Shown: in pieces, positions 1 to 64,000 of the stretch | Position numbering within the stretch: the stretch's first letter is position 1 | How the letters are laid out: every line of letters begins with the position of its first letter | NCBI GenBank assembly: GCA_964016885.1 | Contig: OZ024759.1 | Coordinates: forward strand, 19,840,001 to 19,904,000 | Length of the DNA stretch: 64,000 nt | Reading direction: 5' to 3' | DNA from: Eledone cirrhosa | Taxonomy: Eukaryota | Notes under the pieces: model-generated | The model's database searches: none | The model's input: the letters and a program-made list of their open reading frames with translations, nothing else | Told to the model about the DNA's origin: nothing | Made by a program: the position numbers and the translations under genes

Positions 1-161
1 ACCAAAACACTGCTTCTCTAAGTAACTCATGCTTAGCATTGCCTTTTAAACCAGCTACTATTCTATTGCACGAGGAAAGTCAATCACACTTGACCTTCTA
101 AACAACATCGCAGCCTTCTTGGCAAAATCACTACTAACCTCCTTGAATTACTGGTATACAT

Positions 162-492
162 TCATCATCCTTATACCAGTAATTGTTTCTACTTTAGGCA
201 CAAGGCCAGCAATTACCCAGTGCATTACTGGTACTTCATTTTATCGACCCCGTAAGGATGAAAGGCAAAGTCAACCTCGGCAGGATTTGAACTCAGATCG
301 TAAAGGGACGTAACTATGCTGGAAAACATGGCGTCCGACCCTGCTTTCCAGCATAGTTACGTCCCTTTACGATCTGAGTTCAAATCCCGCCGAGATTGAC
401 TACGGGGTCGATAAAATAAAGTACCAGTAATGCACTGGGTAATTGCTGGCTTTGTGCCTAAAGTAGAAACAATTACTGGTATAAGGATGATG
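162..492. mobile_element. Foldback (inverted duplicate) SINE family A insertion
   Basis: 163-324 is the reverse complement of ~345-491. Contains B-box GAGTTCAAATC and GGGGTCGATAAAATAAAGTACCAG. AATTACTGGTATA is directly repeated at 146-158 and 471-483. Confidence 0.85.
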
Positions 493-664
493 GATGTCAT
501 CAGGCTGCAGCTATCAAATTACATAGTTTCTGTAATATATATATATATATACATATATATAATGCCATGTCCTATGGATGACCGAGGACTGCCCACCCAA
601 GGTACTGTTACACAGTTAAGTTCATAATGGCGCACATAATAAGCCATTAAGTACACATACACAC

Positions 665-850
665 ACTGTCAATGTGGTTGGCGTTAGGAAGGGCATCCAG
701 CCATAGAAAACCAGCCAGAAACTCTCCTATATGAGCAAGACATGGTCACCCAACCCAACTTGCTTCTAAATGAGACAAACCCGTCTAACCCATGCAAGCA
801 TGGAAGATAGACGTTAATCGATGATGATGATTATAATGATCATGATGATA
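665..850 (+). mobile_element. SINE family B 3' half
   Basis: GGTTGGCGTTAGGAAGGGCATCCAGC motif, CCGTCTAACCCATGC...GACGTT tail, then (GAT)n. Confidence 0.8.
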
Positions 851-857
851 TATATGT

Positions 858-1075
858 CATCATCATCATCACCGTTTTACATCCATTTTTCCACGCTAGC
901 ATGGGTTAGACAAGTTGTCCTGTTGTGGGCAATGCAAGGTCAGGTGACCATGTCTTGCTCATACAGAACTGATTTTGGTTTGGTTTCTACAGCTGGATGC
1001 CCTTCCTAACACCAACCTCATTTGCAGTGAGTACTGAGTGCTTTTTGTCATGACCCCTACATGACCACCTTACAG
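858..1075 (-). mobile_element. SINE family B 3' half
   Basis: (CAT)n followed by reverse complement of the tail and GCTGGATGCCCTTCCTAAC. Confidence 0.8.
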
Positions 1076-1231
1076 TGAGAGGGGCAAAATGTATACATGT
1101 TTCAACTTTGGCCTGTACCTGCTTCAGCTTTGGTTTGTACCTACTTCAGCTGCAGCATATATGGTGTGTCAACAAGGAATACAATAGAGAACAATACAGT
1201 ACATTGACGAAATATATTAGTTTAACACCTG

Positions 1232-1530
1232 ATCATCATCATCATCATCATCATCGTTTAACGTCTATCTTTCACACTAGCATGGGTTAGACGGGAATTG
1301 TCCCACTTGAGACAAGATTGATCGGGTGACCATGTCTTGCTCGTATATGACTGTATCTGGCAGGTTTTCTACGGCTGGATGCCTTTCCTAACACCAACCA
1401 CATTTACAGTGTGGACTGGGAGCCTTTTTACCATGTTTCCTACATGACCACTTTACAGTGTGGACTGTGTTTTTTTGTCATGACACCTACACGACCTCTT
1501 TAGTTTGGACTGGATGTTGTGGTACCAACA
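1232..1530 (-). mobile_element. SINE family B 3' half
   Basis: (CAT)n CGTTTAACGTC...GCTGGATGCC; internal CACTTTACAGTGTGGACT modules. Confidence 0.8.
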
Positions 1531-2124
1531 TAACATTAAAGAGTCTTAATGTTTCAGAAATTAGTCCTTCATTGAAAGAGAAGACAGAGACAATATTTGG
1601 GAGAGATAAGGAGAACCAGGAAGATGGATGAGCGTAAGAAAAGAAAGAAAACCAGCAAAAAGTCAGATGAAAAGACATGTGTAGTTAGTCTGATAAACTG
1701 GGAAGAAAGCATAAAAGAAAAAAAGGGCAAAGAGAGAATTGAAACTAAACATAAAAAAGAATCTCTAAATTTAAAGGAATTTACGATTGAAGATCAGATA
1801 GTAGTTGTAGTGTATGAGTTCGCTTTTCTTTGGATCCAAGGTTGAAAGAAGTGTGAGTCAAATAGAATTTCAAGATGAAACAGATCTTGGAAAGTCTGGC
1901 GTGAAGGGACTAAAGAAAAATGATAAAAGACAAAGGATTGTCTGCAAGAACAAAGAAGAGATTGTAGAAAAATCGATGGGATCTTCAGTAATAATGTTCT
2001 TGATGAAATAGCTGTGCACTTAAACAAGAAGATGAAAAGAAAATGGATACCATTTCAAACATCGTTCTAGTGAAGATTATTGAGAATTATCATGCACAGG
2101 AAAAGGAATTGATAGATGAGAAAA

Positions 2125-2670
2125 GAAAGAAGTTGATCATCAGCTCAGACCAAGGAAACAATGTTTGTATTGGTCTTTCTATTAATGATACTGTCTCCTG
2201 GTCACAACTCTTGGCTGAAAAGAAGAGTTGATTACCAGGTCAGACCAATGAAACAATGTTTTCACTGGTCTTTCTATTAATAATACTATCTGTTGGTCAC
2301 AACTCTTGGCTGAAAAGAAGAGTTGATCACAAGGTCATATCAACGAAACAATGTTTTCACTGGTCTTTCTATTAATAATACCATCTGTTGGTCACAACTC
2401 TTGGCTGAAAAGAAGAGTTGATCACAAGGCCATATCAACGAAACAATGTTTTCACTGGTCTTTCTATTGCTTATACCATCTGTTGGTCACACTTCCTGGC
2501 AGAAAGGAAAACAGATGATCATCAGGTCAGACCAAGGAAACAATGTTTCTACTGGTCTTTCTATTGCTGATACCATCTGTTGGTCACAACTCCTGGTTGA
2601 AAAACAATGTTTATATTGGTCTTTCTATTGCTTATACCATCTGTTAAAGAAAGAAGCTGATCATCAGATC
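2125..2670 (+). repeat. ~95-bp satellite, about 5 diverged copies (same family as 44115-46895)
   Basis: Recurrent TCAGACCAAGGAAACAATGTTT...TGGTCTTTCTATT...GGTCACAACTC. Confidence 0.85.
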
Positions 2671-2671
2671 A

Positions 2672-3460
2672 GGTTACCAGAACTTCATAGCCTGCTACAT
2701 GTTGCTGTAGTTACCAGGACTTCATAGCCTGCTACATGTTGCTGTAGTTAACAGGAATTCATAGACTCCCACATGTTGCTCTAGTCACCAGGACTTCATA
2801 ACCCGCTACACGTTGCTGTAGTTACCAGGACTTCATAAACCGCTACATGTTTCTGTAGTTACCAGGACTTCATAGCCTGCTACATGTTGCTGTAGTTAAC
2901 AGGAATTCATAGACTCCCACATGTTGCTCTAGTCACCAGGACTTCATAACCCGCTACATGTTGCTGTAGTTACCAGGACTTCATAACCCGCTACATGTTG
3001 CTGTAGTTACCAGGACTTCATAAACCGCTACATGTTTCTGTAGTTACCAGGACTTTATAGCCTGCTACATGTTGCTATAGTTACCAGGGCTCCATAGCCT
3101 GCTACATGTTGCTGTGATTACCGGCACTTCATAGCCTGCTACATATTGCTGTGGTTACCAGGACTTCATAGCCTGCTACATGTTGCTGTGGTTACCGGGA
3201 CTTCATATTCTCTCACATGTTGACTGAATGTTGTATTGCTGTGGTTACTGGGTCTTCATAGTCTGCCACATGTTGCTGTGGTCACCAGTTCTTCATAGCC
3301 TGCTACATGTTGCTCTGGTTACAAGGTCTTCGTAGTCTCCCACTTGTTGCTGTGGTCACCAGGTCTTCATATTCTACATGTTGCTGTAGTTACCGGGACT
3401 TCGTAGCCTGCTACATGTTGCTCTGGTTGCAAGATCTTCAATAGACTCTCACATGTTGCC
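2672..3460. repeat. 37-bp minisatellite, about 20 copies
   Basis: Unit TTACCAGGACTTCATAGCCTGCTACATGTTGCTGTAG; starts at 2711 and 2748. Confidence 0.9.
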
Positions 3461-3599
3461 TGGATGCCATGCATGTAGCTGCTATCGTTGCTTCTGTATT
3501 TAGTGTAGGAGACACACGATGTTTCTGTAGGATCCTATTTCTATTTTCTTTATTAATTAGCAGTGGATTAGATTTGGTTAAACTTGGCAATGTTTACAG

Positions 3600-3639
3600 T
3601 GATGTCATCATACTCATCATTATCATAATTTACCATCTG

Positions 3640-3670
<31 letters not shown>

Positions 3671-4455
3671 CAATATCATCACCATCATCATGCTAATTTC
3701 TCTTCTCCTTCTCATCCACAGTCATCCACTACCATCCATCATCATCCACAGTCATCCACTAACATCCACCACCATCTATCATCATCCACAGTCATCCACT
3801 ACCATCCATCATCATCCACAGTCATCCACTACCATCCACCATCATCCACAGTCATTCACTAACATCCACCACCATCCATCACCATCCACAGTCATCCACT
3901 ACCATCCACATTCATTCACTACCATCCACCACCATCCATCATCATCCACAGTCATCCACTAACATCCACCACCATCCATCATCATCCACAGTCATCCACT
4001 ACCATCCATCATCATCCACAGTCATCCACTAACATCCACCATCATCCACAGTCATTCACTAACATCCACCACCATCCATCACCATCCACAGTCATCCACT
4101 ACCATCCACATTCATTCACTACCATCCACCACCATCCATCATCATCCACAGTCATCCACTACCACCCACAATCATTCACTACCATCCACCACCATCCATC
4201 ATCATCCACAGTCATCCACTACCACCCACTGTCATTCACTACCATCCACTACCATCCACCACCATCCATCATCATCCACTACCATCCACTACCATCCACC
4301 ACCATCCATCATCATCCACTACCATCCACTACCATCCACTACCATCCACCACCATCCATCATCATCCACTACCATCCACCACCATCCACTACCATCCACC
4401 ACCATCCACTACCATCCACTACCATCCACTACCATCCACCATCATCCACTGTCAT
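3600..4455. repeat. Compound (CAT/CCA) low-complexity repeat
   Basis: CCATCCACTACCATCCACCA-like units. Confidence 0.9.
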
Positions 4456-4555
4456 CTGATGAGAGCGTACCAAAGTTTTAATACCTTGCAATATATACAA
4501 TAGAATAAATATGGTTTTATAAATATAGTTTCCATTTATTAATATCATTGATATT
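4456..4555 (+). mobile_element. Degenerate hammerhead-bearing element (family H1)
   Basis: CTGATGAG-stem II-GCAA (GAAA mutated), then the H1 tail TAAATATGGTTTTATAAATATAGTTTCCATTTATTAATATC shared with 12170, 31220 and 31925. Confidence 0.65.
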
Positions 4556-4619
4556 ATACTGTAGAAACTCTGTTATAAATATATTTGTTGAATAACCAAC
4601 AAATTAAATATCTCTTTGC

Positions 4620-4624
4620 TTATA

Positions 4625-4657
<33 letters not shown>

Positions 4658-5522
4658 GTGTGTGTATATATATATGTGTGTGTATATATATATATATGTA
4701 TGTGTATATATATATATATGTGTATATATATATATATATATGTGTATATATATATGTGTGTGTGTGTATATATATATATGTATGTGTATATATATATGTG
4801 TGTGTGTGTATATATATATATATGTGTGTGTATATATATATATGTGTGTGTGTGTATATATATATATATGTATGTGTATATATATATGTGTGTATATATA
4901 TATATATATGTATGTGTATATATATATGTGTGTGTGTGTATATATATATATATGTATGTGTATATATATATATGTGTGTATATATATATATATATGTAAG
5001 TGTATATATATATGTGTGTGTGTATATATATATATATATGTATGTGTATATATATATATATATGTGTGTGTATATATATATATGTATGTGTATATATATA
5101 TGTGTGTGTGTGTATATATATATATATGTATGTGTATATATATATATGTGTGTATATATATATATATATGTAAGTGTATATATATATGTGTGTGTGTATA
5201 TATATATATATATGTATGTGTATATATATATATATATATGTGTGTGTATATATATATATGTATGTGTATATATATATGTGTGTGTGTGTGTATATATATA
5301 TATGTATGTGTATATATATGTGTGTGTATATATATATATGTATGTGTATATATATGTGTGTGTGTGTGTATATATATATATGTATGTGTATATATATGTG
5401 TGTGTGTGTATATATATATATATGTATGTGTATATATATATATATGTGTGTGTGTGTGTATATATATATATATGTATGTGTATATATATATATGTGTGTG
5501 TGTGTATATATATATGTATGTG

Positions 5523-5553
<31 letters not shown>

Positions 5554-5620
5554 ATATATATATGTATGTGTATATATATATATGTGTGTGTATATATATA
5601 TATATGTATGTGTATATATA

Positions 5621-5673
<53 letters not shown>

Positions 5674-7979
5674 ATATACGTGTGTGTGTGTGTATATATA
5701 TATATGTATGTGTATATATATATGTGTGTGTGTATATATATATATATATATGTATGTGTATATATATGTGTGTGTGTGTATATATATATATGTGTAAGTG
5801 TATATATATATGTGTGTATATATATATATATATATGTATGTGTATATATATGTGTGTGTGTGTATATATATATATGTATGTGTATATATATGTGTGTGTG
5901 TATATATATATATATGTATGTGTATATATGTGTGTGTATATATATATATATGTATGTGTATATATATATGTGTGTATATATATATATATATGTGTGTATA
6001 TATATGTGTGTGTGTATATATATATATGTATGTGTATATATATGTGTGTGTGTGTATATATATATATGTGTATATATATATGTGTGTGTGTATATATATA
6101 TGTATGTGTATATATATATGTGTGTGTATATATATATGTATGTGTATATATATATGTGTGTGTGTATATATATATATATGTATATGTATATATGTATGTG
6201 TATACATGTATATATTCATATGGCATGTATGTATGTGTAAGCATGATATATACATGTATACATCTATATGGTGTATATGTATAAGCATGTGTGTGTGGTA
6301 TATACATGTATATGTGTGTATGGTGTATATGTGTGTTTGTAGGGTGTATATATGTATATAAGTGTATGGTGTGTGTATATATATGTGTGTATGGTGTATA
6401 TATATATATTTGTATGGTGTATAGTGTATGTATATATATATATATATGTGTGTGTATGTATGGTGTATATATATATGTATGGTGCATATATATATTTGTA
6501 TGGTGTATATATATATTTGTATAGTGTATGTATATATATACATGTGTATAGTATATATATATATGTGTGTGCATGGTATATTATATGTATAAGGTGTATA
6601 TATATATATGTATATGCATGTGTATATGTGGTATAAAGATGTATATATATATATATATATATATTTCTATACTGTATATGTATACGGTGTATATATATAT
6701 ATATGTATATGTGTATGTATGTGTGTGTGTGGTATATAGATGTATATGTGTGTAAAGCATATATGTACACATATATATGTATATATGTATATATGTATAT
6801 GATGTATGTGTCTGTAAAGCATATATGTACACGTATATATATGCATATGTGTAAGCATTTGTGTGTATATAGATGTACATAGATGTATATGTGTGTATAT
6901 AGATGTATATGTGTGTATATAGATGTATATAGATGTATATGTGTGTATATAGATGTATATGTGTGTATATAGATGTGTGTGTATATATATATATATGTAT
7001 TTGTGTGTATGTAGATGTATATAGATGTATATAGATGTATATCGATGTATATAGATGTTAATATATGTATATGTGTGTATATAGATGTATATATATGTAT
7101 ATATGTGTATGTGTGTATATAGATGTATATGATGCAGATGTGTAAGCATGTGTGCGTGTATGTTATATAGATGTATGTGTGTGTGTACGGTTAGATGTAT
7201 ATATGTATGTGTGTATGTGTATGTTATATGGATGTATATATGTGTGTGTGTAAGGTTAGATGTATGTGTGTAAGCATGTGTGTATGTTATAGATGTATAT
7301 GTGTGTGTAAGGTTAGATGTATGTGTGTAAGCATGTGTGTATGTTATATGGATGTATATGTGTGTGTGTAAGGTTAGATGTATGTGTGTAAGTATGTGTG
7401 TATGTTATATAGATCTATATGTGTGTGTGTGTGGTATATAGGTATATATATGTGTGTGTGGTATATAGCTATATATATATATATGTGTTACATGGATGTA
7501 TATGTGTGTGTATGTTATATAGCTATATATATATGTGTGTGTAGTATATAGCTATATATATATATGTTTGTGTGTGTGTCATATATAGCTATATATATAT
7601 GTGTGTATGTGTGGTATATAGCTACATGTATATGTGTGTGTGTGTGTGGTATATAGCTATATATATATGTGTTTGTGTGTGTGTCGTATATAGCTATATA
7701 TATGTGTGTGTGTGTGTGGTATATAGCTATATATATATGTGTGTGTCGTATATAGCTATATATATGTGTGTGTGTGTGTGTGTAGTATATAGCTATATAT
7801 ATATGTGTGTGTGGTATATAGCTATATATATATATATATATGTGTGTGTGGTATATAGCTATATATATATATATATATATATTTGTGTGTGTGTCATATA
7901 TAGCTATATATATATATGTGTGTGTGTGTGGTATATAGCTACATATATATGTGTGTGTGTGTGTGTGGTATATAGCTAC

Positions 7980-8010
<31 letters not shown>
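4620..8010. repeat. (TA)n/(TG)n compound microsatellite
   Basis: Direct inspection. Confidence 0.95.
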
Positions 8011-8011
<1 letters not shown>

Positions 8012-8164
8012 TTATCTGTATCACCCTGTCCCCTCTCACCATCCGTTATATCATATGTGATATATATTAAGATATATATGACAATTACAACATATTGTCA
8101 GTGAGATAATGATAATATCATACACCATATCATATTACATGATATTACATGGCACCATACTGCA

Positions 8165-9300
8165 TAATACCACACCACACTGCACCACACCACACTGCAC
8201 CACACTACACCACACTACATCACACCACACTATACCACACCACACACCACACCGCATTATACCACACCACACACCACACCGCACTATACCAAACCACACA
8301 ACACTGCACCACACCGCACCACACTACATCACACCACACTACATCACAATAGCACACTATACCACACCACACACCACACCACACCACATAACACCACACC
8401 ACATTACACCACACCACACCACACCACACAACACCACACCACATTACACCACACCACACCACACCACACCACATTACACCACACCACACCACACCACACC
8501 ACATAACACCACACCACATTACACCACACCACACCACACCACATTACACCACACCACACCACACAACACCACACCACATTACACCACACCACACAACACC
8601 ACACCACATTACACCACACCACACCACACCACACCACATTACACCACACCACACTACATTACATTACATCACACCACACCACACCACACCACATTACACC
8701 ACACCACACTACATTACATTACATCACACCACACCACACCACACCACATTACACCACACCACACTACATTACATTACATCACACCACACCACACCACACC
8801 ACATTACACCACACCACACTACATTACATTACATCACACCACACCACACCACACCACATTACACCACACCACACTACATTACATTACATCACACCACACC
8901 ACACCACACCACATTACACCACACCACACTACATTACATTACATCACACCACATCACACCACACCACACCACACCACATTACATTACATTACATCACACC
9001 ACACCACATTACACCACACCGCACCACACCACACTACACCACACCGCACCACACCACACCACACTACACCACACCACACCACACTACACCACACCACACC
9101 ACACTACACCACACCACACTGCACCACACCACACCACACTGCACCACACCACACCACTCCACACCACACTACACCACACCACACTACACCACACCGCACC
9201 ACACCACACCGCACCGCACCACACTACACCACACCACACCACACTACACCCACCTCACCACACTACACCACACTACACCACACCACACCACACTACACAA
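8165..9300. repeat. (CACCA)n pentanucleotide repeat
   Basis: CACCA/CACTA/CATTA units. Confidence 0.95.
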
Positions 9301-9334
9301 CCATGTAGTGTGGTGGATTGTGAGATGTGTAGTA

Positions 9335-9665
9335 TAGTCCACAGTATAATGTGGTGTTGTGTCTGCTGGCTACAGTATGGTATGTAGTTGTGTAATGTAC
9401 AATGTAGTATAGTCTACAGTATAATGTAGTGTTGGGTCTGCTGGCTGCAGTATATGTTGTAGTGTAGTGTACAGTATACAATACAGTATAATGTGGTATT
9501 GGGTCTGCTGGCTACAGTATGGTGGTTTATGTTGTACTATACAATACAGTATAGACCACAGTATAATGTGGTGTTGGGTCTGCTGGCTGCAGTATATGTT
9601 GTAGTGTAGTGTACAGTATAGACCACAGTATAATGTGGTGTTGGGTCTGCTGGCTGCAGTATGGT
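9335..9665. repeat. Diverged ~65-75 bp tandem repeat, about 5 copies
   Basis: Recurrent ACAGTATAATGTGGTGTTGGGTCTGCTGGCT. Confidence 0.75.
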
Positions 9666-9959
9666 GGATTAGTCAACTACAAAGACCAGGACATTTTCTG
9701 AATATCTTTCTACCTTTTCAATTTGCAGCTAGAATGCAGCAATATGAGATGATGCGTTATCTGAGAAGATGCTAATGGTGCACTTTCTTGCAGTACTTGC
9801 AGGCATCATGCATTTATATCTGCATTTGTTTGTCATGTCCTCAATACATCTGCATCTTTCACTGATTATTAGAAAAGGATGTGTGTGTGTATATGTATGT
9901 ATGTGTGTGTGTGTGTGTGTGTGTCTGTATTTATGTGTGTGTATATATATATATATGTA

Positions 9960-9998
<39 letters not shown>

Positions 9999-10129
9999 TA
10001 ATATATATACATGCACACACATATATATAAATATATATATATACACATATATATATATATATATATATATGTATATCATCATCATCATCATCATCTTCGT
10101 TTAACGTCCATTTTCCAAGCTAGCATGTG

Positions 10130-10181
<52 letters not shown>

Positions 10182-10586
10182 TAACATATATAGATATACA
10201 TACATATACACACACATATATATCATCATCATCATCATCATCATACGTCCACTTTTCCCTGCTTGCAAGGGTGGGATGGATATATATATATATATAAATA
10301 TATATGCACATATATATATATATATATATGTATGTATATACATCTATATTTATAAATTAATAATATATATATATACACACACACATATACATATATATTT
10401 ATGTATACATGTGTATGTATGTATATGTGTGTGTACATGTGTATAAATATATATATATATATGTCTGTGTGTTAGTGTGCATGTGTGTGTGGTATCTGTA
10501 TGTGTGTGCGTATATATATGTGTGTGTGTGTTTGCATTGTATGTGTGTGTACTTATATATATTTGTATTGTATATGTGTATATGTA

Positions 10587-10672
<86 letters not shown>

Positions 10673-10807
10673 GACACACACATATATATCTATATATATA
10701 CACACACAGACACACACACACATATATATATATATACACACACACACATATATATCTATATATACACACACAGACACACACATATATATATACACACACA
10801 CCCTCAC

Positions 10808-10838
<31 letters not shown>

Positions 10839-11284
10839 TATATATACATATATATATACACACACACATATATATACATATATATATACACACACACACA
10901 TATACACATGTATACATATATATATATATATATACATGATACATGTAATATAACTTTCTACACAGTAATTCTATCTTCCCTTCCAGCTGTGTATATATGA
11001 AGATCACAGCTAATTCAACATACGCTTCAGTTCACCTAACTCTAGCAAGGAAAAGGGTTCTGGGCAGGGACAGGGGCAATGTTTGGCCTTGTGTGTTATT
11101 TCCTTAATACCAGGAGATCCTAGCTAATGACCCTGAAATCTTCTTTGGGACTTTATCACAGAGCCTTGTGTGTATGTGTACTGTATGTTTACTGTATGTG
11201 TGTTGGATGTTTACTGTATGTGTTGTATGTGTGTTGTATTTGTTCAGTTCATGTACAGATATATTTACCACACTTTGATACAAT

Positions 11285-11311
11285 GATATATATATATATA
11301 TATATCAATCA

Positions 11312-11358
<47 letters not shown>

Positions 11359-11515
11359 TATATATATATCAATCAGTGTATATATATATACATATATATA
11401 TATATCAATCAGTGTATATATATATATACATACATATATATATACAGATATATATATATATATATATATCAATCAGTGTATATATATATATACAGATATA
11501 TATATATATCAATCA

Positions 11516-11558
<43 letters not shown>

Positions 11559-11677
11559 TACATTTATACAGATATATATATATATATCAATCAGTGTATA
11601 TATATATACATACATACATATATATATATATACAGATATATATATATATCAATCAGTGTATATATATATATATATAA

Positions 11678-11724
<47 letters not shown>

Positions 11725-11739
11725 TATATATATCAATCA

Positions 11740-11782
<43 letters not shown>

Positions 11783-11828
11783 TACATACATATATATATA
11801 CAGATATATATATATATATCAATCAGTG

Positions 11829-11860
<32 letters not shown>

Positions 11861-11875
11861 TATATACATATGTAC

Positions 11876-11906
<31 letters not shown>

Positions 11907-11962
11907 CATATGTACATATATATACATATATATATATATATATCAATCAGTGTATATATATA
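11285..11962. repeat. (TA)n array punctuated by CAATCAGTG and CAG
   Basis: Direct inspection. Confidence 0.9.
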
Positions 11963-11963
11963 T

Positions 11964-12149
11964 GGATTGGCAGTGTCGGTAGAGGGTTGGACGCCATGCT
12001 TTGACGCATAGAGTTACGGCCCTTGCTATTCTGAGTTCAAATCCTGCCGAGGTTAACTTTGCCTTTCATCCTTACAGGGTCGATAAAATAAAGTACCAGT
12101 AATGCACGGGGGTAATTGCTGGCCTTGTGCCAAAAGTAGAAACTATTAT
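11964..12149 (+). mobile_element. SINE family A, near full length
   Basis: A-box-like TGGCAGTGTCGG, B-box GAGTTCAAATCC, GCCTTTCATCC...GGTCGATAAAATAAAGTACCAG, end GTAGAAACTATTAT. Confidence 0.85.
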
Positions 12150-12169
12150 ACACATATATATATATATAT

Positions 12170-12308
12170 CAATGATATTAATAAATGGAAACTATATTTA
12201 TGAAACCATATTTATTCTATTATATATATTTCAAGGGTACCAAAACTTTGGTATGCTCTCATCAGAGAAAATACAGAGCTTGTTTTATAAATATTGACAT
12301 ATCCAGGA
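12170..12308 (-). ncRNA. Type I hammerhead ribozyme motif in H1 element
   Basis: Minus strand TATTTTCT-CTGATGA-GAGCATACCAAAGTTTTGGTACCCTT-GAAA-TATAT-ATA-ATAGAATA; stems I and II pair with few mismatches. Confidence 0.7.
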
Positions 12309-12349
12309 ATGAGACCTTAACGGTTCAAGTTTTACCTGGAAAAACTTGA

Positions 12350-12508
12350 CCCCAGTCCTATCATCTCATTTCTTCAGCTGAGTAAACTGGAGCAATATGA
12401 AATACAGAGTCTTGCTCAAGGAAACAACACATCACCCGGTCCGAGAATTGAACTCACAACCTTTTGATTGCAAGCCCAATGCTTTAAACACTAAGCCATG
12501 CACCTTCA
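12350..12508 (-). mobile_element. SINE family B 5' half (tRNA head plus CORE-like domain)
   Basis: Reverse complement of TGGCTTAGTG...GAGTTCAATTC...CCTTGAGCAAGAC...CTCCAGTTTACTCAGCTG. Confidence 0.8.
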
Positions 12509-12529
12509 TCATATATATATATATATATA

Positions 12530-12690
12530 AATGTGGTTGGTGTTAGGAAGGGTATCCAGCTGTAGAAAACCTGCCAGGCAGTCCTATACGAGCGACACAT
12601 GGTCACCTGACCAACCTTGCCTCAAGTGGGACAACTCCCGTCTAACCCATGCTAGCGTGGAAGATGGACGTTAAACGATGATGATGATGA
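12530..12690 (+). mobile_element. SINE family B 3' half
   Basis: TTAGGAAGGGTATCCAGC, tail and (GAT)n. Confidence 0.8.
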
Positions 12691-12790
12691 TATATATACA
12701 CACATGCACATGCACACACACAGAACTATATATATATACATACACACACATACATACATATGTATATATTTACATGTTCATATTTTTCAG

Positions 12791-13131
12791 TGTCATTCTG
12801 GGATGAGAATTGGTTCATCAAGGAAGGATTTGATACCAAATCGGAGAAAATGAAGGAGGCTCTGCTGTTAGATATGATTGACCTCCACCCAAATGTTCGG
12901 TGCTCTGCCATTTTTAAAGCTGCCAGCATCGGTATTCTGTACCTAGCCTCTGCCGTTCACCAACAGCACGACAATATAAAATGTGCTGGGGATGGGTCAC
13001 AAAACCCTCCTGCTGCATGTTTACCCAGCAACATACTTGAAGCTTTACAATGTATTTTGGCTGATCCGAATGAGGATGTGAAAATATCTGCAGCTCTCAC
13101 CTTATTTTGCCTTCATCAAGGAAATGAAACG
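12791..13131 (+). CDS. Internal coding exon (341 bp) of a HEAT-repeat protein, HEATR4-like
   Basis: Acceptor TATTTTTCAG|, donor ACG|GTAAGA, open frame. Complex peptide WDENWFIK...DMIDLHPNVRCSAI...LPSNILEALQCILADPNEDVKISAALTLFCL has HEAT pattern L..D....V+..AA. The HEATR4 resemblance is from recall and unverified. Confidence 0.75.
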
Positions 13132-13376
13132 GTAAGATTTATATATTTTGTTGTTCGTTGTTTTTTTTTTTTTTCTTTTGTTGTTTTTTTCTTTTGTTGT
13201 TGTTGCTGTTGTTCCTTACCTTTTATTTCAGGTTTCAGATTAGTCCCATTTAATCCTGTAGATCAATCAGATTATATTTTGCTGTTGTAATTTACTAACA
13301 ATTATTTGTTTTGTTGTCTGCATTTGGAGATTATTTCCGTTCTGTTTGTTTCTATTTTTTAAAGTATAATTTCTTT

Positions 13377-13536
13377 AGGCAGTGAATTGGCACAGTCTTT
13401 AAAATGTCGGATAGAATGCTTTGTACTATTAATTTCGACTCTCTACTCTCTGTGTTCAAATCCTGCTGAGGTCAACTTTGCCTTTCATCCATTCAAGGTC
13501 GATAAAAAAAGTACCAGTCTAGTACTGGGGTTGATT
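13377..13536 (+). mobile_element. SINE family A, diverged
   Basis: GGCAGTGAATTGGCA...GTTCAAATCC...GCCTTTCATCC...GGTCGATAAAA. Confidence 0.75.
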
Positions 13537-14662
13537 CTTCCTCTATATCTCTTTCTCACTTCCATTCTCTCACTCTCTATCCTTCTCTGGAAGAAATCTG
13601 CTGTATTCAGACCTGGAGAGGAGATGGGCTCCGCCAGGTTTTAAAATGCCCTAGAAATACTGTATGTCAATACAGTGTCCTTATGACTCCCTCAGGAGTT
13701 ACGAGACCATACATACATATACACTTTCTTTCTTTAACCTGTTGACTGCCAAGTATATTTTACACAGCGACAGTTGCTGTGCCGATTTTTTTTCTCAGTA
13801 AAATGACTATTTTGATTGACAAAACAAACATCACATCAATAAACTAGTAACCCCATCTAGCTTTGAAGTTATGAACTGTTGGAAACCAGTTCATAACTTT
13901 GAAGTTATGAACTTTTCGGAACGAGTTCATAATTTTGAAGTTATGAAATGTTGAAAAGGAGTTCAAACTTGTTAGAGCGAGTTATTTCATCTACAGCACT
14001 GAAGAGGTTAATTTGTAAATGACATTTCTCTTCAGGTTAAAATTGACATTCCTTTGGTCCATATTTATAGCATGTGCTATGATCAATGATTGACCAGTTA
14101 ATGTTGAAATGCCATACTTTTGTTTTATTGTGGGAGGGTTGTAGTGGTGGTGATATTTTCTTGCTTCTGCTGTTATTTCTATGTTTGTTATGTTATATTT
14201 CATTCGATGGCATTTATGTAGAATATGTGTTGTGAGGGTTGTGCTTTATTGAGTGGTCTTTGTAGAGAGCATGTGTTGTGTGGGTTGTGTTATATTGTCA
14301 GTTGTTATTTATGTGGAATATGTTGGGTGGAGAATGTGTTGTATGGATTGTATTATTGTACCAGGTGGTGATTATATAAAATAGATGTGTTTTAGCATCA
14401 AGTGTTGTTTATGTAGAATATGCTGTGTGGGGTGTGTTATATTATCAGTTGTTATTTGTGTAGAATATGTTGTGTTAAGTTATTGGATGGTGAATAGAGA
14501 AAATATGTGTTGTGTTTAAATATCTGTTGGTGATTGTATAAAGTATCATATTTGACTGCTTATAAGATGCACTTTTTTTTCCAAAAATATCACCCTGAAT
14601 CTTAGAATGTTATGAGACATTTTGGATTACTGGCTAGTGAAGTTTTAGTGCTGCAGTGGCCC

Positions 14663-15147
14663 TTAACCCTTTAGTATTCACATTACTCTATATATACTAT
14701 TATATTTTCACGTTAAAGGCTTTAGCTCGCATAATTATCTCACATTATATCGAATCTCATAGATTCGATATAATTGTTTCTACTTTTGGCACAAGGCCAG
14801 CAATTATCCCAGTGTATTACTGGTACTTTATTTTATCGACCCCAGAAGGATGAAAGGCAAAGTTAACCTCGGCGGGATTTGAACTCAGAATGGCAAATCC
14901 CGCCAAGGTTAACTTTGCCTTTCATCCTTACGGGGTCGATAAAATAAAGTACCAGTAATACACTGGAATAATTGCTGGCCTTGTGACAAAAGTAGAAACA
15001 ATTATATCGAATCTATGAGATTTTGAAAGTATTTATTTTGAGACCAATACCTTAACATCAGTTTGAGCGACCAGTTACAGCCAGTTTCAACAGAAAGAGG
15101 TAGAGAATTCTGGCTGGTTTTGGCTGGTTTGAACATTAAAGGGTTAA
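14663..15147 (+). mobile_element. piggyBac-like (TTAA) MITE interrupted by a foldback SINE
   Basis: TTAA-CCCTTTAGTATTCA ... TGAACATTAAAGGG-TTAA (12/14 TIR match); second partial copy at 26655-26846. Confidence 0.75.
14753..15022. mobile_element. Foldback SINE family A insertion with TSD
   Basis: 14753-14881 is the reverse complement of 14895-15022; ATTATATCGAATCT is directly repeated at 14744 and 15001. Confidence 0.85.
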
Positions 15148-15799
15148 ATTAAACTGCAAACATATCTGCAAATGCAAAGAAGGTGGCAATAGCTTCAACA
15201 CCAACAACAGCTAGAATATTAATAAGTTTCATGATGAATGAAATAAATATATTTCCAGGTTCTTTTGTTTTAAAAATGTACTAAATATTTCAACAAAAAC
15301 TACGAAGTGGAGAATAAAGTAAATTTATTTTCACACTTCCTTATGTTTTAAAAATACACTAAAATATTACAAGAATTGCTATGTAAAATGATAAAATAAT
15401 AAATGTACAAATTTTATACCCAACACCTGACATTCATAGTTTAAACCCATTTATTACTTTGTTTAAAAGGCCTGCCCAAATTGAAGTGTTTTATAAGCTG
15501 TAAAATACAGAATATGTTATGGTGCGGTGTCAGGAAGTGAATGTATACAGAATGTTGTGTCATCTATAGGACATGTTATCAGTTATCAGTTAATATTTTA
15601 TCATCCATACCAGTACAATCTTCTCTGTTGTACACTACATCTAATTCTTCTTCAGATACCCAGTTTGACTCTTCCTCATATACCCAGTAGGTCCATTGAA
15701 TCCTACATCTAATTCTTTATATACCCGGCTTATCTCTATCATACACTGTATTTAAGGGCTCAGGTATTTCTGGTTTTACCCAGTTTGTGTCTATTGCCG

Positions 15800-16432
15800 T
15801 GTAAATTGGTCATATTGGTGTCATGACAAAAACCACCCAGTCCACACTGTAAATTGGTCATATTGGTGTCATGACAAAAACCACCCAGTCTACATTGTAA
15901 AGTGGTTTTATAGATGTCACAGCAAAAACCACCCAGTCCGCACTGTAAAGTGGTCATGTAGGTGTCATGACAAAAAACACCCAGTCTACATTGTAAAGTG
16001 GTTGTATAGGTGCCACAACAAAAACCACCCAGTCCGCACTGTAAAGTGGTCATGTAGGTGTCATGACAAAATACACCCAGTCTACATTGTAAAGTGGTTT
16101 TATAGATGTCACAGTAAAAACCACCCAGTCCGCACTGTAAAGTGGTCATGTAGGTGTCATGACAAAAAACACCCAGTCTACATTGTAAAGTGGTTGTATA
16201 GGTGCCACAACAAAAACCACCCAGTCCGCACTGTAAAGTGGTCATGTAGGTGTCATGACAAAAAACACCCAGTCTACACTGTAAATGTGGTTGGCATTAG
16301 GAAGGGCATCCAGCTGTAGAAACCAAGTCAAAGCTGGTTCTGTTTGAGAAAAACTCTGTCATCTGATCTGACTTGTCTCTTAACAGGCTGTCTAACACTT
16401 GCTAGCATGGAAAAATGGATGATGGTGGTGAT
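15800..16432 (+). mobile_element. SINE family B with ~44-bp internal module amplified about 11 times
   Basis: Repeats of CACCCAGTC..CACTGTAAAGTGGT...GTGTCATGACAAAAA, ending in TTAGGAAGGGCATCCAGC and the tail. Confidence 0.8.
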
Positions 16433-17406
16433 GTGTGTATGTTTCTGTGTATGTGGTTATGTGTACATGTGTATGTGTGTCTGTATGTTTGTGTGTCTGT
16501 ATGTTTGTGTGTCTGTATGTTTCTGTGTATGTGGTTATGTGTACATGTGGATGTGTGTCTGTCTGTTTGTGTGAGTGTATGTTTCTGTGTATGTGGTTAT
16601 GTGTATATGTGTGTGTGTGTCTGTGTGTGTATGTTTCTGTGTATGTGGTTATGTGTATGTATGTGTGTGTCTGTTTGTGTGTATGTGGTTATGTATTTGT
16701 ACATGTGTGCGTATGCATGTATGTATCTTTGTGTGTATGTGGTTATGTATTTGTATATGTGTGTGTATGTTTGTGTGTATATGGTTACGTATCTGTACGT
16801 GCGTGTGTATGTTTGTGTGTATGTGGTTATGTGCTTGTACATGTATGTATGTATGTGTTTGTGTGTATGTGGTTATGTATCTGTACATGTGTGTATGTGT
16901 GTGTATATATATATATATGCGCGTGTGTGTGTGTGTTTATAAAGATTATATTTGTAATTACCTCTCACTCCCACCCCTTTTAACACCATTTACTGTGTCA
17001 CTCAATTCACCCACCCTCCCTCACACTCTCACTCAACCTCACCCTCCCTCACACCATCACTCAACCTTACATCTTCTCACTCAACCAGCCTACCACCCAG
17101 CACACTCCACCAAAGACTGAGTTCACTTCCTGCAAGAAAGAAACCACACTCACATACACACATAACCATGCATACACACACACACACATAACCATGCATA
17201 CATACACACACACACATAACCATGCATACATACACACGCACACATAACCATGCATACACACACACATAAAACCATGCATATACACACACACATAAAACCA
17301 TGCATACACACACATAAAACCATGCATATCCACACACACACACACACATAACCATGCATATACACAAACACAGTCACACAACTACATGTATATGTATTTG
17401 TGTGAC

Positions 17407-17443
<37 letters not shown>

Positions 17444-17949
17444 TACACATATACATATATACAGAGCTGCAGATTCACATTACATAAAGACAAACATAAC
17501 CATACCCCCCCCCACACACACACACATGCTCACACACTCTAACACACACACATACACACGTATACCCATCTCTTCTGACCTTTTAATTTTCCTTCTCTGT
17601 TCCTTCCACTTTTAAGATATAACCAGACCCCTGTACTTCCAGGTGACCTTTTACCATATTATCATCTTATGGTTTCAGCACAACCACTGCCACTACTGCC
17701 GCTACTACCATTACTATAACTACCACCACCACAACTGCAATCACAAACTTTGTGACCATCATCACCACTACAACTGCAATTGTCATCATCACCATCAACA
17801 AAAAACACCATCAGCACCACCAATACTGTAACCAAAACAACTACCACTACCACCACAACAACCACCAACACAACCATCGTCATCACAACCAACAACAACA
17901 ACATCATTTTAAAGGATTTAGTAATATAGTTATCTCGTTTAGTTGGTAT

Positions 17950-18340
17950 TTGGTAGTGTTAGTGCCATGATAAAATACACCCTGTACACTCTGTAAAGTG
18001 ATAGTGCTAGTACCACGATAAAATACACCCTGTACACTCTGTAAAGTGAATAGTACTGGTGCCAAGATGAAATACACCCAGTATACTCTGTAAAGTGATA
18101 GTGTTGGTACCATGGTAAAAGCACTAAGCACACTCCGTAAAGTGCTAGTGCCACAATAAAAGCCTTCAGCCCCTCAGTCAGGAGGTAAAAGCAGTGCTGT
18201 GCTAAACAGAGCCTGGTTCATGCCATGAAATGATTAATGTTAGGAAAAGTATCTAACCATAAAAACCATGCCAAAATGGAATACACAACCCTGAGCACCT
18301 TTTTGAATTCCATCTGTCTAACACCCATGGACATGCTTAC
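17950..18340 (+). mobile_element. Old SINE family B-related copy with internal module repeats
   Basis: ATACACCC.GTACACTCTGTAAAGTG x4, TTAGGAAAAGTATC, GTCTAAC tail remnant. Confidence 0.55.
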
Positions 18341-18369
18341 CAAATCAGAAAATGGTAAAGATCCCGTTG

Positions 18370-19055
18370 ACTTTTGAAAACATTTTTTCATGTCCAGAGT
18401 TGCTGAAGCATGGAACAAACTACCTGCATTAATTGTTAGCTGTTGGGACACGGCACCCTTCAAAACTTCCATGGAACAAACTACCTGCATCAGTTGTTAG
18501 CTGTTGGGACACTGCATCCTTTAAAACCTCCATTGAACAAACTACCTGCATCAGTTGTTAGCTGCCAAGACACTGCATCCTTTAAAACCTCCATGGAACA
18601 AACTACCTGCATCAGTTGTTAGCTGTCGAGACACTGCATCCTTTAAAACCTCCATGGAACAAACTACCTGCATTAATTATTAGCTGTTGGGACACGGCAC
18701 CCTTCAAAACTTCCATGGAACAAACTACCTGCATCAGTTGTTAGCTGTTGGGACACTGCATCCTTTAAAACCTCCATTGAACAAACTACCTGCATCAGTT
18801 GTTAGCTGTCGAGACACTGCATCCTTTAAAACCTCCATGGAACAAACTACCTGCATTAATTGTTAGCTGTCTAGACACTGCATCCTTTAAAACCTCCATT
18901 GAACAAACTACCTGCATCAGTTGTTAGCTGCCAAGACACTGCATTCTTTAAAACCTCCATGGAACAAACTACCTGCATTAATTGTTAGCTGTTGGGACCC
19001 GGCATCCTTCAAAACTTCCATGCTTCCTTGAAATTTGCCAACACTACACCTGATA
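18370..19055 (+). mobile_element. CR1/L2-type LINE 3' end with a 61-bp segment tandemly amplified about 10 times
   Basis: First unit translates FFMSRVAEAWNKLPALIVS...FK, matching the F..RV...WN.LP..V...FK C-terminal motif; TGGAAC at 18411 and 18472. Confidence 0.75.
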
Positions 19056-19133
19056 TTCCCGCTCCATACACATGCACGCATGTATATATGTCTGTGTGTA
19101 TATCATGACTCATACACTGTTCACTTTCCTGAC

Positions 19134-19350
19134 TGGATTAGCAGTGTCGTTAGAGCATCAGACAACATGCTTTATGGCATAGGGTTATGCCCCTTTATGA
19201 TCTGAGTTCAAATCCTGCTGAGGTTAACATTGCCTTTCCTCTTTACGGGGTCGATAATATAAAGTACCAGTAATGCACTAGGGTCGATTTAATCGACTTT
19301 TCCACTCCCTGCACATTGTGGGCCTTATGCTTAAATCAGAAACCATTATT
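19134..19350 (+). mobile_element. SINE family A (long variant)
   Basis: B-box GAGTTCAAATCC; GGGGTCGATAATATAAAGTACCAG; ends CAGAAACCATTATT. Confidence 0.8.
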
Positions 19351-19453
19351 CTATGTACTATACATGCACCTTTGATGAGTTGTAGTGCACCTGAGCACTG
19401 TACACAATTTTCATTATCATATAGTCATTTTTTGAAGATGTTTGATGTTGCAT

Positions 19454-19519
<66 letters not shown>

Positions 19520-19579
19520 CTTTGGTGTTATTTACTCTACATTTGTATACCATACAGGCATTTGCCCTTCAGGGGTCAG

Positions 19580-20220
19580 TTTTCTGGAACATAACACAAC
19601 AGAGGTTCTTAAATAAAATTATGATGGGAAGTTTTTAGATAAATATAAACATTTTAACCCTTTCCTTACATTATATATTTAATAGAAATAATAAAAAATG
19701 TGAAGAGATTTTGTAATATAACTTTCTCGGTATTAAATTGGTCATTGGAACATAAAGGTTTTAACATAAAATTATGATGGCACGTTTTTAGATAAATATA
19801 AACACTTTAACCCTTTCCTTACTATATTTCTAATAGAAATAATCAAGAATTTGGAGTTATAACTAAGCTGGTGCTTGTAATATAACTTAACAAAGGTTCT
19901 TACATAAAATTATGATGGCACGTTTTTAGATAAATATAAACACTTTAACCCTTTCCTTACTATATTTCTAATAGAAGTAATCAAGAATTTGGAGTTATAA
20001 CTAAGCTGGTGCTTGTAATATAACTTAACAAAGGTTCTTACATAAAATTATGATGGCACGTTTTTAGATAAATATAAACACTTTAACCCTTTCCTTACTA
20101 TATTTCTAATAGAAGTAATCAAGAATTTGGAGTTATAACTAAGCTGGTGCTTGTAATATAACTTAACAAAGGTTCTTACATAAAATTATGATGGCACGTT
20201 TTTAGATAAATATAAACATT
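19580..20220 (+). repeat. Tandem truncated copies (138-bp period) of a TTAA MITE left part
   Basis: TTAACCCTTTCCTTAC at 19654, 19807, 19945, 20083 and 20221. Confidence 0.85.
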
Positions 20221-22740
20221 TTAACCCTTTCCTTACTATATTTCTAATAGAAGTAATCAAGAATTTGAAGGGATTTAGTAATATAACTTTCTCATTATTA
20301 AACAAAACCCGCTGAGGTTAACTTTGCCTTTCCTCTTTACGGGATCGATAAAATAAAGTACCAGTAATACACTGGGTAATTGCTGGCCTTGTGCCAAAAG
20401 TAGAAACAATGATTAAACTGGTCTTTGGAACATAACATAACAAAGGTTTTAACATAAAATTATGATGGTAAGGTTTTAAATAAATATAAACATGTTAAAC
20501 AACTTTATCATGTAGAACCAGGGTTTGAACCAGGGTTTGAACCAGGGTTTGAACCAGGGTTTGAACCAGGGTTTGAACCAGGGTTTGAACCAGGGTTTGA
20601 ACCAGGGTTTGAACCAGGGTTTGAACCAGGGTTTGAACCAGGGTTTGAACCAGGGTTTGAACCAGGGTTTGAACCAGGGTTTGAACCAGGGTTTGAACCA
20701 GGGTTTGAACCAGGGTTTGAACCAGAGTTTGAACCAGGGTTTGAACCAGGGTTTGAACCAGGGTTTGAACCAGGGTTTGAACCAGGGTTTGAACCAGAGT
20801 TTGAACCAGGGTTTGAACCAGAGTTTGAACCAGGGTTTGAACCAGGGTTTGAACCAGAGTTTGAACCAGGGTTTGAACCAGGGTTTGAACCAGGGTTTGA
20901 ACCAGGGTTTGAACCAGGGTTTGAACCAGGGTTTGAACCAGGGTTTGAACCAGAGTTTGAACCAGGGTTTGAACCAGGGTTTGAACCAGGGTTTGAACCA
21001 GGGTTTGAACCAGGGTTTGAACCAGGGTTTGAACCAGGGTTTGAACCAGGGTTTGAACCAGGGTTTGAACCAGGGTTTGAACCAGGGTTTGAACCAGGGT
21101 TTGAACCAGGGTTTGAACCAGGGTTTGAACCAGGGTTTGAACCAGGGTTTGAACCAGGGTTTGAACCAGGGTTTGAACCAGGGATTGAACCAGGGTTTGA
21201 ACCAGGGTTTGAACCAGGGTTTGAACCAGGGTTTGAACCAGGGTTTGCACCAGGGTTTGCACCAGGGTTTGCACCAGGGTTTGAACCAGAGTTTGAACCA
21301 GAGTTTGAACCAGGGTTTGAACCAGGGTTTGAACCAGGGTTTGAACCAGGGTTTGAACCAGGGTTTGAACCAGGGTTTGAACCAGGGTTTGAACCAGGGT
21401 TTGAACCATGGTTTGAACCATGGTTTGAACCAGGGTTTGAACCAGGGTTTGAACCAGGGTTTGAACCAGGGTTTGAACCAGGATTTGAACCAGGGTTTGA
21501 ACCAGGGTTTGAACCAGGGTTTGAACCAGGGTTTGCACCAGGGTTTGAACCAGAGTTTGAACCAGGGTTTGAACCAGAGTTTGAACCAGGGTTTGAACCA
21601 GAGTTTGAACCAGAGTTTGAACCAGAGTTTGAACCAGAGTTTGAACCAGGGTTTGAACCAGGGTTTGAACCAGGGTTTGAACCAGGGTTTGAACCAGAGT
21701 TTGAACCAGGGTTTGCACCAGGGTTTGAACCAGAGTTTGAACCAGGGTTTGAACCAGAGTTTGAACCAGGGTTTGAACCAGGGTTTGAACCAGGGTTTGA
21801 ACCAGGGTTTGAACCAGGGTTTGAACCAGGGTTTGAACCAGAGTTTGAACCAGGGTTTGAACCAGAGATTGAACCAGAGTTTGAACCAGGGTTTGAACCA
21901 GAGTTTGAACCAGGGTTTGAACCAGGGTTTGAACCAGGGTTTGAACCAGGGTTTGAACCAGGGTTTGAACCAGGGTTTGAACCAGGGTTTGAACCAGGGT
22001 TTGAACCAGGGTTTGAACCAGGATTTGAACCAGGGTTTGAACCAGGGTTTGAACCAGGGTTTGAACCAGGGTTTGAACCAGGGTTTGAACCAGGGTTTGA
22101 ACCAGGGTTTGAACCAGGGTTTGAACCAGAGTTTGAACCAGGGTTTGAACCAGAGTTTGAACCAGGGTTTGAACCAGGGTTTGAACCAGGGTTTGAACCA
22201 GGGTTTGCACCAGGGTTTGCACCAGGGTTTGAACCAGAGTTTGAACCAGGGTTTGAACCAGGGTTTGAACCAGGGTTTGAACCAGGGTTTGAACCAGGGT
22301 TTGCACCAGAGTTTGCACCAGGGTTTGAACCAGGGTTTGAACCAGGGTTTGAACCAGGGTTTGAACCAGGGTTTGAACCAGGGTTTGAACCAGGGTTTGA
22401 ACCAGGGTTTGAACCAGGGTTTGAACCAGGGTTTGAACCAGGGTTTGAACCAGGGTTTGAACCAGGGTTTGAACCAGGGTTTGAACCAGGGTTTGAACCA
22501 GGGTTTGCACCAGGGTTTGCACCAGGGTTTGAACCAGGGTTTGCACCAGGGTTTGAACCAAGGTTTGCACCAGGGTTTGCACCAGGGTTTGCACCAGGGT
22601 TTGAACCAGGGTTTGAACCAGGGTTTGAACCAGGGTTTGCACCAGGGTTTGAACCAGAGTTTGCACCAGAGTTTGCACCAGGGTTTGAACCAGGGTTTGA
22701 ACCAGGGTTTGAACCAAGCAATTTGGTAACAAAAGAGTTA
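20221..22740 (+). mobile_element. piggyBac-like MITE containing a SINE fragment (20304-20414) and the 12-bp array
   Basis: Left end TTAACCCTTTCCTTAC; right end GGTAACAAAAGAGTTAA (degenerate inverted match). Confidence 0.55.
20515..22717. repeat. 12-bp minisatellite (GAACCAGGGTTT)n, about 183 copies
   Basis: Direct inspection; variants GCACCA and CAGAGT. Confidence 0.98.
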
Positions 22741-22779
22741 ATCTCTTATCTCTCTCCCCCTCGTTGTTCATCATCATAT

Positions 22780-23298
22780 TCTTCTTCTATGCTTTCTTCT
22801 TCTTCTTCTTCTTCTTCTTTTTCTTCTTCTTTGCCTTCTTCTTCTTTGCCTTCTTCTTCTTCTTCTTCTTCTTCTTCTTCTTCTTCTTTGCCTTCTTCTT
22901 CTTCTTTGCCTTCTTCTTCTTCTTCTTCTTCTTCTTCTTTGCCTTCTTCTTCTCCTTCTTCTTCTGCTTCTTCTTCTTCTTCTTCTTCTTCTTCTTCTTC
23001 TTCTTCTTCTCCTTTGTCTTCTTCTTCTTCTTCTTCTTCTTCTTCTTCTTTTTCTTCTTCTCCTTTGTCTTCTTCTTCTTCTTCTTCTTCTTCTTTGTCT
23101 TCTTCTTCTTCTTCTTCTTCTTCTTCTTCTTTTTCTTCTTCTCCTTTGTCTTCTTCTTCTTCTTCTTCTTCTTTGCCTTCTTCTTCTTCTTCTTCTTCTT
23201 CTTTGCCTTCTTCTTCTTCTTCTTCTTCTTCTTCTTCTTCTTCTTCTTCTTCTTCTTCTTCTCATTCTCCTTCTTCTTCTTTGCCTTCTTCTTCTTCC
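22780..23298. repeat. (TTC)n trinucleotide repeat
   Basis: Direct inspection. Confidence 0.95.
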
Positions 23299-23804
23299 AC
23301 CTGCTGACCTTTCAAAATGACCCACCCACCCCCTACATCCACCCTCAATTAACAGACCGTTTTATATAACCCTACTCCCCACCACAACCTCCAGCACCCA
23401 CAATCAACTTTCCCCACCCTTCCAAAATATGACCTCAAGGGAAATAGGGCACTTCCTGTTATTTAGCAAGGAAGTTAACTTTTTTTTTTTTTTAAAGGGG
23501 AGAGAACTCCACCCTCGCCCCACCCACCCACCCACCCCCAAATCCACCACCGCACCACCACGATCACCACCCCACCAACATGATCACCACAACCACCATC
23601 ATGACCACCCCACCACCACCACTCCATCACCACTCCACCACAACCATCACCATCAACTATCAACAGCCCCCCCACCCCCCACCCCCACCATCACCCCCCA
23701 CCACCCCAACATCACCACCATTTTTTTTTATATATAAAGAGGGTCACTCACCCCCACCAGCACCACTTCCTTTGCTTTTAAAGAAAAATGGTGCAATTTG
23801 TAGT

Positions 23805-24527
23805 AATGTGTGTGTGTGTGTGTGTGTCTCAATGTGTGTGTATGTGTGTGCATACGTGTGTATGTATGTGTCAGTGTGTGAATGTGTGTGTGCATACGTG
23901 TGTATGTATGTGTCAATGTGTATGTGGGCACGCGTGTGTATGTATGTGTCTATGTGTATGTATGTGTCAATGTGTATGTGTGCATGCATGTGTATGTATG
24001 TGTCAATGTGTATGTGTGCATGCATGTGTATGTATGTGTCAATGTGTATGTGTGCATGCATGTGTATGTATGTGTCAATGTGTATGTGTGCATGCGTGTG
24101 TATGTATGTGTCAATGTGTATGTGTGCACGCGTGTTTATGTGTGTACGCGTGTTTATGTGTGTGTCAATGTGTATGTGTGCACGTGTGTGTGTGTAAGTG
24201 TCAATGTGTATGTGTGCACGTGTGTGTGTATGTGTGCACGTGTGTGTGTATGTATGTGTCGATGTGTATGTGTGCACGTGTGTATGTGTCAATGTGTATG
24301 TGTGCACGTGTGTGTGTATGTATGTGTCAATGTGTATGTGTACACGTGTGTGTGTATGTATGTGTCAATGTGTATGTGTGCACGCGTGTGTTTATGTGTG
24401 TGTCAATGTGTATGTGTGCACGTGTGTGTGTGTATGTGTCAATATGTATGTGCGCACGCGTGTGTGTATGTATGTGCGTACATGAGTGTGTGTATCTTGT
24501 TAGCACGCATGTATATATATATATATA

Positions 24528-24565
<38 letters not shown>

Positions 24566-25114
24566 TACATGAGTGTGTGTATCTTGTTAGCATGCATATA
24601 TATATAGAGAGAGATGTGTGTGTGTATGTGATGATGCTTATATGTTGCTTGCAAACTTGTATTGGGGGTGTGTGTATGTATGTATGTTATGAAATGTGTG
24701 TGTGTATGTATGTATGTTATGAAATGTGTGTGTGTATGTATGTATGTTATGAAATGTGTGTGTGTATGTATGTTGTGAAATGTGTGTGTGCCAAGAATGT
24801 ATGCATATGTATATATATATACATGTATGTTGTGAAAATTGCGTGTGTGTATGTTTCTGTGTGTGTGTGTGTGTCTCTGTGTGTGTGTATGTTGTGAAAA
24901 TTGTGTGTGTGTATGTTTCTCTGTGTGTGTGTATGTTGTGAAAATTGTGTGTGTGTGTTGTTTCTGTGTGTGTGTGTGTTTCTGTGTGTGTGTGTGTGTG
25001 TATGTTGTAAAAATTGTGTGTGTGTGTGTGTGTTTCTGTGTGTGTGTGTGTGTGTGTGTGCTAAGAATATACATGTATGTATGTGTGTATATGCATGTAT
25101 CTGTGTGTTTAGAC

Positions 25115-25146
<32 letters not shown>

Positions 25147-25348
25147 TGTATGTATGTATGTGTGTATGTATATATGTATGTATGTATGTGTGTGTATGTA
25201 TGTGTGTGTATGTACGTGTGTGTGTGTGTATGTGTGTGTGTATGTGTGTGTGTATGTATGTATGTGTGTATGTATGTGTATATGTATGTGTGTTATCTCT
25301 TAATTTTGAGTATATTTTTTTTGACTGGCCACCATCCTAGTGGCAAGG

Positions 25349-25391
<43 letters not shown>

Positions 25392-26350
25392 TGTGTATGT
25401 GTGTATGTATGTGCGTATGTATATATGTATGTGTGTGAAGAATCTACATGTATGTATGAATGTGCGTTTGCATTGACTACACATAAGTATGTATGTATAT
25501 ATGTGTGTGTGTGTGTATGTATATATATGTGTATGTGTGTGTATATATTATATATATATGTGTGTGTGTTAAATCAAATATGTAATTCACAGAAGACTGT
25601 CCCCTTCCCTCAAAACAGCCAACCCACCCCACCCACCCTGCCATGACCCCCCCCCCCCCCCCAACCACCCACCAAAAATTAAAAGGGAATTAGAGAAAGA
25701 AAGAGACAACCATCTTAACCTTTGACCCTAACATTAAGTATTTCAACACATTTCTATCCCACACAGGTCTTTCCCACCTCTCACATATACACATAGACAC
25801 ACACATATATATATATATATTTACATATGTGTGTGTGTGCGTGTGTGTGTATATATATTTATACATACATATAGAAAGCTGTACATTTGTATAAATATAT
25901 ACACACACACATATGTAAATATATATATATATATATATGTGTGTGTTTGTGTGTGTATATATATTTATACATACATATAGACAGCTGTACATTTATATAT
26001 ATATATATATATATATGCACACATACATACATACATACACACACATTTATATATATATACACACACACACACACATACATACACACACATTCATTTATAT
26101 ATTATACATATAGACAGCTGTACATATACACACATATTTACACACACACACACATTTATATATATATATACACACATATATATATACACACATACATACA
26201 CACATATATATATAGACACATACATACACACACATTTATATATATATACACATACATACATACACACACATTCATTTATATACATACATATAGACAGCTG
26301 TACATATACACATATTTACATATACACATATTTATACACACACACACATA
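23805..26350. repeat. (TG)n/(TA)n/(CA)n compound microsatellites
   Basis: Direct inspection; short unique interruptions. Confidence 0.9.
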
Positions 26351-26472
26351 AATACAAAAATTGCAACTAAGGAAAATCCCACTAAGACAAAATTTACATA
26401 TTTGTGGGAAAAAGAAATTCAAAATTTACATATTTGTAGGAAAAAGAAATTCAAAATGTTCAAGAGATAGGC

Positions 26473-26654
26473 AATAATTGTTTCTACGTTAGGCACAAGG
26501 CCAGCAATTACCCAGTACATTACTGGTACTTTATTTTATCGACCCCGTAAGGATGAAAGGCAAAGTTAACCTCGGCGGGATTTGAACTCAGAATGGAAAG
26601 GTATGGCCCTTGCCATTCTGAGTTCATATCCCGCCAAACGTAGAAACAATTATT
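26473..26654 (-). mobile_element. SINE family A with a short, internally deleted foldback arm
   Basis: GAACTCAGAATGG ... CCATTCTGAGTTC turn; AATAATTGTTTCTACGTT and AACGTAGAAACAATTATT form the inverted ends. Confidence 0.75.
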
Positions 26655-26846
26655 TTATATATACTATTATATTTTAATGGTTAAGGCTTTACCTCACATA
26701 ATATCTCACATAATATCGAATCTATGAGATTTTGAAAGTATTTATTTTGAGAACAATACCTTAACATCAGTTTGAGCGACCAGTTACAGCCAGTTTCAAC
26801 AGAAAAAAGTAGAGAATTCTGGCCGGCTTGAACAGTAAAGGGTTAA
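26655..26846 (+). mobile_element. TTAA MITE, 5'-truncated (family of 14663-15147)
   Basis: High similarity to 14690-14757 plus 15015-15147; ends AAAGGGTTAA. Confidence 0.8.
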
Positions 26847-27132
26847 TAAACACGTGTAGATATATACATATATATACGTATATATATATATACATGAAAA
26901 AAATTGGGATGTACGAATAAAATCGTCTCTCATATTTATTGTAATAAAACTCCAGATGAACAAAGACTGTACACTGCTTCATGTCTGATACAGAATAGGT
27001 TGGCAGATTTATAATCAACCAAATTTTCTCAATTGTATTATATATATATATATATATATGTACACACATACATACATATGTGTGTATAAATAAATACATA
27101 CATAGATATATATATACACATGTATATATGTG

Positions 27133-27167
<35 letters not shown>

Positions 27168-27228
27168 ATATAAGTACATTCTTAGATATATGAATACACA
27201 TGAATATATATATATATATATGCATATA

Positions 27229-27261
<33 letters not shown>

Positions 27262-27288
27262 GTGTATGTATATGTATATATATATATA

Positions 27289-27787
27289 CAACCGGCCTTT
27301 CTCCCTGCGTACGAAAGGCCGGTTGTATGATGCCTGTGTGAGGAGCGCGATGCTGCATGGTAGTGAGACATGGGCAGCAACTGCAGAGGATATGCGACGG
27401 CTGGAGAGAAATGAGGCAAGCATGCTCCGTTGGATGTGCAGTGTAAATGTGCGTGAACGACCCAGCATGAATGTGTTGAGAGAGAAACTGTGTCTGAGAG
27501 GGATAGAATGTAGTGTACGGGAGAGGAGACTGAGGTGGTATGGACATGTGATGCGCATGGAGGATGACCGATGGGTGAAGAAGTGCCAGGAAATGCCAGT
27601 TGAAGGAAGACGTGGTAGAGGTAGACCACGAAAAACATGGGCGGAGGTGGTGAGAACAGACCTCAGATCATTGAAGCTCACGGTGGAGATGACGAGGGAC
27701 CGTGACGAGTGGAGAGATGCTGTGCTGAATAAGACCCGTCCCACCCTTGCAAGCAGGGAAAAGCGGACGTAAAATGATGATAATGAT
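27289..27787 (+). mobile_element. RTE-clade LINE, 5'-truncated ORF2 C-terminus with (GAT)n tail
   Basis: [20 protein letters not shown]...[12 protein letters not shown]...GRGRPRKTW; intact frame; inserted in (TA)n. Confidence 0.9.
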
Positions 27788-27900
27788 ATGTGTGTATGTA
27801 TATATATATATATATATATGTGTGTATGTATATATATATATATGTGTGTATGTATATATATATATATATGTGTGTATGTATATATATATATATATGTGTG

Positions 27901-27945
<45 letters not shown>

Positions 27946-28186
27946 ATGTATATATATATATATATATGTGTGTATGTATATATATATATATATGTATGTA
28001 TATGTATATATATATGTATGGTCATTTGCAATTGGAACACATGTATACTTATATCTGTGGTCATCCCTCTCATATATGTATGTATATATATATGTGTATA
28101 TGTATATATCTATATATATGTTTGTTTATGTATATATATATGTAGATATATATATGCATATATATATGTATATATATAAATATATA

Positions 28187-28229
<43 letters not shown>

Positions 28230-28312
28230 GTCTAACCCATGCTAGCGTGGAAGATGGATGTTAAACGAAGATGATGATGATGATATATCATCATCATCTT
28301 ACGTCTGCTTTG

Positions 28313-28582
<270 letters not shown>

Positions 28583-28609
28583 GTGTATATATATATATAT
28601 ACACACACA

Positions 28610-28656
<47 letters not shown>

Positions 28657-28724
28657 GTATATATATATGTATATATGTGTATATATATACATATATATAT
28701 GTATATATGTGTATATATATACAT

Positions 28725-28834
<110 letters not shown>

Positions 28835-29203
28835 GTGTGTATATATATATGTATATATTCAGACATATAGACAGATATAGAAAGAATAAGTAGTTTCTAT
28901 CAGTGGGTGTTGGTTCTTTGGCGCTATCCTCTTCATGATTATATTATATGGTTATTTCTAGAATCAATTGGCTGGGAATAATTTCAAATATCTTTAAACT
29001 CTCTCTCTCTTTCTCTCTCTCCTTCTCTCTCTCTCTCTCTCTCCCCCCCCCTCCTCTCTCTGGGAGGCTCACTCTGCCAATCTTCATATTTTTATGTCTT
29101 AAACTTATTCTCATATTCTCTTCCAAGTTTGCCAAATTTTCAAAAGACCAATTCACACTCATGCAGGTTTCCTATATTCATAAATATATGTATGTACACA
29201 CAC

Positions 29204-29258
<55 letters not shown>

Positions 29259-29393
29259 AAAGGTAAACAAAAATAACAACACAATCGGTACAGTATATGG
29301 AAGGTATATATTAGGTTAACGCTTGATATAGCAGGAAGAGGGTCTTAACGTTATATATATATATATATATGTATATATATAGAGAGAGAGAGA

Positions 29394-29433
<40 letters not shown>

Positions 29434-29483
29434 TATATATATGTTATCCATTTAATTTTTGCATATTTATGTATGTGAATGTA

Positions 29484-29536
<53 letters not shown>

Positions 29537-29539
29537 GTA

Positions 29540-30640
29540 TAAATAATAATAAGTTGACGCAACTAGCATAAGGTTTCTCTGCTAGTACTGGTTGCATCTC
29601 AGTGTACTCAATACATAAGGTTATGTAAAAATCCCAGAGTAGACACAAGGTTATTTACCTCAATACAACACACGTAAATGCGAACCATAAATTTATACCA
29701 GTACTCGATTTTCGGCAACACAATGCAGAGTGTACAGTATCTACTGTCTGCATTTATTATGCAACAATGCACAATTGGAGCATGTAGCTTCATCAGTGGG
29801 TATTGCCTAATCAATAACCAATCAAATCGACATAATTCAATTCCAGTCTGTGCCACCTATTGCAGTAAATGCAACAGGCGACACACTAGTACATTAGTAG
29901 CTGAGATCCCTACGCATTATCGAGATACCGTCATCCGATTGGCCATATGTTCAGAAATTTGCATGATGGTCAGAGTCGAGATTCTCTTCTTCAAGCCCTC
30001 CATAAAAAACTCAATTTGCATGATGGTCGGAGTCGAGATTCTCTTCTTCAAGCCCTCCATAAAAAACTCAATTTGCATAATGGTCGGAGTCGAGATTCTC
30101 TTCTTCAAGCCCTCCATAAAAAACTCAATTTGCATGATGGTCGGAGTCGAGATTCTCTTCTTCAAGCCCTCCATAAAAAACTCAATTTGCATGATGGTCG
30201 GAGTCGAGATTCTCTTCTTCAAGCCCTCCATAAAAAACTCAATTTGCATAATGGTCGGAGTCGAGATTCTCTTCTTCAAGCCCTCCATAAAAAACTCAAT
30301 TTGCATAATGGTTGGAGTCGAGATTCTCTTCTTCAAGCCCTCCATAAAAAACTCAATTTGCATGATGGTCGGAGTCGAGATTCTCTTCTTCAAGCCCTCC
30401 ATAAAAAACTCAATTTGCATGATGGTTGGAGTCGAGATTCTCTTCTTCAAGCCCTCCATAAAAAACTCATCTAACATATCTCAAGTCAAACACAAATTAA
30501 CAATTGAGTAAAAAAAATTGGTTATTAGAGAAAATTTGTCACGAATCGCTGTACAATAGAATGATAGCATTCGGCTCTAGTCTCCAAGTACCATTGTGAA
30601 TGCGGTGCAATAGTAAACAATGGTAGTGTTTAAAATGTTT
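29540..30640 (-). mobile_element. Putative Penelope-like 3' remnant with degenerate hammerhead (29694-29804)
   Basis: Minus strand CTGATGA-AGCTACA...TGTTGCC-GAAA-ATCGA-GTA; flanked by (TA)n and (CA)n; no RT or GIY-YIG motif recognised. Confidence 0.4.
29956..30469. repeat. 57-bp tandem repeat, 9 copies
   Basis: AATTTGCATGATGGTCGGAGTCGAGATTCTCTTCTTCAAGCCCTCCATAAAAAACTC. Confidence 0.95.
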
Positions 30641-30652
30641 TTGTTTATGTAT

Positions 30653-30705
<53 letters not shown>

Positions 30706-30709
<4 letters not shown>

Positions 30710-31021
30710 CCATGCAATCGAAAGGTTGTGAGTTCAATTCTCAGACCGGGTGATGTGTTGTTTCCTTGAGCAAGACACTTTATTTCACATTGCTCCAGTT
30801 TACTCAGCTGTAGAAATGAGATGATAGGGACTGAGGTCCCTATCATTCCACTGTAAAGTGGTCGTGCAGGTGCCACGGCAAAAAAGCACCCACCACTCAC
30901 TGTAAATGTGGTTGGCGTTAGGAAGGGCATCCAGCTGTAGAAATCAAGCCAGCATCAGTTCCCGTCCTACCCTTGCAAGCAGGGAAAAAGCGGACGTAAA
31001 ATGAAATGATGATGATGATGA

Positions 31022-31025
<4 letters not shown>
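30706..31025 (+). mobile_element. SINE family B, near full length
   Basis: B-box, CORE-like domain, AGGAAGGGCATCC, RTE-type tail. Confidence 0.9.
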
Positions 31026-31049
<24 letters not shown>

Positions 31050-31057
<8 letters not shown>

Positions 31058-31210
31058 ATACTTTGGGAGGGTCATGTTGCCAATAAGAAACACACGCACC
31101 AGTTGCATGTGTTTCTTATTGGCAACATGACCCTCCCAAAGTATTACAATATCGGTTTCAACACACGTTTTCAGATAAAGAATCTTGCTAAACAAATTCA
31201 GAAACGAAAT
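31050..31210 (+). mobile_element. Foldback element family H2 (pLTR-like) with 3' tail
   Basis: 31050-31093 inverted against 31109-31152; same family as 35343-35535. Confidence 0.7.
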
Positions 31211-31219
31211 ATATATATA

Positions 31220-31364
31220 CGATATTAATAAATGGAAACTATATTTATAAAACCATATTTATTTCATTATATATATTTCAAGGATACCCAGTTACATTAT
31301 GGTATGCCTTCATCAGACAAAATACAATATATAACAGTTTTATAAATAGACATTGACGTACCCC
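31220..31364 (-). ncRNA. Type I hammerhead ribozyme (H1), intact core
   Basis: Minus strand TATTTTGT-CTGATGA-AGGCATACC..GGTATCCTT-GAAA-TATAT-ATA-ATGAAATA; distal stem ATTTATAAAAC/GTTTTATAAAT. Confidence 0.75.
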
Positions 31365-31723
31365 TTTTAAAAATTGACCGTTGTTTTTGGAGGCCATCAG
31401 GATAGTGATTTGTTTACTTTAGTAAGTCATAGTGTTAAGAGTAAGTAAAAAGATGGAGAGAGAGAGAAAATGTGGAGAAAAGAAAGGGAGAGATAGATAA
31501 AGAAAAAGAAGAAAACAAAAAGAAAAGAGAACAGAGGAAAAATAACGGGGAGATATCAAACCATCAGACAGAGAAAAAAATCCAGAGAGAGATATATAGA
31601 GATAGAGAGAGGGGGGGGGGAGAGAACGAAAGCCTTAAGTTATGTCATATTAAGTTGAGTTAACAATTGGGATGAAAAGCATAAATAAAATTAGAAATAT
31701 TAATATTCATAAATGGAATATAG

Positions 31724-31764
<41 letters not shown>

Positions 31765-31921
31765 TAAAATAACAGATTAAAGTTTAAGCAAAGAATCGCT
31801 GCTTTCACCCTTATATATATATATATGCAGAGGTTATATTTAATTTGTTGGGATACAACAAGCTAAAAATATTTTTATAACTGATATAAAGCACTCAACA
31901 AATTATTGGAGTAAATATACA

Positions 31922-32069
31922 ATATATTAACAAATGGAAACTATAGTTATAAAACCATATTTATTTTATTATACATATGTCAAGGGCCACCAAGGCAAAT
32001 TATGGTGCGCTTTCATCAGATAAAATACAATACAGATTAGTTTTATAAATAAATATTGACATACCCGGA
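31922..32069 (-). ncRNA. Hammerhead motif (H1), GAAA mutated to GACA
   Basis: Perfect stem I TATTTTAT/ATAAAATA; stem II CACCA/TGGTG. Confidence 0.65.
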
Positions 32070-32098
32070 TAAAAAGACAACCTTAATGGTTGGAGCTT

Positions 32099-32160
<62 letters not shown>

Positions 32161-32189
32161 TTAGTATATATATGTGTATATATATATAT

Positions 32190-32640
32190 ATATTGTTATA
32201 CTTGGGGAGGGTCATATTGTTGTAATAATATTGCCAGAAACATTAACAGGATACACTCACTGTTTGGTTGGTTTTCGCTTCTGTATCTTTTATATCTCCA
32301 CAGTTAATTCATTCGCTCCTCAATGTTTACCATTGACTGACCAACGGTCAAAAATACAGATATAATATAGATATAAACACATATATTTATAGTCTAACAA
32401 AGTTCTTTCGTTGCACATCTGAAACATCGTCAGTGGTGCTATTATGTTCCTCCTGTTGTATTGTATATCGACGCCATCTTTATTTTATTTTATAAAAGAT
32501 ACAGAAGCGAAAACCAACCAAACAGTGAGTGTGTTCTGTTATTAATTCTGGCAATATTATTACAACAATATGACCCTCCCTAAGTATAACAATATTTGTT
32601 TCGACACACGATTTCATATCAAAAACCTCGCAAAACATAT
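32190..32640. mobile_element. Inverted pLTR pair (family H3) with hammerhead-like motif at 32400-32437 (-)
   Basis: 32190-32294 inverted against 32492-32596; minus strand CTGACGA-T-GTT..CAAC-GAAA; matches 37095-37334. Confidence 0.65.
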
Positions 32641-32649
32641 ATATATATG

Positions 32650-32970
32650 CAAAACCTATCCTGGAAACGACATCCCACCTTGTCTAAAATCTATGGCAAA
32701 CTCCCTCGAGCCTCTGCCCTTCTAAAATCCCGGAGAGCTCAATTTGCTGGCCACTGTCACCGTGCCAGCAATGAAATCATATCCGCTCTCTTGCTCTGGA
32801 ACCCTGACTCCAGCCTGACTAGGAGTAGGAAGCTGTCATTCCCTGATGTTATCTCTAGGGATACGGGAATCAGCAGACAGGACCTGGGGGCAGCGATGGG
32901 GGACAGGGGATTCTGGGGCATGAGAGTGAGATCCATCATCTAGGCAGTAGTCGACGAGTGATGATGATGA
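32650..32970 (+). mobile_element. RTE-like LINE 3' fragment (second family)
   Basis: NLSWKRHPT...RRAQFAGHCHR...LLLWNP...AMGDRGFW, then (GAT)n. Confidence 0.85.
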
Positions 32971-33002
32971 TATATATATATACATACATATATATACGTA
33001 CA

Positions 33003-33076
<74 letters not shown>

Positions 33077-33188
33077 TGTGTGAGCATATGTGTCCGTGTG
33101 TCTGTATGTCTGTATATGTGTGGCTGTCTGCATGTTATTGCTGTATATATTCGTGAGTGTATATATATATATATACATATATACATAC

Positions 33189-33270
<82 letters not shown>

Positions 33271-33272
<2 letters not shown>

Positions 33273-33554
33273 CAAAGGAATTGTGGTAAGGAATCAGATG
33301 GACCATAACGCACCAGAGTACTCAAAACTTAGGGTAGTCGAGTGGGAAATAGGAAAAAGTAAAGTAAGACCCCGACGGCAGAGCTCAAGCCGTTTCTACG
33401 GCTATTTCTGAACTAAATTAGAATTTTTAGCCTGATGAATCAGGCTAAAAATTCTAATTTAGTCCATCAGGCTAAAAATTCTAATTTAGTCCAGAAATAG
33501 CCGTCGAAACGGCTTGAGCTCTGCCGTCGGGGTCTTACTTTACTTTTTCCTATT
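33271..33554 (-). mobile_element. Foldback element family H4
   Basis: 33348-33554 palindrome with CTGATGA near the turn; tail shared with 35114 and 42430; flanked by (TA)n. Confidence 0.7.
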
Positions 33555-33917
33555 ATATATATATATATGTGGGTGGTGAGCTGTGTGTTATTAGTGTTTA
33601 GATTCAGAAAGAGGAGAAGATAACATTCTCTTTCATTATCAATTACTCTTAAAATGGCTGAGGCTGTGTAATTACAATAAACTTACAAATCAAATAGAGT
33701 GGATGGTGTTTATATCATGGCAAACATTTAGAACAAAGATGTCTTTCTTGATAATGGTAAAAGGCTGATAGCAATGGCAGAGATACTGTTAATCTTGGTG
33801 ACAAATAAGCTCAGATATTCTTGTGTTAATTTATGTATATATATATGTATATGTACATATATATATATATTCATATTTATTTCTCTCTCTTTCTATATAT
33901 ATATACATATAATTATA

Positions 33918-34460
33918 TATATCTGTCTGTGTAAATCCCTAAAACTTAAGAAGTACCCGACCGATTTTTTTCAAACTTTACACATACGTTACTTCTATTT
34001 CTTGAAGAGCAATGGGCTAATTTTTTTAACTTCTCCAGCCCTAGGGGCCGCATTAGGCGAAAAACCACATTTTTTAGGCACTTTTAGGCTTTTTTGAGGC
34101 GTAACTTAAAGATAATCCAGCCGAAATCCTTGAAATTTGCAGCACGCATTAGATAGCCCCCTCGCATTGCTGTAAATTTCTGTAAATTTCCGATTCCATT
34201 AATGGTTTCTAGGAAATTTACGAATTAGCATTGGGCATTACATGCCATTTTATTTTCAATATAAAAACTACTTAAACATCATAAGTAGCGTATAATATTC
34301 TTTAAAAATTTGGTTTATTTAACAGAGGACAACACTTACTTACTTTTAAGCAGGACTATTTTCGGGGGATTGAGGAAATGAGGAGGACCTTGACATTTTT
34401 GTCGGCACTCTGTTGACGCTTCGTGCTTTCATCACGTGCAAATCCGGGCCCTGTGTACGT
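33918..34460 (+). mobile_element. Possible non-autonomous Helentron/HINE-like fragment
   Basis: TCTGTCTGT...AACTTAAGAAGTACCCGACCGATTTTTTTCAAACTT start resembles DINE/HINE-type cores; single copy, unverified. Confidence 0.3.
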
Positions 34461-34464
34461 TGCC

Positions 34465-34573
34465 ATGTAAATGAGGTTGGTGCTAGGAAGGGCATCCAGC
34501 TGTAGAAATCAAGCCAGAATCAGTTCCCGTCCCACCCTTGCAAGCAGGGAAAAGTGGACGTAAAATGATGATG

Positions 34574-34577
<4 letters not shown>
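34465..34577 (+). mobile_element. SINE family B 3' end
   Basis: AGGAAGGGCATCCAGC plus RTE tail. Confidence 0.85.
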
Positions 34578-34620
<43 letters not shown>

Positions 34621-34974
34621 GTTTGTGCATATATATGTATATATATATATACATGTATAATTTTGAATATATATATGTGTGTGTGTGTATATATATATAT
34701 CAGATATATCAGTCAATGGAAATTACTCACTGTAAATATATGGTATGTTTACATTTCAGAGAATGTTAAATGTCAACACCTCTCAAATACCACTTCTGGA
34801 TAGTTTTCATTAATGTAGATATATACACACACCACATATATCAGTGTCTATGTATATATACACACACACACATACACACACATATATAGATATATATATG
34901 CATACATACTTATGTGAATGTATATATAGATATATATATATATATATGCACATATATCTATGTATTTATAAATA

Positions 34975-35018
<44 letters not shown>

Positions 35019-35058
35019 TATATAAATATATATATATATATACACATGTATATGTATT

Positions 35059-35113
<55 letters not shown>

Positions 35114-35115
<2 letters not shown>

Positions 35116-35308
35116 CAAAGGAAATGTGGTAAAGAACTAGATGGACCATAATGCACCAAAGTACTCAATACTTAGGGTAGTAGAGTAGGTAATAGGAACG
35201 AGTAGGACCCCGACGGCTGAGCTCAAGCCGTTTCGACGGCTAATTCTGGACTAGTCCAGAATTAGCCGTCGAAACGGCTTGAGCTCAGCCGTCGGGGTCC
35301 TATTCGTT

Positions 35309-35313
<5 letters not shown>
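35114..35313 (-). mobile_element. Foldback element family H4
   Basis: 35192-35313 near-perfect palindrome centred on GGACTAGTCC. Confidence 0.75.
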
Positions 35314-35342
<29 letters not shown>

Positions 35343-35349
<7 letters not shown>

Positions 35350-35535
35350 ATGCTTTGGGAATGTCATGTTGCCAATAAGAAACACATGCACCAGTTGCTT
35401 TCACTTCAATTGAAGTGAAAGCAACTGGTGCGTGTGTTTCTTATTGGCAACATGACCCTCCCAAAGCATAACAATATCAGTTTCAACAGACGTTTTCAGA
35501 TAAAGAATCTTTCTAAACAAATTCAGAAACGAAAT
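35343..35535 (+). mobile_element. Foldback element family H2
   Basis: 35343-35477 palindrome centred on ACTTCAATTGAAGT, followed by GAAA; ~58-bp unpaired tail. Confidence 0.75.
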
Positions 35536-35704
35536 ATATATATATATATATACACATATGAATATGTATTTATAAATATGCATATATATATATATATATA
35601 TACATATATATATACATATATACACGTATATATATATATATATAAACATATATTCATATATATATATATATGTATATAAATATATATATATATATATATA
35701 CATA

Positions 35705-35751
<47 letters not shown>

Positions 35752-35753
35752 AT

Positions 35754-35797
<44 letters not shown>

Positions 35798-36069
35798 CAC
35801 CATGTATTTATGTCTTGCTCTTTATCCATGTAAATATGTATCTATAAATGCTTCTGTGCGCTTACACGTGGGTGGCTTGTGTGTGTGGTATGTATAGAAT
35901 GTGTGTGTAAAATGTGTGTGTGGTATGTGTAAAGTGTGTGTGTGTGGTATGTGTAGAAGTAAAATTAGCCAATAGGATTACGTAATGGACTTCCTGCTCA
36001 TAGGTCATGATTTCAAACTCTGTCTCGGTGTTATATTTCAGGGGAACCCACATTGTTTTACATTTTCTC

Positions 36070-36444
36070 ATTATATAGTGTATGTATATATATATATATA
36101 TATATATATAGTTATATATAGTTATATAAATATATATATAGTGTATGTATATATATATATATATATAGTTATATATAGTTATATAAATATATATATATAT
36201 ATATAAATATATATATATATAGTTATATAGTTATATATATATTTATATAGTTATATATGCATACAGTAATATATATATATAGTTATATAGTTATATATAT
36301 AATTGTATAATTATATATATATACAGTAATATATATATATAGTTATATATATAATTATATAGTTATATATGCATACAGTAACATATATATATAGTTATAT
36401 AGTTATATATATAATTGTATAATTATATATATATATATATACAG

Positions 36445-36479
<35 letters not shown>

Positions 36480-36505
36480 TATAGTATAATTATATATATA
36501 TACAG

Positions 36506-36540
<35 letters not shown>

Positions 36541-36647
36541 TATAGTTATATATATAATTATATAGTTATATATGTATACAGTAATATATATATATATAGT
36601 TATATAGTTATATATATAATTGTATAGTTATATATATATATATACAG

Positions 36648-36698
<51 letters not shown>

Positions 36699-36845
36699 TA
36701 TAGTTATATATATAATTATATAGTTATATATGTATACAGTAATATATATATATATAGTTATATAGTTATATATATAATTGTATAGTTATATATATATATA
36801 CAGTAATATATATATATATATATATAGTTATATAGTTATATATAT
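36070..36845. repeat. (TA)n array punctuated by AGTT and CAGTAA
   Basis: Direct inspection. Confidence 0.9.
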
Positions 36846-37094
36846 CATCATCATTGTTGATTAACGCCTATCTTCCATGCTAGCATGGGTTAGACAGGTT
36901 TGTCCCATTTAGAGGCAAGAAAAGTCGGGCGATCTCATGTCTCGCTCATATGGGAGAGTATATATAGTATATACCATCATCATCATCGTTTAACGTCCAT
37001 CTTCTACGCTAGCATGGGTTTAGATGGGAATTGACCCACGTGAGGCAAGATTGGTTGTCTTGCTCGTATAGGACTGTCTGGCGGGTTTTCTACC

Positions 37095-37334
37095 ACTGAT
37101 GATGTTGCAGATGTGCAACGAAAGAACTTTGTTAGACTATATATATGTATTTATATCTATATTATATCTGTATTTTTGACCGTTGGTCAGTCAATGGTAA
37201 ACATTGAGGACCGAATGGATTAACTGTGGAGATATAAAAGATACTGAAGCGAACACCAACCAAACAGTGAGTGTATCCTGTTATTATTTCTGGCAATATT
37301 ATTACAACAATATGACCCTCCCAAGTATAACTAT
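37095..37334 (+). mobile_element. H3 element beginning at a hammerhead-like motif
   Basis: CTGATGA-T-GTTGCA-GATG-TGCAAC-GAAA-GAACTTT at 37096-37130. Confidence 0.65.
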
Positions 37335-37630
37335 ATCATCATCATCATCATCATCATCAACGTTTAACGTCCGTGTTCCACGCTTGCATGGGTTTGGACG
37401 GGGGTAGTCCCACTTGAGGCAAGAGTGATTGTCTTGCTCGCATAGGACTGTCTGGCAGGTTTTCTACAGTTGGATGCCCTTCCTAACACCAACCACATTT
37501 ACAGTGTGGGTCTGGGAGGTTTTTACCGTGTTGCCTACACGGCCACATTACAGCGTGGACTGTGTGTTTTTTTGTCGTGACACCTAAACAATCTCATTTG
37601 TTTCGGCCTGGATGGCGCGGCACCAACATA
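37335..37630 (-). mobile_element. SINE family B 3' half (shorter copies also at 36845-36955 and 36975-37093)
   Basis: Near reverse complement of 39880-40160. Confidence 0.85.
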
Positions 37631-38071
37631 ACTTTACATAGAATGGGGTGGTGTGGATGGAGTGGGGGTGGTGGGACGGGGTGTATTTTGTTAGAGATGC
37701 CTACTGGCTGGAGTAGGTTTTACTATATAATTAGGTAAGGCGGGTCTTCTCTGTTACTGAGTACCGCCAAAGGTCTCGGTCCAGTGACATATATATATAT
37801 ATATAAAGAAAAAGAGATGAAATCGAGAAAAACCACAGACCCTCCATCTCAACTCACCTTTTGAAAAGCAGAAGAACTGCGAAATCGGTAAAGGAACCAA
37901 ATAAATATATATATTTAAAAAAAAAAAATAAGACTCCAGTTGCATTTTCGATTTCATCTCTTTTTCTTTATACTTTCACTCGTGTAGGACACCTCGGTTA
38001 TTTTTCATTTTGTAAAAAAAACCTCACTTTCTAATATATATATATATATATATAGTTATATATATAGTTAT

Positions 38072-38270
38072 GTAAAACTTAAACAGAAATAACAGCACAA
38101 TCGGTACAGTATATGGAAGGAATATATTAGTTTAACGCTTGAAATAGCAGGAAGAGGGTTTTAACGTTTCGGACGCCAGTCCTTCATCAGAAGAAAGAAT
38201 GATAAATAAGATAGATTGAAGGGACGGGCGGGGTGGAATTGGAAAAATGTCTTTAGATAAAAATAACAGG
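38072..38270 (-). mobile_element. H5 element with minimal hammerhead core (truncated copy at 29258-29351)
   Basis: Minus strand CTGATGA-A-GGAC-TGGC-GTCC-GAAACGTT at 38190-38163; palindromic AACGTT; weak stem I. Confidence 0.6.
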
Positions 38271-38505
38271 TCCATATATATATATATCTTTCTTTATTTA
38301 TATATATATGTATAGTTATATGGTTATATATATATATATCTTTCTTTATTTATATTTATATATAGTTATATATATATCTTTATTTATTTATATTTATATA
38401 GTTATATATATATATCTTTCTTTCTTTATATATATATAGTTATATAGTTATATATATATATATATATGTGTGTTTGTGTGTGTGTGTGTATGCATATATA
38501 ATCGA

Positions 38506-38601
38506 GACGTATCTGATGACTTTGTTGATTTCAGAGTCAGGTGTGACTACCATATCGATCGTGCCTCGAGCTGGTCGCCCAAGAAACATTTGTAATATGT
38601 C
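38506..38601 (+). ncRNA. Type I hammerhead ribozyme candidate with long stem II insert
   Basis: GACGTAT-CTGATGA...GAAAC-ATTT-GTA-ATATGTC; 7-bp stem I. Confidence 0.6.
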
Positions 38602-38642
38602 CAATAAATTCCTTTCGTCGCAACACTGATTCTCTTTTTTCT

Positions 38643-38699
<57 letters not shown>

Positions 38700-39184
38700 C
38701 AGTCCTATGCGAGCAATGACAACCACTCTTGCCTCAAGTGGGAAAACTCCCGTCCAAACCCATGCAAGCGTGGAACATGGACGTTAAACGATGATGATGA
38801 TGATGATGATGTATATATCAATATCAGTGTCATTTTTCTTAGTCAGTACATTGTACTACAATCCATATTATTCTCATCTCTTTTTCTTATCTATAATTTC
38901 TTTCTCTTTAGGCTAAACCATCACACTCTGTTCTCTTCTTTATTGTCACTTGATGCACTTATGATACTTTTTCCTTTTTATCTGTGCAATTCACTGTCTT
39001 GACCCATCTTGTTATGACCTAATGTACACTGGAATGGACAGTATTGACCTTAATGCACCAAAACTGTAGTGATTTTCCAGAAATTGACTGATGAGATGGA
39101 ACTATCTAATTTTCTCTTATATTTTCCATTGTCTTTTCCTGTGTTCCACTCTGTTTTGAAAAAAAATATTATATATATATATAT

Positions 39185-39463
39185 ATAATTACAACAGTGA
39201 CATAAACAGGTACTCAAGTTTCGTTGGGCTCTGGTCCCCAATTTGACAGGCTGAATGAATTGGGGCCCAGAACCCAATGAAACTTGAGTACCTGTTTATG
39301 TCACTGTTGTAATTATCAAAGAAGAAAGACATACCACGTATGCTAACCAACCTGACTGCTATTTCTAGCAGGCTGGGAATCAACCATAAGAGATTCTCTC
39401 TCGAGTTCGTTGTCAGTGATGATCGTGTTTCGCGGCCTATGTCTCAGATTCCAACGGTGGTTT
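39185..39463 (+). mobile_element. Foldback element with hammerhead 3' half
   Basis: 39185-39316 palindrome; right arm has GAAAC-TTGA-GTA directly after a long imperfect hairpin. Confidence 0.65.
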
Positions 39464-39806
39464 ACACACACACGCGCACATGCACTCGCACTCACACAGG
39501 CACACACACACATATATATATATATACACACACATATATATATACACACACACAAACACACACACATATATATATATACACACAAACAAACACACACACA
39601 CATATATATATATATACACAAACATACACAAACACAATACACGCACACAAGACAATGCATTCAATACAGACGTTTTCTCTTCTGCCGGTCTTCTCTTATC
39701 ATTTGTTAACCCTGGCAAAGCTGGGTACCTCAGCTAGTATATATATATATATAAGGAATAAAATCAGTTGACAAGAGACTTTGATTCTCCATCATAAATT
39801 TATGTT

Positions 39807-39879
<73 letters not shown>

Positions 39880-39885
<6 letters not shown>

Positions 39886-40162
39886 GTGCCACAACATCCA
39901 GGCCGAAACTAATGAGATCGTGAAGGTGTCACGACAAAAAAACACACAGTCCACGCTGTAATGTGGCCGTGTAGGTAACACAGTAAAAACCTCCCAGTCC
40001 CACACTGTAAATGTGGTTGGTGTTAGGAAGGGCATCCAACTGTAGAAAACCTGCCAGACAGTCCTATGCGAGCAAGACAACCACTCTTGCCTCAAGTGGG
40101 AAAACTCCCGTCCAAACCCATGCAAGCGTGGAACATGGACGTTAAACGATGATGATGATGAT
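39880..40162 (+). mobile_element. SINE family B 3' half
   Basis: AGGAAGGGCATCC, tail, (GAT)n; tail also at 38696-38810. Confidence 0.85.
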
Positions 40163-40164
40163 AT

Positions 40165-40368
40165 ATAAGGGATAAAATCGTTTGACAAGAGACTTTGATT
40201 CTCCATCATAAATTTCTGCTTATATATATATATATGTAAGGAATAAAATCGTTTGACAAGAGACTTTGATTCTCCATCATAAATTTCTGTTTATATATAT
40301 ATATATATATATGTGTAAGGAATAAAATCGTTTGACAAGAGACTTTGATTCTCCATCATAAATTTCTG

Positions 40369-40402
<34 letters not shown>

Positions 40403-40520
40403 AGGAATAAAATCGTTTGACAAGAGACTTTGATTCTCCATCATAAATTTCTGTTTATATATATATATATATATATAAGGAGTAAAATCGGTTGACAAGA
40501 GACTTTGATTCCCCATAAAT
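40165..40520 (+). repeat. Five copies of a ~55-bp unit separated by variable (TA)n (another at 39752)
   Basis: TAAGGAATAAAATCGTTTGACAAGAGACTTTGATTCTCCATCATAAATTTCTG. Confidence 0.9.
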
Positions 40521-40734
40521 ATATATATATATAAATATATGTATGTATATATATATATATATATATACAGAAATTTATGGGGAATCAAAGTCTTTTGTCA
40601 ACTGATTTTATTCCTTACAAGTTGTTTCATCTGATTAGGTTATGGTTGTATACTCACAGATGGGATTAAATATGATCTGTATGCATCCATAGGTTTCTAT
40701 TCAGAATCCTCAGAGGAAAGTTAGTTGTTTATAA

Positions 40735-40923
40735 AAATTGTTTCTACTTTTGGCACAATGCCAAAAATTATCCCAGTACATTACTGGTACTTAATTTTAT
40801 CGACCTCGTAAGGATGAAAGGCATAGTTAACCTCGGCAGAATTTGAACTCAGATCGTAAAGGGACGTAACTATGCTGGAAAGCATGTCCGACCCTCTACC
40901 GATACTGCCAATTCCCCGCCCTT
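40735..40923 (-). mobile_element. SINE family A, full length
   Basis: Reverse complement of GGCGGGGAATTGGCAG...GAGTTCAAAT...GTAGAAACAATT. Confidence 0.85.
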
Positions 40924-41171
40924 AGTTGTTTATAATAATGTCACAAAAAATAAGTATGACCGTACAATTCATTTTGATTAAGTCATCTAACACAATATAA
41001 TATCCTCCCCTCTGAATTTAGGATATATTTCATTTTTGATATATATCAACAGTCGATTGACTTTGAAATCGGACCGAGGAAAGAATGTTTCCATTGGTCT
41101 TTCCAATTGCTAATACTATCTATTGGTTGCAAATCCAGGTAGAATTTGATAATATATATATATATATATAT

Positions 41172-41400
41172 TCGAGAGAAGACTACGTTGGTATGGTCAC
41201 GTGATGCACATGACAGACGACAGCTGTATAAAAAAGTGCAGGGCGATAAAATTAGACGGTAGCCACGGAGTAGGCAGACCCAGAAAAACCTGGGACGACT
41301 TGATAAATTCCGACCTTACACCTCTCCAAGACAATGTCACTGGACCGAGATCTTTGGCGCTACACAGTAATACAGAAGACCCACCTTGCCTAAGTACAAA
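41172..41400 (+). mobile_element. RTE LINE 3' fragment, frameshifted
   Basis: [12 protein letters not shown]...CIKKC...GRPRKTW. Confidence 0.8.
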
Positions 41401-41452
41401 GCGAAACCTACAGTCAGTAGGCACCTCTAACAAAAATACTCCCCTCTATTAT

Positions 41453-41850
41453 GGAGGCACATGGCTTAGTGGTTAGGGCATTGACCTTGCAATCGAAAGG
41501 TTGTGAGTTCAATTCTCAGACCGGGTGATGTGTTGTTTCCTTGAGCAAGACACTTTATTTCACATTGCTCCAGTTTACTCAGCTGTAGAAATGAGATGAT
41601 AGGGACTGGGGTCCCTATCATTCCACTGCTAAGTGGTCGTGGAGGTGCCACAGCAAAAAAGCACCCAGCACTCACTGTAAAGTGGTCGTGGAGGTGCCAC
41701 AGCAAAAAGGCACCCAGCACTCACTGTAAATGAGGTTGGTGTTAGGAAGGGCATCCAGCTGTAGAAATCAAGCCAGAATCAGTTCCCGTCCCACCCTTGC
41801 AAGGAGGGAAAAGCGAACGTAAAATGATGATGATGATGAATGATGATGAT
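41453..41850 (+). mobile_element. SINE family B, full length (tRNA head, CORE-like domain, RTE tail)
   Basis: A-box TGGCTTAGTGG; B-box GAGTTCAATTC; CCTTGAGCAAGACACTT...CTCCAGTTTACTCAGCTGTAGAAATG resembles the MIR/CORE domain; tail matches 27736-27787. Confidence 0.9.
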
Positions 41851-41884
41851 ATAAAAGTATGTTATCAAACACTATTATTTATAT

Positions 41885-41943
41885 CATAATTTAATCTACA
41901 ATTGTTTCATCCTCTTGGGACTCATCAGAATTAACCATTATAT
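41885..41943 (-). ncRNA. Minimal type I hammerhead ribozyme, complete
   Basis: Minus strand TTAATT-CTGATGA-GTCC-CAAGA-GGAT-GAAAC-AATT-GTA-GATTAA; stems I, II and III pair; cleavage triplet GUA; palindromic ACAATTGT. Confidence 0.85.
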
Positions 41944-42278
41944 AAATAATTAACTCAACAAGTTCATCTTTTCAAATGCACAAATAGTCCGTAGAATGTT
42001 TTGTTTACATTTTAAAAAAACAGCATAGTCATACTAAGAGATATTACTTAACACATGCAGCATGACAGTTAATTCACACTGGCACTCACTGTGAATAGTT
42101 ATACTTATTTCCATGGTGTATGTTGTGTAATTGTAAACTGTCCAGATGAGATTTAATCATAGAAGCTCTCACCTGTATAAATTTTAGTAATGTATTTTGG
42201 TGATATATTGATTGGAAGGTTTTTTTCACTGTTGATTCTCTGCTACCTGGCCTCTATCTGTGTGTATATATATATGTA

Positions 42279-42321
<43 letters not shown>

Positions 42322-42343
42322 CTGTATATATATATATATATAT

Positions 42344-42511
42344 ATAGGAACGAGTAGGACCCCGACGGCTAATTCCAGAATTAGCCGTCGAAACGGCTTG
42401 AGCTCAGCCGTCGGGGTCCTACTCGTTCCTATTACTCACTCTACTACCTTAAGTATTGAGTACTTTGGTGCGTTATGGTCCACCTGGTTCCTTACCACAT
42501 TTCCTTCGTTA
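42344..42511 (+). mobile_element. Foldback element family H4
   Basis: ATAGGAACGAGTAGGACCCCGACGGCT inverted against AGCCGTCGGGGTCCTACTCGTTCCTAT; flanked by (TA)n. Confidence 0.75.
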
Positions 42512-42616
42512 TATATATATATATATACAGACACATACACATATACAAACACATGCACCCCCACACACATATTTATATATGTGTGTATATATGTACATAT
42601 AAAGTATATATATATG

Positions 42617-42662
<46 letters not shown>

Positions 42663-42961
42663 CATATATTCATTTAGTGGCATGTGTATATATATGTGTA
42701 TGTGTGTATATATATATACATATATACATATATATATATATGAATTCCACCACATAAATGTATCATATTCAAATATGTCTGCCCCTCATCACACCCATTA
42801 TAGAGACAGACAGACAGACAGGTGTGGGTGTATGTGGAGACAGGTGTATGTGTGTATGAGAGACAGGTGTGTGGAGACTGATGTGTGTGTAGTGTTGTTA
42901 AGGTGCAAGCAGGTAGTCTTGGCATATCTCTTTAAACTTTAGGTGGAGGAGAAAAATTATA

Positions 42962-43525
42962 TTTTCTTCTCTTCCTTCCTTCCCCCTCCTCCCTTCCCCC
43001 TTCCCTCTCTCCCTTCTCCATTCCCCCTTCCCTCTCTCCCTTCTCCCTTCCCCCTTCCCTCTCTCCCTTCACCCCTCATCCCCCCCTTTCCTCTCACCCT
43101 TCCTTGCCTCCCTTACTTCCTTCACTCCCTTCATTCCTTCTCTCTCTCTCTTCTTTCCTCCATTTCTTCCTCTTCCTACATTCATTCCCTCCCTTCCTCC
43201 CTCCATTCGTTTATTCCCTCCTTCCCTTCATTCGTTTATTCTCTCATTCCCTCCTTTTTTTTACTTTCTACTTCTTTCATTCCCTTCTTCTTTTCTCCAC
43301 CTTTCCCTCCCTCGCTCACTCATTCCACTCTATCGTCTTTTTCTTTCTCTCTCCCCCTCCTTCCTTCCTTTCTCTCTCTTTCCCCATTTCCTTCCGTTCC
43401 TTTCCTTCTATCACTTCTCCCTCCTTCACTCATTCCATCCTATATGTCTTTCCTTCTATCCTTCTCCCCTACCTCACCCCTCTTCCTCACCCTCTTCCTT
43501 CTCACACTTCAACCTCCCCCCTCAC
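42962..43525. repeat. Polypyrimidine low-complexity tract
   Basis: CT-rich. Confidence 0.9.
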
Positions 43526-44114
43526 TATTCTAATATTTTCTTTTTTTTGTTTTTGTTTTAATTTGGGAATCCCAGAATTTTGTTATCTTTATTTTAGTTT
43601 TTTTTATATTGTTTTATTTTATTTTATTTTATTTTATTTATTTATTTTTTAATTTTTTATTTTATTTTATTTTTTTGTTTTGTTTTTATTTTTTTTATTA
43701 TTTTGTTTTATTTTAGTTTTTTCTTTCTCTCTTTTGAAATCATTTAATGCTTTAGAAAACTTCTTAATGGTTTGTATGTTTTAAAAATAAACGAGAATTT
43801 TGGATATAACACAAGATTTTCAATACAGCACCTAATTCTGGAAATAAATGAGACTTCGAAAATATCCTGATATTTATTTTGGAAATGTCGAGATTTTTTT
43901 TTGTTTGTTTTTTGTTTTTGCTTTTTGTTGTTGTTTTTTTGTGGGTGGAGGTGGGGGTGAGTATTATCTCGGTAGTTAAGAGATTTCCAGAATGTTTCTG
44001 TCTTTAAAAATAATGAGAAATTTGCACGTAAAATAAGATTTTGGGAAATAACATGCTGTATCAGATCAGAGACTTTGAAAATAATTCCGTGCTTCGGAAG
44101 TTTTATCAAGGAAA

Positions 44115-46895
44115 GGAAAGGAGCTGATTGTCAGCTCAGACTAGAGAATCTATATTTTCACTGGTCTTTCTATTGCTGATACTATTTGTCAGTCACAATT
44201 CCTGGTATAAGGAAGGAGCTGATTGTCAGATCAGACCAAGGAAACAATGTTTCCATTGGTCTTTCTATAGCTGATACTATCTGTCAGTCACAATTCCTGG
44301 TATAAGGAAGGAGCTGATTGTCAGATCAGACCAAGGAAACAATGTTTCCATTGGTCTTTCTATAGCTGATACTATCTGTCAGTCACAATTCCTGGTATAA
44401 GGAAGGAGCTGATTGTCAGATCAGACCAAGGAAACAATGTTTCCATTGGTTTTTCTATAGCTGATACTATCTGTCAGTCACAATTCCTGGTATAAGGAAG
44501 GAGCTGATTGTCAGATCAGACCAAGGAAACAATGTTTCCATTGGTCTTTCTATAGCTGATACTATCTGTCAGTCACAATTCCTGGTATAAGGAAGGAGCT
44601 GATTGTCAGATCAGACCAAGGAAACAATGTTTCCATTGGTCTTTCTATAGCTGATACTATCTGTCAGTCACAATTCCTGGTATAAGGAAGGAGCTGATTG
44701 TCAGATCAGACCAAGGAAACAATGTTTCCATTGGTTTTTCTATAGCTGATACTATCTGTCAGTCACAATTCCTGGTATAAGGAAGGAGCTGATTGTCAGA
44801 TCAGACCAAGGAAACAATGTTTCCATTGGTCTTTCTATAGCTGATACTATCTGTCAGTCACAATTCCTGGTATAAGGAAGGAGCTGATTGTCAGATCAGA
44901 CCAAGGAAACAATGTTTCCATTGGTCTTTCTATAGCTGATACTATCTGTCAGTCACAATTCCTGGTATAAGGAAGGAGCTGATTGTCAGATCAGACCAAG
45001 GAAACAATGTTTCCATTGGTCTTTCTATAGCTGATACTATCTGTCAGTCACAATTCCTGGTATAAGGAAGGAGCTGATTGTCAGATCAGACCAAGGAAAC
45101 AATGTTTCCATTGGTCTTTCTATAGCTGATACTATCTGTCAGTCACAATTCCTGGTATAAGGAAGGAGCTGATTGTCAGATCAGACCAAGGAAACAATGT
45201 TTCCATTGGTTTTTCTATAGCTGATACTATCTGTCAGTCACAATTCCTGGTATAAGGAAGGAGCTGATTGTCAGATCAGACCAAGGAAACAATGTTTCCA
45301 TTGGTCTTTCTATAGCTGATACTATCTGTCAGTCACAATTCCTGGTATAAGGAAGGAGCTGATTGTCAGATAGGATCAAGGAAACAATGTTTCCATTGGT
45401 CTTTCTATAGCTGATACTATCTGTCAGTCACAATTCCTGGTATAAGGAAGGAGCTGATTGTCAGATCAGACCAAGGAAACAATGTTTCCATTGGTCTTTC
45501 TATAGCTGATACTATCTGTCAGTCACAATTCCTGGTATAAGGAAGGAGCTGATTGTCAGATCAGACCAAGGAAACAATGTTCCATTGGTCTTTCTATAGC
45601 TGATACTATCTGTCAGTCACAATTCCTGGTATAAGGAAGGAGCTGATTGTCAGATCAGACCAAGGAAACAATGTTTCCATTGGTCTTTCTATAGCTGATA
45701 CTATCTGTCAGTCACAATTCCTGGTATAAGAAAGCAGCTGATCATTTTATCAGTCTAAGGAAATAATGTTTTCATTAGTCATTCTATTGTTGATATTATC
45801 AATCCCCGGCCACAAGCTCGATGTGTTTTGGTTGATCTCGTTATAAAGAATTTTTCATTACAACAAATTTTTTTTATACCCCGTGAATTTCGTTATAATG
45901 GAATTTCATTGTATAAGAAAGGAGCTGATTGTCAGATAGGATCAAGGAAACAATGTTTCCATTGGTCTTTCTATTGCTGATACTATCTTTCAGTCACAAT
46001 TCCTGGTACAGGTAAACTTCCGTTATAACAAATTTTTTCAGTATAACAACATTTTTTTCAATCCTCGGCCACATGCTCGATGTGTTTAGGTTAATCTCAT
46101 TATAAAGAGTTCTTCGTTATAATGGAATTTCATTGTATAAGACAGGATCTGATTGTGAGACAGTATCAAGGAAACAATATTTCCATTGGTCTTTCTATTG
46201 TTGATATTATCTTTCAGTCACAATTCCTGGTATAAGAAAGGAGATGATTGTCAGATCAGACCAAAGAAACGATGTTTCCACTGGCCTTTCTATTGCTGAT
46301 ATTATCTACTGGTCACAATTCCTGGTATCAGAAAGGAACTGATTGGTAGATCAGACCAAAGAAACAATGTTTCCACTGGCCTTTCTATTGCTGATATTAT
46401 CTACTGGTCACAATTCCTGGTATAAGAAAGGAACTGATTGGTAGATCAGACCAAAGAAACGATGTTTCCACTGGCCTTTCTATTGCTGATATTATCTACT
46501 GGTCACAATTCCTGGTATCAGAAAGGAACTGATTGGTAGATCAGACCAAAGAAACAATGTTTCCACTGGCCTTTCTATTGCTGATATTATCTACTGGTCA
46601 CAATTCCTGGTATAAGAAAGGAGATGATTGTCAGATCAGACCAAAGAAACGATGTTTCCACTGGCCTTTCTATTGCTGATATTATCTACTGGTCACAATT
46701 CCTGGTATCAGAAAGGAACTGATTGGTAGATCAGACCAAAGAAACAATGTTTCCACTGGCCTTTCTAAGGCTGATATTATCTACTGGTCACAATTCCTGG
46801 TATAAGAAAGGAACTGATTGGTAGATCAGACTGAAGAAGCAATGTTTTTATTGGTCTTTCCCTTTCTGATACTATCTACTGGTCACAACTCCTGG
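44115..46895 (+). repeat. 95-bp satellite array, about 26 copies
   Basis: TATAAGGAAG at 44301, 44396 and 44491; two subtypes either side of the MITE interruptions. Confidence 0.95.
46009..46135. mobile_element. Tc1/mariner (pogo/Tigger-like) MITE with TA TSD; partial copy at 45798-45911
   Basis: TA-CAGGTAAACTTCCGTTATAAC ... GTTATAATGGAATTTCATTG-TA. Confidence 0.7.
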
Positions 46896-47464
46896 TACTT
46901 TATTTTATCGACCCTGTAAGGATGAAAGGCAAAGCTAACCCCGGCAGGATTTGAACTCAGAATGTAGAGGGCCATAGCTCTATGCTGCAAAGCATAGTGT
47001 CAGACACTCTATCGATTCTACTGTTAATCCACCACCCTTTAATAATTGTTTCTACTTTTGGCACAAGGCCAGCAATTACCCCAGTGCATTACTGGTATTT
47101 TATTTTATCGACCCCATAAGGATGAAAGGCAAAGCTAACCTCGGCGGGGGAATTTGAACTCAGAACATAAAGGGCCACGATTCTGGCCACAAAGCATAGT
47201 ATCCGACGCTCTACCGATACTGCCAATCCACCACCCTTTAATAATGATTTCTACTATAGACACAAGGCCAGTAATTTGGGGAGAGGGGAAAGTCAATCAA
47301 ATCAAACCCAGTGTATAACTGGTACTTTATTTTATAGACCCCTGTAAGGATGAAAGGCAAAGTTAACCTCGGCGGGATTTGAACTCAGAATGTAAAGTGA
47401 CATAACTATATGACACAAAGCATGGTGTCTGATGTTCTACTGATTCTGCCGATCAGCCACCCTT
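46893..47464 (-). mobile_element. Three head-to-tail SINE family A copies
   Basis: GATTTGAACTCAGAA-type B-box three times; each copy ends CCAC(C)CTT. Confidence 0.85.
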
Positions 47465-47549
47465 GGGTTGTAAATAATGAAATGGATGTTTGGGATGTTG
47501 TTCAGTGGTTTTTGATGTAGGGGAAGGGAGAAGTGGGTGAAGGGAGAGG

Positions 47550-48472
47550 GAACCACCACCACCACCTACATCACCATCATGTGACCATCACCACCACCAT
47601 CATCACCACCCCCATCACATTCACTACCCCCAGCACCACCACCACCACTACCAGCACCACCACCACCACCACCATCACATTCACTACCCCGAGCACCAGC
47701 ACCAGCACCACCATCACATTCACTACCCCTAGCACCACCACCACCACTACCACCATCACATTCACTATCCCCCAGCACCACTACTACCACCATCACATTC
47801 ACTACCCCTAGCACCACCACCACTACCACCATCACATTCACTACCCCCCAGCACCACTACTACCACCATCACATTCACTACCCCTAGCACCACCACCACC
47901 ACTACCACCATCACATTCACTACCCCCCAGCACCACTACTACCACCATCACATTCACTACCCCTAGCACCACCACCACCACTACCACCATCACATTCACT
48001 ACCCCCAGCACCACCACTACCACCATCACATTCACTACCCCTAGCACCACCACCACCACTACCACCATCACATTCACTACCCCCAGCACCACCACTACCA
48101 CCATCACATTCACTACCCCCAGCACCACCACCACCATCACATTCACTACCCCTAGCACCAGCACCACCACCACCACCATCACATTCACTACCCCCAGCAC
48201 CACCACTACCACCATCACATTCACTACCCCCAGCACCACCACTACCACCATCACATTCACTACCCCCAGCACCACCACCACCATCACATTCACTACCCCT
48301 AGCACCAGCACCACCACCACCATCACCACTACCACCATCACATTCACTACCCCCAGCACCACCACCACCACTACCACCACCACTACTACCACCACCACAT
48401 TTACTACCCCCACCACCAGCACCACCACCACTACCACCATCACATTTGCTACCACCACCACCACCACCACAA
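47550..48472. repeat. (ACC)n-based ~33-39 bp minisatellite
   Basis: CACCATCACATTCACTACCCC.AGC units. Confidence 0.9.
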
Positions 48473-48815
48473 CAGTGGAGGAGAATAAATTGATGAAAAC
48501 TTGGTAAATAAGTTGAGATTCTGAGAAGACAAGATTTTGGTAAATAACATGGTGGCTTCAGCAATGGAAGCATGGCATGGTTTCATAGACCCTCTTTCTC
48601 TCTAACTATATATATGTGTGTGTATACACACACATATACATATATGTGTATATGTGTATATTTATATGTATATATATATATATATACATATATAAATATA
48701 TATGTGTGTATATATATATATATACATATATAAATATATATATGTGTCTGCGTATATATATATATATATATACATATACATACACATATATAAATATATA
48801 TATGTGTGTATATAT

Positions 48816-48860
<45 letters not shown>

Positions 48861-48955
48861 CACATATATAAATATATATATATGTGTGTGTGTGTGTATG
48901 TATATATATATATACATGCATACACATGTCTACGTTTCTAATCCCTCATTCTATA

Positions 48956-49000
<45 letters not shown>

Positions 49001-49033
49001 TACATATATACATATAAGTTTATATGTATATAT

Positions 49034-49069
<36 letters not shown>

Positions 49070-49088
49070 GAGTTTTGCAAGGTTTTTG

Positions 49089-49130
<42 letters not shown>

Positions 49131-49379
49131 GTTTGTCTCACTCCCTCTCTCTCTCTCCACCTTCATCCTCTCCCCTCCTATCTCTCTAACTCTCTGTATG
49201 ACCCCTCGAGCAATTCTGCCAAAGTTAATCCAGAGAGCCACCTCGACCATATAAGATAACTTTCCGCTATTCATGACCACACTTGACGAGAAAATTGAAA
49301 TTCTCCAGTAGTGGTGGTAGCGCTACCATTTAGCCAGAAGGACGAGATGTTGATTCCAGCAGAAAAAAATAATACAAAC

Positions 49380-50140
49380 ATAACAGAAATAAACATTAAC
49401 ACCAACAGTAATAGAAATAACAACAACAGTCACAAGAATAATAGAAATAACAACAACAGTCACAACAATAATAGGAATAACAACAACAGTCACAACAATA
49501 ATAGGAATAACAACAACAGTCAGAATAATGTTAAGATCAACAACAATAATAGGAATAACAACAACAGCAACAATAATAGGAATAACAACAACAGTCACAA
49601 TAATATTAACATCAACAACAATAATAGGAATAACAACAACAGTCACAACAATAATAGCAATAACAACAACAGTAATAACAACAACAGTAATAACAATAAC
49701 AACAATCACAGTATTAACAACAACAATAACAATAACAACAACAGTAACATTAACAACAACGACAACAGTAACAATAACAGTAACAACAACAGTAACAACA
49801 ACATAACAACAGTAACAACAACAGTAACAACATAACAACAGGAACAACAACAGTAACAACAACAATAACAACAACAGCAGTAACAACAACAGTAACAACA
49901 ACAACAGCAGTAACAACAACAGTAACAACAACAACAGCAGTAACAACATAACAGTAACAACAACAGTAACAACAACAGCAGTAACAACAGTAACATAACA
50001 ACAGTAACAACAACAGTAACAACAACAGTAACAACAACAGCAGTAACAACAACAGCAGTAACAACAACAACAGTAACAACAACAACAACAGCAGTAACAA
50101 CAACAACAACAGTAACAAAAACAACAACAACAACAAACCA
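49380..50140. repeat. (AAC/AAT/AGT)n trinucleotide repeat
   Basis: Direct inspection. Confidence 0.9.
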
Positions 50141-50229
50141 AGAATTATTTTGGTAAAAGGTTGGAAATGGAATAAAAAAAAAAGAAAAATTGATCAGGAA
50201 AGGGTGTGTTGGTTTGGAAGAGTACAGAC

Positions 50230-51930
50230 ATATGTGGTGGTGTGGTGGTGTGGTAGGGTCTGGTGTGGTGGTGCATGGTGGTGGTGTGTGGGGCGGTGTG
50301 TGGGGTGATGGTGTGTTGGGTGGGGTGTGGTGGTGTAGTGTGGTGGTCTGTGGGGTGGTGTGCTGGATGGGGTGGTGTGTGGTGGTGTAGTGGTGTGGGA
50401 TGTGGGGTGGTGTGGTGAGGTGGGGTGTAGTGGTGTTTGGTGTTGTGTGTGATGGTGTGTGGTGGTGTGTGGTGGTGGTGTGGTGTGTGGTGTGAAGTGA
50501 ATATCTGTGTGTGGAGTGGGTGTGTGTGTGGATAGTCAGTGTGTGTGCGGATAGTCAGTCTGTGTGTGTGTGGAGTGTGTGTGGAAAGAGTGTGTGTATG
50601 TGGAAAGAGAGAGAGTGTGATTCAGCAGAGGTTAGCACACACACACACACGCATACACTCACTCACTCATTCTCTCACTCATACACAAACACACATACAC
50701 ATGCTCTCATGCACTTACACTCACTTACCCAATCTTTCACACACACACTCATGCACACACACACCCACTCATGCACACACTCATGCACACACACACACAC
50801 GCACACACACACACTCATGCACACACATGCACACACTCATGCACAAACACGCACACGCACACACTCATGCATACACGCACACACACATGCACACACACGC
50901 ACACACAGACATACTCATGCACACACACACATGCACTCACACAAACCTGTGGTGTGTTTGGTGCAGCAATATGCAGTGTATGTATGTGTGTGTATGTGTT
51001 GATGTGTGTGAATATGTTATGTGTAGTTGATGTATGTGTGTGTGTGTGACTGTGTGAATGTGTGAATGTGATTTCTGCATATGTGTGTGTTGTGTGTGAA
51101 TGTTGTGATGTGTTGGTGTGTGCGTTGTGTGTGAATGTGTTGATGTGTGTGTTGTGTGTGAATGTGTTGTGATGTATGTGTTGTGTGTGAATGTGTTGTG
51201 ATGTATGTGTTGTGTGTGAATGTGTTGTGATGTATGTGTTGTGTGTGAATGTGTTGTGATGTATGTGTTGTGTGTGAATGTGTTGTGATGTGTTGATGTG
51301 TGTGTTGTGTGTGAATGTGTTGATGTGTGTGTTGTGTGTGAATGTGTTGTGATGTGTGTATGTGTGAATGTGTTGTGATGTGTTGATGTGTGTGTTGTGT
51401 GTGAATGTGTTGTGATGTGTGTGTTGTGTGTGAATGTGTTGTGATGTGTGTGTTGTGTGTGAATGTGTTGTGATGTGTGTGTTGTGTGTGAATGTGTTGT
51501 GATGTATGTGTGAATGTGTTGTGATGTGTGTGTATGTGTTGATTTGTGTTTGTGTGGATTTATTGATGTGTGTGTATGTGTGTGTGTGAATGTGTTGTAT
51601 GTGTGTGTGAATGTGTTGTGGTGTGTGTGAATGTGTGATTGTGTTGAGTGTGTGTGTGAGTTTGTTGTGGGTGGTGTAAGTGTGTGTTGATGTGTGTGTT
51701 GTTGTGTGTATGTGAATGTGTTGTGATGTGTGAATGTGTTGTGATGTGTTGATGTGTGTGAATGTGTTGATGTGTGTGTTGTGTGTGAATGTGTTGATGT
51801 GTGTGTTGTGTGTGAATGTGTTGATGTGTGTGTTGTGTGTGAATGTGTTGATGTGTGTGTTGTGTGTGAATGTGTAAATACGCTGATGTGTGTGTGAATA
51901 TGTAAATGCGTTGATGTGTTGTGTGTGGTA
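50230..51930. repeat. (TGG/TG)n, (CA)n and TGTGAATGTGT repeats
   Basis: Direct inspection. Confidence 0.85.
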
Positions 51931-52064
51931 TATGTGCAGTTGATATGTGCATCTGGTGCATGTGTTGTGACGTTGCCTGCAGTCAGTAATAAAACTCAAT
52001 TATTAAAGCATCTACGGCAACATGCATTTTAAGGTGTGCAGCTATTGGAACTAATCTATCTAAT

Positions 52065-52800
52065 AGCACCACCACCACCACTACCACCACTGGTACCACT
52101 ACCACTATCACTACTACCACCACCATTTTCACTACCACCACCACCACCATCTTTACCACCATCATTACCATCACTACCACCACCATCACTATCATCACCA
52201 CCACCACCACCATCACTACCACCACCACCACCACCACTATTACCACCACCACCACCACTACATTCACCACCACCACCATCATCACTACCACCATCATCAC
52301 TACCACCGCCGCCATCATCACTACCACCACTACCACCACCATCATCACTACCACCACCATCACTATCATCACTACCACCACCATCACTACCACTATCATC
52401 ACCACCACCACCATCACTACCACCACTACCATCATCACTACTATCACCACTACCACCACCACCATCATCACTACCACCATCACCATCACTACCATACCAC
52501 CAACACCATCACCATCATCACCACCACCATCACCATCACCATTACTACCACCATCACCATCACCATCATCACCACCACCATCACCATCACTATCATCACC
52601 ACCACCATCACTATCACCACCACCACCACCACCATCATTACCACCACAACCACCATCACTACTATCACCACCACCACCACCACCACCAACATCACTACCA
52701 CCACCACCATCACTACCACCACCATCATCACTATCACTAACAGCTACCACTATCACCACCATCATCATCTTCACCCCCACCCCCACCACTACCACCCCAC
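52065..52800. repeat. (ACC/ATC/ACT)n trinucleotide repeat
   Basis: Direct inspection. Confidence 0.9.
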
Positions 52801-53041
52801 CTCTTGATGCAGTTTGAATACCTGCCAAGCTTTGCATCAGTTTTCAAGGTTTTCCTTTGACTCAGGGAGGGGGGGAGGGAGATAGAAAGGTAGGTAAAGA
52901 GGGAGAGGTAGAGTGTGAGAGGGGGTGTAGTGGTGAGAGAGTGAGGGTGGGAAGGAGGGAGGGAGGAAGAGAGGTATGGTGGTGGTGGTGGTGGTGCAGA
53001 TGGGGAGAGGAGAGAGAAAACAACAGCATTGAGAAAGATTG

Positions 53042-53206
53042 GGATAGATAGATAGAGAGGTAGATAGAGAGGTGTAGATAGATAGATAGAGAGGTGTAGA
53101 TAGATAGAGAGGTAGATAGAGAGGTGTCGATAGAGATGTGTAAATAGATAGATAGAGAGGTGTATATAGATAGATAGAGAGGTGTAGATAGATAGATAGA
53201 GAGGTG

Positions 53207-53242
<36 letters not shown>

Positions 53243-54010
53243 GAGGTGTAGATAGATAGATAGAGAGGTGTAGATAGGTAGATAGAGAGGTGTAGATAGA
53301 TAGATAGAGAGGTAGATAGAGAGGTAGATAGAGAGGTGTAGATAGATAGATAGAGAGGTGTAGATAGATAGATAGATAGATAGAGAGGTGTAGATAGATA
53401 GATAGAGAGGTGTAGATAGATAGATAGAGAGGTGTAGATAGATAGATAGAGAGGTGTAGATAGATAGATAGAGAGGTGTAGATAGGTAGATAGAGAGGTG
53501 TAGATAGATAGATAGAGAGGTGTAGATAGATAGATAGAGAGGTGTAGATAGATAGATAGAGAGGTAGATAGAGAGGTGTAGATAGATAGATAGATAGAGA
53601 GGTGTAGATAGATAGATAGAGAGGTAGATAGAGAGGTGTAGATAGATAGATAGAGAGGTAGATAGATAGAGAGGTGTAGATAGATAGATAGAGAGGTGTA
53701 GATAGGTAGATAGAGAGGTGTAGATAGATAGATAGAGAGGTGTAGATAGATAGATAGAGAGGTAGATAGAGAGGTGTAGATAGATAGATAGAGAGGTGTA
53801 GATAGATAGATAGAGAGGTGTAGATAGATAGATAGAGAGGTAGATAGAGAGGTGTAGATAGTAGATAGAGAGGTTGATAGATAGATAGAGAGTGTAGATA
53901 GATAGATAGAGAGGTAGATAGAGAGTAGATAGATAGAAGAGGTGTAGATAGATAGAGAGGTTAGTAGATAGATAGAAAGATAGAAGATAGAGATAGATAG
54001 TATAAGATAG
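53042..54010. repeat. (GATA)n with GAGAGGTGTA interruptions
   Basis: Direct inspection. Confidence 0.9.
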
Positions 54011-54529
54011 ATATATTGATAGGGAGGGTTAAATAGATTGATAGAGTGGTTTTAGATAGATGAGTGGTGGTGTAGTGTATAGATAGGGTAGATATTAGAG
54101 GGGTAATAGATAGTGTAGTGGTAGATTGTGAGATTGATAGTGAGGGGTAGTAGATAGATAGTGGTAGTGTAGTGTTGGATGTTGATAGTAGGTAGGTTGT
54201 GTGATAGATGATGTGTGAGTTGTTATTAGATAGTAGATAGATATTTAGTTTTATTATATATAGAGATATATATAGATAGGTATATATATATATATATATA
54301 TTAGTATATTAGATAGATAGGTATATATATTATATATAGATAGGTATAGGTATATATATGCAGGTGTATATAGATAATGGAAGGATAGGAAAATGGAAAG
54401 CTAGATAAGTATGTATGTAAACATATATACATACAAATATATATATATACATACAAATATATATATATATACATACAAATATATATATATACATATAAAT
54501 ATATATACATACAAATATATAAATATAAA

Positions 54530-54856
54530 TCATCATCATCATCATTTACATGTGCTTTTCCCTGCTTGCAAGGGTGGGACGGGAACTGATCCTGGCCTAA
54601 TTTCTACGGCTGGATGCCCTTCCTAACACCAACCTCATTTACAGTGAGTGCTGGGTGCTTTTTTTTTGCCGTGGCACCTCCACGACCACTTTGCAGTGGA
54701 ATGATAGGGACCCCAGTCCCTATCATCTCATTTCTACAGCTGAGTAAACTGGAGCAATGTGAAATAAAGTGTCTTGCTAAAGGAAACAAACATCACCCGT
54801 GTCTGAGAATTGAACTCACAACCTTTCGATTGCAAGGCCAATGCTCTAACCACTAA
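54530..54856 (-). mobile_element. SINE family B, near full length
   Basis: Reverse complement of 41453-41850. Confidence 0.9.
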
Positions 54857-55345
54857 TATATATACATACAAATATATATATATATACATATAAATATATA
54901 TGCATACAAATATATATATATACATACAAATATATATATATATATATAATATATATACATACAAATATATATATATACATATATAATATATATGCATACA
55001 AATATATATATATACACATAAATACATACAAATAAATATATATATATATATATAATATATATACATACAAATATATATATATATAAATATATATACATAC
55101 AAATATATATATATATATAAATATAAATTATATATGCATACAAATATATATATATATATACACACATTTATGTAGACACACACATATATATATACACACA
55201 TATTTATATATATACAAGCAGGGAAGAGCGGACGTTAAATGATGATGATGATATATATACATATATTATATATATATACATACAATGATATTAACTATAT
55301 TTATAAAATATATGATAAAATATATATATACATATATATATTCAC

Positions 55346-55378
<33 letters not shown>

Positions 55379-56128
55379 CACACATATATATTATATATAT
55401 ATATATACATGTAAAACACACATATATATATATATATATATATACATGTAAATATATATATATACAGAGAGAAAGAGAGAGAAAGAAGCTGCATCCCTGC
55501 ATTTGCATGTTTGTGTGCATGCACGCACATGCTTTTGTTTGCGTGTATATATGCATGTTAGTGTGTTTGGATGTGTATATGTGCATGCATGTATTTCTGT
55601 ATGTGTGTGTATATATGTCTGTGTGTACACGTGTGTATGTATGTATATGTTTGTATATATATATATATGTCTGTGTGTGTATATATGTATATATATATGT
55701 ACATGTGTGTGTGTATATATGTGTATATATGTACATGTGTGTGTGTATATATGTATATATATATATGTACATGTGTGTGTATATATATATATAAATATAT
55801 ATATGTACGTTTGTGTATATATGTATATAAATGTACATGTGTGTGTATATATGTATATATATGTACATATGTGTGTATATATGTATATGTACATGTGTGT
55901 GTATATACGTATATATATGTACATGTGTGTGTATATATGTATATATATATATGTACATGTGTGTGTATGTATATATATGTACATGTCTGTGTATATATGT
56001 ATATATATGTACATGTGTGTGTATATATGTATATATATATATATGTACATGTTTGTGTATATATGTATATAAATATACATGTGTGTGTATATATGTATAT
56101 ATATGTATATATATGTATATATATGTAC

Positions 56129-56165
<37 letters not shown>

Positions 56166-56668
56166 TGTGTGTGTGTATATATGTATATATATGTACATGT
56201 GTGTATATATATCTATATATATGTACATGTGTGTGTATATATATCTATATATATGTACATGTATGTGTATATATGTATATATATGTACATGTGTGTGTAT
56301 ATATATCTATATATATGTACATGTATGTGTATATATCTATATATATGTACATGTATGTGTATATATGTATATATATGTACATGTATATATATATATATAT
56401 ATATATGTACATGTGTGTGTATATATATCTATATATATGTACATGTATGTGTATATATGTATATATATGTACATGTGTGTGTATATATCTATATATATGT
56501 ACATGTGTGTGTATATATCTATATATATGTACATGTGTGTGTATATATGTATATATATATATATGTACACGTGTGTGTATATATCTATATATATGTACAT
56601 GTGTGTGTATATATGTATATATATATATATATATGTACACGTGTGTGTATATATCTATATATATGTAC

Positions 56669-56705
<37 letters not shown>

Positions 56706-56715
56706 TGTGTGTGTT
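54857..56715. repeat. (TA)n/(TG)n compound microsatellite with GTACAT motif
   Basis: Direct inspection. Confidence 0.9.
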
Positions 56716-56867
56716 AGTGAGATAAGTTGCTGTGGGAAGTTGAATGTAAAAAAAGCCTCTAAGATTTCACTGATTCAGTGTTTGGGTCGGTTTGTAATGG
56801 AGGCAGCGTTGCATTCTGGGATAGCTTCTAGTTTAGCTTATTGATCAATTCCCCCTCCTACTCCACC

Positions 56868-57145
56868 TCTTACTACTACTACCACCACTGCTACTGCTGC
56901 TACTACTACTACTACTGCTACTGCTGTTACTACTACTAATGCTACTACTACTACTACTGCTGCTGCTGCTACTTCTACTAATGCTACTACTACTACTACT
57001 ACTGCTGCTGCTGCTGTTACTACTACTAATGCTACTACTACTACTACTGCTGCTACTACTACTACTGCTACTGCTGATGCTGCTGTTACTACTACTAGTG
57101 CTACTACTACTACTACTACTGCTGCTGCTGTTACTTATACTAATG

Positions 57146-57180
<35 letters not shown>

Positions 57181-57454
57181 GCTGCTGCTAATAATACTAC
57201 TGCTGCTACTATTACTTCTAATGCTACTACTACTACTAGTACTACTGCTGCTGCTACTACTACTAGTACTACTGCTGCTGCTACTACTATTACTGCTGCT
57301 GTTATTACTACTACTACTACTACTGCTGCTGCTAATAATACTACTGCTGCTACTATTACTTCTAATGCTACTACTACTACTAGTACTACTGCTGCTGCTA
57401 CTACTACTAGTACTACTGCTGCTGCTACTACTATTACTGCTGCTGTTATTACTA

Positions 57455-57489
<35 letters not shown>

Positions 57490-57610
57490 ACTACTGTTGC
57501 TGCTGCTGCTACTACTGCCGCTGCCGCCACTACTATTGCTACTACTACTACTACCACCACTGCAACTGTCACTACTACTACTACCACCACCATTACTACT
57601 ATTACTAACA
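56868..57610. repeat. (ACT/GCT)n trinucleotide repeat
   Basis: Direct inspection. Confidence 0.9.
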
Positions 57611-57729
57611 CCAGCACCACCGTCAGCAGCATCAGCACCCCCCCCATCCACACACCCTCACTCTTACCACTGCACCTGCTGCAGCAGTGAATAAGGACTG
57701 TGCCTATTTATATCTTGTAATGGCTGTTG

Positions 57730-58466
57730 GCTGTGGTGGTGGTGGTGGTGGTGGTAGTAGGGGTGACAGTGTCTGCAGTGGTGGTGGTGGTGGTGGTGGT
57801 GGTGGTGGTGGTGGTGGTGGTGGTTGTTGTTATGGTGGTGCTGGTTGTTGTTGTTGTTATGGTGGTGGTGGTGGTGGTGGTTGTTGTTGTTGTTATGGTG
57901 GTGGTGGTGGTGGTTGTTGTTATGGTGGTGGTGGTGATGATTGTTGTTGTTGTTATGGTGGTGGTGGTGGTGGTTGTTGTTATGGTGGTGGTGGTGGTGG
58001 TTGTTGTTGTTATGGTGGTGGTGGTGGTGGTGGTTGTTGTTATGGTGGTGGTGGTGGTGGTGGTTGTTGTTGTTATGGTGGTGGTGGTGGTGGTGGTGGT
58101 TGTTATGGTGGTAGTGGTGCTGGTTGTTGTTGTTGTTATGGTGGTGGTGGTGGTGGTTGTTGTTATGGTGGTGGTGGTGCTGGTTGTTGTTGTTGTTATG
58201 GTGGTGGTGGTGGTGGCGGTGGTTGTTGTTATGGTGGTGGTGGTGGTTGTTGTTATGGTGGTGGTGGTGCTGGTTGTTGTTGTTGTTATGGTGGTGGTGG
58301 TGGTGGTTGTTGTTGTTATGGTGGTGGTGGTGGTGGTGGTGGTTGTTATGGTGGTAGTGGTGCTGGTTGTTGTTGTTGTTATGGTGGTGGTGGTGGTTGT
58401 TGTTATGGTGGTGGTGGTGGTGGCAGTTGCAGCATTGTTGTCTGTGTTGTAGGTTGTTGTTGTTGT
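57730..58466. repeat. (GGT)n(TGT)nTAT compound repeat
   Basis: Direct inspection. Confidence 0.9.
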
Positions 58467-58544
58467 GAGGAAATGTTGCAGCCAAGCTCTGGATCTGAAC
58501 TTAGGTTAGTCCCAGATCCAGCCACAATTTCATACCAGTCTTTG

Positions 58545-59052
58545 CTCAACTCACTCAACCCTTCACTCATCTTCTCACTCAACCCTTCACTCATCTCTTC
58601 TCTCAACCTTCACTCATATCCTCTACTCAGCCTTCACTCATCTCTTTACTCAATCCTTCACTCAATCCTTCACTCATCTCTTCACTCAATCCTTCACTTA
58701 TCTCCTCACTCAACCTTCACTCATCTCCTCACTCAACCCTTCACTCATCTCCTCACTCAACCCTTCACTCATATCCTCACTCTACCCTTCACTCATATCC
58801 TCACTCTACCCTTCACTCATCCTCACTCTACCCTTCACTCATATCCTTACTCTCCCCTTCACTCATATCCTTACTCTACCCTTCACTCATCCCTTCTCTC
58901 AATCCTTCACTCATCTCCTCACTCAACCCTTCACTCATCTCCTCACTCATCTCCTCACTCAACGCTTCACTCATCTCCTCACTCAACTCTTCACTCAACT
59001 CTTCACTCATCTCCTCACTCAACCCTTCACTCATCTCCTCACTCAACCCTTT
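58545..59052. repeat. ~24-bp CTCACTCAACCCTTCACTCATCTC minisatellite
   Basis: Direct inspection. Confidence 0.85.
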
Positions 59053-59645
59053 GCTCAGAAATCACAGACTCAGGGTATTCTGACTTACACTCTCCATAGA
59101 CCTAAATTCATATTTCAGGCTCACAGTGAAATTCAACTTCAAACTCAGCTCATTCTTTGTCTTTGACTCGACTTTAAGCTCAAAATCAACCTCAGACCAA
59201 AACCTGACCTAAGACTCAACTCAGTCTAAGTCTCAGACTGCACCCGAGACACTAGAGCAGCTTCTAACACTCAGGCCTAGCTAAGACCCAACTTAAGACT
59301 CTGCTCATTCTTAGTCTCTGACCCAACCTTAAGTTCTAAATCAACCTCAGATAAAAAACTGACCCAAGATTCAGCTCAGTCTAAGTTTCCGATATATCTT
59401 TATACTGAAGGTCAGCCCCTGATTCAAGCTTAGCTTCAGACCAAGACCCAACCTCATGTTCAGCTCAGACTGAAGGTCAGCCTCACATGCAGCCTTAGAT
59501 TCAAGATCAGCCTGAGAAGCCCATCCAAGGTTCATTGATATCTAAGTTTTGGTTTGAACTCCAGGCTCAAAACACTGCCATCAACATCCATCAACTCAGT
59601 AGGTTCAGTTTAATTTTAATGGCTGGTACAACTCCATTAAACACA

Positions 59646-62600
59646 GTGCAATTTCAAAGGCCTTAGTGTAGCCACAGTAGAATAGGTGCAATTTCAAAGG
59701 CTTTAGTGTAGCCACAGTAGAATAGGTGCAATTTCAAAGGCTTTAGTGCAGCCACAGTAGAATAGGTGCAATTTCAAAGGCTTTAGTGTAGCCACAGTAG
59801 AATAGGTGCAATTTCAAAGGCCTTAGTGTAGCCACAGTAGAATAGGTGCAATTTCAATGGCTTTAGTGCAGCTACAGTAGAATAGGTGCAATTTCAAAGG
59901 CTTTAGTGTAGCCACAGTAGAATAGGTGCAATTTCAAAGGCTTTAGTGTAGCCACAGTAGAATAGGTGCAATTTCAAAGGCCTTAGTGTAGCCACAGTAG
60001 AATAGGTGCAATTTCAATGGCTTTAGTGTAGCCACAGTAGAATAGGTGCAATTTCAAAGGCTTTAGTGCAGCTACAGTAGAATAGGTGCAATTTCAAAGG
60101 CTTTAGTGTAGCCACAGTAGAATAGGTGCAATTTCAAAGGCCTTAGTGTAGCCACAGTAGAATAGGTGCAATTTCAAAGGCTTTAGTGCAGCCACAGTAG
60201 AATAGGTGCAATTTCAAAGGCTTTAGTGTAGCCACAGTAGAATAGGTGCAATTTCAAAGGCCTTAGTGTAGCCACAGTAGAATAGGTGCAATTTCAAAGG
60301 CTTTAGTGCAGCTACAGTAGAATAGGTGCAATTTCAAAGGCTTTAGTGTAGCCACAGTAGAATAGGTGCAATTTCAAAGGCTTTAGTGTAGCCACAGTAG
60401 AATAGGTGCAATTTCAAAGGCCTTAGTGTAGCCACAGTAGAATAGGTGCAATTTCAAAGGCTTTAGTGCAGCCACAGTAGAATAGGTGCAATTTCAAAGG
60501 CCTTAGTGTAGCCACAGTAGAATAGGTGCAATTTCAAAGGCCTTAGTGTAGCCACAGTAGAATAGGTGCAATTTCAAAGGCTTTAGTGCAGCTACAGTAG
60601 AATAGGTGCAATTTCAAAGGCTTTAGTGTAGCCACAGTAGAATAGGTGCGATTTCAAAGGCTTTAGTGTAGCCACAGTAGAATAGGTGCAATTTCAAAGG
60701 CCTTAGTGTAGCCACAGTAGAATAGGTGCAATTTCAAAGGCTTTAGTGCAGCCACAGTAGAATAGGTGCAATTTCAAAGGCCTTAGTGTAGCCACAGTAG
60801 AATAGGTGCAATTTCAAAGGCCTTAGTGTAGCCACAGTAGAATAGGTGCAATTTCAAAGGCTTTAGTGCAGCTACAGTAGAATAGGTGCAATTTCAAAGG
60901 CTTTAGTGTAGCCACAGTAGAATAGGTGCAATTTCAAAGGCCTTAGTGTAGCCACAGTAGAATAGGTGCAATTTCAAAGGCTTTAGTGTAGCCACAGTAG
61001 AATAGGTGCAATTTCAAAGGCTTTAGTGCAGCTACAGTAGAATAGGTGCAATTTCAAAGGCTTTAGTGTAGCCACAGTAGAATAGGTGCAATTTCAAAGG
61101 CCTTAGTGTAGCCACAGTAGAATAGGTGCAATTTCAAAGGCTTTAGTGCAGCTACAGTAGAATAGGTGCAATTTCAAAGGCCTTAGTGTAGCCACAGTAG
61201 AATAGGTGCAATTTCAAAGGCCTTAGTGTAGCCACAGTAGAATAGGTGCAATTTCAAAGGCTTTAGTGCAGCTACAGTAGAATAGGTGCAATTTCAAAGG
61301 CTTTAGTGTAGCCACAGTAGAATAGGTGCAATTTCAAAGGCCTTAGTGTAGCCACAGTAGAATAGGTGCAATTTCAAAGGCTTTAGTGCAGCTACAGTAG
61401 AATAGGTGCAATTTCAAAGGCCTTAGTGTAGCCACAGTAGAATAGGTGCAATTTCAAAGGCCTTAGTGTAGCCACAGTAGAATAGGTGCAATTTCAAAGG
61501 CTTTAGTGCAGCTACAGTAGAATAGGTGCAATTTCAAAGGCTTTAGTGTAGCCACAGTAGAATAGGTGCAATTTCAAAGGCCTTAGTGTAGCCACAGTAG
61601 AATAGATGCAATTTCAAAGGCTTTAGTGTAGCCACAGTAGAATAGGTGCAATTTCAAAGGCTTTAGTGCAGCTACAGTAGAATAGGTGCAATTTCAAAGG
61701 CCTTAGTGTAGCCACAGTAGAATAGGTGCAATTTCAAAGGCCTTAGTGTAGCCACAGTAGAATAGGTGCAATTTCAAAGGCTTTAGTGCAGCTACAGTAG
61801 AATAGGTGCAATTTCAAAGGCTTTAGTGTAGCCACAGTAGAATAGGTGCAATTTCAAAGGCCTTAGTGTAGCCACAGTAGAATAGGTGCAATTTCAAAGG
61901 CTTTAGTGTAGCCACAGTAGAATAGGTGCAATTTCAAAGGCTTTAGTGCAGCTACAGTAGAATAGGTGCAATTTCAAAGGCTTTAGTGTAGCCACAGTAG
62001 AATAGGTGCAATTTCAAAGGCTTTAGTGCAGCTACAGTAGAATAGGTGCAATTTCAAAGGCCTTAGTGTAGCCACAGTAGAATAGGTGCAATTTCAAAGG
62101 CTTTAGTGTAGCCACAGTAGAATAGGTGCAATTTCAAAGGCTTTAGTGCAGCTACAGTAGAATAGGTGCAATTTCAAAGGCCTTAGTGTAGCCACAGTAG
62201 AATAGGTGCAATTTCAAAGGCCTTAGTGTAGCCACAGTAGAATAGGTGCAATTTCAAAGGCTTTAGTGCAGCTACAGTAGAATAGGTGCAATTTCAAAGG
62301 CTTTAGTGTAGCCACAGTAGAATAGGTGCAATTTCAAAGGCCTTAGTGTAGCCACAGTAGAATAGGTGCAATTTCAAAGGCTTTAGTGTAGCCACAGTAG
62401 AATAGGTGCAATTTCAAAGGCCTTAGTGTAGCCACAGTAGAATAGGTGCAATTTCAAAGGCTTTAGTGCAGCTACAGTAGAATAGGTGCAATTTCAAAGG
62501 CTTTAGTGTAGCCACAGTAGAATAGGTGCAATTTCAAAGGCTTTAGTGTAGCCACAGTAGAATAGGTGCAATTTCAAAGGCCTTAGTGTAGCCACAGTAG

Positions 62601-64000
62601 AATAGGTGCAATTTCAAAGGCTTTAGTGTAGCCACAGTAGAATAGGTGCAATTTCAAAGGCTTTAGTGCAGCTACAGTAGAATAGGTGCAATTTCAAAGG
62701 CTTTAGTGCAGCTACAGTAGAATAGGTGCAATTTCAAAGGCCTTAGTGTAGCCACAGTAGAATAGGTGCAATTTCAAAGGCTTTAGTGTAGCCACAGTAG
62801 GATAGCTGCAATTTCAAAGGCTTTAGTGTAGCCACAGTAGAATAGGTGCAATTTCAAAGACTTTAGTGTAGCCACAGTAGGATAGCTGCAATTTCAAAGG
62901 CCTTAGTGTAGCCACAGTAGAATAGGTGCAATTTCAAAGGCTTTAGTGTAGCTACAGTAGAATAGGTGCAATTTCAAAGGCCTTAGTGTAGCCACAGTAG
63001 AATAGGTGCAATTTCAAAGGCTTTAGTGTAGCCACAGTAGAATAGGTGCAATTTCAAAGGCTTTAGTGCAGCCACAGTAGAATAGGTGCAATTTCAAAGG
63101 CTTTAGTGTAGCCACAGTAGAATAGGTGCAATTTCAAAGGCTTTAGTGCAGCCACAGTAGAATAGGTGCAATTTCAATGGCTTTAGTGTAGCCACAGTAG
63201 AATAGGTGCAATTTCAAAGGCTTTAGTGTAGCCACAGTAGAATAGGTGCAATTTCAAAGGCTTTAGTGTAGCCACAGTAGAATAGGTGCAATTTCAAAGG
63301 CTTTAGTGTAGCCACAGTAGAATAGGTGCAATTTCAAAGGCTTTAGTGTAGCCACAGTAGAATAGGTGCAATTTCAAAGGCTTTAGTGCAGCCACAGTAG
63401 AATAGGTGCAATTTCAAAGGCCTTAGTGTAGCCACAGTAGAATAGGTGCAATTTCAAAGGCTTTAGTGCAGCCACAGTAGGATAGGTGCAATTTCAAAGG
63501 CCTTAGTGTAGCCCCAGTAGAATAGGTGCAATTTCAAAGGCCTTAGTGTAGCCACAGTAGAATAGGTGCAATTTCAAAGGCTTTAGTGTAGCCACAGTAG
63601 AATAGGTGCAATTCCAAAGGCCTTAGTGTAGCCACAGTAGAATAGGTGCAATTTCAAAGGCTTTAGTGTAGCCACAGTAGAATAGGTGCAATTTCAAAGG
63701 CTCTAGTGTAGCCACAGTAGAATAGGTGCAATTTCAAAGGCTTTAGTGTAGCCACAGTAGAATAGGTGCAATTTCAAAGGCTTTAGTGCAGCCACAGTAG
63801 AATAGGTGCAATTTCAAAGGCTTTAGTGCAGCCACAGTAGAATAGGTGCAATTTCAAAGGCTTTAGTGTAGCCACAGTAGAATAGGTGCAATTTCAAAGG
63901 CCTTAGTGTAGCCACAGTAGAATAGGTGCAATTTCAAAGGCTTTAGTGTGGCCACAGTAGAATAGGTGCAATTTCAAAGGCTTTAGTGCAGCCACAGTAG
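59646..64000. repeat. 40-bp satellite, about 109 copies, runs off the window
   Basis: AATAGGTGCAATTTCAAAGGCYTTAGTGYAGCYACAGTAG with no spacers. Confidence 0.98.

Follow-up and report, generated by a model that had tools for sequence, protein, structure and literature searches.

Our data show that a SINE in the Eledone cirrhosa genome lies head to head with an inverted copy of itself, and that this copy also contains the TSD and downstream genomic flank of its own insertion site. The palindrome, at positions 146-497 of the window (the whole stretch of 64,000 nucleotides that we analysed), is real. Across the genome, there is good support for a class of loci in which self-priming by fold-back accompanied insertion and copying ran through the TSD into the flank. 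The loop between the two arms of the window locus is antisense relative to the TSD, the opposite of a simple snap-back, which the initial annotation of this DNA had overlooked. We regard the structure as a by-product, and no function is indicated.

Structure of the palindromic insertion

The locus had been described as a series of TSD, reverse complement of flank, TSD and SINE, loop, SINE, TSD and flank, and every one of these parts is present in the sequence (Table 1). The feature had been given an end at 492; it actually extends to 497, with a copied flank of 14 nt. The palindrome arms span 158-331 and 339-497, and the loop that separates them sits on a 4-nt stem (328-331 paired with 339-342) that contains one mismatch. 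A 13-nt TSD repeat together with its reverse complement would be expected by chance with a probability of about 2e-6 over 30 positions. The DNA of the locus folds at -174 kcal/mol (z -36.7), and none of 100 shuffled sequences was equally stable.

Table 1. Parts of the fold-back SINE locus, in window coordinates.
Feature	Positions	Strand	Remarks
Upstream TSD, AATTACTGGTATA	146-158	+	13 nt; exact match to 471-483
Inverted copy of downstream flank	158-171	-	14 nt, copy of 484-497; 1 mismatch; 1-nt overlap with TSD
Inverted TSD copy	172-184	-	Reverse complement of the TSD
Inverted SINE arm	185-342	-	Longer, loop-bearing arm; family positions 183 to 26; B-box 284-292
Hairpin loop	332-338	-	7 nt; SINE sequence antisense on the + strand
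Sense SINE arm	339-470	+	Family positions 37-183; private 15-bp deletion after 400; B-box 378-386
Downstream TSD	471-483	+	Direct copy of 146-158
Downstream genomic flank	484-497	+	Template of the copy in the inverted arm

The SINE at this locus is missing its first 25 nt, with family positions 26-183 in the left arm and 37-183 in the right arm. Both the loop and the longer SINE head are part of the left arm, which adjoins the upstream TSD. The inverted copy is joined straight to the upstream target end with a 1-nt TSD overlap at 158, and it contains 27 nt of TSD and flank from its own site. The arms had been reported to differ by substitutions and a deletion of ~15 bp; we counted six transitions, a mismatch at the junction (341) and a deletion of 15 bp confined to the right arm. 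These transitions and the deletion form the pattern expected for an aged insertion.

The junction between the TSD and the inverted flank is covered by a contig from run X18 (1-192, 0 differences) and one from run X19 (1-187, 1 difference), two runs that may come from the assembly's own sample. None of the contigs listed for positions 1-900 spans the whole palindrome, and contigs from run X1 leave the unique left flank uncovered. The contig placements over 1-900 were dominated by other copies of the SINE and say nothing for or against an empty allele; none was seen.

The same family has another fold-back SINE in the window, at 14744-15022, with its TSD at 14744-14757 and 15001-15014. Its inverted arm contains the TSD plus ~8 nt of flank, and its loop is likewise flipped. 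A different repeat is present in three copies at 661-843, 857-1077 and 1232-1460, which are 80-88% alike and one of which is inverted.

The SINE family

The SINE unit is 183 nt long. A search of its own genome returned near-identical copies, many with their own TSD by eye. A 28-nt motif of the tail is matched exactly at 132,470 places. The tail is ATT-type, and in the 45 fold-back loci with strict calls the TSDs are 11-29 nt long and begin at the ATTA tail. Family positions 76-84 match the B-box consensus, and an A-box-like motif lies at 11-22. In an RNA fold, the 5' end of the SINE pairs with about positions 85-89. ARAGORN detected no tRNA genes in 15 SINE loci, and Rfam gave no tRNA match to the SINE. 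The element is a short, high-copy interspersed repeat with a simple-repeat tail and variable TSDs, two features of tRNA-derived SINEs, and its tRNA origin is inferred.

At four loci (L012, L022, L050 and L125), a newer SINE copy has inserted at the TSD of an earlier one, and the resulting tandem copies have a TSD in common. A tandem array at G000:C2:99.08-99.10 Mb (L025-L030) is built of at least 13 units of ~1.29 kb with one SINE copy each.

Fold-back SINEs across the genome

The exact junction of the window locus is found at 9 places in the genome (11 when degenerate letters are allowed), versus 0 for the control, and looser patterns identified 22 head junctions and 4 internal junctions. Flanks and copy lengths differ between the exact-junction loci that we examined. 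Three loci with simple loop orientation (L031, L033 and L034) have the same fold point as the window locus.

Head-to-head tail pairs numbered 176 at gaps of 45-75, 133 at 168-198, 100 at 228-257 and 118 at 258-288, and pairs of one tail variant numbered 57 at 137-167 and 24 at 199-227; the survey covered these gap ranges and a minority of the partial copies. The chance expectation, given at least 132,470 copies, is ~45 opposite-strand pairs per 31-nt distance window. We read 97 of the 176 pairs with gaps of 45-75, and found that the arms abut or overlap in 93. Both arms have their own flank in common over at least 20 nt in 54 of the 97 loci and over at least 40 nt in 34, versus a mean of 0.8 and a maximum of 4 in 300 under shuffled pairing. 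Among 97 loci read from the widest set (gaps 228-288), just 9 have at least 20 nt of flank in common. For the most part, the widest-gap pairs reflect chance and the short-gap pairs do not. In the middle gap ranges, 41 of 59 loci show fold geometry.

Rare variants are common to both arms 14 times, versus 1.0 expected (45 loci; maximum 5 in 1000 shuffles), and gene conversion could partly account for them. By extrapolation, the genome would hold several hundred fold-back events, or a few per thousand copies.

At a typical locus, the arm with the longer head runs into the tail, TSD and true flank, and the inverted copy abuts an intact upstream TSD. This copy may end within the SINE or within the TSD, or may extend beyond the latter by 2-245 nt. 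Copying past the TSD into the flank, as first proposed for the window locus, recurs elsewhere, in 24 of 51 simple loci (17 and 7 in two locus sets). We removed L066 from this count, as its apparent 118-nt flank copy is a neighbouring paralogous SINE.

Many fold-backs cluster near the 3' end of the SINE (L178-L274; family positions about 125-150). Among the 97 loci, the 3'-end junctions are 128/141 in 13, 129/143 in 9, and 133/140 and 131/144 in 7 each, and this clustering may be the mark of an early stall of the reverse transcriptase. In L087 and L129 (2 places), a full-length cDNA appears to have folded back where its 5' end pairs, in the manner of an acceptor stem, with positions of about 81-89. 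L167/L168, L208 and L169/L170 are SINE-centred palindromes with ~200-520 nt of common flank, in which the orientation is weakly flipped or gives no clear call. In L191, L200 and L241, extra templated pieces of TSD or flank separate the upstream TSD from the snap-back copy, which resembles polymerase-theta-type joining.

Loop orientation separates simple from flipped loci

The cDNA fold-back path suggested by the initial annotation places the loop, in SINE sense, beside the downstream-primed arm. We found the loop continuous with this arm in 51 of 57 loci with a clear TSD, but not at the window locus: copying through the TSD into the flank stands as a genome-wide class, and the predicted loop orientation is not seen here. 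The six flipped loci are the window locus, the locus at 14744-15022, L252, L274, L323 and L332. Strict TSD calls gave 42 simple and 3 flipped among 143 loci and 9 simple and 3 flipped among 59, tallies that describe the subset with a clear, non-repetitive TSD (92 of the 143 and 47 of the 59 loci gave no strict call). Flipped copies make up 2 of about a dozen family copies in the window, versus a class rate of 7% (4/55).

In all six flipped loci, the inverted block begins at or overlaps the end of the TSD (call slack 20 nt), which ties the event to the insertion site. Both arms reach the SINE end in all six, and none of 22 partial-copy loci, with their short arms of 12-106 bp, is flipped. Arms are longer in flipped loci (median 139 bp versus 79 bp in simple loci; p 0.010; leaving out both window loci gives 0.053). 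The orientation is simple in 13 of 18 loci with arms of at least 120 bp, and L246 (315 bp) and L296 (225 bp) are long simple loci. Two flipped loci have near-identical arms, L274 (0% divergence, arms of only 59 bp) and L252 (1.3%). We rejected a sharp arm-length threshold near 170 bp because the long L246 and L296 are simple and the short L274 is flipped; this idea had come from weak calls (L063, L087, L195, L208 and L213) that stand outside the strict counts.

A proposed origin for the window locus

We give an even chance to the following origin of the window locus, a 5'-truncated SINE: its target-primed cDNA folded back on itself and served as its own primer, which produced the mirror copy, and the centre was inverted later. 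An endonuclease would nick the target, and reverse transcription would reach family position 26. The cDNA 3' end would then pair with itself at three of four bases across the 7-nt loop, and a polymerase would extend it back along the cDNA, across the SINE and the TSD and on into 14 nt of resected or displaced flank. Finally, the new end would join the upstream TSD overhang through 1-nt microhomology, with fill-in keeping the TSD intact. We consider these four steps, from nick to joining at the TSD, highly probable. Since on their own they are contradicted by the loop orientation in the window, one further step is needed: the centre would have been inverted later, through a template switch between strands or through recombination of the two 174-bp arms, a step that commands about half as much of our confidence. 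The enzyme that extends the fold-back may be either the reverse transcriptase or a host polymerase.

For the flipped loci as a group, later spacer inversion is the likeliest cause. Inversion of spacers by inter-strand switching, with long arms favoured, is described in the available text of PMC8604942 and PMC5453318, and the longer arms of flipped loci are in line with it. The near-identical arms of L274 and L252 leave little time for a later inversion and count against this step, as do the two flipped copies within one window, which exceed what the class rate suggests. No unflipped allele was seen.

The weak terminal pairing at the fold is not special, as three of four pairs are possible at 95 of 169 stop points. 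We rejected an RNA hairpin as the cause of the fold point given this wide availability of weak pairing, and positions 26-39 are unpaired in the best RNA fold. We also rejected the left arm as the primed arm with its own TSD, which has no TSD on that side and needs a chance 13-bp inverted target repeat. Assembly of the TSD and flank from SINE-internal words (a TSD 10-mer is found inverted in the SINE) is unneeded with an exact 13-mer upstream.

Alternative explanations

The locus may instead have been flipped at birth, an origin that we find possible though doubtful. Here the snap-back strand would fill in to the cut top strand and be sealed into a hairpin-capped end, or would form a branched junction. 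A cut in the primed strand 14 nt past the TSD would then free a 5' end for joining to the TSD upstream, after which the other strand would be rebuilt. The original cDNA would end on the top strand, and a single event would yield both the order and the orientation seen in the window. The arms that reach the SINE end in every flipped locus, the lack of flipped partial-copy loci, the two flipped loci with near-identical arms and the junctions at the TSD end all agree with such a birth. Its prediction of a 50:50 loop split among loci copying past the TSD from a sealed hairpin failed, however, with 2 flipped versus 18 simple loci (p 0.58 versus non-copiers). The long arms of simple loci L246 and L296 also speak against it, and the short arms of the unflipped partial-copy loci fit later inversion equally well. 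A 1-3-4-2 template switch at a pre-existing full-length SINE, possibly after the endonuclease re-cut the upstream TSD, is improbable. Flank, TSD and SINE would be copied backwards, and a return at position 37 would delete the head. This switch does away with a second step, the window layout is formally an inverted repeat with an inverted spacer as presented in the available text of PMC5453318, and members of this SINE family have re-inserted at TSDs already present (L012, L022 and L125). But point 1 falls exactly at the TSD end in each of the six flipped loci, none of which retains a piece of the SINE head, the fold point is the one used in simple loci L031, L033 and L034, and the copied fragment of 185 nt is long next to the few tens of bases described.

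It is very unlikely that the flipped loop is an assembly error, with a real palindrome whose centre assembly or polishing turned around, or with one chimeric arm. Each arm has its own transitions, the deletion is private to the right arm, the TSD is exact, the left junction appears in contigs of two runs, and most long-armed loci (13/18 at 120 bp or more) are simple. Points in favour of such an error are the lack of a contig spanning the whole structure, the greater frequency of flips in long arms beyond short-read anchoring, and the presence of two flipped loci within one window. Two independent head-to-head insertions could be imagined from the ~45 chance pairs per 31-nt window and from the pairs at gaps of 228-288, most of which have no common flank. 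Neither they, nor twin priming, nor copying of a hairpin master RNA explains the own-site TSD and flank in the inverted arm. These 27 site-specific nucleotides therefore exclude all three, unless the RNA came from the same locus, and we hold this group of explanations to be extremely improbable.

Discussion

How the second strand and the 5' junction form in LINE and SINE insertion is still an open question. This genome is a large natural record of one intermediate, in which the sites of cDNA stalling and folding, the reach of synthesis (2-245 nt past the TSD) and the survival of the TSD can be followed. The record sets limits on the sequence in which second-strand cleavage, resection and joining take place, and it reveals that SINE insertion itself produces near-perfect palindromes with unique DNA. 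The orientation of the loop against the TSD offers an easily read marker, whether of how often spacers invert or of a resolution route not yet described. Such a second route for non-LTR elements, in which the snap-back hairpin would be sealed to the target strand on the downstream side and then opened through a cut in the primed strand, is a tentative suggestion that we think rather unlikely to be correct; ~1/10 of fold-back SINE insertions in this genome, including the window locus, would be its fossils. If this route is true, the primed-strand cut shifts the original cDNA to the opposite strand, and hairpin-capped ends could seed larger palindromes. These observations matter for the genome-wide class and for loop orientation as a marker, rather than for any function of the window copy.

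The window locus works like a TPRT snap-back and departs from it in one defining feature: an inverted self-copy abuts the SINE and is joined upstream, and the loop is not continuous with the downstream-primed arm. In human cells, snap-back is a described class of 5' junction for engineered R2 insertions (PRINT; PMC11371274). According to its available text, the cDNA 3' end primes on the cDNA and the resulting antisense strand becomes attached to the target on its upstream side, as in the class reported here; unlike here, that text describes neither copying through the TSD into the downstream flank nor a flipped loop. In the mostly open-access literature that our searches covered, we met no report of a SINE snap-back that runs past the TSD into downstream flank. 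Fold-back followed by end joining is also described at double-strand breaks in yeast (PMC11724301). In the available text of that study, local fold-back inverted insertions similarly involve fold-back on imperfect microhomology, short synthesis and capture by the other end with 0-5 nt of microhomology, whereas they start from a nuclease break without retrotransposition and most are <14 bp, reaching up to about 150 bp.

Among L1 insertions, a 'foldback inversion' duplicates 52-220 bp of genomic DNA during insertion resolution in four somatic cases, as given in the available text of PMC10191854. That event copies DNA upstream of the target, whereas the window SINE copies the element and its downstream flank. 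L1 twin priming likewise leaves inverted element sequence between intact TSDs (bioRxiv 10.1101/2024.08.27.596794; PMC10760644). The initial annotation had contrasted the window locus with twin priming on two grounds, that the latter inverts without duplicating and that it would not copy the flank. The former does not always hold, as the available portion of the bioRxiv report gives an internal duplication in 17% of 5' inversions. The latter is right: in twin priming both pieces are RNA-derived, and the inverted part cannot contain TSD or flank; at the window locus, the inverted part is not purely RNA-derived. Finally, 1-3-4-2 template switching and spacer inversion, as described in the available parts of PMC5453318 and PMC8604942, produce an inverted repeat with an inverted spacer, the arrangement found at the window locus, with spacer flips favouring long arms. 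The events described there are short and unrelated to insertion, whereas the switch point in the window lies at the end of the TSD.

Follow-up and report, generated by a model that had tools for sequence, protein, structure and literature searches.

In the accessible parts of the relevant reports, the class of mechanism considered here has already been described for R2 and L1. Among R2-mediated insertions (PRINT), snap-back 5′ junctions form a named class (PMC11371274, PMC11331408). The DNA ends made by L1 ORF2p self-anneal to give local inversions or inverted duplications with the TSD kept, and the available text of that study has two inverted duplications, each at the reciprocal (upstream) end and of somatic or experimental origin (10.1101/2024.12.14.628481). 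Inter-strand template switches of type 1-3-4-2 invert the spacers of inverted repeats (PMC5453318; cf. PMC8604942); as portrayed in the available portions of these papers, such switches are short-range and are linked neither to a TSD nor to a retrotransposon junction.

The SINE family examined here provides a large natural sample for the question of how non-LTR insertions acquire their second strand and 5′ junction. We analysed a SINE insertion at positions 14744–15022 of a 64,000-nucleotide stretch of Eledone cirrhosa DNA (the window) and its counterparts across the genome. A literature search that mostly covered material outside subscription journals returned no report of hundreds of natural SINE fold-backs with flank run-through, and none of the loop-orientation rule that we describe below.

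Structure of the focal locus

The focal locus comprises the following features.

14663–14757, plus strand: left part of the host MITE, up to the left TSD (aligned to the consensus of 28 genomic copies)
14744–14757, plus strand: left TSD copy, 14 bp, the last 5 nt shared with the inverted flank (repeat search)
14753–14774, minus strand: inverted copy of the SINE tail junction and the first 22 nt of downstream flank (inverted-repeat match to 15001–15022)
14772–14896, minus strand: antisense SINE arm running from the 3′ tail to SINE position ~67; it is the longer of the two arms at the turn (alignment)
14882–14893, unstranded: 12-nt loop of a recurrent turn, on the opposite strand to that at most loci (folding and turn comparison)
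14894–15003, plus strand: sense SINE arm, target-primed, 5′-truncated at ~80 inside the B-box, 3′ tail joined to the target (junction common to 19 other insertions)
15001–15014, plus strand: right TSD copy (repeat search)
15001–15147, plus strand: right-hand remainder of the host MITE, ending in TTAA (differs from the consensus at 1 of 133 positions)

The sequence is arranged as originally described: two copies of the 14-bp TSD ATTATATCGAATCT enclose the reverse complement of the flank and SINE 3′ half, followed by the forward half. The inverted flank is present but is 22 nt long rather than the 21 nt first given, and it overlaps the left TSD by 5 nt. The inverted arms (14753–14881 and 14894–15022) are 129 nt each, are 96% complementary, differing at 5 of 129 positions, and are separated by 12 nt; the whole palindrome of 270 bases has a folding z-score of −34.5, and none of 200 shuffles folded equally well. 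At the turn, 3 nt of pairing (14879–14881 with 14894–14896) close the 12-nt loop. The turn lies at SINE positions 67 and 80, with its end inside the B-box (~76–85). The antisense arm reaches position 67 and the sense arm only position 80, and hence the target-primed arm is the shorter of the two at the turn. Nothing points to a function of the product, which is a passive scar.

Several features tie this locus to the R2 snap-back class as presented in the accessible text. In both, the cDNA 3′ end would prime on the cDNA itself or on nearby DNA before the 5′ junction is made, antisense element sequence stands at the upstream junction (here 14772–14896, against sense sequence at 14894–15003), and the turn combines short pairing with a small loop (here 3 nt and 12 nt). 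The present cases differ in being natural, fixed insertions of a SINE with the TSD kept and, relative to the available R2 passages, in a frequent run-through of the tail and 15–154 nt of downstream flank and in a loop size of ~12 nt. A further difference concerns the strand of the loop, which a snap-back of the R2 type would place on the cDNA strand, where it lies at 29 of 33 orientable loci in this genome but not at the focal locus. Since this defining feature fails, the focal locus is not filed as a plain member of the snap-back class.

Compared with the L1 inverted duplications of the available text, the SINE fold-backs involve the cDNA end, duplicate the element itself and run to hundreds. 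L1 twin priming yields a 5′ inversion with RNA-derived sequence 5′ of the breakpoint and is not known to duplicate the 3′ half or to copy downstream flank. The focal locus resembles it in placing an inverted element piece beside the upstream TSD and departs from it in that this piece duplicates the 3′ 110 nt of the element and 22 nt of downstream flank. With the 1-3-4-2 switches, as described in the available portions of those papers, the locus shares an inverted repeat and an inverted spacer.

The SINE family and its target site

The SINE is a dispersed, high-copy element of ~190 nt whose 3′ tail is fixed and whose 5′ ends vary, present as full-length and truncated copies; the 13-mer of its core has 210,641 exact matches in the 3.0-Gb genome. 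Its TSDs start at the tail and vary in length, from 14 bp at the focal locus to 9–22 bp at other insertions. The SINE head holds motifs, picked by eye, that we take to be A- and B-box-like, and the element presumably resembles octopus tRNA-type SINEs. ARAGORN found 0 tRNA genes, and Rfam gave no tRNA match for a near-full copy. In the window, three minus-strand copies lie in tandem at 46890–47470, each inserted beside another's head, and SINE pairs within 450 nt in sampled DNA comprised 14 on the same strand, 3 head-to-head and 0 tail-to-tail.

The host was correctly recognised as a TTAA MITE. It is a 227-bp TTAA-ended repeat that has a consensus, TTAACCCTTT ends and short terminal inverted repeats, and it spans 14663–15147 with the insert. 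Among the best 29 of 41 listed matches to it, 28 have nothing inserted at the site, and in the remaining 1 an ordinary full-length SINE occupies the same junction; the MITE consensus holds no inverted segment. Across the genome there are 21 instances of the tail/target junction, namely the 2 focal arms and 19 other insertions, none of which has an inverted arm and whose TSDs, where readable by eye, are about 9–22 bp. Because the right focal arm has the same junction as these 19 insertions, it is the target-primed arm. The inverted flank is found neither in the 28 uninterrupted MITE copies nor in the 19 insertions, and the inverted segment abuts the TSD end. These data support an origin of the inverted flank with the insertion, and the abutment points to formation during insertion by cDNA snap-back.

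A second MITE copy in the window had been offered as a proxy for the empty site (26707–26734). This copy is indeed uninterrupted there and reads as quoted; as a proxy it is imperfect, reading ATAAT where both focal TSD copies read ATTAT and having lost its first ~40 bp to a fold-back that takes their place. Exact genomic matches to the internal MITE 19-mer number 11,577 in the common ATAAT form and 96 in the ATTAT variant, and only 2 of the first 30 variant matches are of the host's young type. We considered whether the T at 14746 proves a re-copying of the left TSD from the right junction, and rejected this argument. By eye, 12 of 13 informative other insertions carry the same left T, so that the SINE prefers such hosts and the base at 14746 decides nothing.

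The ATTAT variant in those 12 of 13 left TSD copies marks a strong sequence preference, which fits the (ATT)n tail, and CAC^ATTA sites in the MITE have been hit repeatedly by the SINE (L061–L081; L015, L021, L027). Separately, four MITE copies lying Mb apart on one chromosome (C18; L010–L013) have near-identical flanks, as in a larger repeat or segmental duplication.

Other fold-backs in the window

Two further SINE fold-backs and the second MITE copy were located in the window.

146–497, plus strand: independent SINE fold-back with a 13-bp TSD, a 26-nt inverted flank, a reversed loop and a 15-nt deletion in the sense arm (alignment)
26474–26653, plus strand: third SINE fold-back, inside the 5′ part of the second MITE copy, no TSD seen (read by eye)
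26655–26847, plus strand: second MITE copy, uninterrupted across the site occupied at 14744 (alignment)

The fold-back at 146–497 involves a different SINE variant, turn and flanks, and is thus an independent repeat of the focal architecture, as had been claimed. Its turn, at SINE positions 27 and 41, lies well upstream of the B-box, and that at the focal locus (67 and 80) ends within it; the original statement that both turns lie just 5′ of the B-box is not supported, and across the family the turns fall at 48–114. In the third fold-back the antisense arm is complete, the loop is short and the sense arm has a deletion of ~85 nt. It occupies a second MITE site that the SINE favours and that is likewise filled in L015, L021 and L027.

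Among tailed SINE copies, fold-backs number 3 in the window versus an unbiased rate of 1 in 156 elsewhere, and 0 of 82 tailed copies in unselected DNA are fold-backs. In about 400–440 kb around the window there is 1 fold-back, a canonical one, among about 74–82 tailed copies. Palindromes in general number 8 in the 64-kb window and 31 in 460 kb of sampled DNA, the non-SINE ones deriving from unrelated repeats. A regional hot zone or a badly assembled region was considered and rejected, given the single fold-back in the flanking DNA and a palindrome density less than twofold that of the sampled stretches. The three fold-backs of the window form a local cluster.

SINE fold-backs across the genome

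The genome has 1,091 places where two SINE cores lie head to head within 200 nt. The first 50 pairs, all from contig 1, contain 26 clean fold-back turns, and the other 24 are mostly nested independent copies. Extrapolating from 26 of 50 gives about 570 clean fold-backs spanning both cores, against 210,641 core copies. An earlier count of 1,321 loci was dropped, as 16 of 30 loci examined proved to be a head variant without a sense arm. We also collected a targeted pattern that requires a complete tail and a turn immediately 3′ of the B-box; it occurs at 96 places, of which 90 were fetched and 84 analysed. Both tails are present in 76 of the 84, and 43 of the 84 have a non-simple inverted flank (15–154 nt, median 49). 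Directly outside these 43 flanks, a TSD of 9–22 bp was found by script in 21 and none in 22; in all 21 the inverted flank is longer than the TSD, by 5–135 nt. The fold-back sets were chosen by pattern and are non-random. The architecture is a recurrent minority outcome with hundreds of cases and no local oddity.

Turn geometry and the orientation of the loop

Clean turns share a narrow geometry. In two lists of clean turns, 19 of 26 and 17 of 20 have loops of 8–18 nt, at many SINE positions; overlap is mostly 0–4 nt, and the cDNA ends at SINE positions 48–114, with one at 14. Given this scatter, a single RNA hairpin at the B-box was rejected as the determinant of the turn points. The 30-nt focal turn occurs exactly at 11 places, the focal locus and 10 others. 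Of these 10, four are canonical by script (L188, L192, L194, L202) and two more by eye, and none is reversed with a TSD.

If a cDNA folds back on itself, the arm that continues into the genuine downstream flank has to extend further 5′ than its copy. An orientation script was applied to all pattern-selected loci and the window, yielding 275 candidate arms with two-tailed palindromes counted twice; orientation was called from a non-simple TSD of at least 10 in 33 arms, the other 242 being symmetric, of simple sequence or lacking a TSD. Of the 33 orientable loci, 29 have a target-primed arm that extends beyond its partner at the turn, and so do all 21 TSD-bearing inverted-flank loci of the targeted set. 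The four reversed cases are L178, L336, the focal locus and 146–497, and L331, with an A/T-only TSD, is a further one. Among inverted-flank loci, both of those in the window are reversed, versus 0 of 14 elsewhere (14 canonical, stems 109–242 bp). Loop sizes at reversed loci are in the same range as at canonical ones. Confinement of reversal to long arms was considered and is contradicted by L336 (39-bp stem) and L331. In all 33 orientable loci the inverted segment starts −2 to +6 nt from the TSD end, partly by construction of the test; its overlap with the TSD is 1–6 nt in 26 of 29 canonical loci and 5 nt at the focal locus. Among fold-backs, the focal locus is unusual only in its reversed central loop.

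Proposed mechanism and alternatives

Calling the focal locus a snap-back insertion was right insofar as it is a real SINE fold-back, but a plain one-step snap-back is impossible, the target-primed arm being shorter at the turn. The reversed loop breaks the one-step model, and one further step is needed. We consider that the locus probably derives from one SINE insertion, in which a backwards copy of the 3′ half and 22 flank bases was made by a self-primed, unfinished cDNA and the loop was inverted later. First, the MITE would have been nicked at CAC^ATTA, the SINE reverse-transcribed from its tail, presumably by a LINE-encoded enzyme, and a staggered second nick made; the resulting junction is read directly in the sequence. 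Second, cDNA synthesis would have halted at SINE position ~67 and the RNA been lost, whereupon the free cDNA end could pair by 3 nt over a 12-nt loop and be extended through the tail and 22 nt of exposed downstream strand. Because all 21 TSD-bearing loci of the targeted set have an inverted flank longer than the TSD, the downstream top strand must have been resected or displaced. Third, the strand would have unfolded and annealed to the upstream overhang by 5 nt, which correspond to the observed overlap, and fill-in would leave the TSD, the inverted flank and the palindrome. Finally, and with least certainty, a later inter-strand template switch between the 129-bp arms may have flipped the 12-nt spacer.

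We infer this last step as an addition that rescues the one-step model. Arm divergence is 1.0–3.9% at the three reversed loci measured and has a median of 1.85% at canonical loci, which is weakly compatible with a later event. A later inversion is less expected in short stems, yet L336, with a stem of 39 bp, has a reversed loop. The coincidence that both reversed inverted-flank loci lie in this one window also counts against this account, as do the small share of arms that could be oriented (33 of 275) and the 22 of 43 inverted-flank loci in which the script found no TSD. Overall, later spacer inversion is likely to be a better account than either the opening of a hairpin or a rebuilding by template switch, which are discussed below. 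A read-through RNA as template was also considered, the focal inverted flank ending at a TTTT run, and was rejected since the inverted flank of 146–497 ends at no such run.

An unlikely alternative starts from the same snap-back and has the new strand ligated to the downstream strand, giving a closed hairpin end. Opening on the cDNA strand side (or replication and breakage) 22 nt into the flank, followed by joining to the upstream end, would then reverse the loop at formation. This route obtains the reversed loop and the shared turn geometry from one event and permits opening anywhere, including in the short reversed arms of L178, L336 and L331. Replication or fusion of unligated TPRT ends is known for L1 from the accessible part of one report (10.1101/2024.12.14.628481). 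Yet replication and breakage predict that about half of the loci are reversed, as opposed to the 4 of 33 seen, and breaks that all fall within ~150 nt of the tip would require a dedicated nuclease.

A broader and doubtful proposal would extend this route to the family, such that SINE cDNA regularly self-primes its second strand via a ~12-nt loop, is extended into the flank and can be sealed as a covalent hairpin end, the reversed loci being hairpins opened on the other strand. If this were true, self-primed second-strand synthesis would be a normal integration route whose leftovers are readable in hundreds of germ-line copies. 

The family sample displays a narrow loop size, preferred turn points and 15–154 nt of copy-through into the downstream flank, which together imply that the cDNA end was single-stranded and free and that the downstream strand had been resected or displaced. 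The longer-primed-arm rule and its few exceptions make the repair route testable, and the value of the data lies in this family-wide sample and in the reversed loop.

It is similarly improbable that an ordinary SINE insertion was rearranged, later or in second-strand synthesis, by a 1-3-4-2 template switch that replaced the SINE head. Here the TSD-ending upstream strand would pair through 5 nt with the opposite strand, jumping onto it 22 nt further downstream, copy the SINE backwards to position 67 and return at position 80. The focal form is exactly an inverted repeat with an inverted spacer, the product described in the available portion of PMC5453318. By eye, L328 and L334 keep the SINE head before such an inverted piece, and TSDs at this target site reach 22 bp. 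Set against this, the return point coincides, base for base, with a turn present at 10 other loci, which are canonical wherever they can be oriented, and the first jump would span more than 200 nt while starting exactly within the TSD at both window loci. L328 and L334 are themselves almost complete SINEs in which an internal stretch is duplicated in inverted orientation (head, antisense piece, sense again); their loop is in the reversed sense, and they may be products of a twin-priming-like process or of template switching.

An artefact of assembly or library, either a fold-back chimera or a loop mis-oriented between the arms, is very unlikely. It would suit the count of fold-backs, three in this window and 1 among 156 tailed copies elsewhere, and no public contig or read listed bridges the left junction; in Logan contigs and raw RAD reads other repeat copies dominate, and among the pieces listed, after a filter that drops records, none bridges the unique junctions. 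However, the arms differ at 5 sites, the outer junction has the TSD with its 5-nt overlap, and the same architecture is found on many chromosomes, where the 14 other inverted-flank loci are all canonical and hence non-random. The palindrome density of the window (8 per 64 kb versus 31 per 460 kb) likewise owes its other members to unrelated repeats.

Two independent head-to-head insertions can be virtually dismissed: about half of the genome's head-to-head pairs represent nested, independent insertions (24 of the 50 sampled lack a clean turn), but such pairs cannot yield a 22-nt inverted flank, a single outer TSD, arms sharing a variant or a turn without spacer DNA.

Further fold-back variants and hairpin repeats

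Seven fold-backs (L183, L293, L300, L326, L327, L330, L372) have arms from different SINE subfamilies, one of which has a longer G-rich middle; this suggests nesting at a shared junction or gene conversion. At nine loci (L124, L148, L163, L165, L194, L213, L221, L227, L308) the inverted flank is 80–270 nt long. L124 has host-left sequence on both sides and may mark a larger inverted duplication.

The window also contains hairpin repeats of at least 4 unrelated families, each lying beside a (TA)n run on one side.

31050–31152, 33348–33554, 35192–35313, 35342–35477, 39185–39316, 40476–40617 and 42344–42432: hairpin repeats beside (TA)n

Follow-up and report, generated by a model that had tools for sequence, protein, structure and literature searches.

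Introduction

Hammerhead ribozymes have already been described in Penelope-like element (PLE) ends, a Hydra element of octopus included, and their role is still debated (PMC8557442, PMC11167929). Among published octopus or cephalopod Penelope hammerheads our search found one relevant report, that of Craig et al. (2021, PMC8557442), which, like most of the published accounts used below, was available in part; what we take from these accounts is limited to those parts. The report covers Hydra-1_Obim of Octopus bimaculoides, a member of the Hydra clade of C-terminal EN+ PLEs. Elements of this clade have a hammerhead of type I close to their 3′ end and insert at (TA)n targets, with 5′ truncation, an inverted upstream copy and a tail; the clade is marked by a CxCX5C motif, by the lack of a CCHH motif and by CxxC/CxH around E and N.

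Beyond this clade, metazoan PLE hammerheads have been characterized as type I motifs in pLTRs, mostly single and dispersed, in which the 15.2-16.2 pair and loop 3 form a palindrome, the pair G10.1-C11.1 is highly conserved, and covariation at the level of the family accompanies a proposed action as dimers (Cervera and De la Pena 2014, PMC4209133). Their minimal form (min-HHR) has a helix II of 7–8 bp, a helix I of 4–5 bp, an extra base after A9 and little or no helix III (PMC4209133). Metazoan non-LTR retrozymes carry type I hammerheads of canonical size, in which helix III has 2 bp and a tetraloop (PMC7229834; bioRxiv 10.64898/2026.07.22.740005). Finally, the PAc Poseidon element of Anolis has fixed 3′ ends shortly behind its hammerhead, an optional tail and AT-rich targets; its hammerhead cut only with protein present and was dispensable for insertion in vitro (Frangieh et al. 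2024, PMC11167929).

Here we analyse a hammerhead motif in a window of 64,000 nucleotides from Eledone cirrhosa (contig OZ024759.1, positions 19,840,001 to 19,904,000). We read it as the ribozyme of a Hydra-clade Penelope-like family, left in a short 5′-truncated copy and likely inert where it lies, and give this reading a probability of roughly 0.88.

The hammerhead motif

The letters quoted in the initial annotation were verified at 41942-41885, on the minus strand of the window. Together with a distal extension of helix I the motif occupies 41874..41950 (all features of the motif are on the minus strand), as delimited by its sequence, its predicted fold, a match to Rfam RF00163 of 23.7 bits and pair counts over 63 copies. 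Judged from its letters, it is a real hammerhead ribozyme motif of type I: the strict signatures (C3UGANGA9, G12AAA15.1, U16.1 and H17) are all present, and the catalytic core from C3 to A9 (41922..41928) is intact, both by sequence and in a core-pattern search. Helix I comprises 6 bp (41934-41929 with 41896-41891) and is prolonged beyond an internal loop by a distal stem, predicted by folding, of 11 bp (41950-41940 with 41884-41874). Helix II (41909..41921), supported by fold and pair counts, comprises 4 bp (41921-41918 with 41912-41909), with a 5-nt loop and the closing pair G10.1·U11.1. Next come GAAA (41908-41905) and helix III (41898..41905), whose 2 bp (41905-41904 with 41899-41898) and 4-nt loop make up a perfect 8-nt palindrome: a predicted dimer helix, as pair counts and pattern hits suggest. 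Cutting is predicted from the sequence to fall after GUA, between 41897 (N17 = A) and 41896 (41896..41897). Two of the pairs at the helix junction are wobbles: 10.1-11.1 is G·U and 2.1-1.1 is U·G.

The complete minus-strand hammerhead with intact core, the 4-bp stem II and the palindromic stem III of the initial annotation are borne out by these data, its term ‘minimal’ is not: helices of 6, 4 and 2 bp without the extra base distinguish the motif from the min-HHR, and are canonical metazoan sizes by the definitions in the available part of PMC4209133. Canonical size, the 2-bp helix III and the tetraloop are shared with the hammerheads of metazoan non-LTR retrozymes.

The bare core pattern occurs twice in the window, against an expectation of 0.21, and 3 of 100 shuffles reach two. 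A full descriptor, which asks for the core and for helices I, II and III of 6, 4 and 2 bp, has the hammerhead site as its sole match in the window, and matched in none of 200 simulated windows. Over its full length the Rfam model Hammerhead_1 aligns to 41891-41934(-) with 23.7 bits (E = 0.024; gathering score 34); nowhere in the window does an Rfam match attain gathering level.

Further hammerhead-like cores lie at 38190(-), 37096(+), 32433(-), 31316(-) and 12265(-). Similar motifs recur in many of the loci that were fetched, so the cores are probably terminal pieces of three or more further repeat families.

A dispersed repeat with Penelope-type insertion marks

The motif lies in a 247-nt copy (41851..42097, minus strand) of a dispersed repeat, here called family A. 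The copy was delimited by similarity to the other, dispersed copies, and we interpret it as the 3′ end (pLTR/3′ UTR), truncated on its 5′ side, of a PLE of the Hydra clade. A 106-nt query returned at least 46 matches in its own genome (among the best 40 of 180 candidates scored), and full-length matches other than the query itself are 83–92% identical; a 27-nt family pattern has 66 exact matches in the same genome, its reversed control none. The nearest copies are 87–91% identical to the window copy, which is therefore not a fresh insertion.

The ends of family A are distinctive. In 27 of the first 29 other loci similarity stops at the equivalent of 41849-41859, and the 5′ ends of these loci are scattered over the equivalent of 41948-42104. 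An inverted family-A piece lies directly upstream in 14 of the 29. A tail follows the 3′ end in six by eye (a script flagged eight), and the remaining 3′ ends halt within some 10 nt, for the most part in (TA)n. Variable 5′ truncation, an inverted upstream copy and an optional tail are insertion marks of PLEs (PMC8557442, PMC11167929), and all are present in family A; (TA)n insertion, a mark of the Hydra clade, is present at the majority of its 3′ ends. Fixed 3′ ends shortly behind the hammerhead, together with the optional tail and AT-rich targets, also recall the PAc Poseidon element, which belongs to a different clade. In individual copies the sequence behind the hammerhead often folds into a hairpin of 5 bp and a stem in the tail; RNAalifold returned no consensus pair over 22 family-A tails. 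Motifs of 15 nt from the family are absent from the available supplement text of PMC8557442, where line breaks could hide a match, and family A may already be catalogued in Repbase or Dfam.

Conservation of structure across family A

Base pairing was analysed over an alignment of 63 distinct family-A copies. All copies were picked out for their similarity to the motif, and nine loci through a pattern demanding an intact core, so that the following figures lean high: 89.0% of cells are paired, against 37–46% in slid controls (helix I 93.5%, helix II 84.5%, helix III 98.4%), and conservation is 0.95 in core columns, 0.89 in stems and 0.85 in the rest (unpaired flanks), with corresponding values of 0.93, 0.86 and 0.82 over 29 copies recruited by non-hammerhead queries.

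Changes on both sides of a pair occur in 38 cells, where shuffles give 15.4 ± 5.0; the pairs showing such double changes, four in all, are no more numerous than in shuffles (432/500). The covariation signal is carried by two changes. One is at pair 2.4-1.4 of helix I (A-U in 23 copies, G·U in 19, G-C in 12), the other in the middle of the palindrome of helix III (A-U in 43, U-A in 15), and each of them may be a single inherited event. The loop of helix III alternates across the family between two palindromes, and by hand count helix III is palindromic in 62 of 66 pattern matches (39 + 23) with the two centre bases left free. Covariation in helix I and a palindromic helix III fit, as far as sequence can tell, a ribozyme that would have acted as a dimer in the parent element. 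Family A shares with the PLE hammerheads in the available part of PMC4209133 the type I form in single dispersed copies, the palindrome of 15.2-16.2 and loop 3, and covariation at the level of the family.

The G10.1-C11.1 pair that is conserved in type I hammerheads, those of PLEs in PMC4209133 included, is lacking in family A: among the 63 copies pair 10.1-11.1 is G·U in 44, A-U in 10 and G-C in none. The pair is usual rather than strict, a natural U-U being on record at that place (PMC3088659). Examined for a tertiary contact of loop 1 with loop 2, the copies yielded no assignment; the internal loop after the sixth pair of helix I is identical on its 3′ side in 46 of the 63, and its 5′ side and loop 2 vary. 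The description of the motif as ‘textbook’ does not survive these counts, given a family without G-C at 10.1-11.1 and a window copy with a rare G at 1.1 (41896; G in 2 of 63 copies, A in 60).

At core position 4, 30 of the 63 copies carry C and 29 carry T. Decay of G5 to A is almost confined to the C4 context (6 vs 1), the pattern expected of CpG decay; a variant of the core with C4 was probably present among the parent lineages.

Tracing the parent element

The parent of family A was traced by walking in the 5′ direction through successively longer copies. Some 1.4 kb of untranslated sequence separates the hammerhead end from the end of an ORF upstream. One locus (L148) shows this order: a single contiguous copy in one orientation holds a remnant of a GIY-YIG endonuclease (1211-1530), the UTR, the hammerhead (2947) and a tail. 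Two further loci (L153 and L154) repeat the order, with weaker 3′ matches.

The endonuclease remnant has a CxCX5C linker, no CCHH and the series CxxC..E..N..CxH. It reads like the Hydra rows in the supplement alignment of Craig et al., as far as this was available, Hydra-1_Obim included, and Pfam did not recognize the fragment. Its identity to one ORF of the same genome, 713 aa long and with DKT and RWR, is 47%. The reverse transcriptase (RT) marks of the Hydra clade are DKT and RWK; DKT and RWR are found in the related ORF of 713–732 aa, and the region is missing from the family-A remnants. A further locus (L198) has, from the same subfamily, remnants of RT and of the endonuclease, and lacks a hammerhead. 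RT and hammerhead were never seen together in one family-A copy among the fetched loci, and an intact element (RT, endonuclease and two pLTRs) was not found at the 18 + 2 + 4 fetched stretches, which were the top-scoring candidates. The motifs of the endonuclease, by which the clade is assigned, suggest that the parent of family A was a Hydra-clade PLE.

Family A has in common with the Hydra clade the endonuclease motifs, the (TA)n targets, the 5′ truncation, the inverted upstream copy, the tail and, close to the 3′ end, a hammerhead of type I. It differs from Hydra-1_Obim, whose hammerhead has a helix II of 7 bp and a different helix III (PMC8557442), and also in its ∼1.4-kb 3′ UTR and the G·U at 10.1-11.1, as known here from broken copies.

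One other locus (L046) was considered as the site of the parent ORF and rejected: the ORF there, a decayed PLE frame upstream of the family-A copy, ends in its own, different hammerhead. The ORF family of this locus was likewise rejected as the parent, with family A absent from all 29 further RT-thumb loci and from all 12 extended ones; the locus is a chimera or a nested insertion. The genome also holds two very large PLE families, with open frames of up to 921 and 732 aa and 11,056 and 51,103 first-look candidates; some of these form tandem or inverted pairs (L097, L098, L099, L213, L214).

Family A might instead have spread mainly as a non-autonomous, retrozyme-like RNA, in tandem monomers or circles, with an enzyme borrowed from a PLE. 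Most family-A copies are indeed short and without an ORF, the helix sizes match those of canonical retrozyme hammerheads, and according to a preprint the retrozymes of animals derive from the pLTRs of PLEs. Yet neither the window nor the examined loci contain head-to-tail monomers each with a hammerhead, or an array of fixed monomers: the one same-strand pair of family-A copies, 7 kb apart, is a local duplication without an ORF. Unlike the metazoan non-LTR retrozymes, family A is linked to an endonuclease ORF, into the end of which its long copies continue. We consider spread of this kind improbable.

The window copy in its host locus

An exon of a HEATR4-like host gene lies at 12790..13128 on the plus strand (65–66% identity to HEATR4-like proteins of Octopus), and the following exons at G000:C20:20058066, 20093422 and 20123366 are all on the plus strand. 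The initial annotation had placed the hammerhead antisense to the HEAT exon. It is antisense to the gene and on the opposite strand, but does not overlap the exon: it lies 28.8 kb past it, inside a predicted HEATR4-like intron of ∼205 kb. No credible coding frame was found at 41500-42400. Since the stub is antisense to the host gene, the host pre-mRNA would carry only the complement of the ribozyme.

Here the family-A copy is hemmed in by other repeats. Its 3′ end adjoins an unrelated repeat of high copy number that carries an (ATG)n tail and was recognized by repeat matches (41450..41850, plus strand). On the other side, on the same strand, it adjoins family B, a second repeat of which a truncated end is present (42098..42255, minus strand); other copies of family B have a hammerhead-like motif, the core of which is mutated here. 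At this junction (window 42098-42255(-)), and at one in the chimeric or nested locus (L046:∼617-553(-)), the family-A stub starts ∼5–11 nt behind the predicted cut of the other family, on the same strand, and in both (n = 2) the remainder of the other hammerhead end is missing. The two junctions could have arisen by joining at microhomology, by a switch of template or by targeting of the ends of other PLEs.

At 40161-40650 one repeat end is present several times over, in short copies of either orientation between (TA)n tracts; within this cluster a degenerate hammerhead-like 3′ half lies near 40632(-). Long near-perfect inverted repeats occur at 42345-42432 and 39189-39311, in dispersed repeats beside (TA)n. 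Farther off, an array at 20515-22716 (12-nt unit, 183 copies, 96% identity) contains an open frame of 949 codons and is probably a minisatellite. A weak match to twister-P3 at 41116-41178(+) (25.2 bits, E = 0.073) falls in a piece resembling a 95-nt satellite; it was treated as chance, the similar 95-nt satellite at 44100-46900 having no Rfam match at E ≤ 1.

The window copy is among the 7 of 63 copies in which the core and all 14 pairs are intact, and it is one of the best-preserved copies examined. Predicted folding is less favourable. The 59-nt stretch of the initial annotation folds no better than shuffles (z = −0.42) and is predicted to misfold, with helix probabilities of at most 0.06 and the active form 6.5 kcal/mol above the minimum. 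In an 83-nt form with the distal stem (41952-41870(-)) helix II is kept (0.9) and helix I partly so (0.1–0.3), with a gap of 4.2 kcal/mol; with 60–300 nt of upstream sequence the active fold lies 12–14 kcal/mol above the predicted minimum. For the palindrome a duplex of 8 bp and −6.4 kcal/mol is predicted, and no second family-A hammerhead that might serve as a partner was found within the 114 kb examined.

A comparison is offered by a hammerhead of axolotl in which helix III has 2 bp and the base of helix II is weak: according to the available part of PMC7229834 its monomer cleaved 22%, and its dimer cleaved better. Because so comparable a hammerhead cleaved as a monomer, the window copy could cut if transcribed, and by analogy cleavage in vitro is plausible. 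A role at the present locus is unlikely; the copy is likely inert in place.

Preservation could also be taken to mean domestication: a monomer-competent copy that, within a self-cleaving antisense RNA in the HEATR4-like intron, tunes the host gene. The intact core and 14 of 14 pairs, shared by just 7 of 63 copies, would fit, and conserved intronic hammerheads are known in amniotes (PMC6155905), of which a domesticated copy would, if real, be the invertebrate counterpart. Against this, the window copy is merely less diverged from the family majority than most (7.4%, median 11.1%), its G at 1.1 is weakening, its active fold is far above the predicted minimum once upstream sequence is included, and it is without a partner in 114 kb. 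Domestication is in our judgement very improbable.

Discussion

Taken together, these analyses favour the reading of the hammerhead as that of a Hydra-clade Penelope-like family, surviving in a short truncated copy. That it should be a chance match in AT-rich DNA, as the Rfam score below gathering and the 59-nt fold (z = −0.42) might suggest, is scarcely credible, with the full descriptor in 0 of 200 simulations and a structure preserved family-wide with compensatory changes.

In the parent element the hammerhead would have stood near the 3′ end of an untranslated or pLTR region of ∼1.4 kb, behind an RT-endonuclease ORF; the link to that ORF is shown for its endonuclease end and presumed for RT. 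Covariation within the family, together with published work on PLEs and retrozymes, suggests that tandem copies of the element would give transcripts with two motifs, and that their palindromic helices III would base-pair with each other into a double hammerhead that cuts after GUA. From the shared ends and published work, reverse transcription would start internally, ∼45 nt 3′ of the cut, at AT-rich DNA; to judge by the same ends it would usually halt early and leave stubs like the window copy, which is solitary, without an ORF and antisense to the host pre-mRNA.

The window hammerhead by itself matters little. The natural variation of family A (two palindromes in helix III, and the change from A-U to G-C in helix I) lends modest support, from sequence, to the dimer model for hammerheads of PLEs, and its copies offer matched constructs for a test of that model.
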